The notes: generated by a model not told the origin, from the letters alone. 64,000 bases of DNA from Candidatus Binatia bacterium (GCA_963664395.2 OY761159.2:3776001-3840000), one strand, 5' to 3'. Counted from the stretch's first letter, positions 1 to 64,000 are shown. A program made the numbers and translations.

Positions 1-171
1 CAGGTGATTGGTGAGACTGGCGTGGCCTGGGGGTTGTATCAACTGGAGACGCGCCCAAAGGGCGGTGCCTTTCGGAACGTTAATGGGCAATATATGTTCA
101 CGTACGCCCGGCCCGAAGGACAGTGGCGTATAATCAGTATACACTTTGCACCCCTCCCAGCGGGAAACTAA
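1..171 (+). CDS. C-terminal part of a SnoaL/NTF2-like protein (truncated by window edge)
   Basis: Frame 1 open from base 1: QVIGETGVAWGLYQLE...YMFTYARPEGQWRIISIHFAPLPAGN*; the G-x-W-R-I-x-x-x-H ending is typical of NTF2-like proteins. Confidence 0.6.
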   Translation, partial: QVIGETGVAWGLYQLETRPKGGAFRNVNGQYMFTYARPEGQWRIISIHFAPLPAGN

Positions 172-263
172 ACCGAAACTTTGGCTTCCCGTGTCTGTTG
201 CGCTGAAGCGTAGCATATTGACCTCTCCGGCCGTGGCTCTTGAGCCCGGCCGGAGGCATCCTT

Positions 264-310
264 AATGGTCGGTCAATGACCGCTCATTGACCGACCATTG
301 ACCGACCATT
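264..310. repeat. Perfect 16-bp inverted repeat with an extra 11-bp copy from the right arm
   Basis: AATGGTCGGTCAATGA-ccgc-TCATTGACCGACCATT followed by GACCGACCATT. Confidence 0.8.
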
Positions 311-730
311 ATCTGTCAAGACAGATACGCTCCCGATAGGCCAAGAAGTCGAAGGGATGCGGTATGGCAACCCGAACGCTAGAGCCGTTCGTTCTTCTTT
401 TTCGCCTATCCTTCCAGGCCCAATAGTCATGTAAATTTAGCTGCTTATCACCCTTATCGGCAGTGTGCTCTTCCCATCCCGAACGGGCTGTGGTAGGGAT
501 GGCCGGTCTGTACACTTTGGCACGGTGCCAACCTTGAGTATTCACTGCGTGGGGAGGGGAGCTTCACTTGTAGATTCGCAGCATAAACTCCACCGGATGG
601 TGACTGTTCGATAGCGTCGGTTGTCCCACACCCAAGAATGCAGATCAATATCAACAGCCCTTGAACCGAAGCGTTGAGACCCGCACTGTATGGCGTCTTG
701 AGTCCGGACAAGAGGAAAGGAGGAACTGCT

Positions 731-1522
731 TTGGCAGAGACACAATGGAAGGAACGGAAAGTAAAAGTCGGTGACGCTGAGTTGGCCGTTATTGAGGGAG
801 GTTCTGGAAGTCCCCTGATCGTTCTGCATGAAGAACTCGGCCACCCTGGCATCACGAACTGGCATAACGAACTGGCTCGGGACCATACGGTCATGATTCC
901 TTTACATCCAGGGTTCGGTCGGACCGAGCGCGTCGAGTGGGTGAGTAATGTACGTGACTTGGCTGGTCTGTACGGTCGCGCGCTACGAGAACATAATCTC
1001 GCGCCGGCAAATGTTATTGGCTTTTCTATAGGCGGCTGGATTGCTGCTGAGATGGCTGCCTGCAACGCTGCTCAGTTTCGACGTATGGTATTGGTTGCGC
1101 CTTTTGGGATACGCCCGCCGGAAGGGGATATCGCGGACATGTTTCAGGTTACGGCTAAAGCCTACCTGGATGCGAGTGTGAAGGATATTCAAGGCACCCC
1201 GGAATTTGCAAAGCTGTATGGCGGAGAACCAACTCCGGAGCAGTTCGAAGCGTGGGACGACGCGCGGGCTGAAAGTGCACGCGTTGCGTGGGTGCCGTAT
1301 ATGTTCAACCCCAGCCTAGGGCCTCTGCTTACGTGTGGCGACCAAGTCAAGACACTGATTCTCTGGGGCCGGGACGACCAAATCGCTCCGGTGAGCGCGG
1401 CCGCTGTCTATCAGAAATCTATTGCTGGCTCTGAACTGATCGTGTTGGACGGGTGTGGACATCGCCCCGAGGTCGAACAGACTCATACGTTTGTTGAGAA
1501 GGTTCGGAGTTTTCTGGCGTAA
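731..1522 (+). CDS. Alpha/beta fold hydrolase
   Basis: GFSIGG nucleophile elbow, LWGRDD, GCGH catalytic His; TTG start after AGGAGG. Confidence 0.85.
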   Translation: MAETQWKERKVKVGDAELAVIEGGSGSPLIVLHEELGHPGITNWHNELARDHTVMIPLHPGFGRTERVEWVSNVRDLAGLYGRALREHNLAPANVIGFSIGGWIAAEMAACNAAQFRRMVLVAPFGIRPPEGDIADMFQVTAKAYLDASVKDIQGTPEFAKLYGGEPTPEQFEAWDDARAESARVAWVPYMFNPSLGPLLTCGDQVKTLILWGRDDQIAPVSAAAVYQKSIAGSELIVLDGCGHRPEVEQTHTFVEKVRSFLA

Positions 1523-1526
1523 GTCA

Positions 1527-1554
1527 GTAGGGGCACGGCATACCGCGCCCCTAC
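1527..1554. repeat. GTAG-type REP-like palindrome
   Basis: GTAGGGGCACGGCATACCGCGCCCCTAC between convergent genes. Confidence 0.7.
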
Positions 1555-1556
1555 TC

Positions 1557-2708
1557 CTAGCGATACGAAGTATATTCCCGGCCAAACGCTTCCCGGGCAA
1601 CGATGCCTTTCATGATTTCCGGTGTTCCGTCGCCGATTTCGAGTCCCACGACATCGCGCCAGCGCTGTTCGAGCGGAGATTCCATATTATAGCCATAGTG
1701 CCCGTGCAAGATCATGCAGGCGTGGATGGCTTCTGCCGCTGCTTTCGGGCCAAGCCATTTTACCATGGCCGCTTCTGTGGTGTGTTTGCGTCCCTGATCT
1801 TTGAGCCACAGGCATTTATACGATAATACCCGGGCGGCCTCCAACAGCGTCAGATGTTCGGCAATTTGGAAGGCTACCCCTTCAAATGTTGCCAGCGGTT
1901 TACCAAACACCTCGCGGCCCTTTGTATATTCAATCGTCTCGTCAATCGACTGCTGAGCCGCCCCAACACACGCCAAGGCAATGATCGCCCGGTTGAAATC
2001 AAAGGCGATCATTGCCTGGTAAAAGCCTTTGCCTTCCTCGCCCACCATATTCCGCGCAGGCACCCGGACGCCATCGAAAAAGAGAGACCCGCGCTGGGTT
2101 AATCGTTCTCCTGCCGCGAAATAGGGCTGACGGGTGACTCCAGGCGCGTCGAGCGGAATCAGAAAGGCAGAGATACCGCGTGCGCCGGCATCTCTAGTCC
2201 GCGCAAAGACAATACACGCGTCTGCATATCCGGCAAACGTGATGGAGGCCTTTTCTCCTGTAATGACATAGTCGTCACCCACTTTCTCTGCTCGGGTGGT
2301 AATATGGGCCGCATCCGAACCCGCCCCCGGCTCTGTCAGGCCAAAGGCGATCACCGCCTCGCCAGTAGCGTGCCGGGTGAGCCATTCTGCCTGGATGTCC
2401 GGATGGGCAAAGTCCGCCAAAAGTTCGGAGGCAATAAGTCCAAGCTGAATATAGAGACTATAGTTGAAGTCGCCGCGGGACAGCTCTTCAGCCATCAATC
2501 CGCACGTCACATAGTCGGCCATCATCCCCCCAAACTTTTCGGGGACCCGCAGGCCGAAGATGCCGAATTCAGCGGCTTCTTTTATGAGTGCGCGCGAAAT
2601 TATTTCGCCTCGGTCCCAGCGATGGTAATTGGGCGCAAGTTTGTCTTTCGCGTATTGTCGGAGTGTGTGTTGCAGCAAGAGTTGGTCTTCTGAAAAGGTA
2701 AAATCCAT
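1557..2708 (-). CDS. Acyl-CoA dehydrogenase, cyclohexanecarboxyl-CoA dehydrogenase (AliB)-like
   Basis: MDFTFSEDQ start, LTEPGAGSD, GEKASIT, EQRWRDVVGLEIGDGT; resembles the AliB subfamily from memory. Confidence 0.8.
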   Translation of the reverse strand: MDFTFSEDQLLLQHTLRQYAKDKLAPNYHRWDRGEIISRALIKEAAEFGIFGLRVPEKFGGMMADYVTCGLMAEELSRGDFNYSLYIQLGLIASELLADFAHPDIQAEWLTRHATGEAVIAFGLTEPGAGSDAAHITTRAEKVGDDYVITGEKASITFAGYADACIVFARTRDAGARGISAFLIPLDAPGVTRQPYFAAGERLTQRGSLFFDGVRVPARNMVGEEGKGFYQAMIAFDFNRAIIALACVGAAQQSIDETIEYTKGREVFGKPLATFEGVAFQIAEHLTLLEAARVLSYKCLWLKDQGRKHTTEAAMVKWLGPKAAAEAIHACMILHGHYGYNMESPLEQRWRDVVGLEIGDGTPEIMKGIVAREAFGREYTSYR

Positions 2709-2790
2709 AACGTCGTGTCCTTGGGCTGTCAGAAATTCCACCCCATGGTACGGACCTCGGCAAAACCGTGCAAGGAGTGGTGAGGCGAGC

Positions 2791-4074
2791 CTACGGCAGT
2801 CGAGAGGCTCGCCGGTGCAGGGTCGAGCGCGGAGGGCAATGGGCCGCTCGTCTGAATCGCCGGATGTGATACAGCAGAACCGCCAGCGTAATCCAGAATA
2901 CATGCACCCCGATGGCTGCGGTCCAGAGAAACCACGACAATTTTTGAAACACCGCGCAAATGAAGATAAGCAGCGAATAGTCACGACTCGCTAAGCCGGA
3001 CACCATTCTTCGTAAAAGTGTATCCTGCCAAGTCTGCGGATGCGCATCCGGCCTGGCCACTCTTTCCGCCACGACGACACAGGCGAAGGACAAGACGGTT
3101 CCCCCGACCAAGAGGCCCCCAAGAAAGAATGGCGACTGCGTCCCGCCTTGTGCCCACACTGCGAAACCAAGCCCGGCGAACGTGGCAAGATGAACCACGG
3201 TGTCGAGCGTAATATCGAGCCAGGCTCCCAACGGAGATTCGAGAAACTTCATCCGAGCGACTTCCCCGTCACAGCAATCAAAAACGGCCGAAATCTGTAA
3301 GAGGAGTGCTCCAAAGACGGGTCCCCAATAACCAGCCTGAAAGAAATACATTGCGCCGCATAGGCCAATCAGGCACGACAGCAGCGTGATCTGGTTCGGA
3401 GTCAGGGTAGTCCGTAAGAAGAGTTGGGTTAAAGGACGGGAGAGTTTGCGATTGAGATGAGTGTCGACAAAACCATCTTTTGGATTGTCGAGAGAGGCGA
3501 GGAGCGCTGATTCTGCATGATGCAGGGAAGTCGAATCAGTGAGCTGGTAGAGCAGGTGGGAGGAAGCCGGCAAGGTCCTGAGCGGTGCCTGAGGTTGGGC
3601 GGTATGAGCCGGCGTCCCGGCCAGCAGTGCTGTTTCCCAGACAGGGAGCCCAAAGGTTGCGTCCGGCTGTGGGCCGAGTACCAGCGCATCCGTGCCGGTC
3701 CCTGTTTGTACTCGCACCGTCTCGCCCGGCTCAACAGCCCGGTCGAGGTCAAACGCAAGGGCTGGGGAAAAGAGCGTGGCGAGCGAATAGTAGAGACAGT
3801 GTCCACTGGTCAATGCCCGGACTGGCTGGGGGCCGTCAGTCGGCCGTGTCCAGACGACGTGAGTCGTGAGCCGTTTGTCTCCGTACAGGTCACGTTGCAG
3901 TGCCTCTTGCCGGTGAGGATGTTCTTCCGGTCGAGCGTCCATGACCAGATAGCACGTTTTTGCGCCTGCACGTTGGGCACTGAGGATGGCGCGTTTGAGC
4001 AGCGACACCCCCCCCAGCCGGGCTAACGGATCAGGGCCCGTCGAAGGAATAAAGATGCAAGCTGCGGTAATCAT
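2791..4074 (-). CDS. CDP-alcohol phosphatidyltransferase with N-terminal degenerate NTP-transferase-like domain
   Basis: TPNQIT and DCCDGEVAR...GAWLDITLD signature; N-terminus LGGVSLLKRAILSAQRAG. Confidence 0.8.
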   Translation of the reverse strand: MITAACIFIPSTGPDPLARLGGVSLLKRAILSAQRAGAKTCYLVMDARPEEHPHRQEALQRDLYGDKRLTTHVVWTRPTDGPQPVRALTSGHCLYYSLATLFSPALAFDLDRAVEPGETVRVQTGTGTDALVLGPQPDATFGLPVWETALLAGTPAHTAQPQAPLRTLPASSHLLYQLTDSTSLHHAESALLASLDNPKDGFVDTHLNRKLSRPLTQLFLRTTLTPNQITLLSCLIGLCGAMYFFQAGYWGPVFGALLLQISAVFDCCDGEVARMKFLESPLGAWLDITLDTVVHLATFAGLGFAVWAQGGTQSPFFLGGLLVGGTVLSFACVVVAERVARPDAHPQTWQDTLLRRMVSGLASRDYSLLIFICAVFQKLSWFLWTAAIGVHVFWITLAVLLYHIRRFRRAAHCPPRSTLHRRASRLP

Positions 4075-4093
4075 CCGTTCCGATTCCGTGTGC

Positions 4094-4190
4094 GGCGGCC
4101 CGTCCGCCCTACCTCATATTCCAAACTGTAGGGGCGGGTTTCAAACCTACTCCCAAGTCCTCTAGTCCTCTAGTCCTCTTGTCCTCTTGT
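4094..4190. repeat. Inverted REP half-site, GTAG REP and 8-bp tandem (GTCCTCTA/GTCCTCTT x4)
   Basis: CCGCCCTAC at ~4104-4112, GTAGGGGCGGGTTTCAAACC at 4128, then gtcctcta gtcctcta gtcctctt gtcctctt. Confidence 0.6.
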
Positions 4191-4251
4191 GCCTCAGAAA
4201 TACGTTTGGTGTAATACCCCTACAGAAGAGAAAAGGAGAGGGTATGGACTT

Positions 4252-4965
4252 CAGAAGGTGTGGACGAGTTGGGCGCAGCACTCGGACTGGTGTTTTTTAC
4301 TTGTCCGAACCGACCCGGACGCACCGAAACATCAAGGCATCAGCTATCTGCTGGTTGATATGCACAGCCCTGGCATTACCGTCCGTCCGCTCGTCCAAAT
4401 GAACGGCGATACTGAGTTCAACGAAGTCTTTTTCGAAGACGTCCGGGTGCCCAAAGAGAACCTGGTTGGCGAAAAGAACCGTGGCTGGATGGTGGCGATC
4501 ACCACCCTTATGTTTGAACGCGTTGCAACGAGCAGTTATTTCCGGATGGAGACGCTCTTGCCTCAACTGTATGACTTGGCGCAACGGCTGGAGCTGGATG
4601 GAAGGCCAGCCAGTGAAAACGCTGCCGTGCGCCAGCAACTCGTCCAGTTTGCCATAGAAGCCGCAGCGATTAAGTACAATGAGTTGCGGCGGCTCACGCG
4701 CCAGATAAAGGGCCAACCGCCCGGCCCGGAAGGCTCTTCTGCGAAAATCACCTCTACGGAACTGAATCTGCGCGTCGCCACCTTTGCCATGGAACTCTTG
4801 GGGCCTTACTCGACCCTGGCCAAGGACTCACCGTTTGGCATTGATCAGGCACGTTGGTCATACCGAGCTCTCAGCGCCCGAGCCGGGACGATTGCTGCCG
4901 GCACAAATGAGATTTTGCGTGGGGTCATCGGCGAGCGCGTCTTGAAGTTGCCGAAAAGTCGGTAG
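4252..4965 (+). pseudogene. 5'-truncated acyl-CoA dehydrogenase (middle and C-terminal domains only)
   Basis: Homology starts abruptly at QKVWTS; contains EFNEVFFEDVRVP and TIAAGTNEILR; N-terminal domain absent. Confidence 0.75.
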
Positions 4966-5028
4966 GCCGGTGGCACGGTTCACGCCATTAGGGGCTATCC
5001 GGCAACGTGCGCTCCCGGACCACCCTTG

Positions 5029-7623
5029 TTACTGCCCGTCCGTGTCTGGGAGCATGGGGGCGATCATGAAGTTCTGCGACCCCTCTTGCCAGAGAAGCCG
5101 CACGTCTCTCCCTTCTTCGGGAAAGTCCACGGCTTCCGCCTCACCCATCACTCCCTGGACAAACTCTTCCCCTAACGTCGTCACCGTGAACGTCGCTCGC
5201 CCGAACTCCACTCCGTCCGCCAACGTCCGGACGGTGTGGACGCCGTCACCCAGCAGGTTCCAGTTGAACAGCAGCCCAAAGCCGTTGTCGATATCGCCAC
5301 ACGCAGCAGCCGTGTCCGCCCGCGCTGTCCTATAGGCCGTTGGCCACGGCTGCCCGTTGATCTCGATCACCACCTCGTCGGCCTCACACACCCAGCCAGA
5401 GAGCACGCCAATCCCACTCTGGAAGGAGCTTGGCCGGGGGTTCTCCAGGAACTTGCGCGGGTCGGGCTGCTCGGCCGGCCTTGCCGCCGGGTTGCCCTCA
5501 GGAGGCGCCAGCATAAAGTTCTGCAAGCTTTGCTCCCACACCAGCCGCGCATCTGTCTCCCCGTCTGGGAAGTCCAGAACCCCCGTCTCGCCCGTCACCC
5601 CCCGGACAAACTCTTCCCCCCCTAACGTCGTCACCGTGAACGTCGCCCGCCCGAACTCTACTCCGTCCGCCAACGCCCGGGTGGTGTGGGTACCATCGCC
5701 CAGCAGGTTCCAGTTGAACAGCAGCCCAAAGCCGTTGTCGATGTCGCCACACACGGCAGCCGTGTCCGCCCGCGCCGTCCCATAGGCCGCTGGCCAGGGC
5801 TGCCCGTTGATTTCGATCACCACCTCGTCGGCCTCACACACCCAGCCGGAGATCACACCGATGCCGCTCTGGAAGGAGCTTGGCCTGGGGTTCTCCAGGA
5901 ACTTGCGCGGGGCCAGCATGAAGTTTTGCGCGCCCTGCTGCCACACTAGCCGGACCTCTTTGCCCTCCGCAGGAAAGTCCAGAACTCCCGTCTCGCCCGT
6001 CACCCCCCGGACAAACTCTTCACCCCCTAACGTCGTCACCGTAAACGTGGCTTGTCCGAACTCTACTCCGTCTGCCAACGCCCGGATGGTGTGGACGCCG
6101 TCGCCCAGCAGGTTCCAGTTGAACAGCAGTCCAAAGCCGTTGTCGATGTCGCCACACACGGCAGCCGTGTCCGCCCGCTCCGTCCCAGAGTCCGTCTGCC
6201 ACAGCTCCCCGTTGATCTCAATCACCACTTCTTCGGCCTCGCACACCCAGCCGGAGATCACGCTGATGCCGCTCTGGAAGGACCCCGGTCGTGGGTTCTC
6301 CAGGAATTTGCGCGGGTCGGACCGTTTGGCCGGCCTCGCCGCCGGGTTGCCCTCAGGAGGCGCCAGCATGAAGTTCTGCAAGCTTTGCTCCCACACCAGC
6401 CGCACATCTGTCCCCTCGTTGGGGAAGTCCAGGTCCACCGTCTCACCCATCACCCCTCGGACAAACTCCTTGCCCAGGGTCGTCACCGTCACTGTCGCCC
6501 GTCCAAACTCCACCCCATCGGCCCGGACCACCAGCGTGTGGACGCCGTCGTCCAGCAGGTTCCAGTTGAACAACAGCCCGAACCCGTTGTTGATGTCGCC
6601 ACACCGCGCTTTGGTATCCGCCCGCGCTGTCCCATAGGCGGCTTGCCACGGCTGCCCGTTGATCTCAATCACCACCTCTTCGGCCTCGCACACCCAGCCG
6701 CAGATTACGCCGATGCCGCTCTGGAACGAACCCGGGCTGGGGGTCTCCAGAGTACCAACCAGCCCACTCCGCTGCTGACCGACCCTCCCGTCGCCGTCGC
6801 CGTCTCCATTGCCGTCCCCATTGCCGTTGCCATTACCGTTGCCGTCTCCGTTACCGTTACCATTACCGTCACCATTGCCGTTACCGTCTACCGTTGCCGT
6901 CTCCGTTGCCGTTACCGTTACCGTGCCATTGCCGTCGCCGTTGTCGACCATTGCCGTGGAGGCGGCGGCGGCGGTGGAGGCGGAGGCGGCGGTGGAGGCC
7001 GGCACCGGCGCCACCACCGGCGGATGTGCCACAGGAGGTCACAGGTATACAGTTTCCAGGTATACCCTTCTGACCAGGTTTTCGTCCAGACGTTGTCGCC
7101 CTCCACCCCATCATAGCCAATATGTGCAACCACAGGTCATTCATCTCGATATACGGGTTTCCGTTGAACAATGACAACTTGACGGTCCACTCGTCCTCTC
7201 CACCTGGCACCAGTCCTCTGTCGGATACGTGAGGGTGATCTGATTTCCCCTCACTTCACATCCGAATCGTGTCCTACCTCCCTCTTAAGCTCTAAGTTCT
7301 CAACCATAGGGTCAGGATTCTTGTCCACGTAGTAATGCAAACAGGTGTAAGCTCCGGGCGTGGTCCGACAAGAGGTAGGGTCCCTGGTAAGCAGTCTAAG
7401 TCTTTCACGCCCAGTTCGTCATCATAGGTCAAGGTCACGGTTGTCCCGGAGCTTGTCCTATTGAATTCACACCCATCACTCTTCGGATTCACGGTGTTCA
7501 TATCCGACCGACGAGCATCTCGTCGGGCACGGCGCAAACCTCGGCCCGCGCCGGCACGGCCATGACAAAACTGAACAGTACTGTGAATGTGAGGAAAAAA
7601 TTGAAGCCGTGTCGTCCGCTCAT
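5029..7623 (-). CDS. Secreted/surface protein with four ~130-aa C-terminal repeat domains; 5' part frameshifted
   Basis: Signal-like MSGRHGFNFFLTFTVLFSFVMAVPARAE at 7623; fragments in several frames; Pro-rich and GNGDG linkers; intact ORF 5029-7032 with four LENP..SGIGVISGWVCEA..FGLLFNWNLL repeats. Confidence 0.7.
5055..6750 (-). repeat. Four tandem ~390-450 bp coding repeats
   Basis: Near-identical blocks such as CAGCAGGTTCCAGTTGAACA recur at ~5252, 5701, 6106 and 6553. Confidence 0.9.
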
Positions 7624-7792
7624 ACCCGGTCCGCCCACGTCCAGTCCGCCCATACCCGGAATGACTTTATTCCTGCTGGAAAGCTGCCAAGTACCCTCCA
7701 TCCAAGCACCCTCCATTTGGCTTTCCTTGCGAGATATCAAGGAAGAAGTAGCATGCGCTCTATCATAAGTACAAATCAAGCCGACGACATGT

Positions 7793-7822
7793 TTGACACA
7801 ATGGACAGGCGTGGACTAGGAT
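7793..7822 (+). promoter_or_regulatory. Putative sigma70 promoter
   Basis: TTGACA-N18-TAGGAT upstream of the lactonase gene. Confidence 0.5.
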
Positions 7823-7883
7823 GCGGCCATCAACAGTTTCAGTGGGCCTGGCGCGAGGCGCTGACACAAAACAGGAGGGTTTT

Positions 7884-8669
7884 ATGGCGGATGGAAAAGC
7901 ACGGCGTATGTGGGCATTGCCGAACGCGGAACTGACTGTTCCGCAAGCGTTGCTGATGCACGGCGGGGCGCCGGATTTGGTGACCATACCCTGTCCGGCC
8001 TATCTGATTGAACATGAGAAGGGCCTGGTCTTGTTCGACACCGGCTGTCACCCCGCGGTGGCGGATGACCCGGTCGCGCACTGGGGGCCGTTTGCCGAAC
8101 ATCTTCAGGTTTCGTATCCCAAGGAGATGCTGCTCGACCGGCAGATTCAGGCGCTCGGCTACAAGATGTCGGACATTAAGTATGTCCTGATCTCCCATTT
8201 GCATCTCGACCATACGGGCTATATGCACGCCTTCCCCAACGCGACGTTCATTATCATGCAGGACGAGTTGCGCTACGCCTACTGGCCGGAGCCCCACCTG
8301 CGCGATGTGTTTGTGTTCAAAGATATTGTGCCCACGCGGGGCTTTCAGTGGCTTGAGCTCAATGGCGACTTTGACATTTTTGGGGACGGCAGCCTGCATA
8401 TGCTGAAAACTCCGGGGCATACCCCCGGAGAAAGCTCACTGCATGTGCGTCTGCCGAATCGCTCCATCCTCCTGGTTGGCGATACCATCCATCTGCGCGA
8501 ACAATTCAACACCCTGTCCGGGATGCCGCTCGACACCGACCCCGCGGCCTCATCGTTGTCCATCCAACGCCTGCGGGCCATTCGGGACCTGCACGAGTGT
8601 ACGGTCTGGATTTCGCACGACCCGGAAGACTGGGCTGAGCTGCCACACGCCCCAACCGCGATTGAGTAG
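7884..8669 (+). CDS. N-acyl homoserine lactonase family (AiiA-like) metallo-beta-lactamase fold protein
   Basis: SHLHLDHTG, DIFGDGS, TPGHTPG, terminal SHD; RBS AGGAGG. Confidence 0.85.
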   Translation: MADGKARRMWALPNAELTVPQALLMHGGAPDLVTIPCPAYLIEHEKGLVLFDTGCHPAVADDPVAHWGPFAEHLQVSYPKEMLLDRQIQALGYKMSDIKYVLISHLHLDHTGYMHAFPNATFIIMQDELRYAYWPEPHLRDVFVFKDIVPTRGFQWLELNGDFDIFGDGSLHMLKTPGHTPGESSLHVRLPNRSILLVGDTIHLREQFNTLSGMPLDTDPAASSLSIQRLRAIRDLHECTVWISHDPEDWAELPHAPTAIE

Positions 8670-8684
8670 GGAGGACGTGCCACT

Positions 8685-9254
8685 ATGCCACTCTACGAAT
8701 ACCACTGCCTGCCATGTGATGCTGTCTTTGAGGAACTCTGCTCCCTGGGTGAGGCCCATACGAAAAAACGGTGTCCGGGCTGTGGGAAAAAAGCGCCCCG
8801 GATCGTCTCCTCTTTTGCCATCTCCCATGGCGCGCGCGGAGAACCCTATGATCCGGTGATTGCCTCGCACAAGAACTCACGTGATCCACGCCCCTTGTGC
8901 ATGCAGCATTCGCAAATCCCGCTGTCCTGCCACATGGATGAGTATTCGGTCAAACGTTTTGCCGCGCATGCAGCGGGAAACGGCAACGCGTTTGACGATA
9001 CCGTCGCTCAGGCCAAAGAAGTACGAAAACAGCGCGGGCTCAAACAGCCCACGTATGCACCGGCGACGCATGGGCATGATCACGACCATGGACACGCGCA
9101 TAGTCATGACACAAACTTTCGACTCCATGGCCAGGCGCAGGTAAATCAGGCGCAGGTACAAGAGCAGCCGCACGACCACTCTCCTGCGCATGCCCACCCT
9201 CACGGGCAGGGGAAGGGCAAGAAGCGTGGGAAGCCGCCAGCTCATGTCCACTAG
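8685..9254 (+). CDS. FmdB-family zinc-ribbon protein with His-rich C-terminal extension
   Basis: MPLYEYHCLPC...CPGCG; tail HGHDHDHGHAHSHD...HDHSPAHAHPH. Confidence 0.8.
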   Translation: MPLYEYHCLPCDAVFEELCSLGEAHTKKRCPGCGKKAPRIVSSFAISHGARGEPYDPVIASHKNSRDPRPLCMQHSQIPLSCHMDEYSVKRFAAHAAGNGNAFDDTVAQAKEVRKQRGLKQPTYAPATHGHDHDHGHAHSHDTNFRLHGQAQVNQAQVQEQPHDHSPAHAHPHGQGKGKKRGKPPAHVH

Positions 9255-9283
9255 ATCGTCTGTGGCGTGTAGCAACCTTACTG

Positions 9284-9318
9284 AAAGGGCGGCCGTGGGG
9301 TCGCCCTTTTTATTTTCT
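9284..9318 (+). terminator. Rho-independent terminator
   Basis: AAAGGGCGGCC-gtgg-GGTCGCCCTTT followed by a T-rich tract. Confidence 0.75.
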
Positions 9319-9325
9319 TTGTGTA

Positions 9326-9819
9326 TGGGCGATCATGGGATAGCGTTGAAGGATCGTTGGAAACAGACCCGAGAACGCGTGCTGGCCATCCGCGAAATCC
9401 GGACCAGGGCTGAGGCGGAATTTCACGGCCAGTTTGTTGACTTTGATCCCATCTGGTGCTGGCCCAAACCGGTGCAGGCGGGTGGCCCGCCGATCTTAAT
9501 GGGTGCGGACTCGAAGTGGGCCCCGAAGCGTATTGCCGAATACTGTGATGGGTGGATTCCACTTGACCGCCCGGACCTCGCAAGCAGGCTCGCCGCTATC
9601 CGCGAACAGATGGAGCAGTATGGGCGCTCTATGGACCAATTTGACCTGAGCGTTATTACCGGAGAGGCATTTGCCGGAGAGAACTCGGTAGAAAGCCGCA
9701 TTCAGGAATTGATGACCGTTGGTGCGAATCGTATCCTCTTTCTTATCACTCCGGACGAGCCTGATGCGCAGTGGCCCGTCCTCGAACGATACGCAAAGCT
9801 GATTGCCTCTATTCAATAG
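9326..9819 (+). pseudogene. 5'-truncated LLM-class (F420/flavin-dependent) oxidoreductase
   Basis: EFHGQFVDFDPIWCWPKPVQAGGPPILMG...YCDGWIP; N-terminal half missing; begins directly after a terminator. Confidence 0.75.
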
Positions 9820-9873
9820 GGTTGTTCTGGGATAAGGAAAATCACCAGTATAAGTTAAAGAGGAGACCTGAGT

Positions 9874-10290
9874 GTGGCTGACGCAATAAATTTCCCCCGT
9901 CCGGTGCCTCATATTGACGACGAAGAGTTCTGGAATGGCTGTAATCGCGATGAGCTGCTGATGCAGCGTTGCACCGCATGTCAGCAGTTTCGTTGGCTGC
10001 CCAAGCCCATGTGTCCGCATTGCAACGCCCTGGAGCACGAATGGGTAAAAATGAGCGGCAGAGGCAAGGTGTTTTCGTGGACCATCATTGTCCACCCGGT
10101 CCACCCAGCCGCGAATGAAAAGGTGCCGTATAACGTGGCGCAAGTGCAATTAGATGAAGATGCAGACATCATCATGGTGACCAATTTAGTCGATATCGAC
10201 AATGACGCTATCAGGATGGATATGCCGGTTGAGGTCGTCTTTGTTGAACACGAACCTGGGGTCAAGATCCCAAAATTCCGCCCGGTGTAG
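9874..10290 (+). CDS. Zn-ribbon/OB-fold (DUF35, ChsH2-like) protein
   Basis: FWNGC...QRCTAC...CPHC, SGRGKVFSWT, PY, MPVEVVF. Confidence 0.9.
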   Translation: MADAINFPRPVPHIDDEEFWNGCNRDELLMQRCTACQQFRWLPKPMCPHCNALEHEWVKMSGRGKVFSWTIIVHPVHPAANEKVPYNVAQVQLDEDADIIMVTNLVDIDNDAIRMDMPVEVVFVEHEPGVKIPKFRPV

Positions 10291-10298
10291 GGAGTTGC

Positions 10299-10476
10299 AT
10301 GCAACTCGAACTCGAAAATAAAGTTGTTCTCGTAACGGGAGGCAGCAAAGGAATAGGCCGGGCCGCTACGCTCGGTTTTCTCGCCGAAGGTGTTTCTGTC
10401 CTCCGCACGTGCGGCCTTTATCCACGGTGCCAATATCACCATAGACGGCGGAGCCAACCCTGGGCTGATGGGCTAA
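10299..10476 (+). pseudogene. SDR oxidoreductase with a large internal deletion
   Basis: N-terminal VLVTGGSKGIG fused out of frame to C-terminal FLSSARAAFIHGANITIDGG*. Confidence 0.75.
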
Positions 10477-10554
10477 GTGCGTGCTGCCTGGGTTGGAGGG
10501 GGCGGCCGCCTTTTTGTCTCCGGCCGTTAGGCGAGTGACAAAAGACGAGTGAGC

Positions 10555-11376
10555 ATGAGTCGTATTCCAACCAATCCGGAACTCCTCCGGCGGGTCTTGT
10601 CTGCATTCATTACAAACGAAGTCCATAAAGTCGGCCTGAAGCGGGTGGTTGTGGGTCTCTCAGGTGGGGTGGACTCTGCCTTAAGTGCGTATCTTGCGGC
10701 TGCGGCCCTAGGGCCCGACAATGTGCTGGCCGTGAAAATGCCGTACAAAACGTCGAGCAAAGAGAGTATCGAGCACGCCGACCTGGTGATTGCCGCAACC
10801 GGGATAGCGTCGATTACGGTTGATATTTCAGCCCAGGTAGACGCGTATTTCACCGCCTTCCCCGACGCCGATCATATGCGCCGCGGCAATAAAATGGCTC
10901 GTGAGCGCATGACGATTCTGTATGACCATTCCGCCCGCTGGAATGCGCTCGTGCTTGGCACAAGTAATAAAACAGAGCTACTCCTGGGCTACGGTACGCT
11001 CTTTGGCGATATGGCCTCAGCCATCAATCCCCTTGGCGATTTGTACAAGACGCAGGTCTGGGCCTTGTCCGATTGTGTGGGTGTACCTAAGCCCGTTGTG
11101 ACAAAACAGCCCTCCGCGGACCTGTGGGCCGGGCAGACCGATGAGCAAGAGCTGGGATTTTCCTATCAGCAGGTTGACGAGCTGTTGTATCTCCTGGTCG
11201 ATCTGCGCTACTCCCGTGAGGAATTGCTCGTCGAGGGGTTTCAGGCCGACTTCATTGACCAGATTTCTCGCCGGATCATGAACTCGCAGTATAAACGTCG
11301 CCTGCCGGTCATTGCCAAGGTCTCTCAGCGCACGATTGATCGTGATTTTCGATATGCCCGCGACTGGGGCCGGTGA
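10555..11376 (+). CDS. nadE: NH3-dependent NAD+ synthetase
   Basis: [34 protein letters not shown]. Confidence 0.95.
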
Positions 11377-11377
11377 C

Positions 11378-12232
11378 GTGGCCGGCACGCTCTACATCGT
11401 CGCCACACCCATAGGCAACCTGGAAGACATCACCCTGCGGGCGCTACGTATCCTCAAAACGGTTGACCTGATTGCCGCGGAAGACACGCGCCATACGCGC
11501 AAGCTGCTGACGCACTACGACATTGCGACTCGACTGACGAGCTATCACGATCATAGCGAATCAACCAAAGCCCCAGTGCTCGTAGAAACATTGCTGGCTG
11601 GTAAAAACATCGCTCTTGTCAGTGATGCGGGTACGCCCTGCATCTCCGACCCAGGCTATCGTTTGGTCAAAAGTGCAGCCGAGGCAGACATCCGGATTAT
11701 TCCGATCCCCGGCCCGTCCATGCTGACCGCGTTGATGAGCGTGGGTGGTTTGCCAACCGATCGTTTCGCTTTTGAAGGGTTTTTGCCGGCAAAGAAGGGG
11801 CAGCGCCAAAGAGCGTTACAGGGGCTCCGGCATGAGGAGCGGCTCCTCATTTTTTACGAGTCTCCGCACCGTCTCTTGAATACCCTGGCCGACCTTGAGC
11901 ATATTTTCGGAGACCGGCGCGTCGTCGTTGGTCGAGAGCTGACCAAGAAGTTCGAGGAAATCCTGCGCGGGCGCATCAGTGCGGTTTTCAGCGCGTTCCA
12001 CAACCGACCGGTCAAAGGTGAAGTCGCGCTCCTGGTCGAGGGCTGGGACGGTAAAGATGAGGGTGCTATGGAACAATCCGCAGCAGAATTGATGCAGCAG
12101 TTGTTGACGGAAGGGGTTGGCTTGAAAGAGGCCGCGCGCGCGGTGAGCGAGGTGTGCCAGATCCCCAAACGAGACGCCTATGCCCTGGGGGTAAAGATCA
12201 AAGCGGGCTCAAGGATTGATAATCACGGTTGA
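11378..12232 (+). CDS. rsmI: 16S rRNA C1402 2'-O-methyltransferase
   Basis: LYIVATPIGNLEDIT, AEDTR, SDAGTPCISDPG, YESPHR, RELTK. Confidence 0.95.
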   Translation: MAGTLYIVATPIGNLEDITLRALRILKTVDLIAAEDTRHTRKLLTHYDIATRLTSYHDHSESTKAPVLVETLLAGKNIALVSDAGTPCISDPGYRLVKSAAEADIRIIPIPGPSMLTALMSVGGLPTDRFAFEGFLPAKKGQRQRALQGLRHEERLLIFYESPHRLLNTLADLEHIFGDRRVVVGRELTKKFEEILRGRISAVFSAFHNRPVKGEVALLVEGWDGKDEGAMEQSAAELMQQLLTEGVGLKEAARAVSEVCQIPKRDAYALGVKIKAGSRIDNHG

Positions 12233-12381
12233 AAAGAGAAGGCCGACCGTCAAGCGGGAGGCTGAGTGGATGGACCGGTCGAAAATTGGTATGAAAAAAC
12301 CCAAGACCGTATGATGCCCAGCAGGGCGTTCCAACCCGGAAGACCGGGTAGGGGAGAAACAAAGCAGGAGGAGAAAATAGA

Positions 12382-13517
12382 ATGGCGCTCGACTATGACA
12401 ATATTATTGACGCGGACGGCCACATCCTTGAACCGGCGGACGCCTGGGAGCGGTATATCGATCCCGCCTATCGGGACCGGGCGCTCCGCATTCGGACGCT
12501 TGAGGGGCGGGAAATCCTGGAAATGAACGGCAAGCCGTCGCAATTTTTTGACGTGCGCGTCCTGACCGGTCTGGGCGGCATGGGCAAGGGGACCAAAGAA
12601 ATCGAACGGATGATGCAGCAATCCTATCCCAGGCAGCGCGCCCTTTGGGTCAATGGACCCCAAAGAGCGAGTAGCGCTCTTGGATCAAGAAGGCATTGCC
12701 AAGGCCATTCTATATCCCAGCTTGGGTCTGACCTGGGAGTGCGAGATTGATGACGTCGAGCTGTCCCTGGCGTATGCCAAGGCGTACAACCGCTGGATCT
12801 GTGATTTCTGTTCCGACTCGGACGGTCGCTTGATTGCTATTGCGCATATTTCGCTGGCCGACCCGGTAGCCGCCGCGACCGAGCTTGAACGATCCGTGCG
12901 CGAGGGAGCCAAAGGCGCTTTTATCGCACCCTATACGCTCACGCGTATCCCGCATGCCCATCCTGATCACGATGCCTTTTGGGCGAAGGCCCAAGAGCTT
13001 GAAGTGCCGGTCGCCATCCATCCTATGGCCGAACATCCCAAGATTCGGACCTATCAGCGTTTTGAAGGCATGAAGCACGCACGCTGGATGCAGAATGCGC
13101 TCGGCATGCAGGGGCCCCAGCAGGCGCTCTACGGCATGTTTCAATGGGGGCTGTTCGACCGTTTTCCCCAGATCAAGGTCATCCTGCTTGAGTCCGGTGC
13201 GGGTTGGATAGGGGCGGCGCTGGACCGGATGGATACGACGTATGAAACCAGCCTGGGCGATAATGTGCCGCTCAAGGAAAAACCCAGCGTCTATTTTAAG
13301 CGCCAGTGCTGGATTTCCGGCGATCCGGACGAGCGGGCGCTCGTCGCATATCATTGAGTATGTGGGCAACGATCGGTTCTTCTGGGCGACCGATTACCCC
13401 CACTTCGATCACCCTGGGAACTATATGGAAGAGTTGGAGGAGTTGGTCGCGCCGTTGTCAGAAACCGCGCGTAATAATCTGCTCGGGGACAGCGTCGCCC
13501 AGGTCTACGACATCTGA
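12382..13517 (+). CDS. Amidohydrolase family protein with two apparent frameshifts (~12630, ~13345)
   Basis: IIDADGHILEP, AYNRW, IHP, LESGAGW and WATDYPH distributed over three consecutive ORFs. Confidence 0.8.
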
Positions 13518-15001
13518 TCTGCCGGCTCTGTTCGGCTGGGACGCCGCGCCGCGGAGAACAGCGCGTCCGTATCCACGCTATTGGACAAAGTGGCGGCCAT
13601 GTCGTCCAGGGCCGTCTCGACCGTCAATTCGTACTGCAACAACGAGGCGGTATTGGCGCGGAGGCGTTCGAGCCACGCCTGACGATAGGCATCGTTGGCA
13701 AACAGCCCGTGCAGATACGTGCCCTCAATGAGGCCGTCTCGGCTGCGCGCGCCGTCCGTGCCCGCCCCGAGTTGAAACATTGGCCGTGCAAGGGCGCGCC
13801 CGTCTGATTGACCCGTGTGAATTTCGTAGCCGGTGACGGACGCGCCACTCAGGGTGCAGCGTCCGCGAACTGGGCGGACGGTTTTCTCACCGGCCATCGT
13901 TGTCTCAAGGTCAAGCAGCCCGAGGCCGTCTACCGATCCCGTCGGACCATCCACCCCCAACGGATCGTGGAGGCGGCGACCCAACATCTGGAACCCACCG
14001 CAGACACCCAACACACGCCCGCCGTTTCTCACGTGCGCAATGACATCATGCTCCCAGCCTTGAGCCCGCAGGAAGGCCAGGTCGCCCAGAGTTGATTTCG
14101 TGCCGAAGAGGATCACCACATCCACATCACGCGGAATCGGTTGACCGGGCGGGATAAAAGTGAAGTCAACATTCGGCTCCAAACGCAACGGGTCGGCGTC
14201 ATCAAAGTTGGCAATGCGAGACAATAGCGGGGCGGCAATTCGTATCCGTTTGGTGGACGCGGCGTGTACCGGCGGGAGTGACACGGCATCTTCTGCCGGC
14301 AGGCGGGCCGCGGAAGATGTCCAGGGAATCACGCCAAAGCACGGCCAGCCGGTGTGCTGCTCAATGACCGAGACGCCGGCTTTAAACAAGGCCGGGTCGC
14401 CCCGAAACTTATTGACCAGGACCCCGACAATCAGCGCACTATCCTCGGGGTCCAGCACGGTATGCGTACCGACCAGGGCCGCAATGACACCCCCGCGATC
14501 AATATCGCCGACGAGACAGACCGGAGTGCCGGCGCGGCGGGCGAAGCCCATGTTCGCAATGTCACCAGCCCTCAGGTTGACCTCGGCCGGGCTGCCGGCG
14601 CCTTCGACGATGATGAGATCGTGCGCGGCGACGAGACGCCCGAAGCTCTCCATAACGGCTGTCATTAAGTGGCCGCGTCCGGTCAGATAGTCCGCTGCGT
14701 CCAGCATCCCGACCGGCCGGCCGTGGACAACGACCTGTGCGCCCCGGTCGGTCTGTGGTTTTAAGAGCACTGGGTTGAAATCGGGGTGTGGGTCGAGACC
14801 GGCAGCGCGCGCCTGTACGGCTTGCGCCCGACCAATCTCTCCGCCGTTCGCACAGGCGGCCGCGTTGTTGGACATGTTTTGCGGCTTGAACGGTGCAACG
14901 CGCATGCCTCGCTGCTTGGCTATCCGACACAAGCCGGCGACAATGACCGACTTCCCGACGTTGGAGCCGGTTCCCTGGATCATGATAACCTGGGCGCTCA
15001 T
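13505..15001 (-). CDS. cobQ: Cobyric acid synthase
   Basis: MIQGTGSNVGKS, PFKPQNMSNN, EGAGSPAEVNL, GVCGGFQMLG, GYEIH, GTYLHGLF. Confidence 0.95.
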   Translation of the reverse strand: MSAQVIMIQGTGSNVGKSVIVAGLCRIAKQRGMRVAPFKPQNMSNNAAACANGGEIGRAQAVQARAAGLDPHPDFNPVLLKPQTDRGAQVVVHGRPVGMLDAADYLTGRGHLMTAVMESFGRLVAAHDLIIVEGAGSPAEVNLRAGDIANMGFARRAGTPVCLVGDIDRGGVIAALVGTHTVLDPEDSALIVGVLVNKFRGDPALFKAGVSVIEQHTGWPCFGVIPWTSSAARLPAEDAVSLPPVHAASTKRIRIAAPLLSRIANFDDADPLRLEPNVDFTFIPPGQPIPRDVDVVILFGTKSTLGDLAFLRAQGWEHDVIAHVRNGGRVLGVCGGFQMLGRRLHDPLGVDGPTGSVDGLGLLDLETTMAGEKTVRPVRGRCTLSGASVTGYEIHTGQSDGRALARPMFQLGAGTDGARSRDGLIEGTYLHGLFANDAYRQAWLERLRANTASLLQYELTVETALDDMAATLSNSVDTDALFSAARRPSRTEPADQMS

Positions 15002-15042
15002 ATTCTCTGAATACGTGGGCCGTTGCGGTGTCGCCTGATAAT

Positions 15043-15480
15043 TTATGCCGCGCAGGGCGACAGGTGCTCTACCGCGGCGCGTGCAACCGGGGCAAACACG
15101 GCGGCTATGGTGTCCATGAGTTGCGAGAGGGGAACCCACTGGCGTTGGCGGTCGGTTTCATATGAGTTCACTTCTCCGATTATCTGCGCCGCAAAAAATG
15201 AAAAGCGTTTGTGCGTGTTTTTCTGCTCCAGCTCAATCGTCTTCAGCAGCGGTCCGGTCCGCACCGTATAGCCGCTCTCTTCCATACACTCACGGGCCGC
15301 TGCTTGCTCCAGTGTCTCGCCCGGATCAACCGTTCCGACCGGGAAGATCCAAGAATCGTGACGCCGCCTGGCGGTAATGAGCAGTATTTGATACTCCCCG
15401 TCCGGCTCTCGACGATACGCAACAACACCGGCCTTTTGCCCTTCGACGCCGCTCAATTGAAAATGGTCTTCGTGAGTCAT
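15043..15480 (-). CDS. NUDIX hydrolase
   Basis: Nudix box GTVDPGETLEQAAARECMEESG. Confidence 0.85.
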   Translation of the reverse strand: MTHEDHFQLSGVEGQKAGVVAYRREPDGEYQILLITARRRHDSWIFPVGTVDPGETLEQAAARECMEESGYTVRTGPLLKTIELEQKNTHKRFSFFAAQIIGEVNSYETDRQRQWVPLSQLMDTIAAVFAPVARAAVEHLSPCAA

Positions 15481-15564
15481 GGGGAGCCATGATGCCGAGG
15501 ACGCCCGCAGGTTGCAAGGCGATATCTTATGTTGATGAGCGAATAAGGAAGAAGGAGGGAATCT

Positions 15565-16947
15565 GTGCACGGATTCGTTATTGCCGGTACGCAGAGTGGT
15601 GTGGGGAAAACCACGCTGACCCTCGGTTTGCTGGCCGCTTTACGAAAACGCGGCTTGTCCGTCCAGCCTTTCAAGATTGGTCCGGACTTTATTGACCCTG
15701 GGCACCACACTGCGGTCGCTGGAGTTCCGTCCAGAAACCTGGATGGCTGGATGTTGCCGCGTGCCTACAACACCGCCGTATTCAACCGCAGTCTGCACGG
15801 CCACGATGTTGGCGTTGTGGAAGGGATGATGGGCCTCTTTGATGGCTATGACGGCAAGAGTGAAGCCGGCAGTACGGCAGAAATGGCCAAGTGGCTGGGA
15901 CTGCCGGTTATCCTTGTGGTCGATGCCTCGGCTCTGGCCCGGAGTGTTGCCGCGCTGATATACGGTTTTCAACATTTCGACCCGGAGCTGAATGTTGCCG
16001 GCGTTCTCTTCAATAAAACAGGCGGGCCGGGCCATCTCCGATATCTCGAAGAAGCCGTATCGGACGTTCCCAATGTCACCATACTCGGCGGACTACCCTT
16101 GGACGAAGCCCTCACTCTGCCCGAACGCCATTTAGGGCTGGTCACCAAAGAAGAGCTGCAATTATCCTCTGAGCAGATCGATCACTTGGCCAGAGTTATA
16201 GAAGATCACCTCGACGTATCCTTACTCCTGAAACTGAGTGCCTTTCCCCAACCCCCAATCCCTAAGCCCCAACCCCGGCCCGGCAGGGCAGCGCTGCCGG
16301 GCTCTCCCGTTCGTTTTGGCATCGCCCGGGATGAAGCGTTCTGTTTCTACTATCCCGAGAATCTGGAACTCTTGGAACAATCAGGAGCGGAACTGGTCTT
16401 CTTCAGCCCGCTGCACGATACGCATCTCCCCCCGAACGTGCACGGTCTCTACCTGGGGGGTGGCTATCCTGAAGTCCACGCCGAGAAATTATCTGCCAAT
16501 ACAACTATGCGTCAGGAGATCAAAGACTTTATACAAGACGGTAAAACTGTGTATGCCGAGTGTGGCGGATTTATGTATTTGACCCAAGGCATTCGAGTTG
16601 TCGAAGGACGGCATTTTCCTATGGTTGGTGTGTATCCGACTGTGGTCCGCATGCTATCGCGTCTGAGTGCACTGGGGTATTCAGAGGTCGATGTGGAGTC
16701 AACCAATGGAATATTCCCATCCATGCGAGTGCGCGGTCACGAATTTCACTACTCGGAATTAGAGCAAGACATTCTTTATGACCCGATCGAGACGCTCTAT
16801 CAGGTCCACACGCGCGCGGCCGATATGCCTCGACCCGAAGGCTATCTGTACAAGCACTGCCTGGCGAGTTATGTGCACCTGCACTTTGGTAGTAATCCGA
16901 CGTTTGCACGCTGCCTTGTCTCCCTGGCTCGCAGCCGTTCCGCTTGA
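15565..16947 (+). CDS. cobB: Cobyrinate a,c-diamide synthase (CobB/CbiA)
   Basis: SGVGKTT, KIGPDFIDP, EGMMGLFDG, ERHLGL, DEAFCFYY, AECGGFMYL, GHEFHYS. Confidence 0.95.
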   Translation: MHGFVIAGTQSGVGKTTLTLGLLAALRKRGLSVQPFKIGPDFIDPGHHTAVAGVPSRNLDGWMLPRAYNTAVFNRSLHGHDVGVVEGMMGLFDGYDGKSEAGSTAEMAKWLGLPVILVVDASALARSVAALIYGFQHFDPELNVAGVLFNKTGGPGHLRYLEEAVSDVPNVTILGGLPLDEALTLPERHLGLVTKEELQLSSEQIDHLARVIEDHLDVSLLLKLSAFPQPPIPKPQPRPGRAALPGSPVRFGIARDEAFCFYYPENLELLEQSGAELVFFSPLHDTHLPPNVHGLYLGGGYPEVHAEKLSANTTMRQEIKDFIQDGKTVYAECGGFMYLTQGIRVVEGRHFPMVGVYPTVVRMLSRLSALGYSEVDVESTNGIFPSMRVRGHEFHYSELEQDILYDPIETLYQVHTRAADMPRPEGYLYKHCLASYVHLHFGSNPTFARCLVSLARSRSA

Positions 16948-16987
16948 CAAGGTAGCGGCCCTCCGATACTAGCAGACCCAAATTTTG

Positions 16988-17160
16988 CCTAAGGTGCCCA
17001 TACGGGGCGAAAAAGGGAAGTCGGTGCGAAGCCGGCGCGGTCCCGCCACTGTGATGGGGGAGCCTGTCTCGATTATGCCACTGCCATGCTGGTGGGAAGG
17101 CCGCTGACAGGCGTTGAGGTGCGAACCTCTGAACCCCTAAGCCAGGAAACCTGCCTGAAG
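16988..17160 (+). ncRNA. Cobalamin (AdoCbl) riboswitch
   Basis: AGGGAAgtcGGTG...CCCGCCACTGTG...GCCACTG...GGGAAGG...AGCCAGGAAACCTGCC (B12 box) upstream of a TonB-dependent receptor. Confidence 0.92.
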
Positions 17161-17321
17161 CCCTTAACCAGCCTCTCCGCGGAGGGAGAAAGGTTACAGC
17201 GTGTTATCTCTTTGGCTACGCGGGCTATTCCGACCCACTCCGGGCGGCTTTCAGCAGTCTCCAATACACGCCACGCCTGTTTCTCTTCTCTTCAAGCGGA
17301 AGGTTTCTCCGAGGAGGGGAG

Positions 17322-19310
17322 ATGGACAAGCTTTCGTATCATATCTGCGGCCTGACGGTCGCGTTGCTCGTCTGGACGGTGGGCGTCGCGCCCGCACAGA
17401 CGCCATCCGCCACACCGCAAGCCGAGTCGAACGGTGCCGACCGGCCCCTCAGGCTGGACACCATCATCGTCACGGCGTCCAAGCTGGAAGAATTGGTCTC
17501 GCAGACCGCGAATGCGGTGACGGTGCTGACGCAGGAAGAGATCGCGCAACGCCAGACTACCGACGTGTTCGAACAGTTGCGTGAGGTGCCGGGGATGACC
17601 TTCGTCTCGTCAGGCGGACGCGGCGGCGCTACGTCCCTCTTTACGCGTGGCGGCGAGTCCGACCACAACTTGATTTTGATAGACGGCGTGAAGGTTAATC
17701 AGGCGGGCGGGGCTTTCAACTTCAACGACCTGACGACCCTCGGCGTGGGCCGCATCGAGGTGGTACGCGGCCCGCAGAGCGCCCTGTATGGCTCTGACGC
17801 CATGAGTTCGGTCATTCAACTCCTGACGCTGCGTGGACAGGGACCGGCGCGCGCAACACTGGGCTTCCGGGCGGGCAACCCCGACACCTTCGAGGAACGC
17901 GCCGGTGTCTCGGGCGGGACGCGCCGGTACGGCTACAACCTTGCAATCGGACGGGTCGACAGCGAGGGCCTGCTGGCGATCAACAACGACTTCAGCAACA
18001 CGACCCTTGCGGCGCGATTCGACCTCGACCCCCACGACGCCCTGCAACTCACGACGACCGTCCGCTACATCGACAGCCGGTTTCATTTTCCGACCAACTC
18101 CGGCGACCTTATCGACCGGCGCAACAACGAGCTGGACCCGCGGGCGTACACCGACAGCCGCCGCCTGATCCTCGGACCGCGCGCCGTCTACCAGCCCGTC
18201 GCCTGGTGGCGACACAGCCTGCAACTCGGGCTGTTGTACGACTGGCAACTCTATCGTGACCCAAAAGACGAAGGTATCGATTTCGGGGCCTACGTCAGCA
18301 AGGACAGCCAATATCGCTTGTCCGCCGACTATTCCTCCGACTTTTTCCTGCCGGTCCTGTACGGCCTAGCGCCCGTCTTCACTCTCGGTGGCTCGGTCGA
18401 AAGTGAGCACTACGACCAGAAGACAACGTACGGCGGACTCGTCGTCAGCCGCAACGCGCAGTCGTTTTATTCCCAACTCCGCTTGGCGTGGCGTGACACG
18501 CTGTTCGTCACGTCCGGGTTCCGCGTGGACGACGCGTTTACGTACGGGACTCATGTAAACCCGCGCACCTCGGCAGCCTTTGTGGTGCCCGGCCTTAACA
18601 CCAAGCTGCGCGGTGGCTATAGCCAGGGCCTCAAAGCCGCCAGTTTTTACGAAAACTTCAGCAACTCCGCATTCTCCCGCGGCGATCCCAACCTGAAACC
18701 GGAAGAATCCAGGAGCTGGGAACTCGGCTTGGACCAGCCGCTCGATCTGGCCGGATTGGGCGCCGCGTTGAGTCTGACCTGGTTTTCCACCACGCATAAG
18801 AACCTGATTGCGTATGCCTTTACAGACGCGCCCGCACCGACCTTTCTCAACGTCCAGCGTACCCGCAGCCGAGGGCTCGAAGCCGGCGCCCGCACTTCAC
18901 TACCCTACGGCTTCTCGGTGCGCGGCTCGTACACGTATCTGGAGACCAAAGTCCTCGACGGCCCGGCAAACGGAGCGTACACACAAGGCGGGCCGTTGAT
19001 TCGGCGGCCCAAGCATGTCGGGTCGTTGACGCTGAACTACGCCGGTGCGCGTCTGAACGCCAACCTTCATTTGTATCTCAAAGGCAACGTCTCCGAGTAT
19101 AGTTTCGCCTCGGGCGGCAGCGTTCTGCACGATGGCTATGAGCGGGCGGACATAGCCGTGTCCTGGCTGCTGTTCGAGGACCGCTGGGGCATTCGTGCCC
19201 TGACCCTGGAGGGGAAGGTGAAGAATCTGTTTGACGCCAACTATCAGGAGGTCGTGAACTTCTCGTCTGCGGAGACGACGTTCCTGACCGGGTTCCGGGC
19301 GGAGTTCTGA
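17322..19310 (+). CDS. btuB: TonB-dependent corrinoid receptor (BtuB-like)
   Basis: TonB box DTIIVTA, RGGESDHNLILIDG, IEVVRGPQSALYGSDA, C-terminal Phe; riboswitch upstream. Confidence 0.85.
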   Translation: MDKLSYHICGLTVALLVWTVGVAPAQTPSATPQAESNGADRPLRLDTIIVTASKLEELVSQTANAVTVLTQEEIAQRQTTDVFEQLREVPGMTFVSSGGRGGATSLFTRGGESDHNLILIDGVKVNQAGGAFNFNDLTTLGVGRIEVVRGPQSALYGSDAMSSVIQLLTLRGQGPARATLGFRAGNPDTFEERAGVSGGTRRYGYNLAIGRVDSEGLLAINNDFSNTTLAARFDLDPHDALQLTTTVRYIDSRFHFPTNSGDLIDRRNNELDPRAYTDSRRLILGPRAVYQPVAWWRHSLQLGLLYDWQLYRDPKDEGIDFGAYVSKDSQYRLSADYSSDFFLPVLYGLAPVFTLGGSVESEHYDQKTTYGGLVVSRNAQSFYSQLRLAWRDTLFVTSGFRVDDAFTYGTHVNPRTSAAFVVPGLNTKLRGGYSQGLKAASFYENFSNSAFSRGDPNLKPEESRSWELGLDQPLDLAGLGAALSLTWFSTTHKNLIAYAFTDAPAPTFLNVQRTRSRGLEAGARTSLPYGFSVRGSYTYLETKVLDGPANGAYTQGGPLIRRPKHVGSLTLNYAGARLNANLHLYLKGNVSEYSFASGGSVLHDGYERADIAVSWLLFEDRWGIRALTLEGKVKNLFDANYQEVVNFSSAETTFLTGFRAEF

Positions 19311-19336
19311 AGGGAATTTGGGAATAAGGGGCCGCT

Positions 19337-19364
19337 GTAGGGGCCATTCCTGCATTGCCCCTAC
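19337..19364. repeat. GTAG-type REP-like palindrome
   Basis: GTAGGGGCCATTCCTGCATTGCCCCTAC. Confidence 0.7.
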
Positions 19365-19380
19365 GATTCGAGATGTACAT

Positions 19381-20322
19381 ATGATGTTCACACGTTTGGC
19401 AATCGGAGGAATTATTACCGCTCTGCTCAGCCTCTTGGTCTACCGTCCCCACACGCTGTATGGCGCGCTTGCTCCGCCCACCTTCCCTCCCCAACGTATC
19501 GTCTCTCTCTCTCTTACGGCAGATGAGATATTGCTCGCTTTGCTCCCGCCGGAACGTATTGCCGCCCTGACACATCTGGCGGATAACGCGACCTATTCCA
19601 ATGTGGTCGCCGAGGCCCAGGCGGTGCCGCATAGAGTCCAAGCCAATGCTGAACAAGTGATTGCCCTACAGCCGGACTTAGTGGTGGTATCCGCCTCCGC
19701 GTATACCGGCGGGACGGCCAAATCTCTCCTCCGGCAAACCGGCATTCCGCTCTTCCCGCTCCAGTGGTATGAATCGCTCTCAGGCATCCAGCAGAGCATC
19801 CTAGAGATCGGACACGCCGTTGGAGAAGAACAGAAAGCCCGCGCGCTCGTCGCTGATATGAAGCAGCGTATCCGTACAGTCCGGAGCCGCGTGGCCGACG
19901 CCTACCACCCCCGCGTCCTCTATTTTGCGCCTGACAGCTTTACCGCAGGCAGGAAGACTAATATAGACGCAATGATGACGATCGCCGGCGGGCGGAACAT
20001 CGCGGCCATGGCGGGTATAGAGTATTTCCGAAAAATATCCCACGAAACCCTGGTGATGATGAATCCTGAGGTTATTCTGTTGAGCCACGATCCTCAGTCG
20101 GCTGCCCCACAAGAAGCCTATCAATGGCTCTACGCCAATCCCGCTCTCCAGGATGTTGCCGCAATTCAGCAGGAACGGGTGTACGCTGTTCCCCGACCGT
20201 ATCTGGATGTATTGTCGCACAACGTCATAAAAGGGGTAGAAGCGATCGCCCGGCTGTTGCATCCTGACGCTTTTTCGCAGGATAGCGCTGCTACTGGCGT
20301 CGCTGCGAATGGAGCCTCGTGA
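19381..20322 (+). CDS. btuF: Corrinoid ABC transporter substrate-binding protein (BtuF-like)
   Basis: PQRIVSLS..ADEIL, EQVIALQPDLV; operon context. Confidence 0.8.
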   Translation: MMFTRLAIGGIITALLSLLVYRPHTLYGALAPPTFPPQRIVSLSLTADEILLALLPPERIAALTHLADNATYSNVVAEAQAVPHRVQANAEQVIALQPDLVVVSASAYTGGTAKSLLRQTGIPLFPLQWYESLSGIQQSILEIGHAVGEEQKARALVADMKQRIRTVRSRVADAYHPRVLYFAPDSFTAGRKTNIDAMMTIAGGRNIAAMAGIEYFRKISHETLVMMNPEVILLSHDPQSAAPQEAYQWLYANPALQDVAAIQQERVYAVPRPYLDVLSHNVIKGVEAIARLLHPDAFSQDSAATGVAANGAS

Positions 20323-21398
20323 GTTCATCAACACAATCTTTGCCCCTTTCTCATGCGTCAGCCGCTGTCTGGAAAAAGAGCTGGCTGATCCCCTTCTTCG
20401 GCCTCGTGTTGTTCGCTTCGATAGCCGTTGCGACAGCCTTGGGTACGGTTGCTATTCCGCTTTCCACAACCACTCGTTTGCTGGCGCAAGGACTCCTGCA
20501 ACTTCCTGTTGAAGGCGATGAACGAGCGCTGGCCACGATTGTCTATTTACTCCGCCTCCCTAGAGTCCTGGCGGCTGCCCTGGTTGGCGCGAGCCTGGCC
20601 CTGGCCGGGACGATGATGCAAGGCTTGTTTCGCAATCCACTCGCCGATGCCGGCTTGATAGGCGTATCGAGCGGGGGGGCACTGGGCGGAGCACTGGCGA
20701 TTAGTTCCGGCTTCGCTGTTGGCTCGTCTTTTCTGCTGCCATGCGCAACCTTTGCTGGCGCGCTGCTGTCCGCGTTTGGGGTCTACCTGTTTGCCGCGCG
20801 TCAGGGCCGGACATCGCTCGCGAATCTGCTTCTGGTCGGTATCGCGGTCAATGCTATCTGGGGCTCACTCACAACGCTGATTCTCAGCTTAGCCAAGGAC
20901 TATGAGATTTCCAGACAAATCTTCTTTTGGCTCATGGGTGGTTTGGACGGGCGCGGCTGGGCACATGTCCAAATGGTGTTCCCCTTTGCTGCTATTGGTC
21001 TTCTGCCGGCTTTCTTTCTGAGCCGCGACCTGAACATCCTGTTGCTGGGCGAAGAAACGGCGCTGAGTCTGGGGCTCAACGTTGAATATGCCAAGCGTAT
21101 CCTCCTGGTTTTTGCGTCGCTGCTGGCTGGTGCTGCCGTTGCCATTGCGGGCACTATTAGTTTTGTGGGCCTCGTCATTCCCCATATGATGCGTCTTATT
21201 CTGGGGCCGAACCATCGTCTGCTACTCCCTGGGGCGGCCCTGGGAGGCGCGGCGTTTCTCGTCTGGTGCGATTTGTTTGCCCGAATGGTTATTCCCTCTG
21301 TAGAACTCCAGCTCGGCGTGATTACTGCTGTTGTCGGTGCCCCGCTCTTTTTACATCTCTTGCTTCGACAGGATAAAGCCCAGCGCAACCCAGCGTGA
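20319..21398 (+). CDS. btuC: FecCD/BtuC family permease
   Basis: RLPR, QGLFRNPLAD, GEETALSLG, FVGLVIPH. Confidence 0.85.
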   Translation: MSSSTQSLPLSHASAAVWKKSWLIPFFGLVLFASIAVATALGTVAIPLSTTTRLLAQGLLQLPVEGDERALATIVYLLRLPRVLAAALVGASLALAGTMMQGLFRNPLADAGLIGVSSGGALGGALAISSGFAVGSSFLLPCATFAGALLSAFGVYLFAARQGRTSLANLLLVGIAVNAIWGSLTTLILSLAKDYEISRQIFFWLMGGLDGRGWAHVQMVFPFAAIGLLPAFFLSRDLNILLLGEETALSLGLNVEYAKRILLVFASLLAGAAVAIAGTISFVGLVIPHMMRLILGPNHRLLLPGAALGGAAFLVWCDLFARMVIPSVELQLGVITAVVGAPLFLHLLLRQDKAQRNPA

Positions 21399-22201
21399 CA
21401 AGTATGCCCACTTCGGCCTTTGCTCTCCAACACATCCGCTACACACCTGATAATACGCTGATTCTGGATGATGTCTCGATCGACGTGTCCCCCGGACAAT
21501 GGGTTGGTATCCTCGGTCCCAATGGGGCCGGGAAATCAACGCTCCTGCGTATCATGGCTGGTGTGTTACCGGCTTCGGCTGGGGTGGTGCTGTTTGCCGG
21601 AAAGGCGCTGGAGCAGTGGTCCGGCCGGGAACGTGCCAGGCAGGTCGCCTTTCTCCCGCAGCGCACTGACTTGTCTTTCCCCTTTCAAGTCCGAGAAGTT
21701 GTGGCCCTGGGTCGCTCGCCCTATCTTGAGCGCTGGCAAAGCGAAGGCGTGGAAGACGAGGAGATCATTGAGCAGGCCATGCAGCTCACCGAAATATCTC
21801 AGCTTGCCGACCGGAATGTGCTTACCTTGTCGGCTGGCGAATTCCAACGGGTGATGCTCGCGCGCGTGCTGGCGCAAAAACCTGCCTTTCTCCTGCTTGA
21901 CGAACCAACAACGAATTTGGATATGCGGCATCAGTTTGCGGTCGTTGACGTCCTGACCTCGTGCGTTCAACACGGGACTACTGTAGTGAGCGTACTCCAT
22001 GACTTGAACCTGGCGGCGTCTGCCTGTGCCTCTGTCGTGCTGCTCCAGGCCGGACGGGTCCATGCGGCCGGCACGCCCCGGGCTGTCTTGACTGTTGACG
22101 CCATCCGCGCTGTGTATGATGTAGATATCGCGTTAGGGGAAAACCCGGAGACGGGGGCACTCCAAATTATTCCGCTTCGCGCTGCCCGGTCTTCTAGCTG
22201 A
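21395..22201 (+). CDS. btuD: ABC transporter ATP-binding protein (BtuD/FepC-like)
   Basis: GPNGAGKST, LSAGE, LLLDEPT, HDLNLA. Confidence 0.85.
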   Translation: MTSMPTSAFALQHIRYTPDNTLILDDVSIDVSPGQWVGILGPNGAGKSTLLRIMAGVLPASAGVVLFAGKALEQWSGRERARQVAFLPQRTDLSFPFQVREVVALGRSPYLERWQSEGVEDEEIIEQAMQLTEISQLADRNVLTLSAGEFQRVMLARVLAQKPAFLLLDEPTTNLDMRHQFAVVDVLTSCVQHGTTVVSVLHDLNLAASACASVVLLQAGRVHAAGTPRAVLTVDAIRAVYDVDIALGENPETGALQIIPLRAARSSS

Positions 22202-22283
22202 ACAGGGCCGCGCCTCGGATTCGGACCGTTTCGACCTCGGCTGGAAGCACGACCAAGGACGCCGGTATCAGTGAGGAGGACTC

Positions 22284-22784
22284 ATGGACCCACTGCCGTC
22301 TGACAAACTCGTTCACCCGCCCAAACCGCACCCGCGGCTGCTACAGCGGCTCGAATTTCTGGTCGGACGCTTTCAAGGCGAGGGGAGCTACTCGAAAGGC
22401 AGTCGGCGATTTCACAAAGATGTGGTCGGAGCGTGGGAAGCTGGCGGTCAATTTCTTTCCCTGCGCATGCGGGTGGTCTACCCCTTCAAAGATGGCCTTT
22501 TAGACGTGCACGAAGCCTGTGTGATGGTAGGCTTTCATGCTACGAGCCAACAGCTCGAAGCCCGCGCCTACACGGATGGGGGAGGGCTGGTTGACTACGA
22601 GCTGACCTACGATGGACACAGCCTCTCTTTCCCGGACCGCCCACCTGAGCATCAGTCTCATGCCAAGCGGGCGCGGAAGATTCTGAGTCCGCACGAAACC
22701 GGTTTTGAAGAGCGGCTTGAGGTTGATTATGGGACAGGTGCATTTGAGCCGTATGCGCTCGTTCTGATGCAGCGACAAGGATAA
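22284..22784 (+). CDS. Hypothetical beta-barrel (lipocalin/nitrobindin-like) protein
   Basis: LEFLVGRFQGEG start motif; RBS GAGGAGG. Confidence 0.55.
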   Translation: MDPLPSDKLVHPPKPHPRLLQRLEFLVGRFQGEGSYSKGSRRFHKDVVGAWEAGGQFLSLRMRVVYPFKDGLLDVHEACVMVGFHATSQQLEARAYTDGGGLVDYELTYDGHSLSFPDRPPEHQSHAKRARKILSPHETGFEERLEVDYGTGAFEPYALVLMQRQG

Positions 22785-23020
22785 CGCTATTCAGGAATGC
22801 GTTTTTCATTCTTGCTGTAATGGCTCTGTCCTTGATTTGGCCCTGTATTCAGCAGTGAAATTCCGATAACGAGTACCCGCTGCGGTGCGTCAGGGGCCTT
22901 GCCCGTCCTGGTAGGACTGGTAGTTGATAGGGGCAAATGAGACAGCTCTTTCAGTCACCGTACCTGACCATGTTCATACCACTGGATAGAATCTAGGGCA
23001 GGTGTTGGAAAGGAGAAGGA

Positions 23021-23521
23021 ATGTTACATCATCAATTGAAATATGTCGTTCTGAGTGTGCTCGTTCTGCTTGTCGCCGGCTGCGCGCCCGCACCGGCGGA
23101 AGACCCCATATCTCAATTGAAGGCGCGAAACGTGAAATATAGTGAAAAGACGTTTCGGAGCCGGGCGCAGATGGGTGATCTGAAATCTGTACAGCTTATG
23201 CTCGAAGCTGGCATGGACCCGAATGTCGCGGGGGCGTATGGAGAAACGGCTCTCCGGTATGCCGCGTCGAATGGCAAGATCGAAATTGTCAATGCGTTGC
23301 TCGAAGCGGGGGCGGATGTCAACATTGAAGATAAGGACGGATTCACACCGCTGCGCTATGCGGCATACAACGGCCATAGGGATATCGTTGAGGCCCTATT
23401 AGCGAAAGGGGCCGACGTGAATGGTAGAAGTGGAGATGGCTGGACGCCTGAGGTAGTCGCTATGGGCCGGGGCTATCCTGAGATCGTTCGGCTCCTCAAA
23501 GAGGCGCAGTCGCAAGGGTAA
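23021..23521 (+). CDS. Ankyrin-repeat lipoprotein
   Basis: Lipobox VAGC; GETALRYAA, GFTPLRYAA, GWTP ankyrin repeats. Confidence 0.9.
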   Translation: MLHHQLKYVVLSVLVLLVAGCAPAPAEDPISQLKARNVKYSEKTFRSRAQMGDLKSVQLMLEAGMDPNVAGAYGETALRYAASNGKIEIVNALLEAGADVNIEDKDGFTPLRYAAYNGHRDIVEALLAKGADVNGRSGDGWTPEVVAMGRGYPEIVRLLKEAQSQG

Positions 23522-23614
23522 TACCTGAACAATAAGAGGGGCGGGACACCTGCATCTCCGCATTGACCCTCTTTCGTTTTTTCTTCTTCCCTTGCGGGGA
23601 ATAGTATTGCCCCT

Positions 23615-24628
23615 ATGGACCCGCACGAACAACGTATTCAAACCATTTGCTTGCTCATTGTAAGTACTGTGGCTGTGGCTGCGGCCCTGTATTGGCTGCG
23701 GCCCGTTCTGGTACCCTTTGTCTTGGCCGTTTTTATTGCCTGCGGTCTGCTTCCTCTGGTCGAATTCCAGGTCCATCACCTGCGTCTGCCACATCTCGTC
23801 GCGGTGGGTTCAACCCTGATTATCGGAGTGGTGATCCTCGGTAGCCTTGGCCTGCTCATCTCAACCTCGGTGAGTCAATTACAAGCGAATGCCGATGTCT
23901 ACCAGCAACAAATCGAGCTGCTCATTGCAAAAATTTCGTCTCTCCTCCCAGCCAGTACGCTTCGCACTGAAGGAAACCCGTTCACACAATTACCTCTTGG
24001 CAACGTCAGTAGCGTGCTCCTGCATACCACGAATGCCATAGTCGGCCTGATATCGCAGGGGTTGCTCGTCCTGATTTTTGTCTTGTATCTGCTGCTTGGC
24101 GGTGCGTGGCAAAACGGGGAAACTGGTGGTACCTGGGCGGAGATTAAGGCGCGGGTCGAACACTACATAGTGACCAAGGCTCTGATTTCGCTTGCCACCG
24201 GAGTCCTGGTTGGGCTCACCCTGGCTGTCCTCGGCATCGATCTGGCACTTGTCTTTGGTTTGCTCGCATTTCTGCTCAATTTCATTCCTAGCGTGGGGTC
24301 GATTATAGCGACCTTACTCCCCTTGCCCGTTGTCGTCGTGAGCCCGGATATCTCGGCCACAACCGCAACCCTGGCTATTCTCCTACCGGGCCTGATTCAA
24401 ATCGTTATCGGCAATATCATCGAACCCAAGGTCATGGGGGAAGCACTCGACCTGCATCCGATCGTCATTCTCATGACCTTGATCGTGTGGGGCATGCTGT
24501 GGGGTGTTGTCGGCATGCTGCTGGCAACGCCAATGACAGCTATTCTTAAAATTCTGTTTGAGAAGCTCGAACCCACGGCTCCGGTCGCCCAGGTTTTAGC
24601 CGGACGGCTCGACAGGCTTCGCTCGTGA
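23615..24628 (+). CDS. AI-2E family transporter
   Basis: LNFIPSVG, IEPKVMG..LDLHP, WGMLWGVVGMLLATP. Confidence 0.9.
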   Translation: MDPHEQRIQTICLLIVSTVAVAAALYWLRPVLVPFVLAVFIACGLLPLVEFQVHHLRLPHLVAVGSTLIIGVVILGSLGLLISTSVSQLQANADVYQQQIELLIAKISSLLPASTLRTEGNPFTQLPLGNVSSVLLHTTNAIVGLISQGLLVLIFVLYLLLGGAWQNGETGGTWAEIKARVEHYIVTKALISLATGVLVGLTLAVLGIDLALVFGLLAFLLNFIPSVGSIIATLLPLPVVVVSPDISATTATLAILLPGLIQIVIGNIIEPKVMGEALDLHPIVILMTLIVWGMLWGVVGMLLATPMTAILKILFEKLEPTAPVAQVLAGRLDRLRS

Positions 24629-24686
24629 GGGTGGGCTGGAAGAACGGGGGTGCCTCTACACACTCCTCGGGAGGGGACTCACCAAC

Positions 24687-27600
24687 ATGCATAAATATAA
24701 CGGACGCTATTGCTACAGCCCGACAGACCTGAACGAATTTATTGTCTCACCGTTTGCGACGTGGATGTCGCGCTATGCCCTGGACTATTCTGACGATCTG
24801 GCTCAGCCTGACCCCGAACCGCTGCTACTGACCACACTGGCCGAACGGGGACGCCAGCATGAACAGGCATGTCTGGCGCAGCTTCAACAAGAGGGCCATG
24901 AGATATATACGCCGCCTGCCGGCCGGAACCAAGCTGAGCGGGTTCAGGCCACAATAGCGGCAATGCAGGCCGGCCGCGAAGTCATTTATCAGGGCTACCT
25001 GTATCAGGGCTACCTGTATCAGGGCTGCCTGCAAAACCACCCGGTCCGAAACGCTCCGCACGATGACGCTCCACCCGCTTATCTGCTCGGCCAGCCCGAC
25101 TTTCTGGTGCGGACTGATGGTGCGTCTGCTCTGGGCAACTATCGCTACGAAGTGTGGGATGCCAAATTGGCCATGCAGCCGAGTCCGGCGTTTATGATTC
25201 AACTCTGCTGCTATGCCGATATGCTGCGGACAGCTCAGGAGCGGTGGCCGGATTCGATAGTCCTCTGGCTCGGTTCTGGTGAACGGCGCCGCTTTCGGAC
25301 CGCTGACTTTATCTACTACTACCTGGTCCTGAAACGTGTCTTTCTTGCCTACATGCAGCATTTTGATCCGGATGTTCAACCCAGCCCGGAGCTTGGCGGA
25401 GACTACGGCCGTTGGACTTCACACGCCGCACAGCTGCTTGAGAGAGCAGACCATCTGAGCCGGGTAGCCAATATCAGCGTGAGCCAGATTCAGAAACTTA
25501 ACGCGGCCGGCATCCCTACGCTCACGTCCCTGGCAGAGTCTGCGCTGAGGCATGTCCCAAGAGTTGATGACGCCGTTTTTGCCCGGCTCAAAGAACAGGC
25601 GCAGTTGCAATCTGCCTCAGTCGGTGCCGAACAGCCTGCCTATCGGATTCTTATACCTGACCCGCCGTCACAGCGTCGCGGATTGGCATTGCTGCCTCCG
25701 GCATCTCCGGGCGATATTTTTTTTGACATGGAGGGCTATCCGCTGGTGAAAGGCGGGCTGGAATATCTCTTTGGCGCGCTTTCGCTCAATGACGGTCTGT
25801 TCCACGACTGGTGGGCGCATACCAGCGATCAAGAACGGCAGGCCTTTTGTGGTTTTATCGATTGGGCCTACGCCCGCTGGCAGGCCGACCCCACTATGCA
25901 CATTTACCATTACGCCAATTATGAGGTGGCTGCGCTGCGGCGGTTGATGGGCCGCTATGGCAGCCGAGAAGCCGAAGTTGATATGCTCCTCCGCCACGAA
26001 GTCTGTGTGGACGTATACGCCGTTGTCCGGCACGGCGTACGGGTCGGCGAGCCGCACTATTCGATCAAAAACCTTGAGCATTTATACCGGCCCGCACGGG
26101 CGGGAGAGGTGACGAGTGCTGTTGACTCAATCGCTGCCTACGAACACTGGCTGGCCAGTGGCGAAGCGCAAGACTGGTCAGCCTCTCCGCTGCTCCAAGC
26201 GATCCGCGCCTATAACCGAGATGACTGTGAGTCAACGTGGCAACTGACCTGTTGGCTCCGAGAGCGCCAGCAGGAAGCCGGAATTGCCTGGATACCGAAA
26301 CAGGCCGAGCCCCTGGAAGTTTCGGAAGTACCAGACCCCCTCGCCGACCCGGCCTCTCCCCAAGCCCTCGCCCAGACTCTGCTGGCGGAAATACCGCCAG
26401 CCCCGGAACGACACGCAGAAGCCGCGCGTTGGCAGACACAAGAGCTGCTTGGACACATGCTTGAATTTCACCGTCGGGAAGCGAAACCGAGTTGGTGGGC
26501 GATGTTTGACCGGCACGCCATGACTGAAGAAGAGCTTGTGCAAGACATCAACTGCCTGGGCGGTTTAACGCGGCTCTCACAGCCACCGGAACCAATCAAG
26601 CGCTCTCAAGGCTTTTGGTATGGCTTTGATCCTCATCAAGATACCAAGCTGGATGTAGGCGCACAGTGCTATTTTGCCCATGATCTTGAGGTGAAAGTAC
26701 CCATCCATGCCTTGGACCGGGAACGGGGACGTATCTGTCTCAAATTCGGTCCAAGTCGGCTGAAGCAGTTCTCGAACAGGCTGCCACCAGACTCGCTTGC
26801 TCTGATTCCGGATGAGTACGTCTCCGCTCAGGTGATTGAAGACGCCGTCCTGGATATCGTACAAGCCTGGCAGGAAAAGAACGACCTCCCAGCCGCCCTG
26901 CATGACTTTATCCTGCGTCGGCCCCCACGCTTGCAGCAACGTCGCAATCACGCTGACGACACGGCGCTGGTTGCCCCGGACACAGACCTCTCAGCCGCAG
27001 CAATCCAGCTCGCTGAAGTCCTTGATCATTCGACCCTGTGCGTACAAGGGCCACCCGGGAGTGGAAAAACGACCATTGCCGCGCGTATGATTCTTACGCT
27101 TTTGGACCAGGGGAAACGTATCGGCATCACCGCCAATAGCCACGCTGCAATTCTGAACCTCATGCGTACGTGTAAGGAGCTGCGTCAGGGACAACTCGCG
27201 TGTGTCAAAATCGGGGGATCAGCGCAGGGTCGTTTCTTTGAGTTGTGTCCCGAAGCGCGCTATGTCCCGCGCGTGCGAGATGTATTTTCACACCTGGAGC
27301 AGTTCCGGCTCATTGGTGGGACAGCCTGGGCTTTTAGCGATCCCGGGTTGCGGGGCAGGCTTGACTATCTCTTTGTGGACGAGGCCGGCCAGGTGTCTGT
27401 GGCTAATCTCATTGGCATGGCAGCGGCTACGAGCAATATCATTTTATTTGGCGATCAAATGCAGTTGGGTCAGCCCATCCAAGGCTCTCACCCTGGAGAA
27501 AGTGGGCTGTCCATTCTCGAATATCTGCTCCAGGGGAAGGCGACCATACCGCCCGATATGGGTGTGTTCTTAGGGACAACGTGGCGGCTGCATCCTGAGA

Positions 27601-28232
27601 TCTGTGGTTTTTTATCTGACGCGGTGTATGAAGGCCGTCTCCACGCCGCCCCGCACACAGTCAAGCGCCGGGTGTGTGTCCCGCAATCAGAGACCTGTAC
27701 TATTACTCAAGAAGCCGGTCTGGTTTTCGTCCCTGTTACACACGAAGGCAATACGCAAGGCAGTGACGAGGAAGTGCAGACTATTTGCACGGTCGTTGCT
27801 GAACTCCTTGGCCGGGACCTGACTGATACGAGCGGGCAGCGTGTGCGGCAATTGGAGCTGTCCGATATTTTGTGCGTTGCGCCGTACAATATGCAGGTCC
27901 GAAAACTCCAGGCCACTTTGGGACCGGATGCCAGGGTCGGTTCAGTCGATAAATTTCAGGGCCAGGAAGCGCCGGTCGTCATTCTCTCCATGTGCGCCAG
28001 TCAGGGCGACACGTCTCCACGCGGGATAGACTTTCTGTTTCACAAAAATCGGCTCAACGTGGCACTCTCACGCGCGCAGAGTCTGGCCATCGTTGTTGCC
28101 AGTCCGGCCCTGGCCCAGACCCGCTGTCGGTCACTGGCCCACATGGAACAGGTGAATCTGTTTTGTCGCGTGATGGAGGAGGGAAAACAACAAAACGTGG
28201 CCGACTCGTCTTCCTCTTCATTTGCTGGTTAG
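24687..28232 (+). CDS. TM0106 family RecB-like nuclease / RNase H-like / SF1 helicase fusion
   Basis: GQPDFL..DAK..QLCCY nuclease; FFDMEG, YNRDD; QGPPGSGKT, VDEAGQ, GDQMQL, VDKFQGQE, NRLNVALSRA. Confidence 0.9.
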   Translation: MHKYNGRYCYSPTDLNEFIVSPFATWMSRYALDYSDDLAQPDPEPLLLTTLAERGRQHEQACLAQLQQEGHEIYTPPAGRNQAERVQATIAAMQAGREVIYQGYLYQGYLYQGCLQNHPVRNAPHDDAPPAYLLGQPDFLVRTDGASALGNYRYEVWDAKLAMQPSPAFMIQLCCYADMLRTAQERWPDSIVLWLGSGERRRFRTADFIYYYLVLKRVFLAYMQHFDPDVQPSPELGGDYGRWTSHAAQLLERADHLSRVANISVSQIQKLNAAGIPTLTSLAESALRHVPRVDDAVFARLKEQAQLQSASVGAEQPAYRILIPDPPSQRRGLALLPPASPGDIFFDMEGYPLVKGGLEYLFGALSLNDGLFHDWWAHTSDQERQAFCGFIDWAYARWQADPTMHIYHYANYEVAALRRLMGRYGSREAEVDMLLRHEVCVDVYAVVRHGVRVGEPHYSIKNLEHLYRPARAGEVTSAVDSIAAYEHWLASGEAQDWSASPLLQAIRAYNRDDCESTWQLTCWLRERQQEAGIAWIPKQAEPLEVSEVPDPLADPASPQALAQTLLAEIPPAPERHAEAARWQTQELLGHMLEFHRREAKPSWWAMFDRHAMTEEELVQDINCLGGLTRLSQPPEPIKRSQGFWYGFDPHQDTKLDVGAQCYFAHDLEVKVPIHALDRERGRICLKFGPSRLKQFSNRLPPDSLALIPDEYVSAQVIEDAVLDIVQAWQEKNDLPAALHDFILRRPPRLQQRRNHADDTALVAPDTDLSAAAIQLAEVLDHSTLCVQGPPGSGKTTIAARMILTLLDQGKRIGITANSHAAILNLMRTCKELRQGQLACVKIGGSAQGRFFELCPEARYVPRVRDVFSHLEQFRLIGGTAWAFSDPGLRGRLDYLFVDEAGQVSVANLIGMAAATSNIILFGDQMQLGQPIQGSHPGESGLSILEYLLQGKATIPPDMGVFLGTTWRLHPEICGFLSDAVYEGRLHAAPHTVKRRVCVPQSETCTITQEAGLVFVPVTHEGNTQGSDEEVQTICTVVAELLGRDLTDTSGQRVRQLELSDILCVAPYNMQVRKLQATLGPDARVGSVDKFQGQEAPVVILSMCASQGDTSPRGIDFLFHKNRLNVALSRAQSLAIVVASPALAQTRCRSLAHMEQVNLFCRVMEEGKQQNVADSSSSSFAG

Positions 28233-28402
28233 TCCTCGGGATCGCCCAGCTGCTTCTCCCACGCCATTTTCGCTACATACAGAAACACACCGCCGATGCC
28301 TACCAAGACAAGACCCTTGAGATCGCCCTGACGCAGATAATCAAAGCTCTGCATAAAGCACAGAAAACTGCCGACCACGAGTCCGATGGCTGTCCCCTTC
28401 AT
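28229..28402 (-). CDS. Small two-TM membrane protein (57 aa, absent from ORF track)
   Basis: GGAGGGAG RBS; MKGTAIGLVVGSFLCFMQSFDYLRQGDLKGLVLVGIGGVFLYVAKMAWEKQLGDPED*. Confidence 0.6.
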   Translation of the reverse strand: MKGTAIGLVVGSFLCFMQSFDYLRQGDLKGLVLVGIGGVFLYVAKMAWEKQLGDPED

Positions 28403-28550
28403 GGCTCAACTCCCTCCAGCCGGAGATACGAGTATCCTCATCTCATACGGGATGAGCCGCCGTCAAGCCTGGGTCAAGTCCAGGTCTGGAGGGAGCGGTA
28501 TGCCGAAGCGGGGTGAGGGGCAGGCGCGAAGCCGTATGCATAGTCCGCGC

Positions 28551-29999
28551 TCACTCGTTTGACACCGCTCGACACGCCGCCCGAATATCCTCCAGACACA
28601 TCTCCATGCGATCCTGGTGGGTCCGAAAACATAAGGCACAGATACGGAGGGCAAACCGGTCGCCCAGCATCGTGCCGGTCAGCAGGACTCGTTTGCGGGC
28701 ATTAATGGCTTCAAGCCAGATGTGATTCAGCTCGTTGAGCGCCGGAGCATCTAATCCAGGTCGGTTCAGCCGAAAGGCGACAATGGATAATTGTGGTTCG
28801 GCAATGATTTCAATATCCGGGATTTTTTTGAGTTCCGCTGTGGCCCAGGCAGTAAGATCGAGTTTTTCATCCAGGGCCTGACGAAACGGCCGAATGCCGT
28901 GCATCTTGAGTGGCAGCCAGACGCGCAGCCCCCGAAAGTCGCGTGAGAGCTCAGGGGAGATCTGGCAGAAGTCCACACAGTCAGGATCATCCTGCATGGT
29001 CGGCAGATAGGCTGCCGCCGCACCACTATGCGCCCGCTTGAGCGCCTCGCGCTCCCGCACAAGAAGGGACCCGGTGCCAAAGGGGAGGAAGAGGCCCTTA
29101 TGCGGGTCAAGGGTAATCGAATCCGCCTGCTCAATCCCGCGTAATCGAGCCCGACCCCGCTGGGTCAGCATAAAGAAGCCACCGTACGCAGCATCAATAT
29201 GCAGCCATAGCTCTTGTTGGTGAGCAATATGAGCCAAGGCAGTGAGATCGTCTACTGCGCCCGTATTGGTTGTCCCTGCATTTCCGAGAATGAGAAACGG
29301 CGTGAGACCTGCCTGCCGGTCTGCTTCAATGTGGTGTTGTAAGGCGTCAAGGCGTATCCGGAATTGTTCGTCGGTTGGAATCTCCCGGACGTTGTGAGCG
29401 GGAAACCCGGCCAGGAGGGCCGCCTTTTGAACTGAATGGTGGGTCTGGCTGGACGTATACATGCTGCCAGCCAGAAAATTCTCGGGCAGACGCTCGCGGC
29501 GGGCGGTAAAAATGGCTGAGAAATTCGCCAATGACCCACCTGTAGTCAGAAACCCACCGGCAGAAGGCGGATAGCCAACAATAGCGCAGAACCACCGCAC
29601 GACATTGGCTTCAAGCTGGGCCAGCCCTGGGGCCGCGGCCCAGACGCCGACGTAACGATTCACTGCGTCACTAATCAAGTCAGCCACTGCGGCATGAAAA
29701 ATACCGCCACCGGGCACGTAGGCTAAATAGCCTGGTCCGGCACAGTTGAAACTGCGTGGGATGGCAGTATGGAAGAGAGAGTGCAGCAACTCGGGATAGG
29801 CTTGTCCATGCTCAGGCAGGGGTTCCCGCAAGCTGCGGGCGAGTTCGGCTCCGCCTTCGGTATGGGCTGCCGGCTGGTCCGGTAACGAGTCGATGTGGGC
29901 AATAATATGCTGCATCGCCTGGTCAACCAGGGAACGCATCTCGTCAGCCGAGGGCTCAAGAGGAAAAGTGGGATTCAAACCTATGCTACGTCCCGGCAT
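28551..29999 (-). CDS. Group II PLP-dependent (aromatic L-amino acid-like) decarboxylase
   Basis: TGGSLAN, HHSVQKAA, AGTTNTGAVD, HIDAAYGG, DPHK (PLP Lys), ELSR. Confidence 0.9.
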   Translation of the reverse strand: MPGRSIGLNPTFPLEPSADEMRSLVDQAMQHIIAHIDSLPDQPAAHTEGGAELARSLREPLPEHGQAYPELLHSLFHTAIPRSFNCAGPGYLAYVPGGGIFHAAVADLISDAVNRYVGVWAAAPGLAQLEANVVRWFCAIVGYPPSAGGFLTTGGSLANFSAIFTARRERLPENFLAGSMYTSSQTHHSVQKAALLAGFPAHNVREIPTDEQFRIRLDALQHHIEADRQAGLTPFLILGNAGTTNTGAVDDLTALAHIAHQQELWLHIDAAYGGFFMLTQRGRARLRGIEQADSITLDPHKGLFLPFGTGSLLVREREALKRAHSGAAAAYLPTMQDDPDCVDFCQISPELSRDFRGLRVWLPLKMHGIRPFRQALDEKLDLTAWATAELKKIPDIEIIAEPQLSIVAFRLNRPGLDAPALNELNHIWLEAINARKRVLLTGTMLGDRFALRICALCFRTHQDRMEMCLEDIRAACRAVSNE

Positions 30000-30528
30000 G
30001 TGGCTCGCCTTGTAATAGCATATCTACGCATTGCCGAACGGCATCCGCTGCCTTTTCGCGCAGGGTAGCCTCGGTATTGCTGGCAATGGGGTGGGGAATA
30101 ATAGCAAAAGGGTAGTCGGGTAGACCCTGGACAGTGGCCATGGCTTTGGCCGTCGGGACAAAGAGATCGGTAATAATGGCGGTGGCAACTACGCCAGCCT
30201 TTTCTGCGGTAATGGCATCGTGCAGACTGCACGATGAACAGCTGCCTCAATCACCGACCGCGGAAATGACCGCATCGCACGCTGTGAAACCTTCAATGAC
30301 GTCATCCGGAGCCGGACGGCTGGCATCCGGTTTATGCAAGCGTATGACGGTGCTGACACCGTGTTGTGAACGCAGTAATTCTTCGACGTGATCGAGCAGC
30401 GTGTCTACATTGAGCTTGCTGTTGTCGAGCAGGCCGACCGTCCGTCCGGACAGAGAGGGTAAACGGGGGACGACCTCTTCCGTTGTGTGGATACTGTCAA
30501 AAGTGGGATCAAGAACACGCAGTGTCAT
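29986..30528 (-). CDS. UGSC-family selenoprotein (180 aa, Sec at codon 94)
   Basis: AVGD-TGA-GSCSSC; frame stays open 86 codons past the TGA; hairpin CATCGTGCA-gtc-TGCACGATG 10 nt downstream. Confidence 0.85.
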
Positions 30529-31622
30529 AGCCCTCCTCCTTTTGTTCCTCTATCGGGTTTCGGGGTTTCCGGGTTTCCGGGTTTCGGGGTTTCGATGAGC
30601 TGAGTCACGGCCTGTGACCGAGATCCCAACCACGGCGGCACAATGGCCCCAAACCCACCCGCCGGGCCTCCGGCGGCAACAACGAGTAAATCGTCGGCTG
30701 AGCGTAAGGCGCTGAAGCGTTGGTCTGCTCCCTTGCCCATGTTGACGATTTTCTTCTTTCCCACCGTGGCCCAGTCGCGGCGCACAACGCGGGCTGAATG
30801 GTAGACATACTCCTGAATATCGTGCTTTTGCCAACCCGCGGCTGCAATGAGGTCGCGCAATTGTTTAGGGATGAGTACGGCATAATTCCCCGCCCAGATC
30901 GAATAGGTCAACATATTGTGACGCATCTCTGCGGCAAAGGTCTCGACGATTTCTTCCGGGTCGCGGGTCCATTCGTTCATGGTCTGGTGTGGGGATTCGC
31001 CCGCCATAACGGTTACGGCCGACGCCCCGGCTGGAATGCCACGCTGTTGAGCCAAGGGAGTCCACGGCGTGTCTTCTTCGTCTTCAGCAATACAGAAGGT
31101 GAATTTACCTGGATGACCGAGGGTGGATCGATCGAGTTGTCCAGGCACACAGCCAAGCACGTTAATGAGCATGAGGCGAATGGCGCGACCAATGCTGGCA
31201 TTGGCCCGATTGCTATTGCCCAAGACATTATGGGTCGCGTTGAGCCCTATACTCCGACGAACAGGTCCGTTGACCACGATAAACTGGGCACTGCCACCGG
31301 TGCTCGCCGTGCTGCCGTGCAGGTTGAACTCTGGCTGACACATGGCTTTGATAACGGCGGCGACGACGGGCATATAGGCCGGCAGACAGCCCGCCATCAC
31401 CGCATTGATGGCGACCTTCTCCGCGGTAATCGGACGTTGGCGGACTGACTCTACGCCAACAACAGCGCCGGGTGCTAAGCCAGCCGCATTGAGACAGGCG
31501 TGCACGGCTTCCTCCGTTGGTGGAAGAATGGGCAGTCCGTCTGTCCAGCCGCGTTGGGAATACACGTCATTCACGGCTACGCCGTCTTCGAGGTCGTATG
31601 TTGGAGACCGCAAGTGCGCCAC
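30525..31622 (-). CDS. Uncharacterised protein of the family usually paired with UGSC proteins
   Basis: GWTDGLPILPPT, EKVAINAVMAGC, NRANASIGRA, GHPGK, VVAAGG; ATAG overlap with the UGSC gene. Confidence 0.75.
   Translation of the reverse strand: MAHLRSPTYDLEDGVAVNDVYSQRGWTDGLPILPPTEEAVHACLNAAGLAPGAVVGVESVRQRPITAEKVAINAVMAGCLPAYMPVVAAVIKAMCQPEFNLHGSTASTGGSAQFIVVNGPVRRSIGLNATHNVLGNSNRANASIGRAIRLMLINVLGCVPGQLDRSTLGHPGKFTFCIAEDEEDTPWTPLAQQRGIPAGASAVTVMAGESPHQTMNEWTRDPEEIVETFAAEMRHNMLTYSIWAGNYAVLIPKQLRDLIAAAGWQKHDIQEYVYHSARVVRRDWATVGKKKIVNMGKGADQRFSALRSADDLLVVAAGGPAGGFGAIVPPWLGSRSQAVTQLIETPKPGNPETPKPDRGTKGGGL
30553..30594. repeat. 8-bp tandem repeat (GGGTTTC[C/G]) x5 inside the CDS 3' end
   Basis: cgggtttcggggtttccgggtttccgggtttcggggtttcg. 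Confidence 0.8.
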
Positions 31623-31625
31623 TGG

Positions 31626-32915
31626 CTATTCCTTTCGTTTCTGTGTCTCGCGCAACAAATAGGGCAGCAGCGGCACCATAACAAGTAGGGGAATACTCAC
31701 TAGGACCGCGGCCCAGAGCACACCCAGGTGCTCTGTGATATAGCCTCCTGACCATGGTCCTAACACGATGCCAAGACTAAACGCCATATTATAAAACCCA
31801 AAGGCTTTGCCGGACTGCCCTTCGGTGAGATGGTCCACCATCAATGGCAGGGTGGGGACAAGGGCTGCTGACAGGGCAATGATCGTCGCCAGCGCAAGGG
31901 GGAAAAGCCAGACCGAATCAAGGGCGTAAAAAAGGCTGGGAGTGAGGACCGCCGCGGCGAGAAGGCCGCATTGGATGGGTTCTCGTCGCCCGCGTCGGTC
32001 CGACCACCAGCCTATGAGAGGCTGGATAATAAGCATGGCGAGGCCCCAGCCTGAAAAGAACAGTCCGATGTGTTGGCGCGACCAACCCAGCCGGGAGAAC
32101 TGGAGCGGGAGCAGTATCTCAATGGCCCCAAGTGTGGCGCAGGTCACGAGAATCACGCAGCAGGCGCACACGAGTTCACGCCGGAATCCGTCTCGGAAAA
32201 AGGATGGAGCAGCCGCGTCGGGAACAGCCCTTTGGGTGGAGGGCGTAGAAGCTCTCGGGAGGAGGGCAAAGGCGCAGAGGGCCAAGCCCAACGGCACCCC
32301 GGCAAAATACAGGAATGGGTCACGCACCTGACCCAGACTGCCGAGGGCCGGCCCGGCGACGACGCCAACGCTGAAGGCCATCATCAGGACACTCATTTCC
32401 ACCCCACGCCGCTCTGTGGTGGCAAGCCGAGCCGCGAGGGGGAGGGCAGCCGCCCAGGTTGCGGACGCTGCGATCCCTTGCGTGACGCGGCAGCCGAGGA
32501 GCGACCAGAATCCGCTTGCCTGCCAAAATCCGAGTGAGGCGAGTCCCAAGGTCAGCATGCCAACTGCCAGCCATCTCCGTTCGCCCCAGCGGTCAACCAG
32601 TAGACCAAAGGGGAGATACAGGAGAAGGGAAATCAACCCGTATGAGGCATACAGGGTCCCCGCGCGGGTTTCTCCCAATCCCAATTCCGCCACAAAGCTC
32701 GGCAGCGCCGGGATGATAATGGTATACCCCACGGCATCGGTAAAAATAATGGCAATCGCAAGGCTGAGCAAAAGCCAGCGCGGACACGCAGCCCGAGCGG
32801 CGGGAGTGATAATGGCTGCTACGGATGGGGGTGAAGCTGAAAACGATACAGCGGGTTGAGAAGGAGAAGAAAGGGGGGCGCGCGCAGGTGGAGGGGAGGG
32901 ATCAGACTGCTTCAT
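31626..32915 (-). CDS. MFS transporter
   Basis: GLLVDRWGER and SDRRGRR MFS motifs; about 12 hydrophobic segments. Confidence 0.9.
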   Translation of the reverse strand: MKQSDPSPPPARAPLSSPSQPAVSFSASPPSVAAIITPAARAACPRWLLLSLAIAIIFTDAVGYTIIIPALPSFVAELGLGETRAGTLYASYGLISLLLYLPFGLLVDRWGERRWLAVGMLTLGLASLGFWQASGFWSLLGCRVTQGIAASATWAAALPLAARLATTERRGVEMSVLMMAFSVGVVAGPALGSLGQVRDPFLYFAGVPLGLALCAFALLPRASTPSTQRAVPDAAAPSFFRDGFRRELVCACCVILVTCATLGAIEILLPLQFSRLGWSRQHIGLFFSGWGLAMLIIQPLIGWWSDRRGRREPIQCGLLAAAVLTPSLFYALDSVWLFPLALATIIALSAALVPTLPLMVDHLTEGQSGKAFGFYNMAFSLGIVLGPWSGGYITEHLGVLWAAVLVSIPLLVMVPLLPYLLRETQKRKE

Positions 32916-33408
32916 CGTTTTTTGCAGTGACAGGCGTGTTGGTATGGGAGGAGAAAAGGTCTGGATGTTGGGCAACAAAGACGCTCGGGTCACCCCGACT
33001 CAGCGCCTGGAGATAGGCTTGATTATGGTCATTCAGCCACTGTTTCTCAGAAATGATGTCAGCGGCGCGCTCGTCCGTGGGCTCGCCCTGTAGGCTCATT
33101 TCTTGTTTGAGCTGTAAGAGACGGTCAACGATAACGAGCGGATTCTGACCGGCGTTCTCTTCTTCTGTCTCCAGCAGCAGCTCGGACGTCCGTTTGTTCA
33201 AATAATCCAGCATCATGGTCCGCTGACGAGGTGTTGCCAGCTTGCCGGCGGCTCGTGCGGCGATTTTGGCATCCTCTTCACCAAGCAACGCGTAGACTTT
33301 TGCGGCATTGAAGAAATAGGAATGGACGCTATGGGTCTGTCCACGCCCTCGGGACCAGACATAGAAGAGGGCCAAGATGGTCAGTGTTGTTACGAGAATG
33401 ACGACCAT
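32902..33408 (-). CDS. Hypothetical membrane-anchored protein
   Basis: N-terminal TM helix; overlaps the MFS start. Confidence 0.6.
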   Translation of the reverse strand: MVVILVTTLTILALFYVWSRGRGQTHSVHSYFFNAAKVYALLGEEDAKIAARAAGKLATPRQRTMMLDYLNKRTSELLLETEEENAGQNPLVIVDRLLQLKQEMSLQGEPTDERAADIISEKQWLNDHNQAYLQALSRGDPSVFVAQHPDLFSSHTNTPVTAKNDEAV

Positions 33409-33497
33409 AATCGCAGGTCCTTAACCGCTTTTCCCACCCAGACTATAGCACCAACGCGAGGACAACGGTATGGCTGTCGAGCCCTTAAGCTGGCCGG

Positions 33498-34115
33498 CTA
33501 GGCTGCCAGCCGCTCGCGCACGCGGACCAGGCGCTCAGCGCCCCAGAACAGCTCTCCGTTGACCACATAGCTGGGGACGCCAAACACGCCTCCTTTTTCG
33601 GCCTCGGTTTGTATGCGCTCCAGATCGTGGCGCCCGTCGCCGCTCAGGTAATCGAGAAATCCTGGGGCATTGACGCCTACTTCTTCCAGCACGGCCTTCA
33701 GCACCTGGGGGTCTTCAATATCGAGTTCGCGTTTCCAAAACCGTTCATACACGACCTGGTGGTATGGTCGAAAATCGCCCTGCTGCTTGGCGTACAACAT
33801 GCCGATGTGGCCCAGTGAAGAGTCGAAAATATGTTGGGGGCCACGAATCGTAAGACCGCGTCGCGTGGCCTCCCGTCGGCAGTCCATATAGCTATACTTC
33901 ACCCGCCGCCACTGATGGGCATTACGCTCCTCGGTGATGACCTTGCCGGTTTCATCGACCTGGGCAGAACCCAGAAATTTGGGAATGTCCAACGTCAGCG
34001 GCAGAAAGTTTACCGTCACATCAAACTCGTTTTCGAGCTGAAAGGTTTCCTCTTGGGCGAGGTAGGCGTACGGGCTCTTATAATCAAAGTAATGGGTGAT
34101 GGTGGTGGTCGCCAT
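33498..34115 (-). CDS. 2-hydroxychromene-2-carboxylate isomerase / DsbA (kappa GST) family
   Basis: YFDYKSPYAYLA, GVFGVPSY..GELFWG. Confidence 0.9.
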   Translation of the reverse strand: MATTTITHYFDYKSPYAYLAQEETFQLENEFDVTVNFLPLTLDIPKFLGSAQVDETGKVITEERNAHQWRRVKYSYMDCRREATRRGLTIRGPQHIFDSSLGHIGMLYAKQQGDFRPYHQVVYERFWKRELDIEDPQVLKAVLEEVGVNAPGFLDYLSGDGRHDLERIQTEAEKGGVFGVPSYVVNGELFWGAERLVRVRERLAA

Positions 34116-34188
34116 ACGGGTACTCCTGTCTTCTCGGTCGCGGCTCGAACCTAGCCTATCCACCCGCACCCCTGCAAGGGAGCACCAT

Positions 34189-34319
34189 GTAGGGGCAACC
34201 CCGTGTGGTTGCCCGGTCCGTGTGGTTGCTCGGTCCGTGTGGTTGCTCGGTCCCTGTGGTTGCCCCTGTGGTTGCTCGGTCCCTGTGGTTGCTCGGTCCC
34301 TGTGGTTGCTCGGTCCCTG
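34189..34319. repeat. GTAG REP followed by a 17-bp minisatellite (7 units)
   Basis: GTAGGGGCAACCCCGTGTGGTTGCCC then CC(G/C)TGTGGTTGCTCGGT repeated. Confidence 0.9.
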
Positions 34320-34372
34320 CGCCCTTGCCTCGGCGCTCTCTCCAGTGCAATACACAACACCAGGAGGACAGC

Positions 34373-35605
34373 ATGAGCAAGCGTATATCCACGGCGAAAA
34401 CGGAACCGCGCCGCAGGCGCTCCCCCCGGGTTGGCTCGCGCCAGGAACTCGTCCGCCGCGCCCAGGCGCTGGCGCCGATTCTTCGTCAACGCGCGCCGTA
34501 CACCGATGACATCCGCCGCTTACCCGATGAAACCCGCCAGGAGCTGCGGGCGTCCGGTCTCGCCCGGATTCTCCAGCCGGCGCGCTATGGTGGGTGTGAG
34601 GCCCACTTGTCCGGCATGGTCGATATTCTGACGACGATCGGCAGCGGCTGCGGTTCAACTGCCTGGTGTCTGGCTCAATACATCGGTCATAACTTCATGG
34701 TTGCGCAGTGGCCGGAACGCGCCCAAGAAGAAGTCTGGGGAACGAACCCGCAAAATCTGTTGAGCGGTGTTCTCATTCCCCTGTTGGGCCGGGCCAGAAA
34801 GGTCCGGGGCGGGTATGAGCTGTCCGGGCAGTTTCCCTTTGTGAGTGGTGTCATGACCTGTGACTGGTGCTTGTTTGCCGGCATGGTGGAAAACGGACCG
34901 GCCGGCAAGCCCGAAGAGCGCTATTTCATCCTGCCCCAGGGAGCATTCGAGATTCTCGATACCTGGGATGCAATCGGACTGCGTGGCTCAGCCAGCCACG
35001 ATGTCAAAGCCGAGCGTGTTTTTATCCCGACGTATATGACGCTGCCGCTTCGGCACCTGAAAGGTGGTGAGACAAGTCCGGGGCGCAAGGTTAATCATGC
35101 GCCGTTGTACCGTTCGCCCAGCTATATGACGTTCGGCATTCTCATCTCCAGCGCGTCGGTTGGTATCGCGGCTGGCATTGTTCGTGACTATGTTGAGCAA
35201 GTCAAAAGCCGGGTTGCACTCATGTCCGGCCGGGGCCTGCATGAGCAGGTGCTACAACACACGAAGATTTCAGAAGCCACGCTCGCGGTCGAAGCCGCCA
35301 CAGCGCTGCTGCATAGCAACTGCGACGAGATTATGCAGGTGCTCGAAGCGGGTGACCTGCCGTCGCCTGAGCAGCGGACAAAATATCGTGCTGCGGGGGC
35401 ATACGCCGGCAAGTTGGCGTTTCAAGCTGCGAATCTGGTATGGGATGCTGGCGGTGGACGCGGCGTGTATATGAATAATCCAATTGCGCGCGCCTATCGC
35501 GATATGTGTACCGCAACCCGTCATTTTACCCATAGTTGGGATGTAAACGGCGCGACGCACGGACGGGTCAGGGTCGGGCTGCCAATGGACAACCCGGCGT
35601 TGTGA
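34373..35605 (+). CDS. Flavin-dependent monooxygenase, oxygenase subunit (HsaA-like ACAD fold)
   Basis: QPARYGG, CGSTAW, DTWDAIGLRGSASHD, NPIARAYRD; RBS AGGAGG. Confidence 0.85.
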   Translation: MSKRISTAKTEPRRRRSPRVGSRQELVRRAQALAPILRQRAPYTDDIRRLPDETRQELRASGLARILQPARYGGCEAHLSGMVDILTTIGSGCGSTAWCLAQYIGHNFMVAQWPERAQEEVWGTNPQNLLSGVLIPLLGRARKVRGGYELSGQFPFVSGVMTCDWCLFAGMVENGPAGKPEERYFILPQGAFEILDTWDAIGLRGSASHDVKAERVFIPTYMTLPLRHLKGGETSPGRKVNHAPLYRSPSYMTFGILISSASVGIAAGIVRDYVEQVKSRVALMSGRGLHEQVLQHTKISEATLAVEAATALLHSNCDEIMQVLEAGDLPSPEQRTKYRAAGAYAGKLAFQAANLVWDAGGGRGVYMNNPIARAYRDMCTATRHFTHSWDVNGATHGRVRVGLPMDNPAL

Positions 35606-35620
35606 GTACCAACGAACCGA

Positions 35621-36265
35621 TTAGGGTCCGTCCCGTCTTCCGTGTCGCCACAGGAGAAGCACAGTTCCCAAGACAAGCAGGTCCAGACAAAGATGCACGG
35701 CAGCCAGCAACTCCCGGGGGAGCGGCTGTGTTGTGGCCGCCAGGGGGACAAGGAGAGCCGGCGCAGAAGATTGGTCTGCCGCATGCTGTACCATCGTTGT
35801 CAGGAGCCGCCGCTGCTGCTGAACCGTATCCAGCGCGGTCCAGTGCCCATAGGCAAATGCACTGAAGGCCAGCGCCCAGAGTGACAAGAGGGCCGTGACT
35901 GTGCGGGGGCGAGACGTGAGCTGGACGAGTACGGTAGAAAAAATGATCAGCCCCAATCCAACACCAGCAAAGACGAACCAGAGTTGCCGGGCGGCTGCGG
36001 ACTGCTGAAACACCAGTCCGAGGATGTTGTGGGCCGTAATGATAGTAGTTGGGTCGAAGCCAACTTGGGGCGGCTCGATATGCGGGTCTATGCCAAGATC
36101 GGTCGTGGAATGGCCGCCCTCGTCTACGAGGCGAAAGCTCTCCTGGCCGAGTGTTGGCGGCCCGTCCGATTCGGTGGCAGCGCCGGGACTGCTACACAGT
36201 GCCGCGCCAATAACAAGCGTAAAAAACAGGGTGCGCAATTGACTGCCGTCCGGTCTGTGAGCCAT
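35621..36265 (-). CDS. Hypothetical membrane protein
   Basis: Several hydrophobic segments; start uncertain. Confidence 0.5.
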   Translation of the reverse strand: MAHRPDGSQLRTLFFTLVIGAALCSSPGAATESDGPPTLGQESFRLVDEGGHSTTDLGIDPHIEPPQVGFDPTTIITAHNILGLVFQQSAAARQLWFVFAGVGLGLIIFSTVLVQLTSRPRTVTALLSLWALAFSAFAYGHWTALDTVQQQRRLLTTMVQHAADQSSAPALLVPLAATTQPLPRELLAAVHLCLDLLVLGTVLLLWRHGRRDGP

Positions 36266-36392
36266 GTGTCTGAAGTCGCTGTGGTATTTGCTCTTCTTTT
36301 TGCCAGGAACGACAGCGACGTGCCAGTGGGGGTGGGTGCTTCCGAACGTCTCGCGCGGGTTGCCACTGGTTAGATGAATGCTTGTCTGCGTA

Positions 36393-36514
36393 TGGCTCGA
36401 AGACCTGGCCACCGATTGTGCAGAAGACGGAAGTATGCTTCTCTGTACGCTTGTACGCCGCTCAAGATTGTCGGCGCTGCCGGCTCGCCGATTAACCCGA
36501 TTGTGGTGAAATAG
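36393..36514 (+). pseudogene. C-terminal remnant of a cyclase (kynurenine formamidase-like) family gene
   Basis: WLEDLATDCAEDG / YASLYACTPLKIVGAAGSPINPIVVK* across one frameshift. Confidence 0.6.
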
Positions 36515-36522
36515 GAAAAACA

Positions 36523-37461
36523 ATGCCTCTCTTTAGGTTGCGGGTAGAAGGTGACGATATGTCCAATGCTGAACTCGTCATCGCGCAAGAAACAAATCTC
36601 AAACTTGAGCGCTATTTGGAGAGTTGGCTTGAAAATAGTCCTGGAGCACTGACCCAAGACGAGCTTATTCTTTGGATTGGTCGGCAAACGAGTGCCACAA
36701 CGGAGGAAGGTACTATCTTTCCTGATTTGCTTGGGGTGGATTCCGAAGGAAACCTTGTCATTGTCGAACTGAAGAGAGACCGAGCGCCACGCGACGTGGT
36801 AGCACAACTGCTGGAATACGCGGCATGGGCAAATGAACTTTCAGAGGATCAAGTTCATGAGATGGCGGAGGGGTACTTCCAGACTCGCGACGAGTTCCAA
36901 GGAAGGAGTTTCCATGATGTCTTCAATGATATCTTTGACCCCGACGAAGTCCCTGCGCTGAATCGGAGTTTGCGCTTATTTATTGTCGCGGAAGAAATAT
37001 CCCCGAGAGTATCGAGTGTTTGTCGATTCCTCCGAACTGCACATGGAATGGATATCAGTTGCATAGCTGTTTCAACGTTCCAGACGGAATCCGGAGAAGT
37101 GCTGGTCAATACGGAAGCAAAGGTTGGAGATGGAAACATTGGTGCTCCCAAAGCTCAGAGGCGGCTTGCCTCGCACATCTCGCAGTGGTCGGGTGACAAA
37201 TCGGTAAGAGAGGTGGTGTTGGAAGCAGTGCAGGAATTAACGGGAGGAGATACAAACGTTGAATTTACACCAAAAGAGGTCCGTGCACTCGTCTTGAAGA
37301 AGTATCCCAACTTCAATGAGGGTACAGTAGGAGCTCAGCTTTATATGGGAACTCAACTCTATAAGGGGACTTATCCTTATAAATATTATTGGCGGGTAGA
37401 AAAGGGGAAATACCGTCTGCACGATCTCAAAAGAGACAAGGTGCATAGGGGTGATGGGTAG
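36523..37461 (+). CDS. NucS/DUF91-like PD-(D/E)XK endonuclease domain protein
   Basis: LERYLESWL, FPDLLGVDSEGNLVIVELKRD..RDVVAQLLEYA; visibly lower GC. Confidence 0.8.
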   Translation: MPLFRLRVEGDDMSNAELVIAQETNLKLERYLESWLENSPGALTQDELILWIGRQTSATTEEGTIFPDLLGVDSEGNLVIVELKRDRAPRDVVAQLLEYAAWANELSEDQVHEMAEGYFQTRDEFQGRSFHDVFNDIFDPDEVPALNRSLRLFIVAEEISPRVSSVCRFLRTAHGMDISCIAVSTFQTESGEVLVNTEAKVGDGNIGAPKAQRRLASHISQWSGDKSVREVVLEAVQELTGGDTNVEFTPKEVRALVLKKYPNFNEGTVGAQLYMGTQLYKGTYPYKYYWRVEKGKYRLHDLKRDKVHRGDG

Positions 37462-37650
37462 GCTGACCAAAGATAGGAGCGCGCTAAGGGAGAGCGAAGG
37501 CGAGTGGCCTGAAGGGGAACTATTGCCAACGATATTGCAGGAATCTAGGTACATTGATCTACCTGGAATCTTGCAAATTAAAGAGAGGTGGACCCGAAGC
37601 CCATCCCTTGTATGAATCCCGACTCTCCCTGTCCAAAAAGACCGACGAAA

Positions 37651-38553
37651 CTAGAGCCCTTGCAGAATTTTTGCGCGTTTGTCCTGGTACTCCGCGTCGG
37701 TCAGATAGCCTCTGTCATGCAAACGTTCAATCTCATCCAAACGTTCTTCGGTCGTGACGTACTGCACCGCAAGTCCTGACGCAGACGCGCTCCCATCCGT
37801 GCGGGTCTTGTAGCGGGCTTTAATAATTGCATCGACCTGACTGCCGTATTTTCGTAACGCATTGGCGCTGAGTGTGTTGAACAGGCGTGTCTGGCTGGTG
37901 TTTTCCTTGTCCTCGTCTCTGATGAGAGAGAGCGGCGCGTCCCAGATTTTTTGGGAGAGCGTTTTTTCATTACGCTGAACCCTGGTGCGGACTTTCCCCA
38001 GTTTCCGGTACGGCCGCGTTGGTGTCCCGGCCGTGACCACGACATCGACTGGAGACTTTTTGCCGGAATAGTCCCGTTCCTGCGTTGACGTTTGTGTCTG
38101 CACCACTTGCTTGGGCGGCTCATAATGCGTGGTCACATTGGCTTTGAGTGGAGCCAGCAACGGTTCGGGGAGCGAAGCAACACCGGAGCCAACCCGCACG
38201 ATACTGCCACTGTCGGAATTACTTTCAATAAAGACGTTCTGTTCGGACTTGCCGAGCGGTTTGTCCGGGTCGCGGACGGTCACCACCCAGCGGTCGTCGT
38301 TTTCAATTGCCTTTTGCTTGGGTACCCAGCCCTCAGCCTTGGCCGTTTTAATTAACAGCGCGGCCAGTTGTTGAGGCGGCGGCGAAAAATGCGCGGTTTG
38401 AGAGTCCGCATCGATTTTGCCCTCTTCTGTGAGCGGTGTGGTCGAAGCGGATTTGCCGGGGCTTGAGAGTTTTGGAATAAGGCTCTTACTGCACGCCGGC
38501 AGACTCAGTAAGAGCAGCGAGAGACACCCATAAAGCACAGCCCTGCGAATCAT
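37651..38553 (-). CDS. Lipoprotein with C-terminal SHOCT domain
   Basis: Lipobox LPAC; EERLDEIERLHDRGYLTDAEYQDKRAKIL. Confidence 0.75.
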   Translation of the reverse strand: MIRRAVLYGCLSLLLLSLPACSKSLIPKLSSPGKSASTTPLTEEGKIDADSQTAHFSPPPQQLAALLIKTAKAEGWVPKQKAIENDDRWVVTVRDPDKPLGKSEQNVFIESNSDSGSIVRVGSGVASLPEPLLAPLKANVTTHYEPPKQVVQTQTSTQERDYSGKKSPVDVVVTAGTPTRPYRKLGKVRTRVQRNEKTLSQKIWDAPLSLIRDEDKENTSQTRLFNTLSANALRKYGSQVDAIIKARYKTRTDGSASASGLAVQYVTTEERLDEIERLHDRGYLTDAEYQDKRAKILQGL

Positions 38554-38772
38554 CTCTTCTCGTTTTTGTCCTGTAATCGATCTTCGCCCCATATTTCCCT
38601 TCATCCTTCTCGTAGTCTGGTGTGGAAATGTAGACTCGATTGTAAGCCAAGTCGAGTATGGGGACAACTCGGTCTGTCCGTGGAGTGGCCGGCGGGCACG
38701 CCATAGCCGCGCTCATGACCACAATGTTATAACGTGCGGTACGAATACTGTGAGCCTGGAAGGAGACTCTTC

Positions 38773-39812
38773 GTGAGCCAGAATATCAATCGACAATGGC
38801 GCTTGGCCTGCCGTCCGTACGGCATGGTCAAGGAATCGGACTTTGCGTATCACGAAGCCGATATCCCACAGCTTGAAGACGGTCAGTTTCTCGTCCGCAA
38901 TTTGTATCTGGCCTTTGAACCGGCCATGCGCGGCTGGATTGAAGACCGCAAGAGTTATATTCCGCCGGTGCGGATTGGTGAGGTCATGCGGGCGCTGAGC
39001 GTGGGGCAAGTTGTTGAGTCGTGCCATCCGAATTTTCGGCCGGGCGAGTGCGTGCAGGGTGGCTTTGGCTGGCAGGACTATGCCGCGGCAAGCGAACAGG
39101 GCGGCCTGATGCCGCCGACAAAAATTCCGGCTGATGCCTCATTAACCTGGCCGTTGGGTGTTCTTGGGGTGACGGGTCTTACGGCGTATTTCGGCATTCT
39201 GGACATCGGGCAGCCCAAAGCTGGTGAGACTTGTGTCGTATCAGGCGCGGCTGGGGCAACCGGCTCAGTTGCCGGACAGATTGCCAAGCTCAAAGGCTGC
39301 CGGGTCATCGGGATTGCCGGCGGACCGGAAAAATGTCGCTGGTTGACCGAAGAGGCCCACTACGATGCGAGCATCGATTACAAGGCTGAAGACGTGGAAG
39401 CCCGGCTCGGCGCGCTGTGCCCGGACGGCATCAATCTGTATTTTGATAATGTTGGTGGGGACATCCTTGATGCTGCGCTAGCTCACATTGCTCTGAACGC
39501 GCGGGTGGTGCTGTGTGGCGGAATTTCGCGCTACAACGAAGCAACGTACCGCCGCCCGGACCGAAAAACTATATGAATCTGGTGATCCAACGGGCGCGGA
39601 TGGAGGGTTTTATTGTCATCGATTACGCCGCCCGGTTTGGTCAGGCGGCCCAAGAGCTGACGGAATGGATTACCAGTGGCCGGTTGACCTTTCAGGAGGA
39701 CATTCAAGAGGGATTTGAAAACGCACCGCGCACGTTTCTGCGGCTGTTTGAAGGCAAGAATCGGGGCAAGCAATTGTTAAAAATCGCCGAGCCGTCATTA
39801 GACCGATTGTAA
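38773..39812 (+). CDS. NADP-dependent oxidoreductase (CurA/YncB, prostaglandin reductase-like); frameshift near 39545
   Basis: NRQWRLACRP, GLTAYFG, SGAAGATGS, YFDNVGG; continues in another frame as RARMEGF..GKNRGK. Confidence 0.85.
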
Positions 39813-39829
39813 TTTCCAGAGGAAGCGTC

Positions 39830-40783
39830 TCAGTCAGCAAACACCCGCTCCGGCCCTATCGGTACAATACCACTCGGGTTCACCTTCCGAATGGTGTAAT
39901 AGGTCCGTTTGATGTGCTCGAAATTCACCGTCTCGGCCACACCCGGCACGTCATACAGCCGTTTGAGATAGGCAGACAGGTTGGGATAGTCAATCAGGCG
40001 ACGGATATTGCACTTGAAGAGGCCGTAATAGGCGACGTCAAAACGAATCAGGGTCACAAACGCCCGCCAATCAGCCTCGGTGATACACTCGCCAAGGAGA
40101 TATGCCTGTCCCTCCAGCCGTTGCTCTAATTCGTCTAAACATTCGAACACATCGGCCACGGCCGCCTCATACGCCTCTTGGGTCACGGCAAAGCCAGTGC
40201 GGTATACGCCGTTGTTGAGGCCTTCGTAAATCCGTTCATTCAGGGCGTCGATCTCAGGCCGTAAGCCTTCAGGATAAAAATCGACTGCGGCATCTCCATA
40301 GGCGTTAAAAGCCGTATTCAGCATGCGGATGATGTCAGCCGATTCATTATTGACCATCGTGCTGCGCTGCTTATCCCATAGAACCGGAACGGTCGGTCGG
40401 CCGGTAAAATGGGGATCGGCGCGGGTGTAGAGTTCGTGGACGTAGCGGATATTGAACAGCGGGTCGGGAATGGAGCCTGGGTATGGACCAAAGCTATAGC
40501 CCTGGTCGGTGAATTCGGGGATGGCGATCGAAACCGAGATCGCATCCTCTAATTTTTTAAGCGTACGGTAGAGCAAGGCCCGACAGGCCCACGGGCAATT
40601 GTAGGCAATATACAAGTGATAGCGGCCCGACTCGGCCTGAAAGCCGCCGTCTCCAGTCGGGCCAGGGGAGCCGTCTGGGGTGATCCAATGCCGAAACGTA
40701 GATTCCTGCCGGATAAAGCGGCCCTGGGCGTCCGTACGCTTTTTCATCTGCCAGTCGTCTTCCCATTTCCCGTCTACGAGCAT
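39830..40783 (-). CDS. Glutathionyl-hydroquinone reductase (YqjG-like GST)
   Basis: GRYHLY..CPWA, TVPVLWDK, NNESADIIRM, NNGVYRTGFA. Confidence 0.9.
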   Translation of the reverse strand: MLVDGKWEDDWQMKKRTDAQGRFIRQESTFRHWITPDGSPGPTGDGGFQAESGRYHLYIAYNCPWACRALLYRTLKKLEDAISVSIAIPEFTDQGYSFGPYPGSIPDPLFNIRYVHELYTRADPHFTGRPTVPVLWDKQRSTMVNNESADIIRMLNTAFNAYGDAAVDFYPEGLRPEIDALNERIYEGLNNGVYRTGFAVTQEAYEAAVADVFECLDELEQRLEGQAYLLGECITEADWRAFVTLIRFDVAYYGLFKCNIRRLIDYPNLSAYLKRLYDVPGVAETVNFEHIKRTYYTIRKVNPSGIVPIGPERVFAD

Positions 40784-40854
40784 GGAGCCCTCCTTATGGC
40801 GTTCGTTCTGCCGGTCGGATGAGCGTGGCGTCATCCGACACCAAACGGCTAGAG

Positions 40855-41664
40855 CTATGTAGCGCTCTCTCTTGGCACCACCTCGACCGACTCCCCAACA
40901 GCAATGCTTCCTTCAGTCCGATGGATAATGTTCTGCCCAAAATAGACTTTTGTGCCGGCTCGACGATACGTCGCCAGGGTGCGCAGCGGCTCGACGCCAC
41001 GTTTGCCCGTAGCCTGGTCAGTAGTCGTGACTGCACAACGCTCGCACGGTTTTGCGACATCAAAGGTGATGGTGTTGATCTTCAACTGTTGCCAGCCGTC
41101 TTCGGCAAAGCGCTCGCAGCCGGTGACCACCAGATTGGGACGGAAACGGTTCATGGGCAGGGGGGTGTCGAGTCGCGCGTTGAGGTCGTCTAAGGAAGCC
41201 TCAGAAAGCAGCAGCAGGGGATAGCCGTCGGAGAAGCCGGTGAGCGCCGGCGTTTTTGCATAGCGCGGGTCAACCCGGCGCTTGGAAGTATCGGCCATTT
41301 TGACCAACCGGACGGATTCCCCCAGCCAGTCGGACAAGAACTGGGCGGCTGCGTCGCCTTGATCGACCGCCTCACACCAATCACGCCAGACCCGTACACG
41401 GCGCGTTGGCCCGACGACGCCCGTTGTTGGTATCGAGACGGTGTGTCCCTCAGGGGTTGTGAGGCGCAGCGTGTCGGCATCAAGCTGGGGTGTGAGAAGC
41501 GCCAGGCGGGGCTGCTCGCGTTGGGTCACGAACTCGTCGTGCCCATCCACGATCATCCAGCCGCGGTCATGCCGGAGTCCGCGCGCGTCGAGTATGGCCT
41601 GCTCACAGCGGATGCCGGCGCACGATTTCACGGGATAGATATAGAGCGCGGCAACTTCAACCAT
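40855..41664 (-). CDS. MOSC domain protein
   Basis: IYPVKSC, DRGWM, FSDGYP, RFRPNLV, CERC, FGQN. Confidence 0.9.
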   Translation of the reverse strand: MVEVAALYIYPVKSCAGIRCEQAILDARGLRHDRGWMIVDGHDEFVTQREQPRLALLTPQLDADTLRLTTPEGHTVSIPTTGVVGPTRRVRVWRDWCEAVDQGDAAAQFLSDWLGESVRLVKMADTSKRRVDPRYAKTPALTGFSDGYPLLLLSEASLDDLNARLDTPLPMNRFRPNLVVTGCERFAEDGWQQLKINTITFDVAKPCERCAVTTTDQATGKRGVEPLRTLATYRRAGTKVYFGQNIIHRTEGSIAVGESVEVVPRESAT

Positions 41665-41811
41665 GCTGCTTCTTTTAGCGTGTTCGTGCCTGCAATAATA
41701 TCCGGGTAAGGGTTATGGTTGCATAAGTCCGAGTTGACGGGCAGGATGCCGGAACCGTCCTGAAGCTCGTTGACGCAAGTTCGAGGTGGAAATGGCTGCG
41801 AGAGGAGTACC

Positions 41812-42611
41812 ATGAGCGAGAGCTACAACATTGCCGAATACAGAGAAGAGATTGATGCGCTGCACTGAAAGCTAAAACTGGTCGGTTAGGAGATGTTTTT
41901 AGGGCAAGGTGACGATTCGCCGGGGAGATAGCAAGAGCGCTAGGTGTAGACACCTCGGGCTTTGTCTCCAACTACCGCAGGCATATTGCTGCGATTCAAG
42001 AGGGTAAGATACCGACCGCAATCATTACGGCGCTAGAAACGGCGAGGGCGGTGAGAGGATTCCTGAAAAAACACAAGGAGTTGCCGGAAAAAGCCCGGAT
42101 TGAACTTGAGAGGATTGCGGAGGAGTGCGACAGGCAGGCGCAAAACGAGGCCCTTGCGGAAAAGGAAGAAATCGAAAACAAGAAACGGAGCGAAGAACTA
42201 CTAAAACGGCCCGGCATATATGTGTATTCCTACCCTCACTACCGGAACCATCCACATATCCCGGACGAAGATGGCGTGACTGATGAAAGAATGATGATGA
42301 AGGTCGGCATGTCAGGGGTTGGTGCAAAGGAGCGGATATTTGGCCAGACAGCGGCCATGCCCGAAGAGCCAGTAATTTGTATCTGTTCACGGGAGTTGAG
42401 AAGGTAGAGTTTGCGGACAAGGAAGACGTTAGGCTTGGAGAAGTCGAAAAGCAGATTCATGACCATTTGGAGGCCATCGGACATAGGAGAAGGCGTGATG
42501 CTGGCGGGGGGAACGAGTGGTTTCTTACGAACATGGAAACCATAGCATCAACGGCGAGGTCTGCTTGATCTGGACATTACCTACGAATACAATCCCGGCG
42601 ACGACACTTAG
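41812..42611 (+). pseudogene. GIY-YIG/T5orf172-like nuclease with N-terminal HTH-like segment, multiple frameshifts
   Basis: SPGEIARALG; PGIYVYSYPHY..MKVGMS..ERIFGQ; EKQIHDHL..GGNEWF in successive frames. Confidence 0.65.
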
Positions 42612-42639
42612 GTTGCCGATTTCGCCAAGGTTCTACCCA

Positions 42640-42674
42640 CCCTCACCTCAGCCCTCTCCCAGGGGGAGAGGGAG
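42640..42674. repeat. CCCTCACC..CCCTCTCCC..GGGAGAGGG intergenic palindromic repeat
   Basis: CCCTCACCTCAGCCCTCTCCCAGGGGGAGAGGGAG between convergent genes. Confidence 0.7.
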
Positions 42675-42705
42675 CAGAGCGGGGCGGTTCGCGTACCTTC
42701 CTTGT

Positions 42706-44238
42706 TTACGCTTGCGGCGGGCTGGGCGCGGCAAATACGTTTTTCTCGAACGCGTCTGCGGCGCGTAAGACGGTGGCGTCGTCCCCGTGCCGGCCAATCA
42801 GCATCATCCCAACCGGTAAGCCTTCCGAGACCGCGCAAGGGAGGGTAAGCGCGGGGTGGCCGGTCACATCAAACGGGCAGGTGTTGTGCAGCATTTCGAG
42901 CGCCCGATCGACATACTCTTCGCGGCTGGCGTCAGGTCCGGGAATTTCAGTTGCTTTCATTGGCAGGGTGGGCATGACTAGCAAGTCGTGGTCTTGCAGG
43001 GCTGTGTCGTAGGCTGCTTTGAGGGAACGCGCTATATTTTGGGCCTTGGCATAATAACGGCCATGATAGTTTTCCTGCATATAACGCCCGAGCAGGATGA
43101 CCAGTTTGACGGTTTCCGATAGGTCGTTCGGGCGTGTGAGCCGCCCGCGTGCCGCGGCATCAAGCAGGCTGGTTGTATAATGGCCCTTCCAATTCGTCCC
43201 CATGCCACCGCCTTCGACCATCAGCAGGGTCGGGCCTTCGGTGGCAATGCTGTTCCAGACATGCCGGCCATCGCGGTGCCAGGGCAACGACACGGTTTTG
43301 ACTGACGCGCCAAGTTGCTCAAATGCCTGCGCAGCTTCCCTGACACTGTCGTCTACGTCCGGTTCTGATACGTCCCAGCCAAAGCCTTCTTCTATCACGC
43401 CAATCCGCAGCCCGCTGATATCTCCGGTGAGTGCCTGGGTGTAGGCTTGGCCCTGGAGCCCTGCTTGCTGACGCGGGTCCAGGCCGTCCGGGCCGGCCAA
43501 CACCTCAAGCAGCAGGGCCGCATCATGTACGCTACGCGTCATCGGACCGGTATGATCGAGGGTGATTTCAATCGGCATGATGCCGGTATACGGAACCAGT
43601 CCGTAGGTTGGTTTATGGCCGTAGATGCCACACCACGAGGCGGGCATGCGGATCGAGCCCCCTTGGTCTCCGCCGATCGCCATGTCCACCACACCGGCGG
43701 CTACCAGTGCACCGCTGCCGCACGAAGAGCCTCCAGTTGTTCGGCTATGATTGTGTGGGTTGAGCACCGGCCCGGTGGCATTGGTGTGACTGCCGCCGGA
43801 GAAGCACAAATTCTCACACACCGCCTTGCCCATAATATGTCCGCCGGCATCAAGAATACGCGTCACAATGGTTGCATCGATTTCCGGGGTGTAGCCTTCG
43901 AGAATGCTACTGCCGTTCATCATGGGAACACCGGCGACACAGACGTTGTCCTTGATGGCGAGGGTTTTCCCGACCAGCGGTCCTGATGGCGCGCCCTTGA
44001 TGTCCGTCCGCCAGTACCAGGCCCTTAACGGATTGTCTTCAGGCTGCGGCCGATAGCCCGGCGTCCGAGGATAGGAGACCGGTAGGCTCGGCTCTGTGAG
44101 TTCATCCAATCGGGCGTAGGATGCCAGTACTCCACGCATCAGCCCCTGAAACGACTCCAAGTCTTCATCCGTCAGTTCCAAGCCGTAGCCTGTTGCAATA
44201 TCGGCGAGGTTATCAATGGTCGGGCGTTTGACTGCCAT
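42706..44238 (-). CDS. Amidase signature family protein
   Basis: IKDN, GGSSCGSG, GGDQGGSIRMPA. Confidence 0.95.
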   Translation of the reverse strand: MAVKRPTIDNLADIATGYGLELTDEDLESFQGLMRGVLASYARLDELTEPSLPVSYPRTPGYRPQPEDNPLRAWYWRTDIKGAPSGPLVGKTLAIKDNVCVAGVPMMNGSSILEGYTPEIDATIVTRILDAGGHIMGKAVCENLCFSGGSHTNATGPVLNPHNHSRTTGGSSCGSGALVAAGVVDMAIGGDQGGSIRMPASWCGIYGHKPTYGLVPYTGIMPIEITLDHTGPMTRSVHDAALLLEVLAGPDGLDPRQQAGLQGQAYTQALTGDISGLRIGVIEEGFGWDVSEPDVDDSVREAAQAFEQLGASVKTVSLPWHRDGRHVWNSIATEGPTLLMVEGGGMGTNWKGHYTTSLLDAAARGRLTRPNDLSETVKLVILLGRYMQENYHGRYYAKAQNIARSLKAAYDTALQDHDLLVMPTLPMKATEIPGPDASREEYVDRALEMLHNTCPFDVTGHPALTLPCAVSEGLPVGMMLIGRHGDDATVLRAADAFEKNVFAAPSPPQA

Positions 44239-44449
44239 AGTGTTAGCCTCCTTGTCACCGGGTCGGTTGTGCTGTCGTCCTACGTAGCACAGGGACTGTT
44301 GCTTGGAGAAGGGCGGCAGCCGGAAGAAGGGTGGAGGCCGTTGCGTCCGTGACTCGTTGCAGCGGTGTTCTCGTCAGGGCCATGCATGATAGATACATCT
44401 GGATACGGGGGAGGAAACACACGTTCCGAACGACTCCGGGCCTAAGCGC

Positions 44450-44908
44450 ATGGCGACCTTTCTTATTGATATCGGCGACCGAGTGACGCTACGCGAACAA
44501 TCCATTCTGGATTTAGGCGGAGGGTTTCGGGTTGAAGGGCCGGACGCGGGCGAGGTGATTGATATCTCGGTTGGCATGGACGTGGTTGCCATTGAATGGA
44601 AGCGAGCACAGTTCCGTGGCTGGTATGATGTCGAAACGCTGTCTCGCGTGGTCAGCGTTGATACCTTCAAAGGAGCATCGCCGTGCCTCTCTCAGGCTGA
44701 GATGCTACGCTTTGCCTCAATTCAGGATTTACTTATACGGCTTGGATTTGAGGAAGATCAAGAGCATGCCTGCTTACGGCATCCGCGGCATAGCCACGTG
44801 GTTGGATTTGGCGCCATTATGGGTCAATCAATGCTCACCTTTGTCTCCAAAGGGCTCCGGGACGGCTGGCTGCGTACCTACCTGCAAGAATCCCCTCCAC
44901 CCTCTTAA
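44450..44908 (+). CDS. Hypothetical protein
   Basis: 152-aa ORF with no recognised motif. Confidence 0.45.
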   Translation: MATFLIDIGDRVTLREQSILDLGGGFRVEGPDAGEVIDISVGMDVVAIEWKRAQFRGWYDVETLSRVVSVDTFKGASPCLSQAEMLRFASIQDLLIRLGFEEDQEHACLRHPRHSHVVGFGAIMGQSMLTFVSKGLRDGWLRTYLQESPPPS

Positions 44909-45021
44909 TGACGCTTCTCTTCGCGTGCGTCCGCCCAATCCGAAAGAGATGGTTCACTCCTTACAGGGAAAGGCTTGAGGGTCTATCCATTCTTCCATTG
45001 CCTGCTCGCCCCGTGTTTCTG

Positions 45022-45162
45022 CTACGTCTTACCTTTCGCCACGGGCTGCAGGGAATGGCTGTGGCGGTCTTGCTTCGACCTCACCTCGGCCGCGCTTCTC
45101 GCCTTGGCGGTATTCTTCTGCTTCTGGCCACGTTGTTTTGACTTCGGTGACTTGTCGCCCAT
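45022..45162 (-). CDS. Small basic protein (46 aa, absent from ORF track)
   Basis: MGDKSPKSKQRGQKQKNTAKARSAAEVRSKQDRHSHSLQPVAKGKT*; GGGGG RBS; directly after hflC. Confidence 0.6.
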   Translation of the reverse strand: MGDKSPKSKQRGQKQKNTAKARSAAEVRSKQDRHSHSLQPVAKGKT

Positions 45163-45210
45163 TAATGCCCCCGTTCGATTTCCTGTGTTGCGATTTCTTG
45201 TGTTGATTAT

Positions 45211-46080
45211 CTATTGGCTACTCCCTCGTGCCGTGCCCGGACTTTGCAAGTATTCCAGCAGCTCTGAGTTGGAATTGAGGACTAAGGTTGTATCGCTACT
45301 CAGGATCTTCTCATACGCCTGGAGCCGACGGGTGAAGGCGTAGAATTCTGCATCTTTGCCAAAAGCGTTAGCATAAATACTGGTCGCCTCAGCATCGCCT
45401 CCCCCTTTGAGTTTTTCACTCGTCTCATACGCCGTGGCAAGGATCACTTCCCGTTCCCGGTCCGCTACCGCTCGCAGCTGTTGAGCTTGCTCTTCCCCCT
45501 CCGCCCGGTATCGCTTGGCAATGCGTTCCCGCTCCGCCCGCATCCTGGCGAACACGCTGGCCTGCACTTCGTCGGGCAGGTCGAGTCGCTTGATGCGAAC
45601 ATCGGTTACCTCAATCCCAAAGGTCTTGGCCGTCTCACGCGTAGCCTTGGTCACGGTTGCCATAATCTCTTCACGATTCTCGCGAATCAGATCGAGGAAA
45701 TCGTGCGTCGCTATTTCTTGCCGAAATCGGGCGGCAATCATGTCATCCAAGCGCGCCACTGCTCGTATTTGATCTCGTACGCTGCGATAGTATTGGAGGG
45801 GGTCTTGAATACGCCAGCGTGAGACATGATCGACGAGGACGCGTTTCTTATCAAGCGTAATGTATTCGGCCGCACGCGCATCGGTTGTGAGCACGCGCTT
45901 CTCAAAGCGCACCAGATTCTGGATACCGGGCAGCTTAAAATAGAGTCCCGGCTCTTGGATGATACGTTTGGGATTGCCAAACTGGACAACCATGCCTTGC
46001 TCCCACTCGCCAATGGTGAAGACGGTCTGCGTAGCAACAACGACAAAGACTAATCCCAATCCAACCAGTAATCGTGTCAT
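45211..46080 (-). CDS. hflC: Protease modulator HflC (SPFH family)
   Basis: PGLYFKLP, TLDKKRVLVD, DVRIKRLDLP, RMRAERERIA, EFYAFTRRLQAY. Confidence 0.9.
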   Translation of the reverse strand: MTRLLVGLGLVFVVVATQTVFTIGEWEQGMVVQFGNPKRIIQEPGLYFKLPGIQNLVRFEKRVLTTDARAAEYITLDKKRVLVDHVSRWRIQDPLQYYRSVRDQIRAVARLDDMIAARFRQEIATHDFLDLIRENREEIMATVTKATRETAKTFGIEVTDVRIKRLDLPDEVQASVFARMRAERERIAKRYRAEGEEQAQQLRAVADREREVILATAYETSEKLKGGGDAEATSIYANAFGKDAEFYAFTRRLQAYEKILSSDTTLVLNSNSELLEYLQSPGTARGSSQ

Positions 46081-46139
46081 CCTCTATCTCCATCTGATGG
46101 GCTGCCCCCTCTAGGGATTACTCCCAATGCTCAGGAAGC

Positions 46140-46370
46140 CGGCGCGTTCTTTCAACAAGAGATTCGTTTCGGACAGGTAAGTGACGGACCTCCGCGTTGG
46201 GGGGGACGACCCCTCCACGCGGTGAGGCGTCATAAACCGGTCAACGATGGAGGACAGCGACTTAGTGCGGTGGATAAAGCGTTAAGCGGAGATCGCCCAA
46301 GGTTGGCTCATTCACCCTCCTCCTGTGTTGGAGTGCTGTCAAGGGGAGAGTCGACGGACGTTGACGGATA
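46140..46370 (-). promoter_or_regulatory. Conserved promoter/leader module, copy C (upstream of hflC)
   Basis: TTGACA(46342-46337)-N17-GAGGGT; CACTAAG..CCTCCATCGTTGACCGGTTTATGACGCCTCACCGCGTGGAGG. Confidence 0.75.
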
Positions 46371-46654
46371 CGGTTTCTATCAGATGCCGGTAGTCTTTCT
46401 TTCTCCTAGCAATGGGAGGAATGGATTTATGACCTTCCGAAAAGTCCGGCAAGGGACAGGGCGTCGAAGGGCCGTCCAGAGGAAGGTCCAATTCTTCGGG
46501 TGGAGTAGGGAGGAGACAGCAGGCGGGTTTGACCCTGCCTCACAAAGTGAGACAGGGGGACTCTTATTTAATCATCGTCCTCGTCGCCATCCATCTCTTC
46601 AAAAGCGACAAGTATACTCTTACGGAAGCGGTTGGACAGCTCCGCTTACCTGCA

Positions 46655-46957
46655 CTACCAACGCCGCTCGCGACCGCCACCGGATGAGCGATTCCCTCCT
46701 GAGCGTGGCTCGCGAGGTTTTGCCTCGTTGACCTTCAAGGCTCGGCCTTGGAGCTCATAGCCATCGAACTGCTCGATGGCCGCTTGGGCTTCGCTTGCGC
46801 TCCCCATCTCGATAAACCCAAACCCACGCGAGCGACCAGTGTCTCTATCCATAATGATATTGGCGGACGTGACGGTCCCGGCCTGACCGAACAATGTCTC
46901 GAGGTCAGGAGTCGTCGTCTCAAAGGAGAGATTACCGATATACAAATTCGTTGCCAT
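46655..46957 (-). CDS. RRM-domain RNA-binding protein with Gly-rich tail
   Basis: RNP2 LYIGNL, RNP1 RGFGFIEM, LKVNEAKPR. Confidence 0.95.
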   Translation of the reverse strand: MATNLYIGNLSFETTTPDLETLFGQAGTVTSANIIMDRDTGRSRGFGFIEMGSASEAQAAIEQFDGYELQGRALKVNEAKPREPRSGGNRSSGGGRERRW

Positions 46958-47284
46958 ACAAACCTCCATGCGAATATGAAAAGGCCCCAAGAACCACGAG
47001 TGCAGTTCCAGGGGCCTTGGCAATCTCGAACTAAACTCAGCGAACAAACAAAGTCAACTATACGTTTGTGATTAGCAGACTCTTAGTCTGGACACAAGCC
47101 ACGCAGGAGACTGGCTCAGCCATGACAATCCGGTCCACGCTGGCGTCCTGATTGGTAGCAGCCCCTCGGGCCGGTCAAAGTGACTCATCTTCGTCCTTGA
47201 GGGATTTACGATAAGGTTGGGGACAATGCTTGCCAGCGTTTCCTTTTCTCCATGCAGCCTCGACGTGACAGTGTGTGTTCTTGC

Positions 47285-47905
47285 TTAGACGACCCAGGCG
47301 AACGAGGTTGCCTCAGCAGGCAGAGGTTGCTCCTCTCGTCTCGTTCCTACAGGAAACGTGGACGAAGTAGGCTGGGCGTATCCACGCGGCAGGCCGGTAC
47401 GGATAAAATCCGGATCAAGATCGAGATACGAGCAGATACTCTCAAAGGCGTATAAGTGGTCCGTATCCCGTGCCCAAATCCACTCTTGGACCTCGCCGAA
47501 CAACCGTTGCCCCCGCCGCGTGTGGGCCTGGCAATATCTGTGGTAGGTATGGATCGCTTCCTTGAGGACTGCCAGTAACAGGCGTCGCTCTCCGGTCCAC
47601 ACCGCCAGCGATTCCCGAGCCGGGAGAGCAAACTGGTCTGGTGTTAAGATGTCCTGCTCCCATGGGGAGCGCTTCAAGCTCCTCGCACTTGGAGAACCCG
47701 TGGAACCTTGGCCAGAGGGTGGACTAGAGACAGACGTGCTGTTTGGGACGAGTTTGATTGTATCGGTAGCCGCGGCAATAGTCGGCTCCTCGTCGATGTC
47801 GTATCCCTGCGGCGGCTTTCCTTCGTTGCCGTCCACGTATGGAGGAATAGTGGAGCCGAGTTCTTTCAGTAATATATCCACTTTGGGCAGAGAGTCTTCT
47901 GACAC
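47285..47905 (-). CDS. Uncharacterised protein (ERRLLLAVL..AFESICSYLDLDP motif)
   Basis: GTG start after AAGGAG; low-complexity N-terminal half, conserved-looking C-terminal domain. Confidence 0.65.
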   Translation of the reverse strand: MSEDSLPKVDILLKELGSTIPPYVDGNEGKPPQGYDIDEEPTIAAATDTIKLVPNSTSVSSPPSGQGSTGSPSARSLKRSPWEQDILTPDQFALPARESLAVWTGERRLLLAVLKEAIHTYHRYCQAHTRRGQRLFGEVQEWIWARDTDHLYAFESICSYLDLDPDFIRTGLPRGYAQPTSSTFPVGTRREEQPLPAEATSFAWVV

Positions 47906-48092
47906 AACCGGAGCTCCTTGTCGAGGAAAGGGACACCTCCACACGGTGAGACGTTATAAACCGGTCAACAATGGAGGATGGCTGCTTAGTGAGAAGGAAG
48001 AAAATAAGCGTAAATCGCCCATAATTGGCCCGCTCACTCTCCTCCTATGCCGGAGTGGTGTCAAGGGTAGGGCTGGCGAAGGCTGACGGATA
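47860..48092 (-). promoter_or_regulatory. Conserved promoter/leader module, copy B
   Basis: TTGACA(48064-48059)-N17-GAGAGT; CACTAAGCAGCCATCCTCCATTGTTGACCGGTTTATAACGTCTCACCGTGTGGAGG. Confidence 0.75.
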
Positions 48093-48148
48093 GGAACCGG
48101 TTAAGAGACCGGGGCTATGCCAGCAGCATAAGGTGAAACCGTAACTTT

Positions 48149-48187
48149 CAGTGGCACCCAACAGTGGCACCCAACAGTGGCACCCAA
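48149..48187. repeat. 13-bp tandem repeat x3
   Basis: CAGTGGCACCCAA x3, perfect. Confidence 0.85.
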
Positions 48188-48347
48188 GGAGGGAAAAACT
48201 ATGCGAGAGGAGGGCTGAACCATTTCAGCAAGGGAAATGTAATTGAGCGGAACACGGCCCGCTCGGTCAATCTTCTTCGCCATGCTGGCCCTGAGTGCAA
48301 GGCTGCCCATTGTCGTGAAAATACGACTCTGTGGTGCAATTCATTCG

Positions 48348-50309
48348 TTACTCCCCTAGAGCATGAAATTTCTCTACATAGAGCAGGACTGCCCAAACAA
48401 ATGCCGAGTGACTCCAGGTGAGCGGGGATACTGAAAGGGTATCCCCTTTTATGGGATGTACCTGCTCGGCCAGTACCCCTGAAGGAAGCGCATTCTTCGC
48501 GCACCATTCAAGGTACGGGAGCGCTTCGTGCAGTTGCTGAAGATTCTCTGTCCGCATGATTTCATATTCTCCTAACCAGAGCGTCGAGATAAACCAGGGA
48601 TTACCGGGAACATCCTGCGGAACGTCATGCGCCCGTTGATACTGGTTATTCTGATAGCGCGCGACCCCCCCGATTGGAGTATGCGACAAGAGATTGCGCC
48701 GGATGGCCTCGACCGTCTTAACGACCCGGGCATCCCTCGGAGGTAACACGCCGAAAGTCACCAGTCCGAGCAGGCTGACGTCAATGACTTCGTCAAGTAC
48801 ATAGCCGTTCGCAGTGCGGTACCCCGAGCGGGCATATCTTTGATACTCGGCATGGTACAGATGCTCGACAATGCCCTCCGTCATGTGATCGGCTACAGCG
48901 TTATACGCCTCCGCGCGGGACGAATCCTGAAACACGCTTGCAAAATGTGCTGCCCCGCGGAGGCCACTGATGACCGCCGCGACGGTATACGTGTGGACGC
49001 CGTACCGCTCTTCCCACAGGTCGTAGGAAGGCGTAGGCAAAAGAGTCTCCGCATCTCGATACGCAACCAGAAAATCTGCACATTTGAGAATAAATGTCTC
49101 GTACAGGGGACGGATGAACTCAATATCCTTTGAGCACTCGTAGTGAATCCAGAGGGCCCACAACAGCAATGCCGTCGAGTCTTCCTGGATGGGTAAAACC
49201 TCTTTGCCATCTAACACCCACGCATGCCAATTGCTGGCCAGCGACCCGTCCGGGTTATAGTGTTGAAAGAGATAGCCGCCTTCTGCAAGCGCCCGGCTAC
49301 AAAAGTTGAAGAATTGCCTACACAGCTCGGCATAGCCGGCCTTCTCCAGCGCGGCCGCGACAAAGGCGCCATCGCGGCCCCACATATAGGAATACGTGTC
49401 TCCGCCAAACCGCACGATGTCCGAATCATTGGCCGCGATAATGGCGCCCCGGTTGTCGATCTGAGAGCGTAAGACGAGCAGGCTGCGGTTGAAGATATGG
49501 GTAACGGTCGGTGGCAAGTCTCCAAAAGGGCGCGCTTCTTTTTGGACCCAGGCCCGCCAGTAGTTTGACGTTCGCTCAATCAGTGCTGGCGGTGTGTGTT
49601 CGACAACACGCCTATTGAGATCTGCCACTTCGTCGTAGTGCGTGCCGGCGGCCAGCCAGTAAAATGCGCTGCCGTTTCCCCCCGGAGGGAGTGCTAACTG
49701 TGCCCCAACAGTAGACTCGGCATATCCCCAAGCAATCGGACTCCCGACGAGTTCGCCATCTTCCGCGTCTTTCCAGGAAGAGGGCCTTCCTGCCGCGTCC
49801 TTCACGCCGCAGGAGAAATAATCGGCTACTTTACTTACCGCTGTACAACAATTGGCGAGGAAATAGCGGTTGAGCTTGTAGTGGATAATGGACTCGGTCC
49901 GCGGATCAAAATACGCTGTATCACCGATCTCGTGACCATACAGGTGAAAGTCATGGCTAAAAAAAAGCCGGACGTCTCGAGCGCGCTCCGCCAAATCTAT
50001 GACCTGGATATGCTTGACATACACATTCAGCTGGAAATCAACAGCATCCTGACAGCGTAGCGCTAAGCCTAACCTCTCGTGTTTCAGAAAGGTCTCGGTT
50101 ACGAGGCTATCATCTCGATACCGGAGGTCTTTTTCCCACTCCGGTCCCATCCAGGCGAAGCAACCATCTACCCAAATGCCGAATCGAAACTCATGGCCCT
50201 GCGTATGATTCTCTTGCCCTATCCAGGGAAAGTAGATGTCACGGATGCGGTAATCCAGGTCAAAATTGACCAGAAGATTTCCGTTGCTGACCGGAATGTC
50301 TCTGGGCAT
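48348..50309 (-). CDS. Glycoside hydrolase family 15 (glucoamylase/trehalase-like)
   Basis: GAIIAA, YSYMWGRDG, QEDST, DLWEE, GVLAEQV, PLTWSH. Confidence 0.92.
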   Translation of the reverse strand: MPRDIPVSNGNLLVNFDLDYRIRDIYFPWIGQENHTQGHEFRFGIWVDGCFAWMGPEWEKDLRYRDDSLVTETFLKHERLGLALRCQDAVDFQLNVYVKHIQVIDLAERARDVRLFFSHDFHLYGHEIGDTAYFDPRTESIIHYKLNRYFLANCCTAVSKVADYFSCGVKDAAGRPSSWKDAEDGELVGSPIAWGYAESTVGAQLALPPGGNGSAFYWLAAGTHYDEVADLNRRVVEHTPPALIERTSNYWRAWVQKEARPFGDLPPTVTHIFNRSLLVLRSQIDNRGAIIAANDSDIVRFGGDTYSYMWGRDGAFVAAALEKAGYAELCRQFFNFCSRALAEGGYLFQHYNPDGSLASNWHAWVLDGKEVLPIQEDSTALLLWALWIHYECSKDIEFIRPLYETFILKCADFLVAYRDAETLLPTPSYDLWEERYGVHTYTVAAVISGLRGAAHFASVFQDSSRAEAYNAVADHMTEGIVEHLYHAEYQRYARSGYRTANGYVLDEVIDVSLLGLVTFGVLPPRDARVVKTVEAIRRNLLSHTPIGGVARYQNNQYQRAHDVPQDVPGNPWFISTLWLGEYEIMRTENLQQLHEALPYLEWCAKNALPSGVLAEQVHPIKGDTLSVSPLTWSHSAFVWAVLLYVEKFHALGE

Positions 50310-50316
50310 GACTTCC

Positions 50317-51555
50317 TTACGGGGTGAGGTGCCACTGACGGAGTGGCACATTGAGTGCCAAGGGCTGTCCGACCGAGCTAAACACGGGTCTGGGGGCGAG
50401 TTGCTCATACAAGGCGGCGTACCCCTCGGCCATTCTTTGAATGGAAAAATATGTTTTGACGTGCCTCCGACAATTCCAACGATTAATCTGTTCGATGCGT
50501 CCGACCGCCTGCACCATAGCCTCGACTGAATCCACGACAAACCCGGTCTCTCCATGTTTCACGATCTCAGGAACAGAGCCTTCGCCGAACGCCAGGACGG
50601 GGGTGCCAGACGCCATTGATTCAATCAAGACGAGCCCAAAAGGCTCACCCCAGCGGATCGGGAATAGGGTTGCCTGTGCGTGCCGATACCAGTGCTTCGT
50701 CGCCGCAGTGTCGAGTTCTCCAATATAGATAATCTGTTTGTCAGAGGACAGGAGCGGCTTCATCACCCTGTCGTAATAGTCGCCATTTACAGGCTGTTGG
50801 CCAACGTCAACAGTAAGATCAATCGAGTGCTGCAAACGCGTAAAAAAGGCCCTGTCTTCTTTCTTGTTCTGGACGCAGCCGGCAAGGATCAGCTTTGCTC
50901 CAGACTGTTTCGCCACTGCTATGGCGAGATCCTGTCCCTTGACCTCGGCGATCCGTCCAATGCTGAAAAGATAATTCCCCCTATTCGATTCTTTTTTGAA
51001 TAAATAGTCTTCCACGTCTATCCCGTGCGGGACGGTTTTCGTCACCGGCAGCAGGCCAGTATACTGCCGTCTCTGATAATCGCTTATCGCAACGCAATGC
51101 AGCAAAGGGCGCGGCAATGGACCGGGGTGCTGCTCATGGAACTCAGGGACACCGCTGTACTGACCGGGTACGTGCAGAGTCATCACGATGGGCACGGGCG
51201 AATGAAAGCTGCCCGTGTACACGCGATTAAACCATTCGTGCATATGTATGATGTCGATGTCACCCATCTGCGCGCGCGCCAACGCCTGTGAGAGATGGCG
51301 ATCAACCAGAGCCTGTCCCTCCGGGGTATCTACGTGGCAATAGTTGCCAAGGCTGTGCGCAACGGTCTCGTACTTTTCACCGGTCACTGTAGACTCTGCA
51401 GAGCACGCCACGATTGACCGGTGTCCAAGGGCATGAAGACCTTTATCAATATTGTAAATGACTGCTTCTATAGGGCCATAACCGCTCTGGGACGTAATCG
51501 GCTTACTGAGGGTCGCCACGTGCAGAATAGTGAACCGTTTCGATGCTGCGGGCAT
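50317..51555 (-). CDS. Glycosyltransferase family 4
   Basis: GYGPIE, GRIAEVKG, EPFGLVLIESMASGTPV. Confidence 0.92.
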   Translation of the reverse strand: MPAASKRFTILHVATLSKPITSQSGYGPIEAVIYNIDKGLHALGHRSIVACSAESTVTGEKYETVAHSLGNYCHVDTPEGQALVDRHLSQALARAQMGDIDIIHMHEWFNRVYTGSFHSPVPIVMTLHVPGQYSGVPEFHEQHPGPLPRPLLHCVAISDYQRRQYTGLLPVTKTVPHGIDVEDYLFKKESNRGNYLFSIGRIAEVKGQDLAIAVAKQSGAKLILAGCVQNKKEDRAFFTRLQHSIDLTVDVGQQPVNGDYYDRVMKPLLSSDKQIIYIGELDTAATKHWYRHAQATLFPIRWGEPFGLVLIESMASGTPVLAFGEGSVPEIVKHGETGFVVDSVEAMVQAVGRIEQINRWNCRRHVKTYFSIQRMAEGYAALYEQLAPRPVFSSVGQPLALNVPLRQWHLTP

Positions 51556-51879
51556 ACTTTTGCTATCCTCCTACCGCTCGATATGAGCGCGTCGTTGTCA
51601 GGGGTTTCCGCTTCAGTTCTGGCACGCACGACGAGAAGGGGCTGGTCGCTTTGCGCCACTATCCCTGTGGGTCCGCCCATACGGGAATGTCATTGCTCTC
51701 CCCGCGGAGAGGGTTCCAATGGGGTTGTCGACTCTGGGGTTGTCGACTCTGGTGTTCTCGCCACCCGGTCTGTTATGACCGTCTCCGGCGGTGAACGGTT
51801 TAGGACAAGAGCGGAACACCCGGGTTGGGGCGCAGCGTAAGACATATTTTTACGCTGCACGTCGTTTGTCTTAGTGTGG

Positions 51880-52167
51880 TCAGAATGAGAGGGTTCCCGT
51901 CGGGAGCGGGGAGTACAAGCTGAGCTCACTCCGTGTCACGTTCACGAGCGCCACAAGGAGTAACCATCCCCACCGCTGGCCTGAAGCGCCATCGCGGTCC
52001 AGTGGTCCTGCTCCGTCAGCGAGCAGCTCAACTGTGGCGAGAGCCTGACGTAACCGGAGACCGGCTGTTTGTATAACGGTTTTGTCATTTCTCGACCCGC
52101 GCGCCTGACGGAACCGGTCGAGTTCTTCACGGAGAGAAACCACTCGGGACAGAAAATCTTCTGTCAT
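51880..52167 (-). CDS. Hypothetical protein (95 aa)
   Basis: AAAGGTGG RBS; MTEDFLSRVVSLREEL N-terminus resembles that of the 47905 ORF. Confidence 0.5.
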   Translation of the reverse strand: MTEDFLSRVVSLREELDRFRQARGSRNDKTVIQTAGLRLRQALATVELLADGAGPLDRDGASGQRWGWLLLVALVNVTRSELSLYSPLPTGTLSF

Positions 52168-52328
52168 ACCTACCACCTTTCTTAAGTGAAGGACGCCTGC
52201 GGGCCGCGAGGTGTCAGCCACTGGTAAGCAACAATGGATGATAGGTACGTATGGGATGGGAAACGTATGGGGTACGGACCGTCCAAGGCTGGTAGGAGCA
52301 CCCTCGTCTCAATACGCCTGCTTGTCAA
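52120..52328 (-). promoter_or_regulatory. Conserved promoter/leader module, diverged copy D
   Basis: TTGACA(52328-52323)-N17-GAGGGT; CCAGCCTTGGACG; TATCATCCATTGTTG..TGACACCTC. Confidence 0.55.
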
Positions 52329-52429
52329 GCGACACAAAAGATTTTCTCAGATAGGAGAATACTTATGGGAGAGATGTTCATCTTATATCGGGTACAGCTA
52401 TCACTTTATACGATATTTTAAGAGTCGCC

Positions 52430-52620
52430 TTGACACGGCGACGGCTCAGGCGGAGAGTGGTTAAGCCAACCCTGGGTGATCCCGGCTTACATCTTTTCCC
52501 GTCACACTAAGCAGCTATCTTCCATTGTTGACCGGTTTTTGACTCCTCACCGTGTGGAGGTGTCGCTTTCTCCGACACGGAGGTCCGGTCATGTCCGTCA
52601 ACGCTCTGTCCAAAGCGCAT
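52430..52620 (+). promoter_or_regulatory. Conserved promoter/leader module, copy A
   Basis: TTGACA(52430)-N17-GAGAGT; CACTAAGCAGCTATCTTCCATTGTTGACCGGTTTTTGACTCCTCACCGTGTGGAGG. Confidence 0.75.
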
Positions 52621-52671
52621 AATGGGGTGCCCCCTCTGGCGCGTGCTCTTCCTGATCTGGCTCTCCTCTAA
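52591..52671 (+). CDS. Putative leader peptide (26 aa)
   Basis: GGAGG-N7-ATG; MSVNALSKAHNGVPPLARALPDLALL*. Confidence 0.4.
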   Translation: MSVNALSKAHNGVPPLARALPDLALL

Positions 52672-52917
52672 TGACTCCGGCTAGCTCCTGTAGAGGTACA
52701 CTATGTCTATCCCGACTATGCTGTTCGCGAGCTGGCGATATTTCCGGGCAAAATTCAACCTGGATGACCACCAAAAGTGTAGCCGCACGTACTGCGCCAG
52801 AGGGCCTGCATTGACATTATTTCATCGCTGCATGCCACGGGAGAAAATCCGTGCCGAGAAAGCGACCTCTGAAACGACAGCAGTGTTGAATGGTTTTTCA
52901 CTTTGGGAGACACTAGC

Positions 52918-53238
52918 ATGAACGAGGGAGAGGCAGGATTATTTGTGGGGATAAAAATCTCACCGCGGCTACAGAGGGAGTTGGATAACTGTAACCGTGG
53001 GACCGAGCGCTACCTCAAAGAGGGTCAGCCCGAGGCGCTCAAGATTGTGACTCTGGGGAGGGACAAGCTTATTGGCCGGTTCTTGCGAGACGGATTCCCC
53101 GTTAGTGGCCTCGATAATGTCAGTCGTAATGTTCGCAGCGTCGTCACACGCATGACTCAGGGGCTCCGGTTAGCGGAGGATGCCGTCTGTATATACGCCG
53201 ACTCCACCGTTCCTCTATCACCTTTGGGACACGAGTAA
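52918..53238 (+). CDS. Hypothetical protein
   Basis: GGGAG RBS; 5 nt upstream of the stomatin gene. Confidence 0.6.
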
Positions 53239-53243
53239 CCGAT

Positions 53244-54038
53244 ATGTTCGGCATAGGGCCACTCGTAATATTCTTGGTCATCGCGGTCGGATTACTGATT
53301 GGCGGGGTGAAGATTCTCCAGGAGTATGAGCGCGCGGTTATTTTCCGCCTTGGACGGTTCGTGCCCTACCGCGGACCTGGGATTATCTACGTGATCCCCC
53401 TCGTGGAGCGCATGGTCAGAGTAGACTTGCGCACCATCACCATGGACACCCCTCCGCAGGACGTGATCACCCGTGATAATGTCTCGGTCGAGGTGAACGC
53501 GGTGCTCTACTTTCGGGTGCTTGATCCGGGCAAAGCGATCGTAGAAATCGAGAACTATCTCTTTGCCACTGCGCAGTTGGCGCAAACCACTCTGCGCAGT
53601 GTGTGCGGTCAGGCGCAGCTCGACGATCTACTGACGAACCGCGATAAGATTAACGCCCAACTACAGGATATTATTGATTCCCAGACCGACCCCTGGGGAG
53701 TGAAGGTGTCTCTGGTCGAGGTCAAGAATATTGACTTGCACCAGGACATGCAGCGGGTGATTGCCAGACAAGCGGAGGCGGAACGCGAACGCCGGGCCAA
53801 GGTCATCAACGCTGAGGGAGAATTCCAGGCGGCGCAACGGTTGGCCGACGCGGCACTGATCATCGAGCTGCACCCGGTTGCGCTCCAGTTGCGCTACCTC
53901 CAGACTCTCTCCGAAATCGCGACAAAGAATAACTCGACCATCCTGTTCCCTATACCAATTGATGTGCTTCGGCCTTTTCTTGGTAGCCTGGGCGGATCGT
54001 CATCACCCGGCGACTCGACCGATAGTGCAACCACGTAA
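53244..54038 (+). CDS. Slipin/stomatin (SPFH) family protein
   Basis: [50 protein letters not shown]. Confidence 0.95.
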
Positions 54039-54067
54039 AGCATTCCCCCTTATTAATGCGCCGTAGT

Positions 54068-54180
54068 GAAGCGTCCACTGTTTGAAAAGAAATTTGTCCC
54101 CCTGGTTCAGCTTGGTCTTCTGGGGCGTATTGGTCTCTTAGGGGAAGCAGGCCCAGAAGCGTCCACTGTTTGAAAAGAAA
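54068..54180. repeat. Perfect 25-bp direct repeat pair (63-bp spacer) abutting the tRNA 3' end
   Basis: GAAGCGTCCACTGTTTGAAAAGAAA at 54068 and 54156. Confidence 0.85.
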
Positions 54181-54182
54181 AG

Positions 54183-54255
<73 letters not shown>

Positions 54256-54312
54256 ACAGGAAAGATATCTGGCAGGTCGGATGGGTAGGGGGCTGCCAGA
54301 AGAATTCCGAAC

Positions 54313-54341
54313 AGGCTAGCAGTCGCTTTTAGGCTTTGCAA
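54313..54341 (-). promoter_or_regulatory. Putative sigma70 promoter of tRNA-Ala
   Basis: TTGCAA-N17-TAGCCT with TG extension. Confidence 0.55.
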
Positions 54342-54395
54342 GGGTGAACAAAGCACCCTTGGGAGTGGAATTTGAGGGCGCTTTTGGAAGAAAGG

Positions 54396-55607
54396 TTAGA
54401 CGAGGCCGACTTCCAAGTAGGTGAGTATCCCGCGCAGGCCGGAGGCATCGAAACGAGCGTTGAGGCGAGAGCGGAAAATAAAGTGATAAAAACCATCGTC
54501 GGATTTTGCTTCCGGCGGTGGATTTTCGTCCCACGCCCCCTGCTGGCAGGCGTCCAAAAGACTCTCATCAACCGCATAACTTCCAGAGCGGGTATGCAAG
54601 GTAACACCGCGCAGATCGCCCTTGTCGTCTAGCTTGGCTTGGATCTGAACGTAGTTGCGGGCTGCCACTACATCGTCAACCTGTAGATTGCGTCGCTGAC
54701 GAATCAAGAGATGCTGAAACACGCGTTGGGCAACCCGGCGGACAAACGGCGCAAAGCGACTCGCTTTGGTATTGAGAAAGGTGAGGTTGCCTTTGCGGAC
54801 GTCAGGCAGGTAGTCGAGGGTGCCGCGCGGTCCTGGCATGGTGAGGAAATTTTCGCGGGCCGGCGGTGGAGCCATGGCCAGGAGTTCATTGCCCGAGGGT
54901 GGGGTGCGCTGGGCTTCTTCTTCATCTTCGGCGTCGCCGTCTGTTGACAGCCAGCCTTTTGCCAATACGTCATCCGGCCGGGCAAAGAGTTGCGGCTTGG
55001 CTTTGCGCGCCTTGGGGTCGCCTTGCAGTGGCGAACGCTTGTGTTTGGCGTCCTTCAGCGCTTCTTCCAAGGGATTGTCAACCGGTGGTTTGCGACTGCG
55101 TCCCGGGGTGTTGAGGGCAAGCTGGGTCGGCTCTTTCTGGGCGACTGTGTCCGCCTTGTCGGGCGTCTGCTGTTTTTTTTCTTCGGGCGGCTTGGTCAGC
55201 GGTGTCCCGACTGCGACGGTCTGCTCTTTGACCGCGGTATTCCGATCGCTGAGAAAACGTGTCTTGTCTGGAACCTGCTCATTGACCTCATCTGGAACGC
55301 TGACGATCTGTTGTTCTGGAACTGCCGGCGGTGGCTTTTGTTCCTCTTTGGGTTGTTCCTCTTTGGGTGGCTCTGGCTCTTTGACTTGTGGAGGAACCTG
55401 CGCGACTTGGGGCGGGGTGAGTGCCTCCGGAGGCAGCAACTCAACGGCCGTCAATTGTTCTTGCGGCGGCGCTTGGGCGCGTTTGAATTGGGGCCACAAC
55501 AGGAGCAGGATAAGATGGAGGAGGAGAGAGAACAGCAGGAAGAGCACGAGCGGGTCACGCTGTGCGGGACGGAGAAGTGTTGAGGCCGCAACCGACATTT
55601 GAGGCAT
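54396..55607 (-). CDS. TonB-like energy transducer family protein
   Basis: SLLLH TM motif, Pro/Glu/Lys-rich linker, C-terminal [14 protein letters not shown] domain. Confidence 0.7.
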
Positions 55608-55695
55608 TCTAGCTGTCTGGAAGAAGGGCCGCAAGGAAACGCTGAGGCGTCTGGGTCTTGCTCGGCGGCGCGGGCCAGCTTATGGTGGGCATATT

Positions 55696-55896
55696 ATGTT
55701 TGGTCTTGGTGTTGGCGAACTGGCTATTATTCTCGTCATTGTCCTTATCATATTCGGGGCGGGGAAGCTGCCGGAGATAGGTGAGGGACTTGGCAAGGGC
55801 ATACGCAGCTTTCGAAAAGCCGTCAAAACCCCAGACGAAATAGACGTCACTCCCGAGCAGGGAGCAGGCGACGGACCCAGCGAAAAGCCTCAATAG
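55696..55896 (+). CDS. tatA: Twin-arginine translocase subunit TatA
   Basis: [35 protein letters not shown]. Confidence 0.95.
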
Positions 55897-57017
55897 GGCC
55901 GACCGAATTGAGCCGCGACAATACGGCTGCTAAATTCCACGACCTGCTCGGGCGGCTCGGTAAAAGTAATCAGAAAATCAACCCCTTCTCCTGCCGGGAC
56001 CCGGAATTGCTTAGGCGGCATGAGACTCTGTAATATCTGCACCTGCCGGCGCGTGAGACTTTCGAGCACTTCCGGTGCGGTCTCGGTCCCGCAGAAAATG
56101 TGTCGCTGTCCTAACGTCTTGCCGCTGACGCTGAGCAGCGTGCCTTCGATTTGAATACTCTGTACGGGAACGCCGGCTTGATTCACCGCCCTGCCTGCAA
56201 TAGCAAAGATCTGGTGCCCATCGTTTGTGTGCCAGAAGCTTCCCCGCATTTTTGTGAGGGCAATATGCCGTGCGGAAGGACGTTCGGCATCGAGTAGGGG
56301 ACCGAGTACAGGCACGTGGGAAAACACTGCCGCGGTCTCCTCCAAGTAAGAGAACGCGACAAAGGTACAGCCAGCATATCCGGCGACGATCAGGCCGAGG
56401 AGCAAGACGAGCAACTTCAGTGAAAAAACTGTCTCTCGCGGGGTTGGGGTTGGGAGGGGCGTAAGCTCAATTCTGCCTTCGTTGGTTTGGTCTTCGTCAA
56501 AGAAGGGTGTCTCGGTTGACGGAAAGTTATCCCGCTCTGGCTGCCTGGCCGGGTTGAAATGGTCTGTTTCTGCTCGTCTATTCGAGTGTGCAGACTGTGC
56601 GAAATCGGTTGAATCTGTCGCTTCTGCTGCTGCATCAGTGGCAAGGTCAGGGGATATGCTATCCGACCAGTCTTGATCAGCTTGCTCCCGCAGGTTTTGC
56701 TCAGCAGACAGATCAGAAACAGAAGGCTGCGTCGTAAGAGCGTCAGAAGAGGATAAGGAATTAGAAAACGTGAAGGCGGGATCATCAGCAGGAGCCTGAG
56801 CAGGAGCCTGAGCAGGAATCTGAGCGGGAACCTGAGAGAGTGTGGCTTCCGGCTCACTGTGTTGTTCTGGCAGGTGGTCTATTTGGACAACAGGCGGGAC
56901 AGACTGGAAAACATGCCCACAGTCTGCTTGCGAACATTCAAAAAACGTTGTTTCATCAACTGCCCCTGCCACCTCGGTCCGATAACGAGTATGGCAGGAA
57001 GGGCATTCCACAATCAC
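55890..57017 (-). CDS. Zinc-ribbon (MJ0042-type) / DUF3426 membrane protein
   Basis: [17 protein letters not shown], acidic linker, one TM segment, C-terminal periplasmic domain. Confidence 0.75.
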
Positions 57018-57075
57018 ACGCCACCTCCTCAGGTCCATAGCGATTGTATGCACAAGTGAAGAAAAATCAAATATA

Positions 57076-57105
57076 TTGACGGCGAGTTGGAGAAAAAACT
57101 ATAAT
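57076..57105 (+). promoter_or_regulatory. Sigma70 promoter of plsC-rnj-ftsK-lolA
   Basis: TTGACG-N18-TATAAT. Confidence 0.65.
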
Positions 57106-57144
57106 GTTGGGACGATTAGTGGAGAGAGAAAAGAGGAGTAGTAT

Positions 57145-57978
57145 TTGAGCATCCTTGCCACACTACGCATGGCATTCATTGTCCTGCATACCATATTCTG
57201 GGGAGGTCTGATCTATATCCTCTCTTTTCTTGACTCCTATCCCTATGCTGAGCGTGCGGCCCGCCTCCTCCGATTCTGGGCAAAAGGAAATCTGTGGGTG
57301 TGCCGTGTGTCTGTCCGCGTGCAAGGCCTGAGTCAGCTGAACCCCCACTCGGCCTATCTTTTCATGTCCAATCACCAGAGCCAGTTTGATATACTCGCTC
57401 TCATGTCTGCCCTGGAAGATTTCCCCTTGCGTTGGGTTGCCAAGCATGAACTGCGCAAAGTGCCCATCTTAGGCGCGTGTATGCAGCGTACCCATCAAAT
57501 ATTGGTAGACCGAGGGAACCGGACCCAGACAGTTGCCACAGTGCGTAAGGTCAAGGAACTGCTCCGCGCTCATATCTCAGTATTGTTTTTCCCTGAGGGG
57601 ACGCGCGGAGAAAACGGTCGTCTCTTGCCGTTTAAGCCTGGCGGCTTTATGGCCGCAGTGGAAGCGGGGGTGCCGGTCGTCCCCATCACGATTAACGGCA
57701 GCCGGTCAATCCTACCATCCGGGGATTGGAAAGTCCGCCCTGGAGAAATTGAGATTGTCATTGGTACACCTATTCCGATTCATCGAGACGGCACGCGAAA
57801 GGCCGCCCGCACCGCTCTGTTGACGCAGGTCGAGGCGGCGATTGCGGCCCGGTTGAAAACCGATGAGTCCACTCCGGCGGCATACGCTGAGAGGTCGGCC
57901 GCCCTGCCGCAATCTGTACACCCGGCCCGTCTTTCTGAACAAGACGGGCGTGAGAGTGAGTATGGGGTGGCACGATGA
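57145..57978 (+). CDS. plsC: 1-acyl-sn-glycerol-3-phosphate acyltransferase
   Basis: NHQSQFD, FFPEGTR, PFKPG. Confidence 0.9.
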   Translation: MSILATLRMAFIVLHTIFWGGLIYILSFLDSYPYAERAARLLRFWAKGNLWVCRVSVRVQGLSQLNPHSAYLFMSNHQSQFDILALMSALEDFPLRWVAKHELRKVPILGACMQRTHQILVDRGNRTQTVATVRKVKELLRAHISVLFFPEGTRGENGRLLPFKPGGFMAAVEAGVPVVPITINGSRSILPSGDWKVRPGEIEIVIGTPIPIHRDGTRKAARTALLTQVEAAIAARLKTDESTPAAYAERSAALPQSVHPARLSEQDGRESEYGVAR

Positions 57979-59642
57979 GTGAAGGCTGCCTGCGTATTGT
58001 GCCATTAGGCGGCTTGGGCGAGATTGGACTTAATCTGATGTTGATTGAGTACTGTCCGGCCGGCTCTGCAGAAACCGTGGCTATCGCCATAGACTGCGGG
58101 CTCATGTTTCCGGAACAGGAAATGTTGGGGATAGACATCGTCATTCCTGACTTGAGCTATCTCCGAGAGCAGCACCATCTGCAAGCTGTGGTGCTGACGC
58201 ATGGGCATGAAGACCATATCGGCGCGCTGCCGTATGTCCTGAAAGAATTTAACGTCCCGGTGTATGGGACGCCGTTTACCCTTGGCCTGGTGCGTGACAA
58301 ACTGCGCGAACATCGCCTCTTGGACAGTGTTGAACTACATGAATTCCGGCCTCGGGAGTCCTGGGATATCGGTCCTTTTGGTCTTGAAGGAATTCATGTC
58401 ACGCACAGTATTGTGGATGCTTCCGCCTTAGCCATTACCACTCCTCTTGGGACGATAATTCATACCGGAGATTTTCGGTTCGATCAGACGCCCATAGACG
58501 GCCGCCCGTCCGATTTGAACCGTTTTGCCGAATGGGGAGAACGGGGCGTGCTGCTGCTGCTGTCCGACTCGACCAATGTCGAACGAGCCGGCTCGACCCG
58601 GTCCGAACGGACGGTCACCCGACCGCTTGAGGATATTATTGCCCACGCTCAGGGCAAAGTCCTGGTGGCAACCTTTGCCTCACATATTCACCGTATTCGC
58701 CAAGTTATTGATTTATCAGTCAAACAGGGCCGTCACGTCGGCTTCGTAGGCAGACGACTGGTGGGCAATATCGGCATTGCCGAGGAGACCGGGCACTTAC
58801 CTCTGCCACAAGAGGCTCTGATTGATATTGCGACCGTACGGGGCCGCGCCCCGCACACCGTGACCTTGCTCACAACCGGATCGCAAGGCGAGCCCCTTTC
58901 GGCCCTGTCGCGGATTGCTGCCGGAGGCCATAAGCAGGTGCAGCTTGAGGTCGGAGACACGGTTATCTTGTCGTCACGGGTCATTCCCGGCAACGAGCGC
59001 ACAATTGCGCGGCTGATTGATCATCTCTCCCGACGGGGAGCTGAGGTGTATTATGAGGCCATTGCCTGTGTGCATGTGTCCGGCCATGCGGCTCAGGATG
59101 AATTGCGCTTGATGCTCAATCTGGTCCGCCCGCAGTATTTTGTTCCCATACACGGTGAATATCGTTTCCTGGCGCGCCATTGTGCGCTGGCCCGAGAAGT
59201 CGGAGTCGATCCCAACGGCGTCTTTCTTCTCGAAGATGGACACGTGTTGGAAATCAATGCGCAGGAAGCCCGACAGACTGATTCCGTCACCGCGGGGCGC
59301 GTCTTTGTTGACGGGCTGGCCGGAATCGAAGAAGAAGTCCTGCGTGATCGCCGGCATGTGGCTGAGGATGGCCTGGTTGTCGCCATCATCGGGCTGGAGC
59401 AACAGACCGGAGAACTCTTGAGTGGACCCGATTTGCTCTCGCGCGGCTTTCTGCCGTCAACAAACGGAGATGGATATGCAGCCGCAAAAGAGGCCGTGCG
59501 CACCACGCTTGATGCGCTACCGGCCGAGTCCCGGACTGATGTCGGTGTCGTGAAGGAGCAGGTTCGGCTGGCCTTGCGGCGCCATTTTCGCAAGACACTT
59601 GGGCGCCGGCCCGTAGTCTTGCCGTTTGTCATGGAGATGTAG
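57975..59642 (+). CDS. rnj: Ribonuclease J
   Basis: PLGGLGEIG, THGHEDHIG, SDSTN, GSQGEP, HVSGH. Confidence 0.95.
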   Translation: MSEGCLRIVPLGGLGEIGLNLMLIEYCPAGSAETVAIAIDCGLMFPEQEMLGIDIVIPDLSYLREQHHLQAVVLTHGHEDHIGALPYVLKEFNVPVYGTPFTLGLVRDKLREHRLLDSVELHEFRPRESWDIGPFGLEGIHVTHSIVDASALAITTPLGTIIHTGDFRFDQTPIDGRPSDLNRFAEWGERGVLLLLSDSTNVERAGSTRSERTVTRPLEDIIAHAQGKVLVATFASHIHRIRQVIDLSVKQGRHVGFVGRRLVGNIGIAEETGHLPLPQEALIDIATVRGRAPHTVTLLTTGSQGEPLSALSRIAAGGHKQVQLEVGDTVILSSRVIPGNERTIARLIDHLSRRGAEVYYEAIACVHVSGHAAQDELRLMLNLVRPQYFVPIHGEYRFLARHCALAREVGVDPNGVFLLEDGHVLEINAQEARQTDSVTAGRVFVDGLAGIEEEVLRDRRHVAEDGLVVAIIGLEQQTGELLSGPDLLSRGFLPSTNGDGYAAAKEAVRTTLDALPAESRTDVGVVKEQVRLALRRHFRKTLGRRPVVLPFVMEM

Positions 59643-59658
59643 AGGTGGGGAGGATGGT

Positions 59659-62154
59659 ATGGGAGGCAGGAAAAAATCGCGTCGGCAAGACGAAGGCGCC
59701 GAGCGGGAACGCGCGACTGTTCAGGAACGCTCCGTTGCTCAGGAGCGCTCCGCTTTTGGTGAGGGGGTTGGCGTTCTGTGTGTGACGCTGACTATTTTTT
59801 TCGGATTGGCCTTTTCTTCGTACCAGCCCGGGGCTGCTGAGGGGAATCAGGTGGGCCAGGTCGGCTATTTTCTCGCCGATCTTTTTTGTCGGACATTCGG
59901 TCTCGCCTCCTATCTGTTCCCGTCCGTCTTGGTGTACGTGATGGCGCTCAGGTTCCGCTGGCTGCGTTGCCCGGCACCGTTCATCCAAGGCATCTGGTGT
60001 GTTGTCTTTACGCTGTCGGTCGCGGCCTTTCTTGCGCTCTGGTTCGATGGTCGGCCTTTCTTCCAGGCCGGAGGCTGGGTTGGTGGCTTCTTGGCCCTCC
60101 ATCTGCGCCAAGCTGGTAATCTTGTCGGCGCCTACTTACTCTTGTTCCCGGTTTTACTGGTCTCTTTTATGGGCATGACGCGGCTCTCGCTGCTCAAGGC
60201 CGGCGTTGCGCTGCTCGCCGGCGGGCGTGCAACCGCACGCCTGGCCTGGCCTGGCTTCCAGACCGGCGCAGGTCAGGTCTCAGCCTGGGTCACTCAGCTC
60301 GTTACCCGCGGCACGACATGGTGGGCGGGGTGGCGTGGTGCGCCATCGGAAAGCCTGTTATCCGCAGGGGATATGTCCAAAGAGGATGCCTTCGAGGCCT
60401 ACATGCTCGAAAAAGAGCCGCCGCGGTCTCGGGCGACGCCAAAGAAAAAAAAGCGCCCAGCCATACAAGCAGTTGAATCCAGATCGCCTGACGATCTGGA
60501 TGAGCCAGCAGAGAGTAAGCCGCCTATTATTATCAGTCGGCCCCTCTCAACAGTGGACAAGGACGAACCTGCCTCTCCGGCGTATTCTCCAAGCCCAACC
60601 GGTGGTGCGGACAATCGACCGTATGAGTTGCCTGCCCTGGCCCTGCTTGATCCACCTGTCCGTTTAGCGGTGAAGGTTGATGAAGAAGCGCTGCACGCCA
60701 GCTCTCAGATATTGGAAAATAAGCTGGGCGATTTTGGCGTTTCCGGCAGCGTGGTCGCAGTGCGGCCTGGCCCGGTCATTACGACCTATGAGTTTGAACC
60801 TGCGCCCGGTGTCAAGGTCAATCGCGTGGTGGCGTTAGCCGATGATCTGCAAATGGCCTTACGCGCCGTGTCCGTCCGCATCCTGGCCCCGATTCCGGGT
60901 AAAGCCGTAGTGGGTATCGAAGTCTCCAATCCCAAGCGCGAGAAAGTGTGTTTGCGAGAAATCCTCGACAGTACGGTCTGCCGGCAGACCGAGTCGCCCC
61001 TGGCCCTGGCGTTAGGCAAGGATACGGTGGGCAATCCTGTTGTGACGGACTTGGCGCGTATGCCCCATCTGCTTGTAGCCGGGGCAACCGGGACCGGAAA
61101 GTCAGTCTCGCTCAATGTGATGATTATGAGTATTCTGGCCCGCGCGACACCGCGCGATGTTCGCTTTATCATGATCGATCCCAAGATGCTGGAACTCTCC
61201 TTATACGAGGGTCTGCCGCACCAACTGTCGCATGTTATTACCAATCCCAAGGAAGCCGGTGTCGCCCTCCAGGAGGTCGTGCGGCGTATGGAGTACCGCT
61301 ATAAGCTGCTCAAAGATAAAGGGGTGCGGAATATTGCGGCCTATAACCGAGCGCTCGAAACCGGCGAAACGGACACCGACGGGATTATTAAGCTGACAGA
61401 GATCGTCCACGACGATGAAGACGACATGACCGCTGTTCGACCCAAACCGAGGTCCAAGCCCCAGCTTGAACTCGACCATCAACGCTTACCCTATCTCATT
61501 GTCCTGGTCGATGAATTAGCGGATCTGATGTTGACGGTCGGTCGGGAAATCGAGGAGCCGATTACCCGGCTGGCCCAGATGGGGCGCGCGGCTGGCATTC
61601 ATCTGATTCTGGCAACCCAGCGACCGTCTGTTGATGTGATCACCGGATTGATTAAAGCGAACTTTCCGGCCCGGGTTTCCTTTCAGGTCTCCTCTCGTAT
61701 CGACTCCCGGACAATCCTGGACGCCATGGGTGCCGAGCGTCTGCTGGGCGACGGCGATATGCTGTTCCTCCCACCGGGCAGCGCCAAACCACAGCGTATT
61801 CATGGCGCCTTTGTCTCAGAACCCGAGATCAGGAAGCTTGCCTTGGCGATTAAGAAGCAGGGCAAGCCGGTGTTCGATGCGGACTTGGTCACTGCGCTCG
61901 AATCCGCGCGGACGCAGAAGGGGGCTGGTCCGCAGGAGGAAGAGGATTACGATGAAATGTATGAGCAGGCACGCGAACTGGTTATTGAGAGTGACCAAGC
62001 CTCTATTTCCTGGCTACAACGTCGCTTGCGCGTCGGCTATAACCGGGCCGCGCGCATGATTGAGCGGATGGAGCGCGAAGGTCTCATCGCGCCTGCTGGT
62101 GAAGCCGGGAAACCGCGGGCGGTCCTGGTGCAAGCGCAGGCCAAGGCTGAGTAG
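59659..62154 (+). CDS. ftsK: DNA translocase FtsK
   Basis: N-terminal TM domain, GATGTGKS, IDPK, DELADL, ATQRP, gamma domain LQRRLRVGYNRAAR. Confidence 0.95.
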   Translation: MGGRKKSRRQDEGAERERATVQERSVAQERSAFGEGVGVLCVTLTIFFGLAFSSYQPGAAEGNQVGQVGYFLADLFCRTFGLASYLFPSVLVYVMALRFRWLRCPAPFIQGIWCVVFTLSVAAFLALWFDGRPFFQAGGWVGGFLALHLRQAGNLVGAYLLLFPVLLVSFMGMTRLSLLKAGVALLAGGRATARLAWPGFQTGAGQVSAWVTQLVTRGTTWWAGWRGAPSESLLSAGDMSKEDAFEAYMLEKEPPRSRATPKKKKRPAIQAVESRSPDDLDEPAESKPPIIISRPLSTVDKDEPASPAYSPSPTGGADNRPYELPALALLDPPVRLAVKVDEEALHASSQILENKLGDFGVSGSVVAVRPGPVITTYEFEPAPGVKVNRVVALADDLQMALRAVSVRILAPIPGKAVVGIEVSNPKREKVCLREILDSTVCRQTESPLALALGKDTVGNPVVTDLARMPHLLVAGATGTGKSVSLNVMIMSILARATPRDVRFIMIDPKMLELSLYEGLPHQLSHVITNPKEAGVALQEVVRRMEYRYKLLKDKGVRNIAAYNRALETGETDTDGIIKLTEIVHDDEDDMTAVRPKPRSKPQLELDHQRLPYLIVLVDELADLMLTVGREIEEPITRLAQMGRAAGIHLILATQRPSVDVITGLIKANFPARVSFQVSSRIDSRTILDAMGAERLLGDGDMLFLPPGSAKPQRIHGAFVSEPEIRKLALAIKKQGKPVFDADLVTALESARTQKGAGPQEEEDYDEMYEQARELVIESDQASISWLQRRLRVGYNRAARMIERMEREGLIAPAGEAGKPRAVLVQAQAKAE

Positions 62155-62226
62155 GCTGGGGGCAGTCGTGTCGTTCTTTCCAGCGGTCAGGGCCGCGTCG
62201 TGTTCTCATCATGTGCGAAGTAGTGT

Positions 62227-62973
62227 ATGCGCTTTTTTGTAACCGGCCTGATGGCCCTCCTGCTTTCCTTGACTGAGGGATATCTCTTTGCCTCTCCTTC
62301 AGTCGAGGAGCCCGAAGAGTCCGAAGAGTCCGAGGAGCCCGAAGAGTCCGCTGGACAATCTTCCGGAGGCCGTGCCCCTGATGATACGACTGTCAGTGAG
62401 ACAGTCGCGGCCCGTCTCCAAGCACGCTACGACGAAACCGATGGTTTCCGGGCCGACTTTGTCCAAGAGGTCACCTCCGCAACACTGGGACAGACACTCA
62501 CGTCTCGTGGGCGGGTGTTCTTCAAGAAACCGGGCCGTATGCGTTGGGAGTTTGTGGAACCGCGGCAGCTCGTGGTCGCCGATGGCAGCGCCCTGTGGCT
62601 GTACCAGCCCTCAGAGCAGCAAGTTGTGAAAACGCCTTTTCAATACGCCTTCAACTCGCAGACGCCGGTGTCGTTTTTAACCGGAGTCGGGCGCTTGGAG
62701 GACGATTTCTTCGTCCTTTCCCGCGGTGAGACAAACGCCGTATATCAGCTCCGTCTCATGCCCAAGCAGGCGGCTGAGGCGATTGGCCGATTGGATATCG
62801 AAGTGAGTAAGGACACGTTTGACATTCTTCAAGCCATGATCACTGACCCGCTGGGGAATATGACGCGTGTGCGCTTCACACACATTGAGCGTGAAATAGA
62901 AATGGACGACGCGCTGTTCAGGTTCAAGTTGCCGCCTGGGGTTGATCTGGTTGAACCCATACCCGGCTCGTAA
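62227..62973 (+). CDS. lolA: Outer-membrane lipoprotein carrier LolA
   Basis: FRADFVQ, KKPGRMRW, ADG..LWLY; follows ftsK. Confidence 0.85.
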   Translation: MRFFVTGLMALLLSLTEGYLFASPSVEEPEESEESEEPEESAGQSSGGRAPDDTTVSETVAARLQARYDETDGFRADFVQEVTSATLGQTLTSRGRVFFKKPGRMRWEFVEPRQLVVADGSALWLYQPSEQQVVKTPFQYAFNSQTPVSFLTGVGRLEDDFFVLSRGETNAVYQLRLMPKQAAEAIGRLDIEVSKDTFDILQAMITDPLGNMTRVRFTHIEREIEMDDALFRFKLPPGVDLVEPIPGS

Positions 62974-63081
62974 ACGCCGCGTGCCGACAGGCGGTTTGCC
63001 CGGTGCGTCTTGCACGCGGGTAGGGATGATGACAAGAACAGCGGAGCGCTGAAATTCGCAAAGACTGAGGGGAGGAGAGCT

Positions 63082-64000
63082 ATGGAATCGCTCCGAGGAA
63101 AAGTCGCCCTTGTGGGTGCGGCGGATACTGAGGTTGGGGTTGTACCTCACTTGAGTGCCACCCAACTCTACGTCAATGCGGCCAAACGCGCGCTGGATGA
63201 CGCGGGCATCACAAAGAATGATGTCGATGGCTTGATTACCTGCAATTCGTTTGTAGAGCCGTATATGTATCACGCGGAGATGATCGCCGAGTATATGCAG
63301 ATCTTCCCGCGCTATTGTCTCAATGTCGCCACCGGCGGCGGGACGACGTTGGCGATTATGCACCATGCGGCCGCAGCCATTGCCAATGGGATGTGCCACA
63401 CGGTGCTCATTACTATGGCGGACAACATGCTGTCCGGTCTGTCCCGGGACCGGGCGATTGAAGCCATGTCGACTGCCGGGCATGCCCAGTTTGAACGACC
63501 CTACGGTCCTCCCATCCCCGCGTTTTACGCCCTGATTGCGCAGGCGCATATGCATGCCTATGGGACCACCAGTGAGCAACTGGCTGCTGTGGCCGTGGCC
63601 TGCCGGCGACACGCTTCGATGAACCCGGCTGCGCAGATGCGTGACCCGATTACGGTTGACGATGTGGCGAACTCAAAGATGATTGCGTCGCCCTTGCATC
63701 TGCTGGACTGCTCGCTGGTGTCCGACGGCGGAGCCGCCATTATTCTCACCTCAGCCGAACGCGCCAAGGATTTTCCACATCCTCCGGTTTATATTCTGGG
63801 GGTAGGCGAGGGGCATTCGCACGAACACATCAGTCAAGCTCGAAACCTCACAACATCAGCGGCAAAAGAGGCCGGCGAACGCGCCTATGCCATGGCCGGG
63901 CTGGGGCCGCAGGATATTGACGTGGCGGAACTGTATGACTGCTTTACGCCGGTCGTGGTCATTGAATTGGAAGACCTCGGCTTTTGTCCCAAGGGAGAAG
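63082..64000 (+). CDS. Thiolase-family (SCPx-type) protein, runs off window
   Basis: HASMNPAA, LDCSLVSDGG, ELYDCFT, EDLGFCPKGE. Confidence 0.85.
   Translation, partial: MESLRGKVALVGAADTEVGVVPHLSATQLYVNAAKRALDDAGITKNDVDGLITCNSFVEPYMYHAEMIAEYMQIFPRYCLNVATGGGTTLAIMHHAAAAIANGMCHTVLITMADNMLSGLSRDRAIEAMSTAGHAQFERPYGPPIPAFYALIAQAHMHAYGTTSEQLAAVAVACRRHASMNPAAQMRDPITVDDVANSKMIASPLHLLDCSLVSDGGAAIILTSAERAKDFPHPPVYILGVGEGHSHEHISQARNLTTSAAKEAGERAYAMAGLGPQDIDVAELYDCFTPVVVIELEDLGFCPKGE

Follow-up and report, generated by a model that had tools for sequence, protein, structure and literature searches.

A copied promoter–leader cassette with a conserved RNA fold precedes unrelated genes in Binatia and probably controls their translation

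The window analysed here is a 64,000-nt stretch of a Candidatus Binatia bacterium genome (GCA_963664395.2 OY761159.2:3776001-3840000), with positions counted from its first letter. Within it, hflC, a 206-aa ORF, an ORF of ~95 aa ahead of a GT4-GH15 pair and an SPFH/stomatin-type operon are each preceded by one copy (C, B, D and A, respectively) of a shared promoter and leader. These genes, checked against Pfam and NCBIfam, are those named in a preliminary description made from the sequence, and all four copies lie where it had placed them, colinear over 354 alignment columns with 63% mean column identity (80% in the core alignment). The count of four stood for the cluster but not for the genome, which holds five: BLAST of copy A and a covariance model recovered copy E, outside the cluster. 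When the entire 5.04-Mb genome was searched by BLAST with copy A, B (E 3.3e-28), C (1.1e-23) and E (2.2e-23) were returned, the remaining two matches having E-values of 2.7 and 5.0; the similarity among the copies is far above chance. D is the most diverged copy, as had been described, being missed by BLAST and scoring lowest of A–D (84 bits) with a covariance model built from these same copies. The motifs quoted earlier were likewise found (TTGACA-N17-GAG(A/G)GT, GCCAAC..TGGG, GCTTA/TAAG, TCCATYGTTGACCGGTTT and CCTCACCG..GGAGG), and the resemblance reported between B and C ahead of the -35 was confirmed, over ~35-45 bp in the alignment. The features are listed below, with extents of whole copies taken from the alignment and bit scores of leader cores from the covariance model built from these copies.

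52430-52593, plus strand: copy A
52430..52458, plus: copy A promoter, read from the sequence (TTGACA 52430-52435, 17-nt spacer, GAGAGT 52453-52458)
52460..52565, plus: copy A leader core by the consensus fold (hairpin P1 with pyrimidine-rich loop, then hairpin P2); 117.9 bits
52566..52671, plus: copy A 3' part, with hairpin GUGUCG/CGACAC, Shine-Dalgarno GGAGG 52579-52583 and a 26-codon ORF 52591-52671
52328-52165, minus: copy D
52300..52328, minus: copy D promoter (TTGACA 52328-52323, 17-nt spacer, GAGGGT 52305-52300)
52191..52298, minus: copy D leader core, the most diverged; 84 bits
51880..52167, minus: ORF of ~95 aa behind copy D, without a Pfam or NCBIfam family
50317-51555 and 48348-50555, minus: GT4 and GH15 genes, downstream of the copy D ORF
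48064-47903, minus: copy B
48036..48100, minus: copy B promoter (TTGACA 48064-48059, GAGAGT 48041-48036) and upstream stretch common with C
47931..48034, minus: copy B leader core; 104.8 bits
47285..47930, minus: copy B initiation region and 206-aa ORF (Shine-Dalgarno GGAG 47917-47914, start GTG 47905)
46342-46170, minus: copy C
46314..46378, minus: copy C promoter (TTGACA 46342-46337, GAGGGT 46319-46314) and upstream stretch common with B
46207..46312, minus: copy C leader core; 110.7 bits
46206-46081, minus: remnant Shine-Dalgarno and codons of copy C, without a start codon
46080-45211, minus: hflC (TIGR01932, 241.6 bits against a cut-off of 134.4)
G000:C1:2280585-2280732: copy E, 1.5 Mb away in the same genome, ahead of the gene for a 35-aa membrane peptide

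Behind copy A, the 26-codon ORF is followed by a 72-aa ORF, a 106-aa ORF and the SPFH gene (53244-54038). The 206-aa ORF stands behind the B-type leader in 7/7 genomes with that leader; its protein belongs to no Pfam or NCBIfam family and Atlas yielded unnamed clusters only. hflC follows the C-type leader in the six genomes with that type, and is split in genome G021. The gene behind copy E, with a leader of ~200 nt, encodes the 35-aa peptide MFGIPLEAIGIVSFILVAVFAMYRADQKKKSASNN, a single hydrophobic helix with a basic tail. Between copies B and C there is a gene for an RRM protein (Pfam RRM_1, E 9.8e-21). The earlier proposal of a leader peptide as a shared functional unit had to be given up: the similarity past the Shine-Dalgarno comes from duplication of the B gene's N-terminus (SEDSLPKVDILLKEL), which persists as the start of the D ORF, in the 26-codon ORF of A and, with no start codon, in C. 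The 26-codon ORF of copy A is a remnant of the B-type N-terminus. Past the first ~17 residues, the B and D proteins shared no significant similarity (by eye; BLASTP E 8.7).

In all five copies the -35 is a perfect TTGACA, separated by 17 nt from GANRGT. The promoter described earlier was thus upheld for its -35 and spacing but not for its -10, as GA(G/A)(A/G)GT agrees with TATAAT at only 3/6 positions (A2, A4 where present, and T6), short of the at least 4/6 that, with a 16-18-nt spacer, would define a sigma-70 promoter; a consensus promoter scan of 45900-53300 called no site. Promoters D and A are divergent, with an AT-rich spacer of ~100 bp between them, and promoter A is kept in the orthologous copy of G021. 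On reading, the tRNA genes of the same genome have ordinary TAnnnT -10 boxes. One extra TTGACA-N17-GAGAGT site occurs without a leader.

The leaders are covered by contigs from RNA libraries of two studies, so that the absence of transcription, which would have counted against the preliminary description, was not observed. For copy A, run X16 has a contig beginning at 52480, 15 nt past the predicted +1 (~52465). Contigs of 3/4 runs end at 48014, 48015 and 48019 in copy B (predicted +1 ~48029), and those of 2/4 runs end at 46301 and 46292 in copy C (predicted +1 ~46307); these ends fall 6-15 nt inside the predicted B and C starts and, being contig ends, are no proof of a start. In run X15, one contig crosses the B and C promoters and another crosses the A/D promoters. 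Summed contig depth was much higher over the hflC, RRM and B genes than over GT4-GH15, but contig depth cannot rank genes and therefore gives no firm argument against plain DNA carry-over. Some RNA runs with the region are labelled sponge metagenome, and the relatives are deposited as Binatia MAGs.

The element was found in 22 related species, comprising 18/27 species of the window's genus and 4/8 of a second genus, all within one Binatia family. It was detected in 0/19 genomes of the family's other eight genera and in 0/106 genomes from 18 other families of the class. A scan for the 18-nt core motif TCCATYGTTGACCGGTTT returned 55 loci in genome contigs and 36 in metagenome contigs, adding little diversity; when 43 of the motif loci were re-scored with the model, nine were true members, all close relatives, and the rest were chance matches in other phyla. 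The genomes bearing the element are exactly those in which the 35-aa peptide gene was found. In the window's genus, the E-type copy has the same upstream gene in the 13 species compared (91-99% identical at codon positions 1+2), and the gene behind it, which is single-copy, is also present in the second genus, in a different neighbourhood. The B type is kept in seven species and the C type in six; A and D are confined to a pair of very close genomes (G000, the window's own, and G021), where the ORFs behind them differ in length (72 vs 249 aa and 98 vs 70 aa, respectively). The single-copy form at the peptide gene, outside the cluster, is ancestral, and the cluster copies arose in a subset of species by duplication of a unit made up of promoter, leader and the opening codons of gene B.

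In each copy, the leader of ~105 nt folds into P1, a long interrupted hairpin with stems GCCAAC/GUUG, UGGG/UCCA, GAU/AUC and GCUUA/UAAGC closed by a pyrimidine-rich loop of 16-20 nt, and P2, a second hairpin with a short stem (GAC.CCUC/GAGG.GUC). Copy D keeps P1 via changed pairs, with a G-C to A-U exchange and GUAC/GUAC in place of GCUUA/UAAGC (by hand, alignment A6). Across 38 distinct sequences, 96.0% of 1063 P1 and P2 cells were standard pairs in alignment A6, which was fitted to the model and in which most stem columns are invariant. This compared with 93.3 +/- 0.3% in shuffled controls (0/500 reached the observed value) and 34-56% with partners slid. Five pairs were changed on both sides (equalled in 17/500 shuffles), spanning 24 cells (0/500), the close relationship of the sequences keeping covariation thin. 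Many G-U to A-U exchanges are compatible with the sense strand only, which places the conserved fold on that strand. Column entropy was lowest in the stems, at 0.31 bits for paired columns, as against 0.76 for internal loops and 0.92 for the apical loop. Identity of the core within the genus was 84-89% (63% in the divergent copy of genome G019), while the adjoining upstream intergenic DNA had 53-64% and the neighbouring gene, at third codon positions, 75-89%. This is not the even spread of substitutions expected of a decaying duplication, and pairing and stem conservation together mark a conserved structured domain in the 5' leader, as riboswitches have. Though unpaired in P1, the GACC bulge, the GGUUU junction and several bases of the internal loops vary little or not at all. 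As the preliminary description had supposed, no Rfam family covers the copies: among the 4227 models of Rfam 15, only a cobalamin riboswitch and a tRNA passed gathering thresholds over the whole window, and at E<=10 over 45900-52900 three chance-level matches (miRNA, snoRNA) were returned, none overlapping a copy.

Several other readings of the leader were rejected. A coding reading was discarded by eye, as stops occur in the frames read and 2-4-nt indels fall in the loop. An intrinsic attenuator was dismissed as a general mechanism, the only terminator-like call being in copy B (48022-48004), a small alternative hairpin UGGGCG/CGCUUA with a U-rich loop; the tails of the other copies are too U-poor for a terminator (by eye). 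A third hairpin of the E type (UGCCGG/CUGGCA) has one A-U to G-C exchange in its favour, but five species weaken it without compensation and it was excluded from the shared module.

The 3' strand of P1 (...AUCU-A-UCCUCCA-UYGUUGA-CCGG...) is also an anti-Shine-Dalgarno sequence. Its helix with the ribosome-binding region appears in the unconstrained minimum-free-energy fold of 5/9 full-length leaders, namely two of the B type, two of the three E-type leaders of the window's genus g1 (G000 and locus L026) and the E-type leader of the second genus, g3. Folding under hard constraints, which restrict pairing direction only, put this helix 3-10 kcal/mol below the P1 state in those leaders in which the constraint took effect (5/8); copy A and the E-type leader at L015 gave one structure for both states and were uninformative. 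Folding thus predicts, as for a riboswitch, a helix that covers the Shine-Dalgarno and is mutually exclusive with P1. Anti-Shine-Dalgarno segments paired with their own ribosome-binding regions at -13.5 (E-g1), -14.6 (E-g3) and -13.9 kcal/mol (D), versus -7.6 to -9.0, -4.7 to -13.0 and -4.3 to -11.2 kcal/mol, respectively, with the regions of other lineages, although shuffled versions of the strand did as well in 1-55% of trials, since a purine-rich Shine-Dalgarno region will pair with any strand rich in pyrimidines. Matching two-sided changes were seen at positions unpaired in P1 (UCCUCC:GGAGGA, UCUUCC:GGAAGA, UCAUC:GGUGG), the reading of which as compensatory between the two genera hinges on the placement of one gap in the Shine-Dalgarno region. 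The cognate duplex of copy A is weak (-7.6 kcal/mol), and two E-type leaders have a minimum-free-energy fold in which the Shine-Dalgarno region is paired by the apical loop and not by the 3' strand of P1. Such pairing by the pyrimidine loop can be drawn for each type and is kept only as a possibility, since base composition alone would predict it. In copy C, hflC has its own start codon ~90 nt past the remnant Shine-Dalgarno, and the C-type core is nevertheless conserved in six species, so blocking of the ribosome-binding site can account for only part of the function.

In translational riboswitches such as the add adenine and thiM TPP elements, an upstream helix excludes an anti-Shine-Dalgarno:Shine-Dalgarno helix, and stabilising the former frees the ribosome-binding site. 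The leader described here is predicted to contain two such mutually exclusive helices. It differs in matching no Rfam aptamer and in that its candidate sensor is a single long interrupted hairpin instead of a multi-helix junction, and its gene set (SPFH/HflC, a small membrane peptide and other ORFs) indicates no metabolite. The ROSE and fourU RNA thermometers place a pyrimidine-rich strand on the Shine-Dalgarno in leaders of stress-type genes, and a similar strand may do so here. However, this leader is much longer, has a competing helix and forms strong predicted duplexes (-12 to -21 kcal/mol), and a thermometer was rejected, as the predicted unpaired probability of the Shine-Dalgarno was flat from 20-50 C (change of at most 0.10 in all nine leaders) and no Rfam thermometer family matched even at E<=10. 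The lineage-restricted, multi-copy cis-regulatory motifs of the Weinberg/Breaker lists in Rfam, found by comparative genomics, offer another likeness: narrow range, several copies per genome, location upstream of coding genes, a conserved fold and modest covariation. Unlike those motifs, the present element is absent from Rfam 15 and travels with its own promoter and, in derived copies, with first codons as well.

The earlier suggestion of an undescribed, duplicated cis-regulatory RNA or promoter cassette held on every testable point, the unit being both promoter and leader RNA. On balance, with a slight preference over everything else considered, we favour a cassette that combines a promoter with a leader controlling translation via an anti-Shine-Dalgarno switch, and that originated at the 35-aa peptide gene before being copied. 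Each copy would act on transcription and translation, with the leader beginning a few bases past the weak -10. P1 and P2 would form co-transcriptionally; once the ribosome-binding region is transcribed, the P1 3' strand would leave P1, pair with this region and block translation, the predicted lowest-energy state. P1 would then serve as an anti-anti-Shine-Dalgarno helix, such that its stabilisation keeps the gene translatable, and candidate stabilisers are a ligand or protein at the invariant bulge and internal loops, or the order of co-transcriptional folding alone. In this way the leader probably governs translation of the five genes, the ribosome-binding site being hidden in one state and exposed in the other. 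The data show the repetition, the conservation, the restricted range, the pattern of pairing and the occurrence in RNA libraries; where transcription starts, that the leader switches between ON and OFF and that a trigger exists are what we infer, as is co-regulation of the cluster. A bolder version, which we regard as speculative and unlikely, casts P1, together with its invariant GACC bulge, its internal loops and its long pyrimidine loop, as the sensor of a new class of orphan riboswitch or of a new protein-RNA switch, turning on a membrane-integrity regulon (HflC, the SPFH/stomatin operon and the 35-aa peptide) in Binatia that has been growing by cassette copying.

The invariant unpaired bases (GACC, GGUUU and internal loops) suggest recognition by a partner and, together with the start of P1 a few nt from the predicted 5' end and the retention of the core in copy C without an adjacent start codon, would fit a selected leader with a job other than Shine-Dalgarno occlusion. 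It might be a protein platform, for example for the RRM protein encoded inside the cluster or for S1 with the pyrimidine loop as a standby site, or a 5' stabiliser or processing determinant setting the half-life or localisation of membrane-protein mRNAs; contigs of the A operon starting at 52599, just past the leader (two runs, one study), could reflect such processing. We consider this a rather improbable alternative, since it leaves unexplained both the joint change, in three lineages, of the ribosome-binding region and anti-Shine-Dalgarno positions unpaired in P1, and the alternative helix as predicted ground state, while the RRM link is one of gene neighbourhood alone. Alternatively, the conserved unit may work at the DNA level, as a promoter whose long operator, bound by a repressor or activator, is transcribed, the RNA folds being incidental. 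The extreme conservation of primary sequence (e.g. TCCATYGTTGACCGGTTT), leaving little variation for testing pairs, would fit this, as would the conserved hexamers and spacing in all copies, the 10-bp-phased, response-regulator-like direct repeats upstream of the -35 of B and C (by reading) and the single promoter-like site without a leader. We judge it distinctly unlikely, as variation sits in the predicted loops and not in the stems; G-U to A-U, U-A to U-G and double changes preserve pairing only on sense RNA; the whole element is downstream of the -10, and RNA-library contigs contain it; and the core alignment has no obvious long operator-type palindrome or repeat (by eye).

The peptide behind copy E, with its hydrophobic helix and basic tail, invites comparison with the type I toxin mRNAs tisB, hok and aapA1, in which the ribosome-binding site of a small hydrophobic ORF is buried within a long, structured leader. 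The E-type leader is structured, its predicted ground state buries the Shine-Dalgarno, and a single-stranded upstream stretch could be a ribosome standby site, so the ancestral copy could be the translationally silent leader of a toxin-like peptide, with the cluster copies as by-products. Unlike toxin genes, though, the E-type gene is conserved and single-copy, with a constant upstream neighbour in the window's genus, and it is also present in the second genus. Only this copy combines a small hydrophobic ORF with the structured leader, which is not dedicated to it but also precedes hflC, the SPFH operon and two other ORFs, and the G-U pairs put the structure on the sense strand; we hold a toxin origin to be very improbable. 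Least credible of all, and already disfavoured, is that the copies are functionless, neutral relics of recent segmental duplications. The restriction of A and D to two very close genomes, and the differing lengths of the ORFs behind them, suggest flux of this kind, yet orthologues of the E type are present in both genera, their core being better conserved than the intergenic DNA beside it, the B and C types are retained across species, and substitutions are strongly non-uniform.

The part of the literature covered by our search contained no riboswitch or RNA-motif paper for Binatota, and neither 'riboswitch candidate' nor 'RNA motif' was among the matches listed for SPFH, stomatin and hflC. 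The reach of the finding is limited by its narrow range, two genera of uncultured bacteria. If the favoured reading is true, the element would represent a new structured leader RNA family in the phylum Binatota and a clear natural case of a regulon built by copying a promoter–leader cassette, with first codons, before unrelated genes. It would also place SPFH/HflC membrane-scaffold genes and a conserved 35-aa membrane peptide under one post-transcriptional element, giving a handle on the timing of synthesis of these poorly understood proteins, and the switch model makes simple predictions that are testable in a heterologous host.

All four copies of the element that the preliminary description had placed in the window were found there. 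They aligned colinearly from ~30 nt 5′ of TTGACA through ~20 codons of the downstream frame, with a mean column identity of 80% over the trimmed core (104–108 nt). The count of four, however, was incomplete: a BLAST search with copy A against the whole genome (5.04 Mb, all 14 contigs) recovered B (E = 3.3e−28), C (1.1e−23) and a fifth copy, E (2.2e−23), on contig C1, with just two further matches (E = 2.7 and 5.0). Copy D was not recovered by BLAST; a covariance model scored it at 84 bits, a value that is partly circular because the model was built from the five copies themselves. The repetition of the element in this genome is far above chance. The earlier reading of an undescribed, duplicated cis-regulatory RNA or promoter cassette was supported, with refinements.

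Copies of the element and the genes behind them
Copy A, 52430 (+): 26-codon ORF, then two uncharacterised ORFs, then an SPFH/stomatin-type gene (53244–54038)
Copy B, 48064 (−): gene for a 206-aa protein without known family, then an RRM RNA-binding protein gene
Copy C, 46342 (−): hflC (TIGR01932, 241.6 bits, cut-off 134.4)
Copy D, 52328 (−): uncharacterised ~95-aa ORF, 5′ of a GT4 glycosyltransferase and a GH15 hydrolase gene
Copy E, C1:2280585–2280732: gene for a 35-aa peptide with a single hydrophobic helix and a basic tail

The proposed 'leader peptide' did not hold up, as the copies share no common peptide. Past the Shine-Dalgarno sequence (SD), what the window's copies have in common is the B protein's N-terminus (SEDSLPKVDILLKEL...), so the duplicated unit took in the first codons of the B gene. 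This N-terminus persists in D as the ORF start (TEDFLSRVVSLREEL), in A as a short ORF and in copy C without any start codon; the B and D proteins are unrelated beyond it. In the close relative G021 (loci L036 and L012), the C-type leader is followed by an hflC broken in two (33 + 249 aa); the A operon opens with an ORF of 249 aa, compared with 72 aa in the window, and the D ORF measures 70 aa, compared with 98 aa. The genes behind the young copies appear to be in flux. In the stretch separating the D ORF from the GT4 gene lies a 15-bp tandem duplication (51720–51750, ggggttgtcgactct twice), one unit of which was missing from the contigs of 3/4 RNA-library runs, indicating strain polymorphism. 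A tRNA gene (54183–54255, −; Rfam 65.5 bits, tRNA-Ala by aragorn) sits just 3′ of the SPFH operon.

Using covariance models R1 or R2, the element was detected in 18 of the 27 species of the window's genus (g1; 1–5 copies apiece) and in four of eight species of a second genus of the same family (g3; a single copy apiece). It was not found in 19 genomes from the remaining eight genera of the family, nor in 106 genomes from 18 other families of the class; all these counts describe genome samples under strict filters, and a zero denotes 'not found' rather than proven absence. The gene for the 35-aa peptide was recovered by tblastn in the same 18 g1 and 4 g3 genomes, and a single-copy leader lay directly 5′ of it in all 22. 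Because the leader precedes the peptide gene in every carrier genome, the E-type copy is ancestral. B-type copies occurred in 7 g1 genomes and C-type copies in 6, and copies A and D were limited to the window's genome and G021. In other species the B gene has a leader core nearly identical to copy A of the window's genome, so copy A derives from a B-type leader, and the local B core has diverged since.

Selection was assessed at the orthologous E-type locus, comparing the window's genome with 12 other g1 species.

Percent identity at the E-type locus within g1
Leader core: 84–89% (G019 apart)
Promoter: 74–88% (G019 apart)
Intergenic DNA immediately upstream: 53–64%
Neighbouring gene, third codon positions: 75–89%

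The twelfth, divergent species (G019) retained 63% identity in the core and 52% in the promoter. Between the window's genome and g3, the core was 75% identical although the upstream neighbour is unrelated. Variation was also uneven: mean column entropy was 0.31 bits for paired columns (21/56 invariant) and rose through internal loops (0.76) and the apical loop (0.92) to the 5′ tail (1.30). Given this conservation of the core and the uneven variation, the E, B and C types cannot be neutrally decaying products of recent duplication. In G019, the most divergent g1 species, the peptide gene (locus L029, about 1395–1500, −) has ATA for ATG, with an ATG nine codons 5′, and has lost its stop codon; this locus may be decaying or remodelled.

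Read in gene sense, all copies carry TTGACA, exactly 17 nt, GA(G/A)(A/G)GT and then the leader. The −35 box and spacing are perfect, the −10 box agrees with TATAAT at three positions only, and a consensus promoter scan of the copy region called no site; this unusual promoter may need a special sigma factor or an activator. The g3 hexamer is GATAGT. By our reading, upstream regions of tRNA genes in this genome have ordinary TAnnnT boxes; aragorn also predicted tRNA-Pyl and tRNA-SeC at C1:1053530 and C1:2573201. The pattern TTGACA-N17-GANRGT occurs eight times in the genome, five of these being the copies. At C1:3714994 (−), ~61 kb before the window, TTGACA-N17-GAGAGT stands between the copies' flanks (CTCTTGACA...GGAGAGAGTGG) without the leader and with an ATG within ~20 nt downstream. 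Immediately 5′ of the −35 box, B (48065–48100, −; TCCGTCAGCC/TTCGCCAGCC) and C (46343–46378, −; TCCGTCAACG/TCCGTCGACT) each have two 10-bp-phased direct repeats that look like a putative response-regulator binding site. The repeats are missing from A, D and E; A and D have a common AT-rich stretch at this position.

Six RNA-library runs contained part of the region, and contigs were compared from four runs of two studies. Contigs spanned the B and C leaders.

Predicted transcription starts and RNA contig ends
B: predicted +1 ~48029; three contigs end at 48014, 48015 and 48019
C: predicted +1 ~46307; two contigs end at 46301 and 46292, and an RRM-message contig begins at 46316
A: predicted +1 ~52465; one contig starts at 52480 and two more at 52599
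D: predicted +1 ~52293; one contig ends at 52271

Such ends are no proof of 5′ ends and DNA carry-over is possible; taken together they hint, weakly but consistently, at initiation just 3′ of the GANRGT box. In run X15, one contig crossed the promoters of both B and C, and a second crossed those of A and D. Summed contig depth, which cannot rank genes, was 12–72 over hflC/RRM/B versus 0–9 over GH15/GT4. The contig over the RRM gene extended ~340 nt beyond its stop to 46316, the −10 box of copy C (46316–46654, −), which suggests that the RRM message has a long 3′ UTR abutting the copy C promoter.

RNAalifold predicted two hairpins in the leader. P1 is long and interrupted (GCC/GGU, AAC/GUU, UGGG/UCCA, GAU/AUC, GCUUA/UAAGC), with a loop of 16–20 nt that is pyrimidine-rich in all copies and variable in sequence; P2 is short (GAC.CCUC/GAGG.GUC). 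The SD and start codon follow 25–30 nt on in A, B and D and ~65 nt on in E. Rfam 15 gave no family for the leader, either at gathering thresholds across the entire window or at E ≤ 10 across 45900–52900; a cobalamin riboswitch (RF00174, 103.8 bits) lies at 16975–17172 (+). Among 38 distinct sequences, which are close kin with most stem columns never varying and an alignment fitted to the model, standard pairs occupied 96.0% of 1063 cells, compared with 93.3 ± 0.3% in shuffles (0/500 reached the observed value) and 34–56% with slid partners. Changes on both sides were seen at five pairs (reached by 17/500 shuffles) and in 24 cells (0/500). Among the five pairs were an added one (columns 24–60) that was A-U in 18 sequences, C-G in 12, G-C in 2 and unpaired in 5, and one at the base of P2 that changed from A-U to G-C in g3. 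A hand reading of the alignment had GCUUA/UAAGC swapped for a shifted GUAC/GUAC helix in copy D. Many exchanges (G-U to A-U, U-A to U-G) preserve pairing in the sense RNA only. The P1/P2 fold is, by these comparisons, supported rather than proven.

Folded alone, the leader adopted P1 as its minimum-free-energy structure in A, C and E. When folded through the start codon, 5/9 leaders (both B-type, two of three g1 E-type and the g3 E-type) gave up P1, and its 3′ strand (the anti-SD) then paired with the ribosome-binding region.

Anti-SD pairing with the ribosome-binding region, and duplex energies
E-type, g1: UAUCCUCC with GGAGGAUA; own region −13.5 kcal/mol, g3 and D regions −7.6 to −9.0
E-type, g3: UCCU-A-UCUUCCA with UGGAAGA-AGGA; own region −14.6 kcal/mol, other lineages' regions −4.7 to −13.0
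D: ACCUAUCAUC with GGUGGUAGGU; own region −13.9 kcal/mol, other lineages' regions −4.3 to −11.2
B: CUCC-A-UUGUUGA with UCGACAA-GGAG, and AGCC with GGUU at the start codon

Considering only leaders where a directional folding constraint took effect, the SD-paired state was 3–10 kcal/mol stabler than the P1 state in B, the E copies of the window's genome and of locus L026, and g3. The two states were within 1 kcal/mol in D, and the constraint was without effect on the fold of A and of the E copy of locus L015. The lineage-variable anti-SD bases are unpaired in P1, their partners in the ribosome-binding region vary in step, and each of E-g1, E-g3 and D paired best with its own region. We lean slightly towards reading these in-step changes as the pattern of a translational switch. 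Under such a model, the anti-SD:SD helix would be the ground state, with the gene OFF, and P1 would act as an anti-anti-SD helix whose formation turns the gene ON. P1 would form first as transcription proceeds, so folding kinetics, or any P1 stabiliser, could set the output; a ligand or protein might make contact at the invariant GACC bulge, the GGUUU junction and bases of the internal loops.

Several observations weigh against this switch. Shuffled anti-SD strands formed equally good duplexes in 1–55% of trials, since pyrimidine-rich strands pair with any SD, and the base-by-base 'compensation' between g1 and g3 hinges on the placement of one gap. The cognate duplex of copy A is weak, and in two E-type leaders the loop, rather than the P1 3′ strand, pairs with the SD. 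In copy C the core is conserved even though no start codon lies next to it, so the leader must have a further role, such as in stability, processing or protein binding. The leader showed no predicted dependence on temperature. Given these weak points, we hold with good confidence that the element is a cis-acting leader that has its own promoter, is transcribed and structured, and is under selection, and consider the specific switch only marginally the likelier case.

In its predicted action the leader resembles the expression platforms of translational ON riboswitches, but it has neither an Rfam model match nor a known ligand. It partly resembles SD-occluding thermometers, yet lacks a predicted thermal response, and type I toxin leaders, yet is not dedicated to a small peptide. 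It belongs to none of these classes, and no comparable element was found in the part of the literature accessible to our search. The element is a new leader RNA family; what sets it apart is that new genes are recruited by a unit of promoter, leader and first codons that travels as one. Its narrow range and uncultured host limit its reach, but the element makes a good candidate for a cis-regulatory RNA, and its proposed mechanism can be tested.
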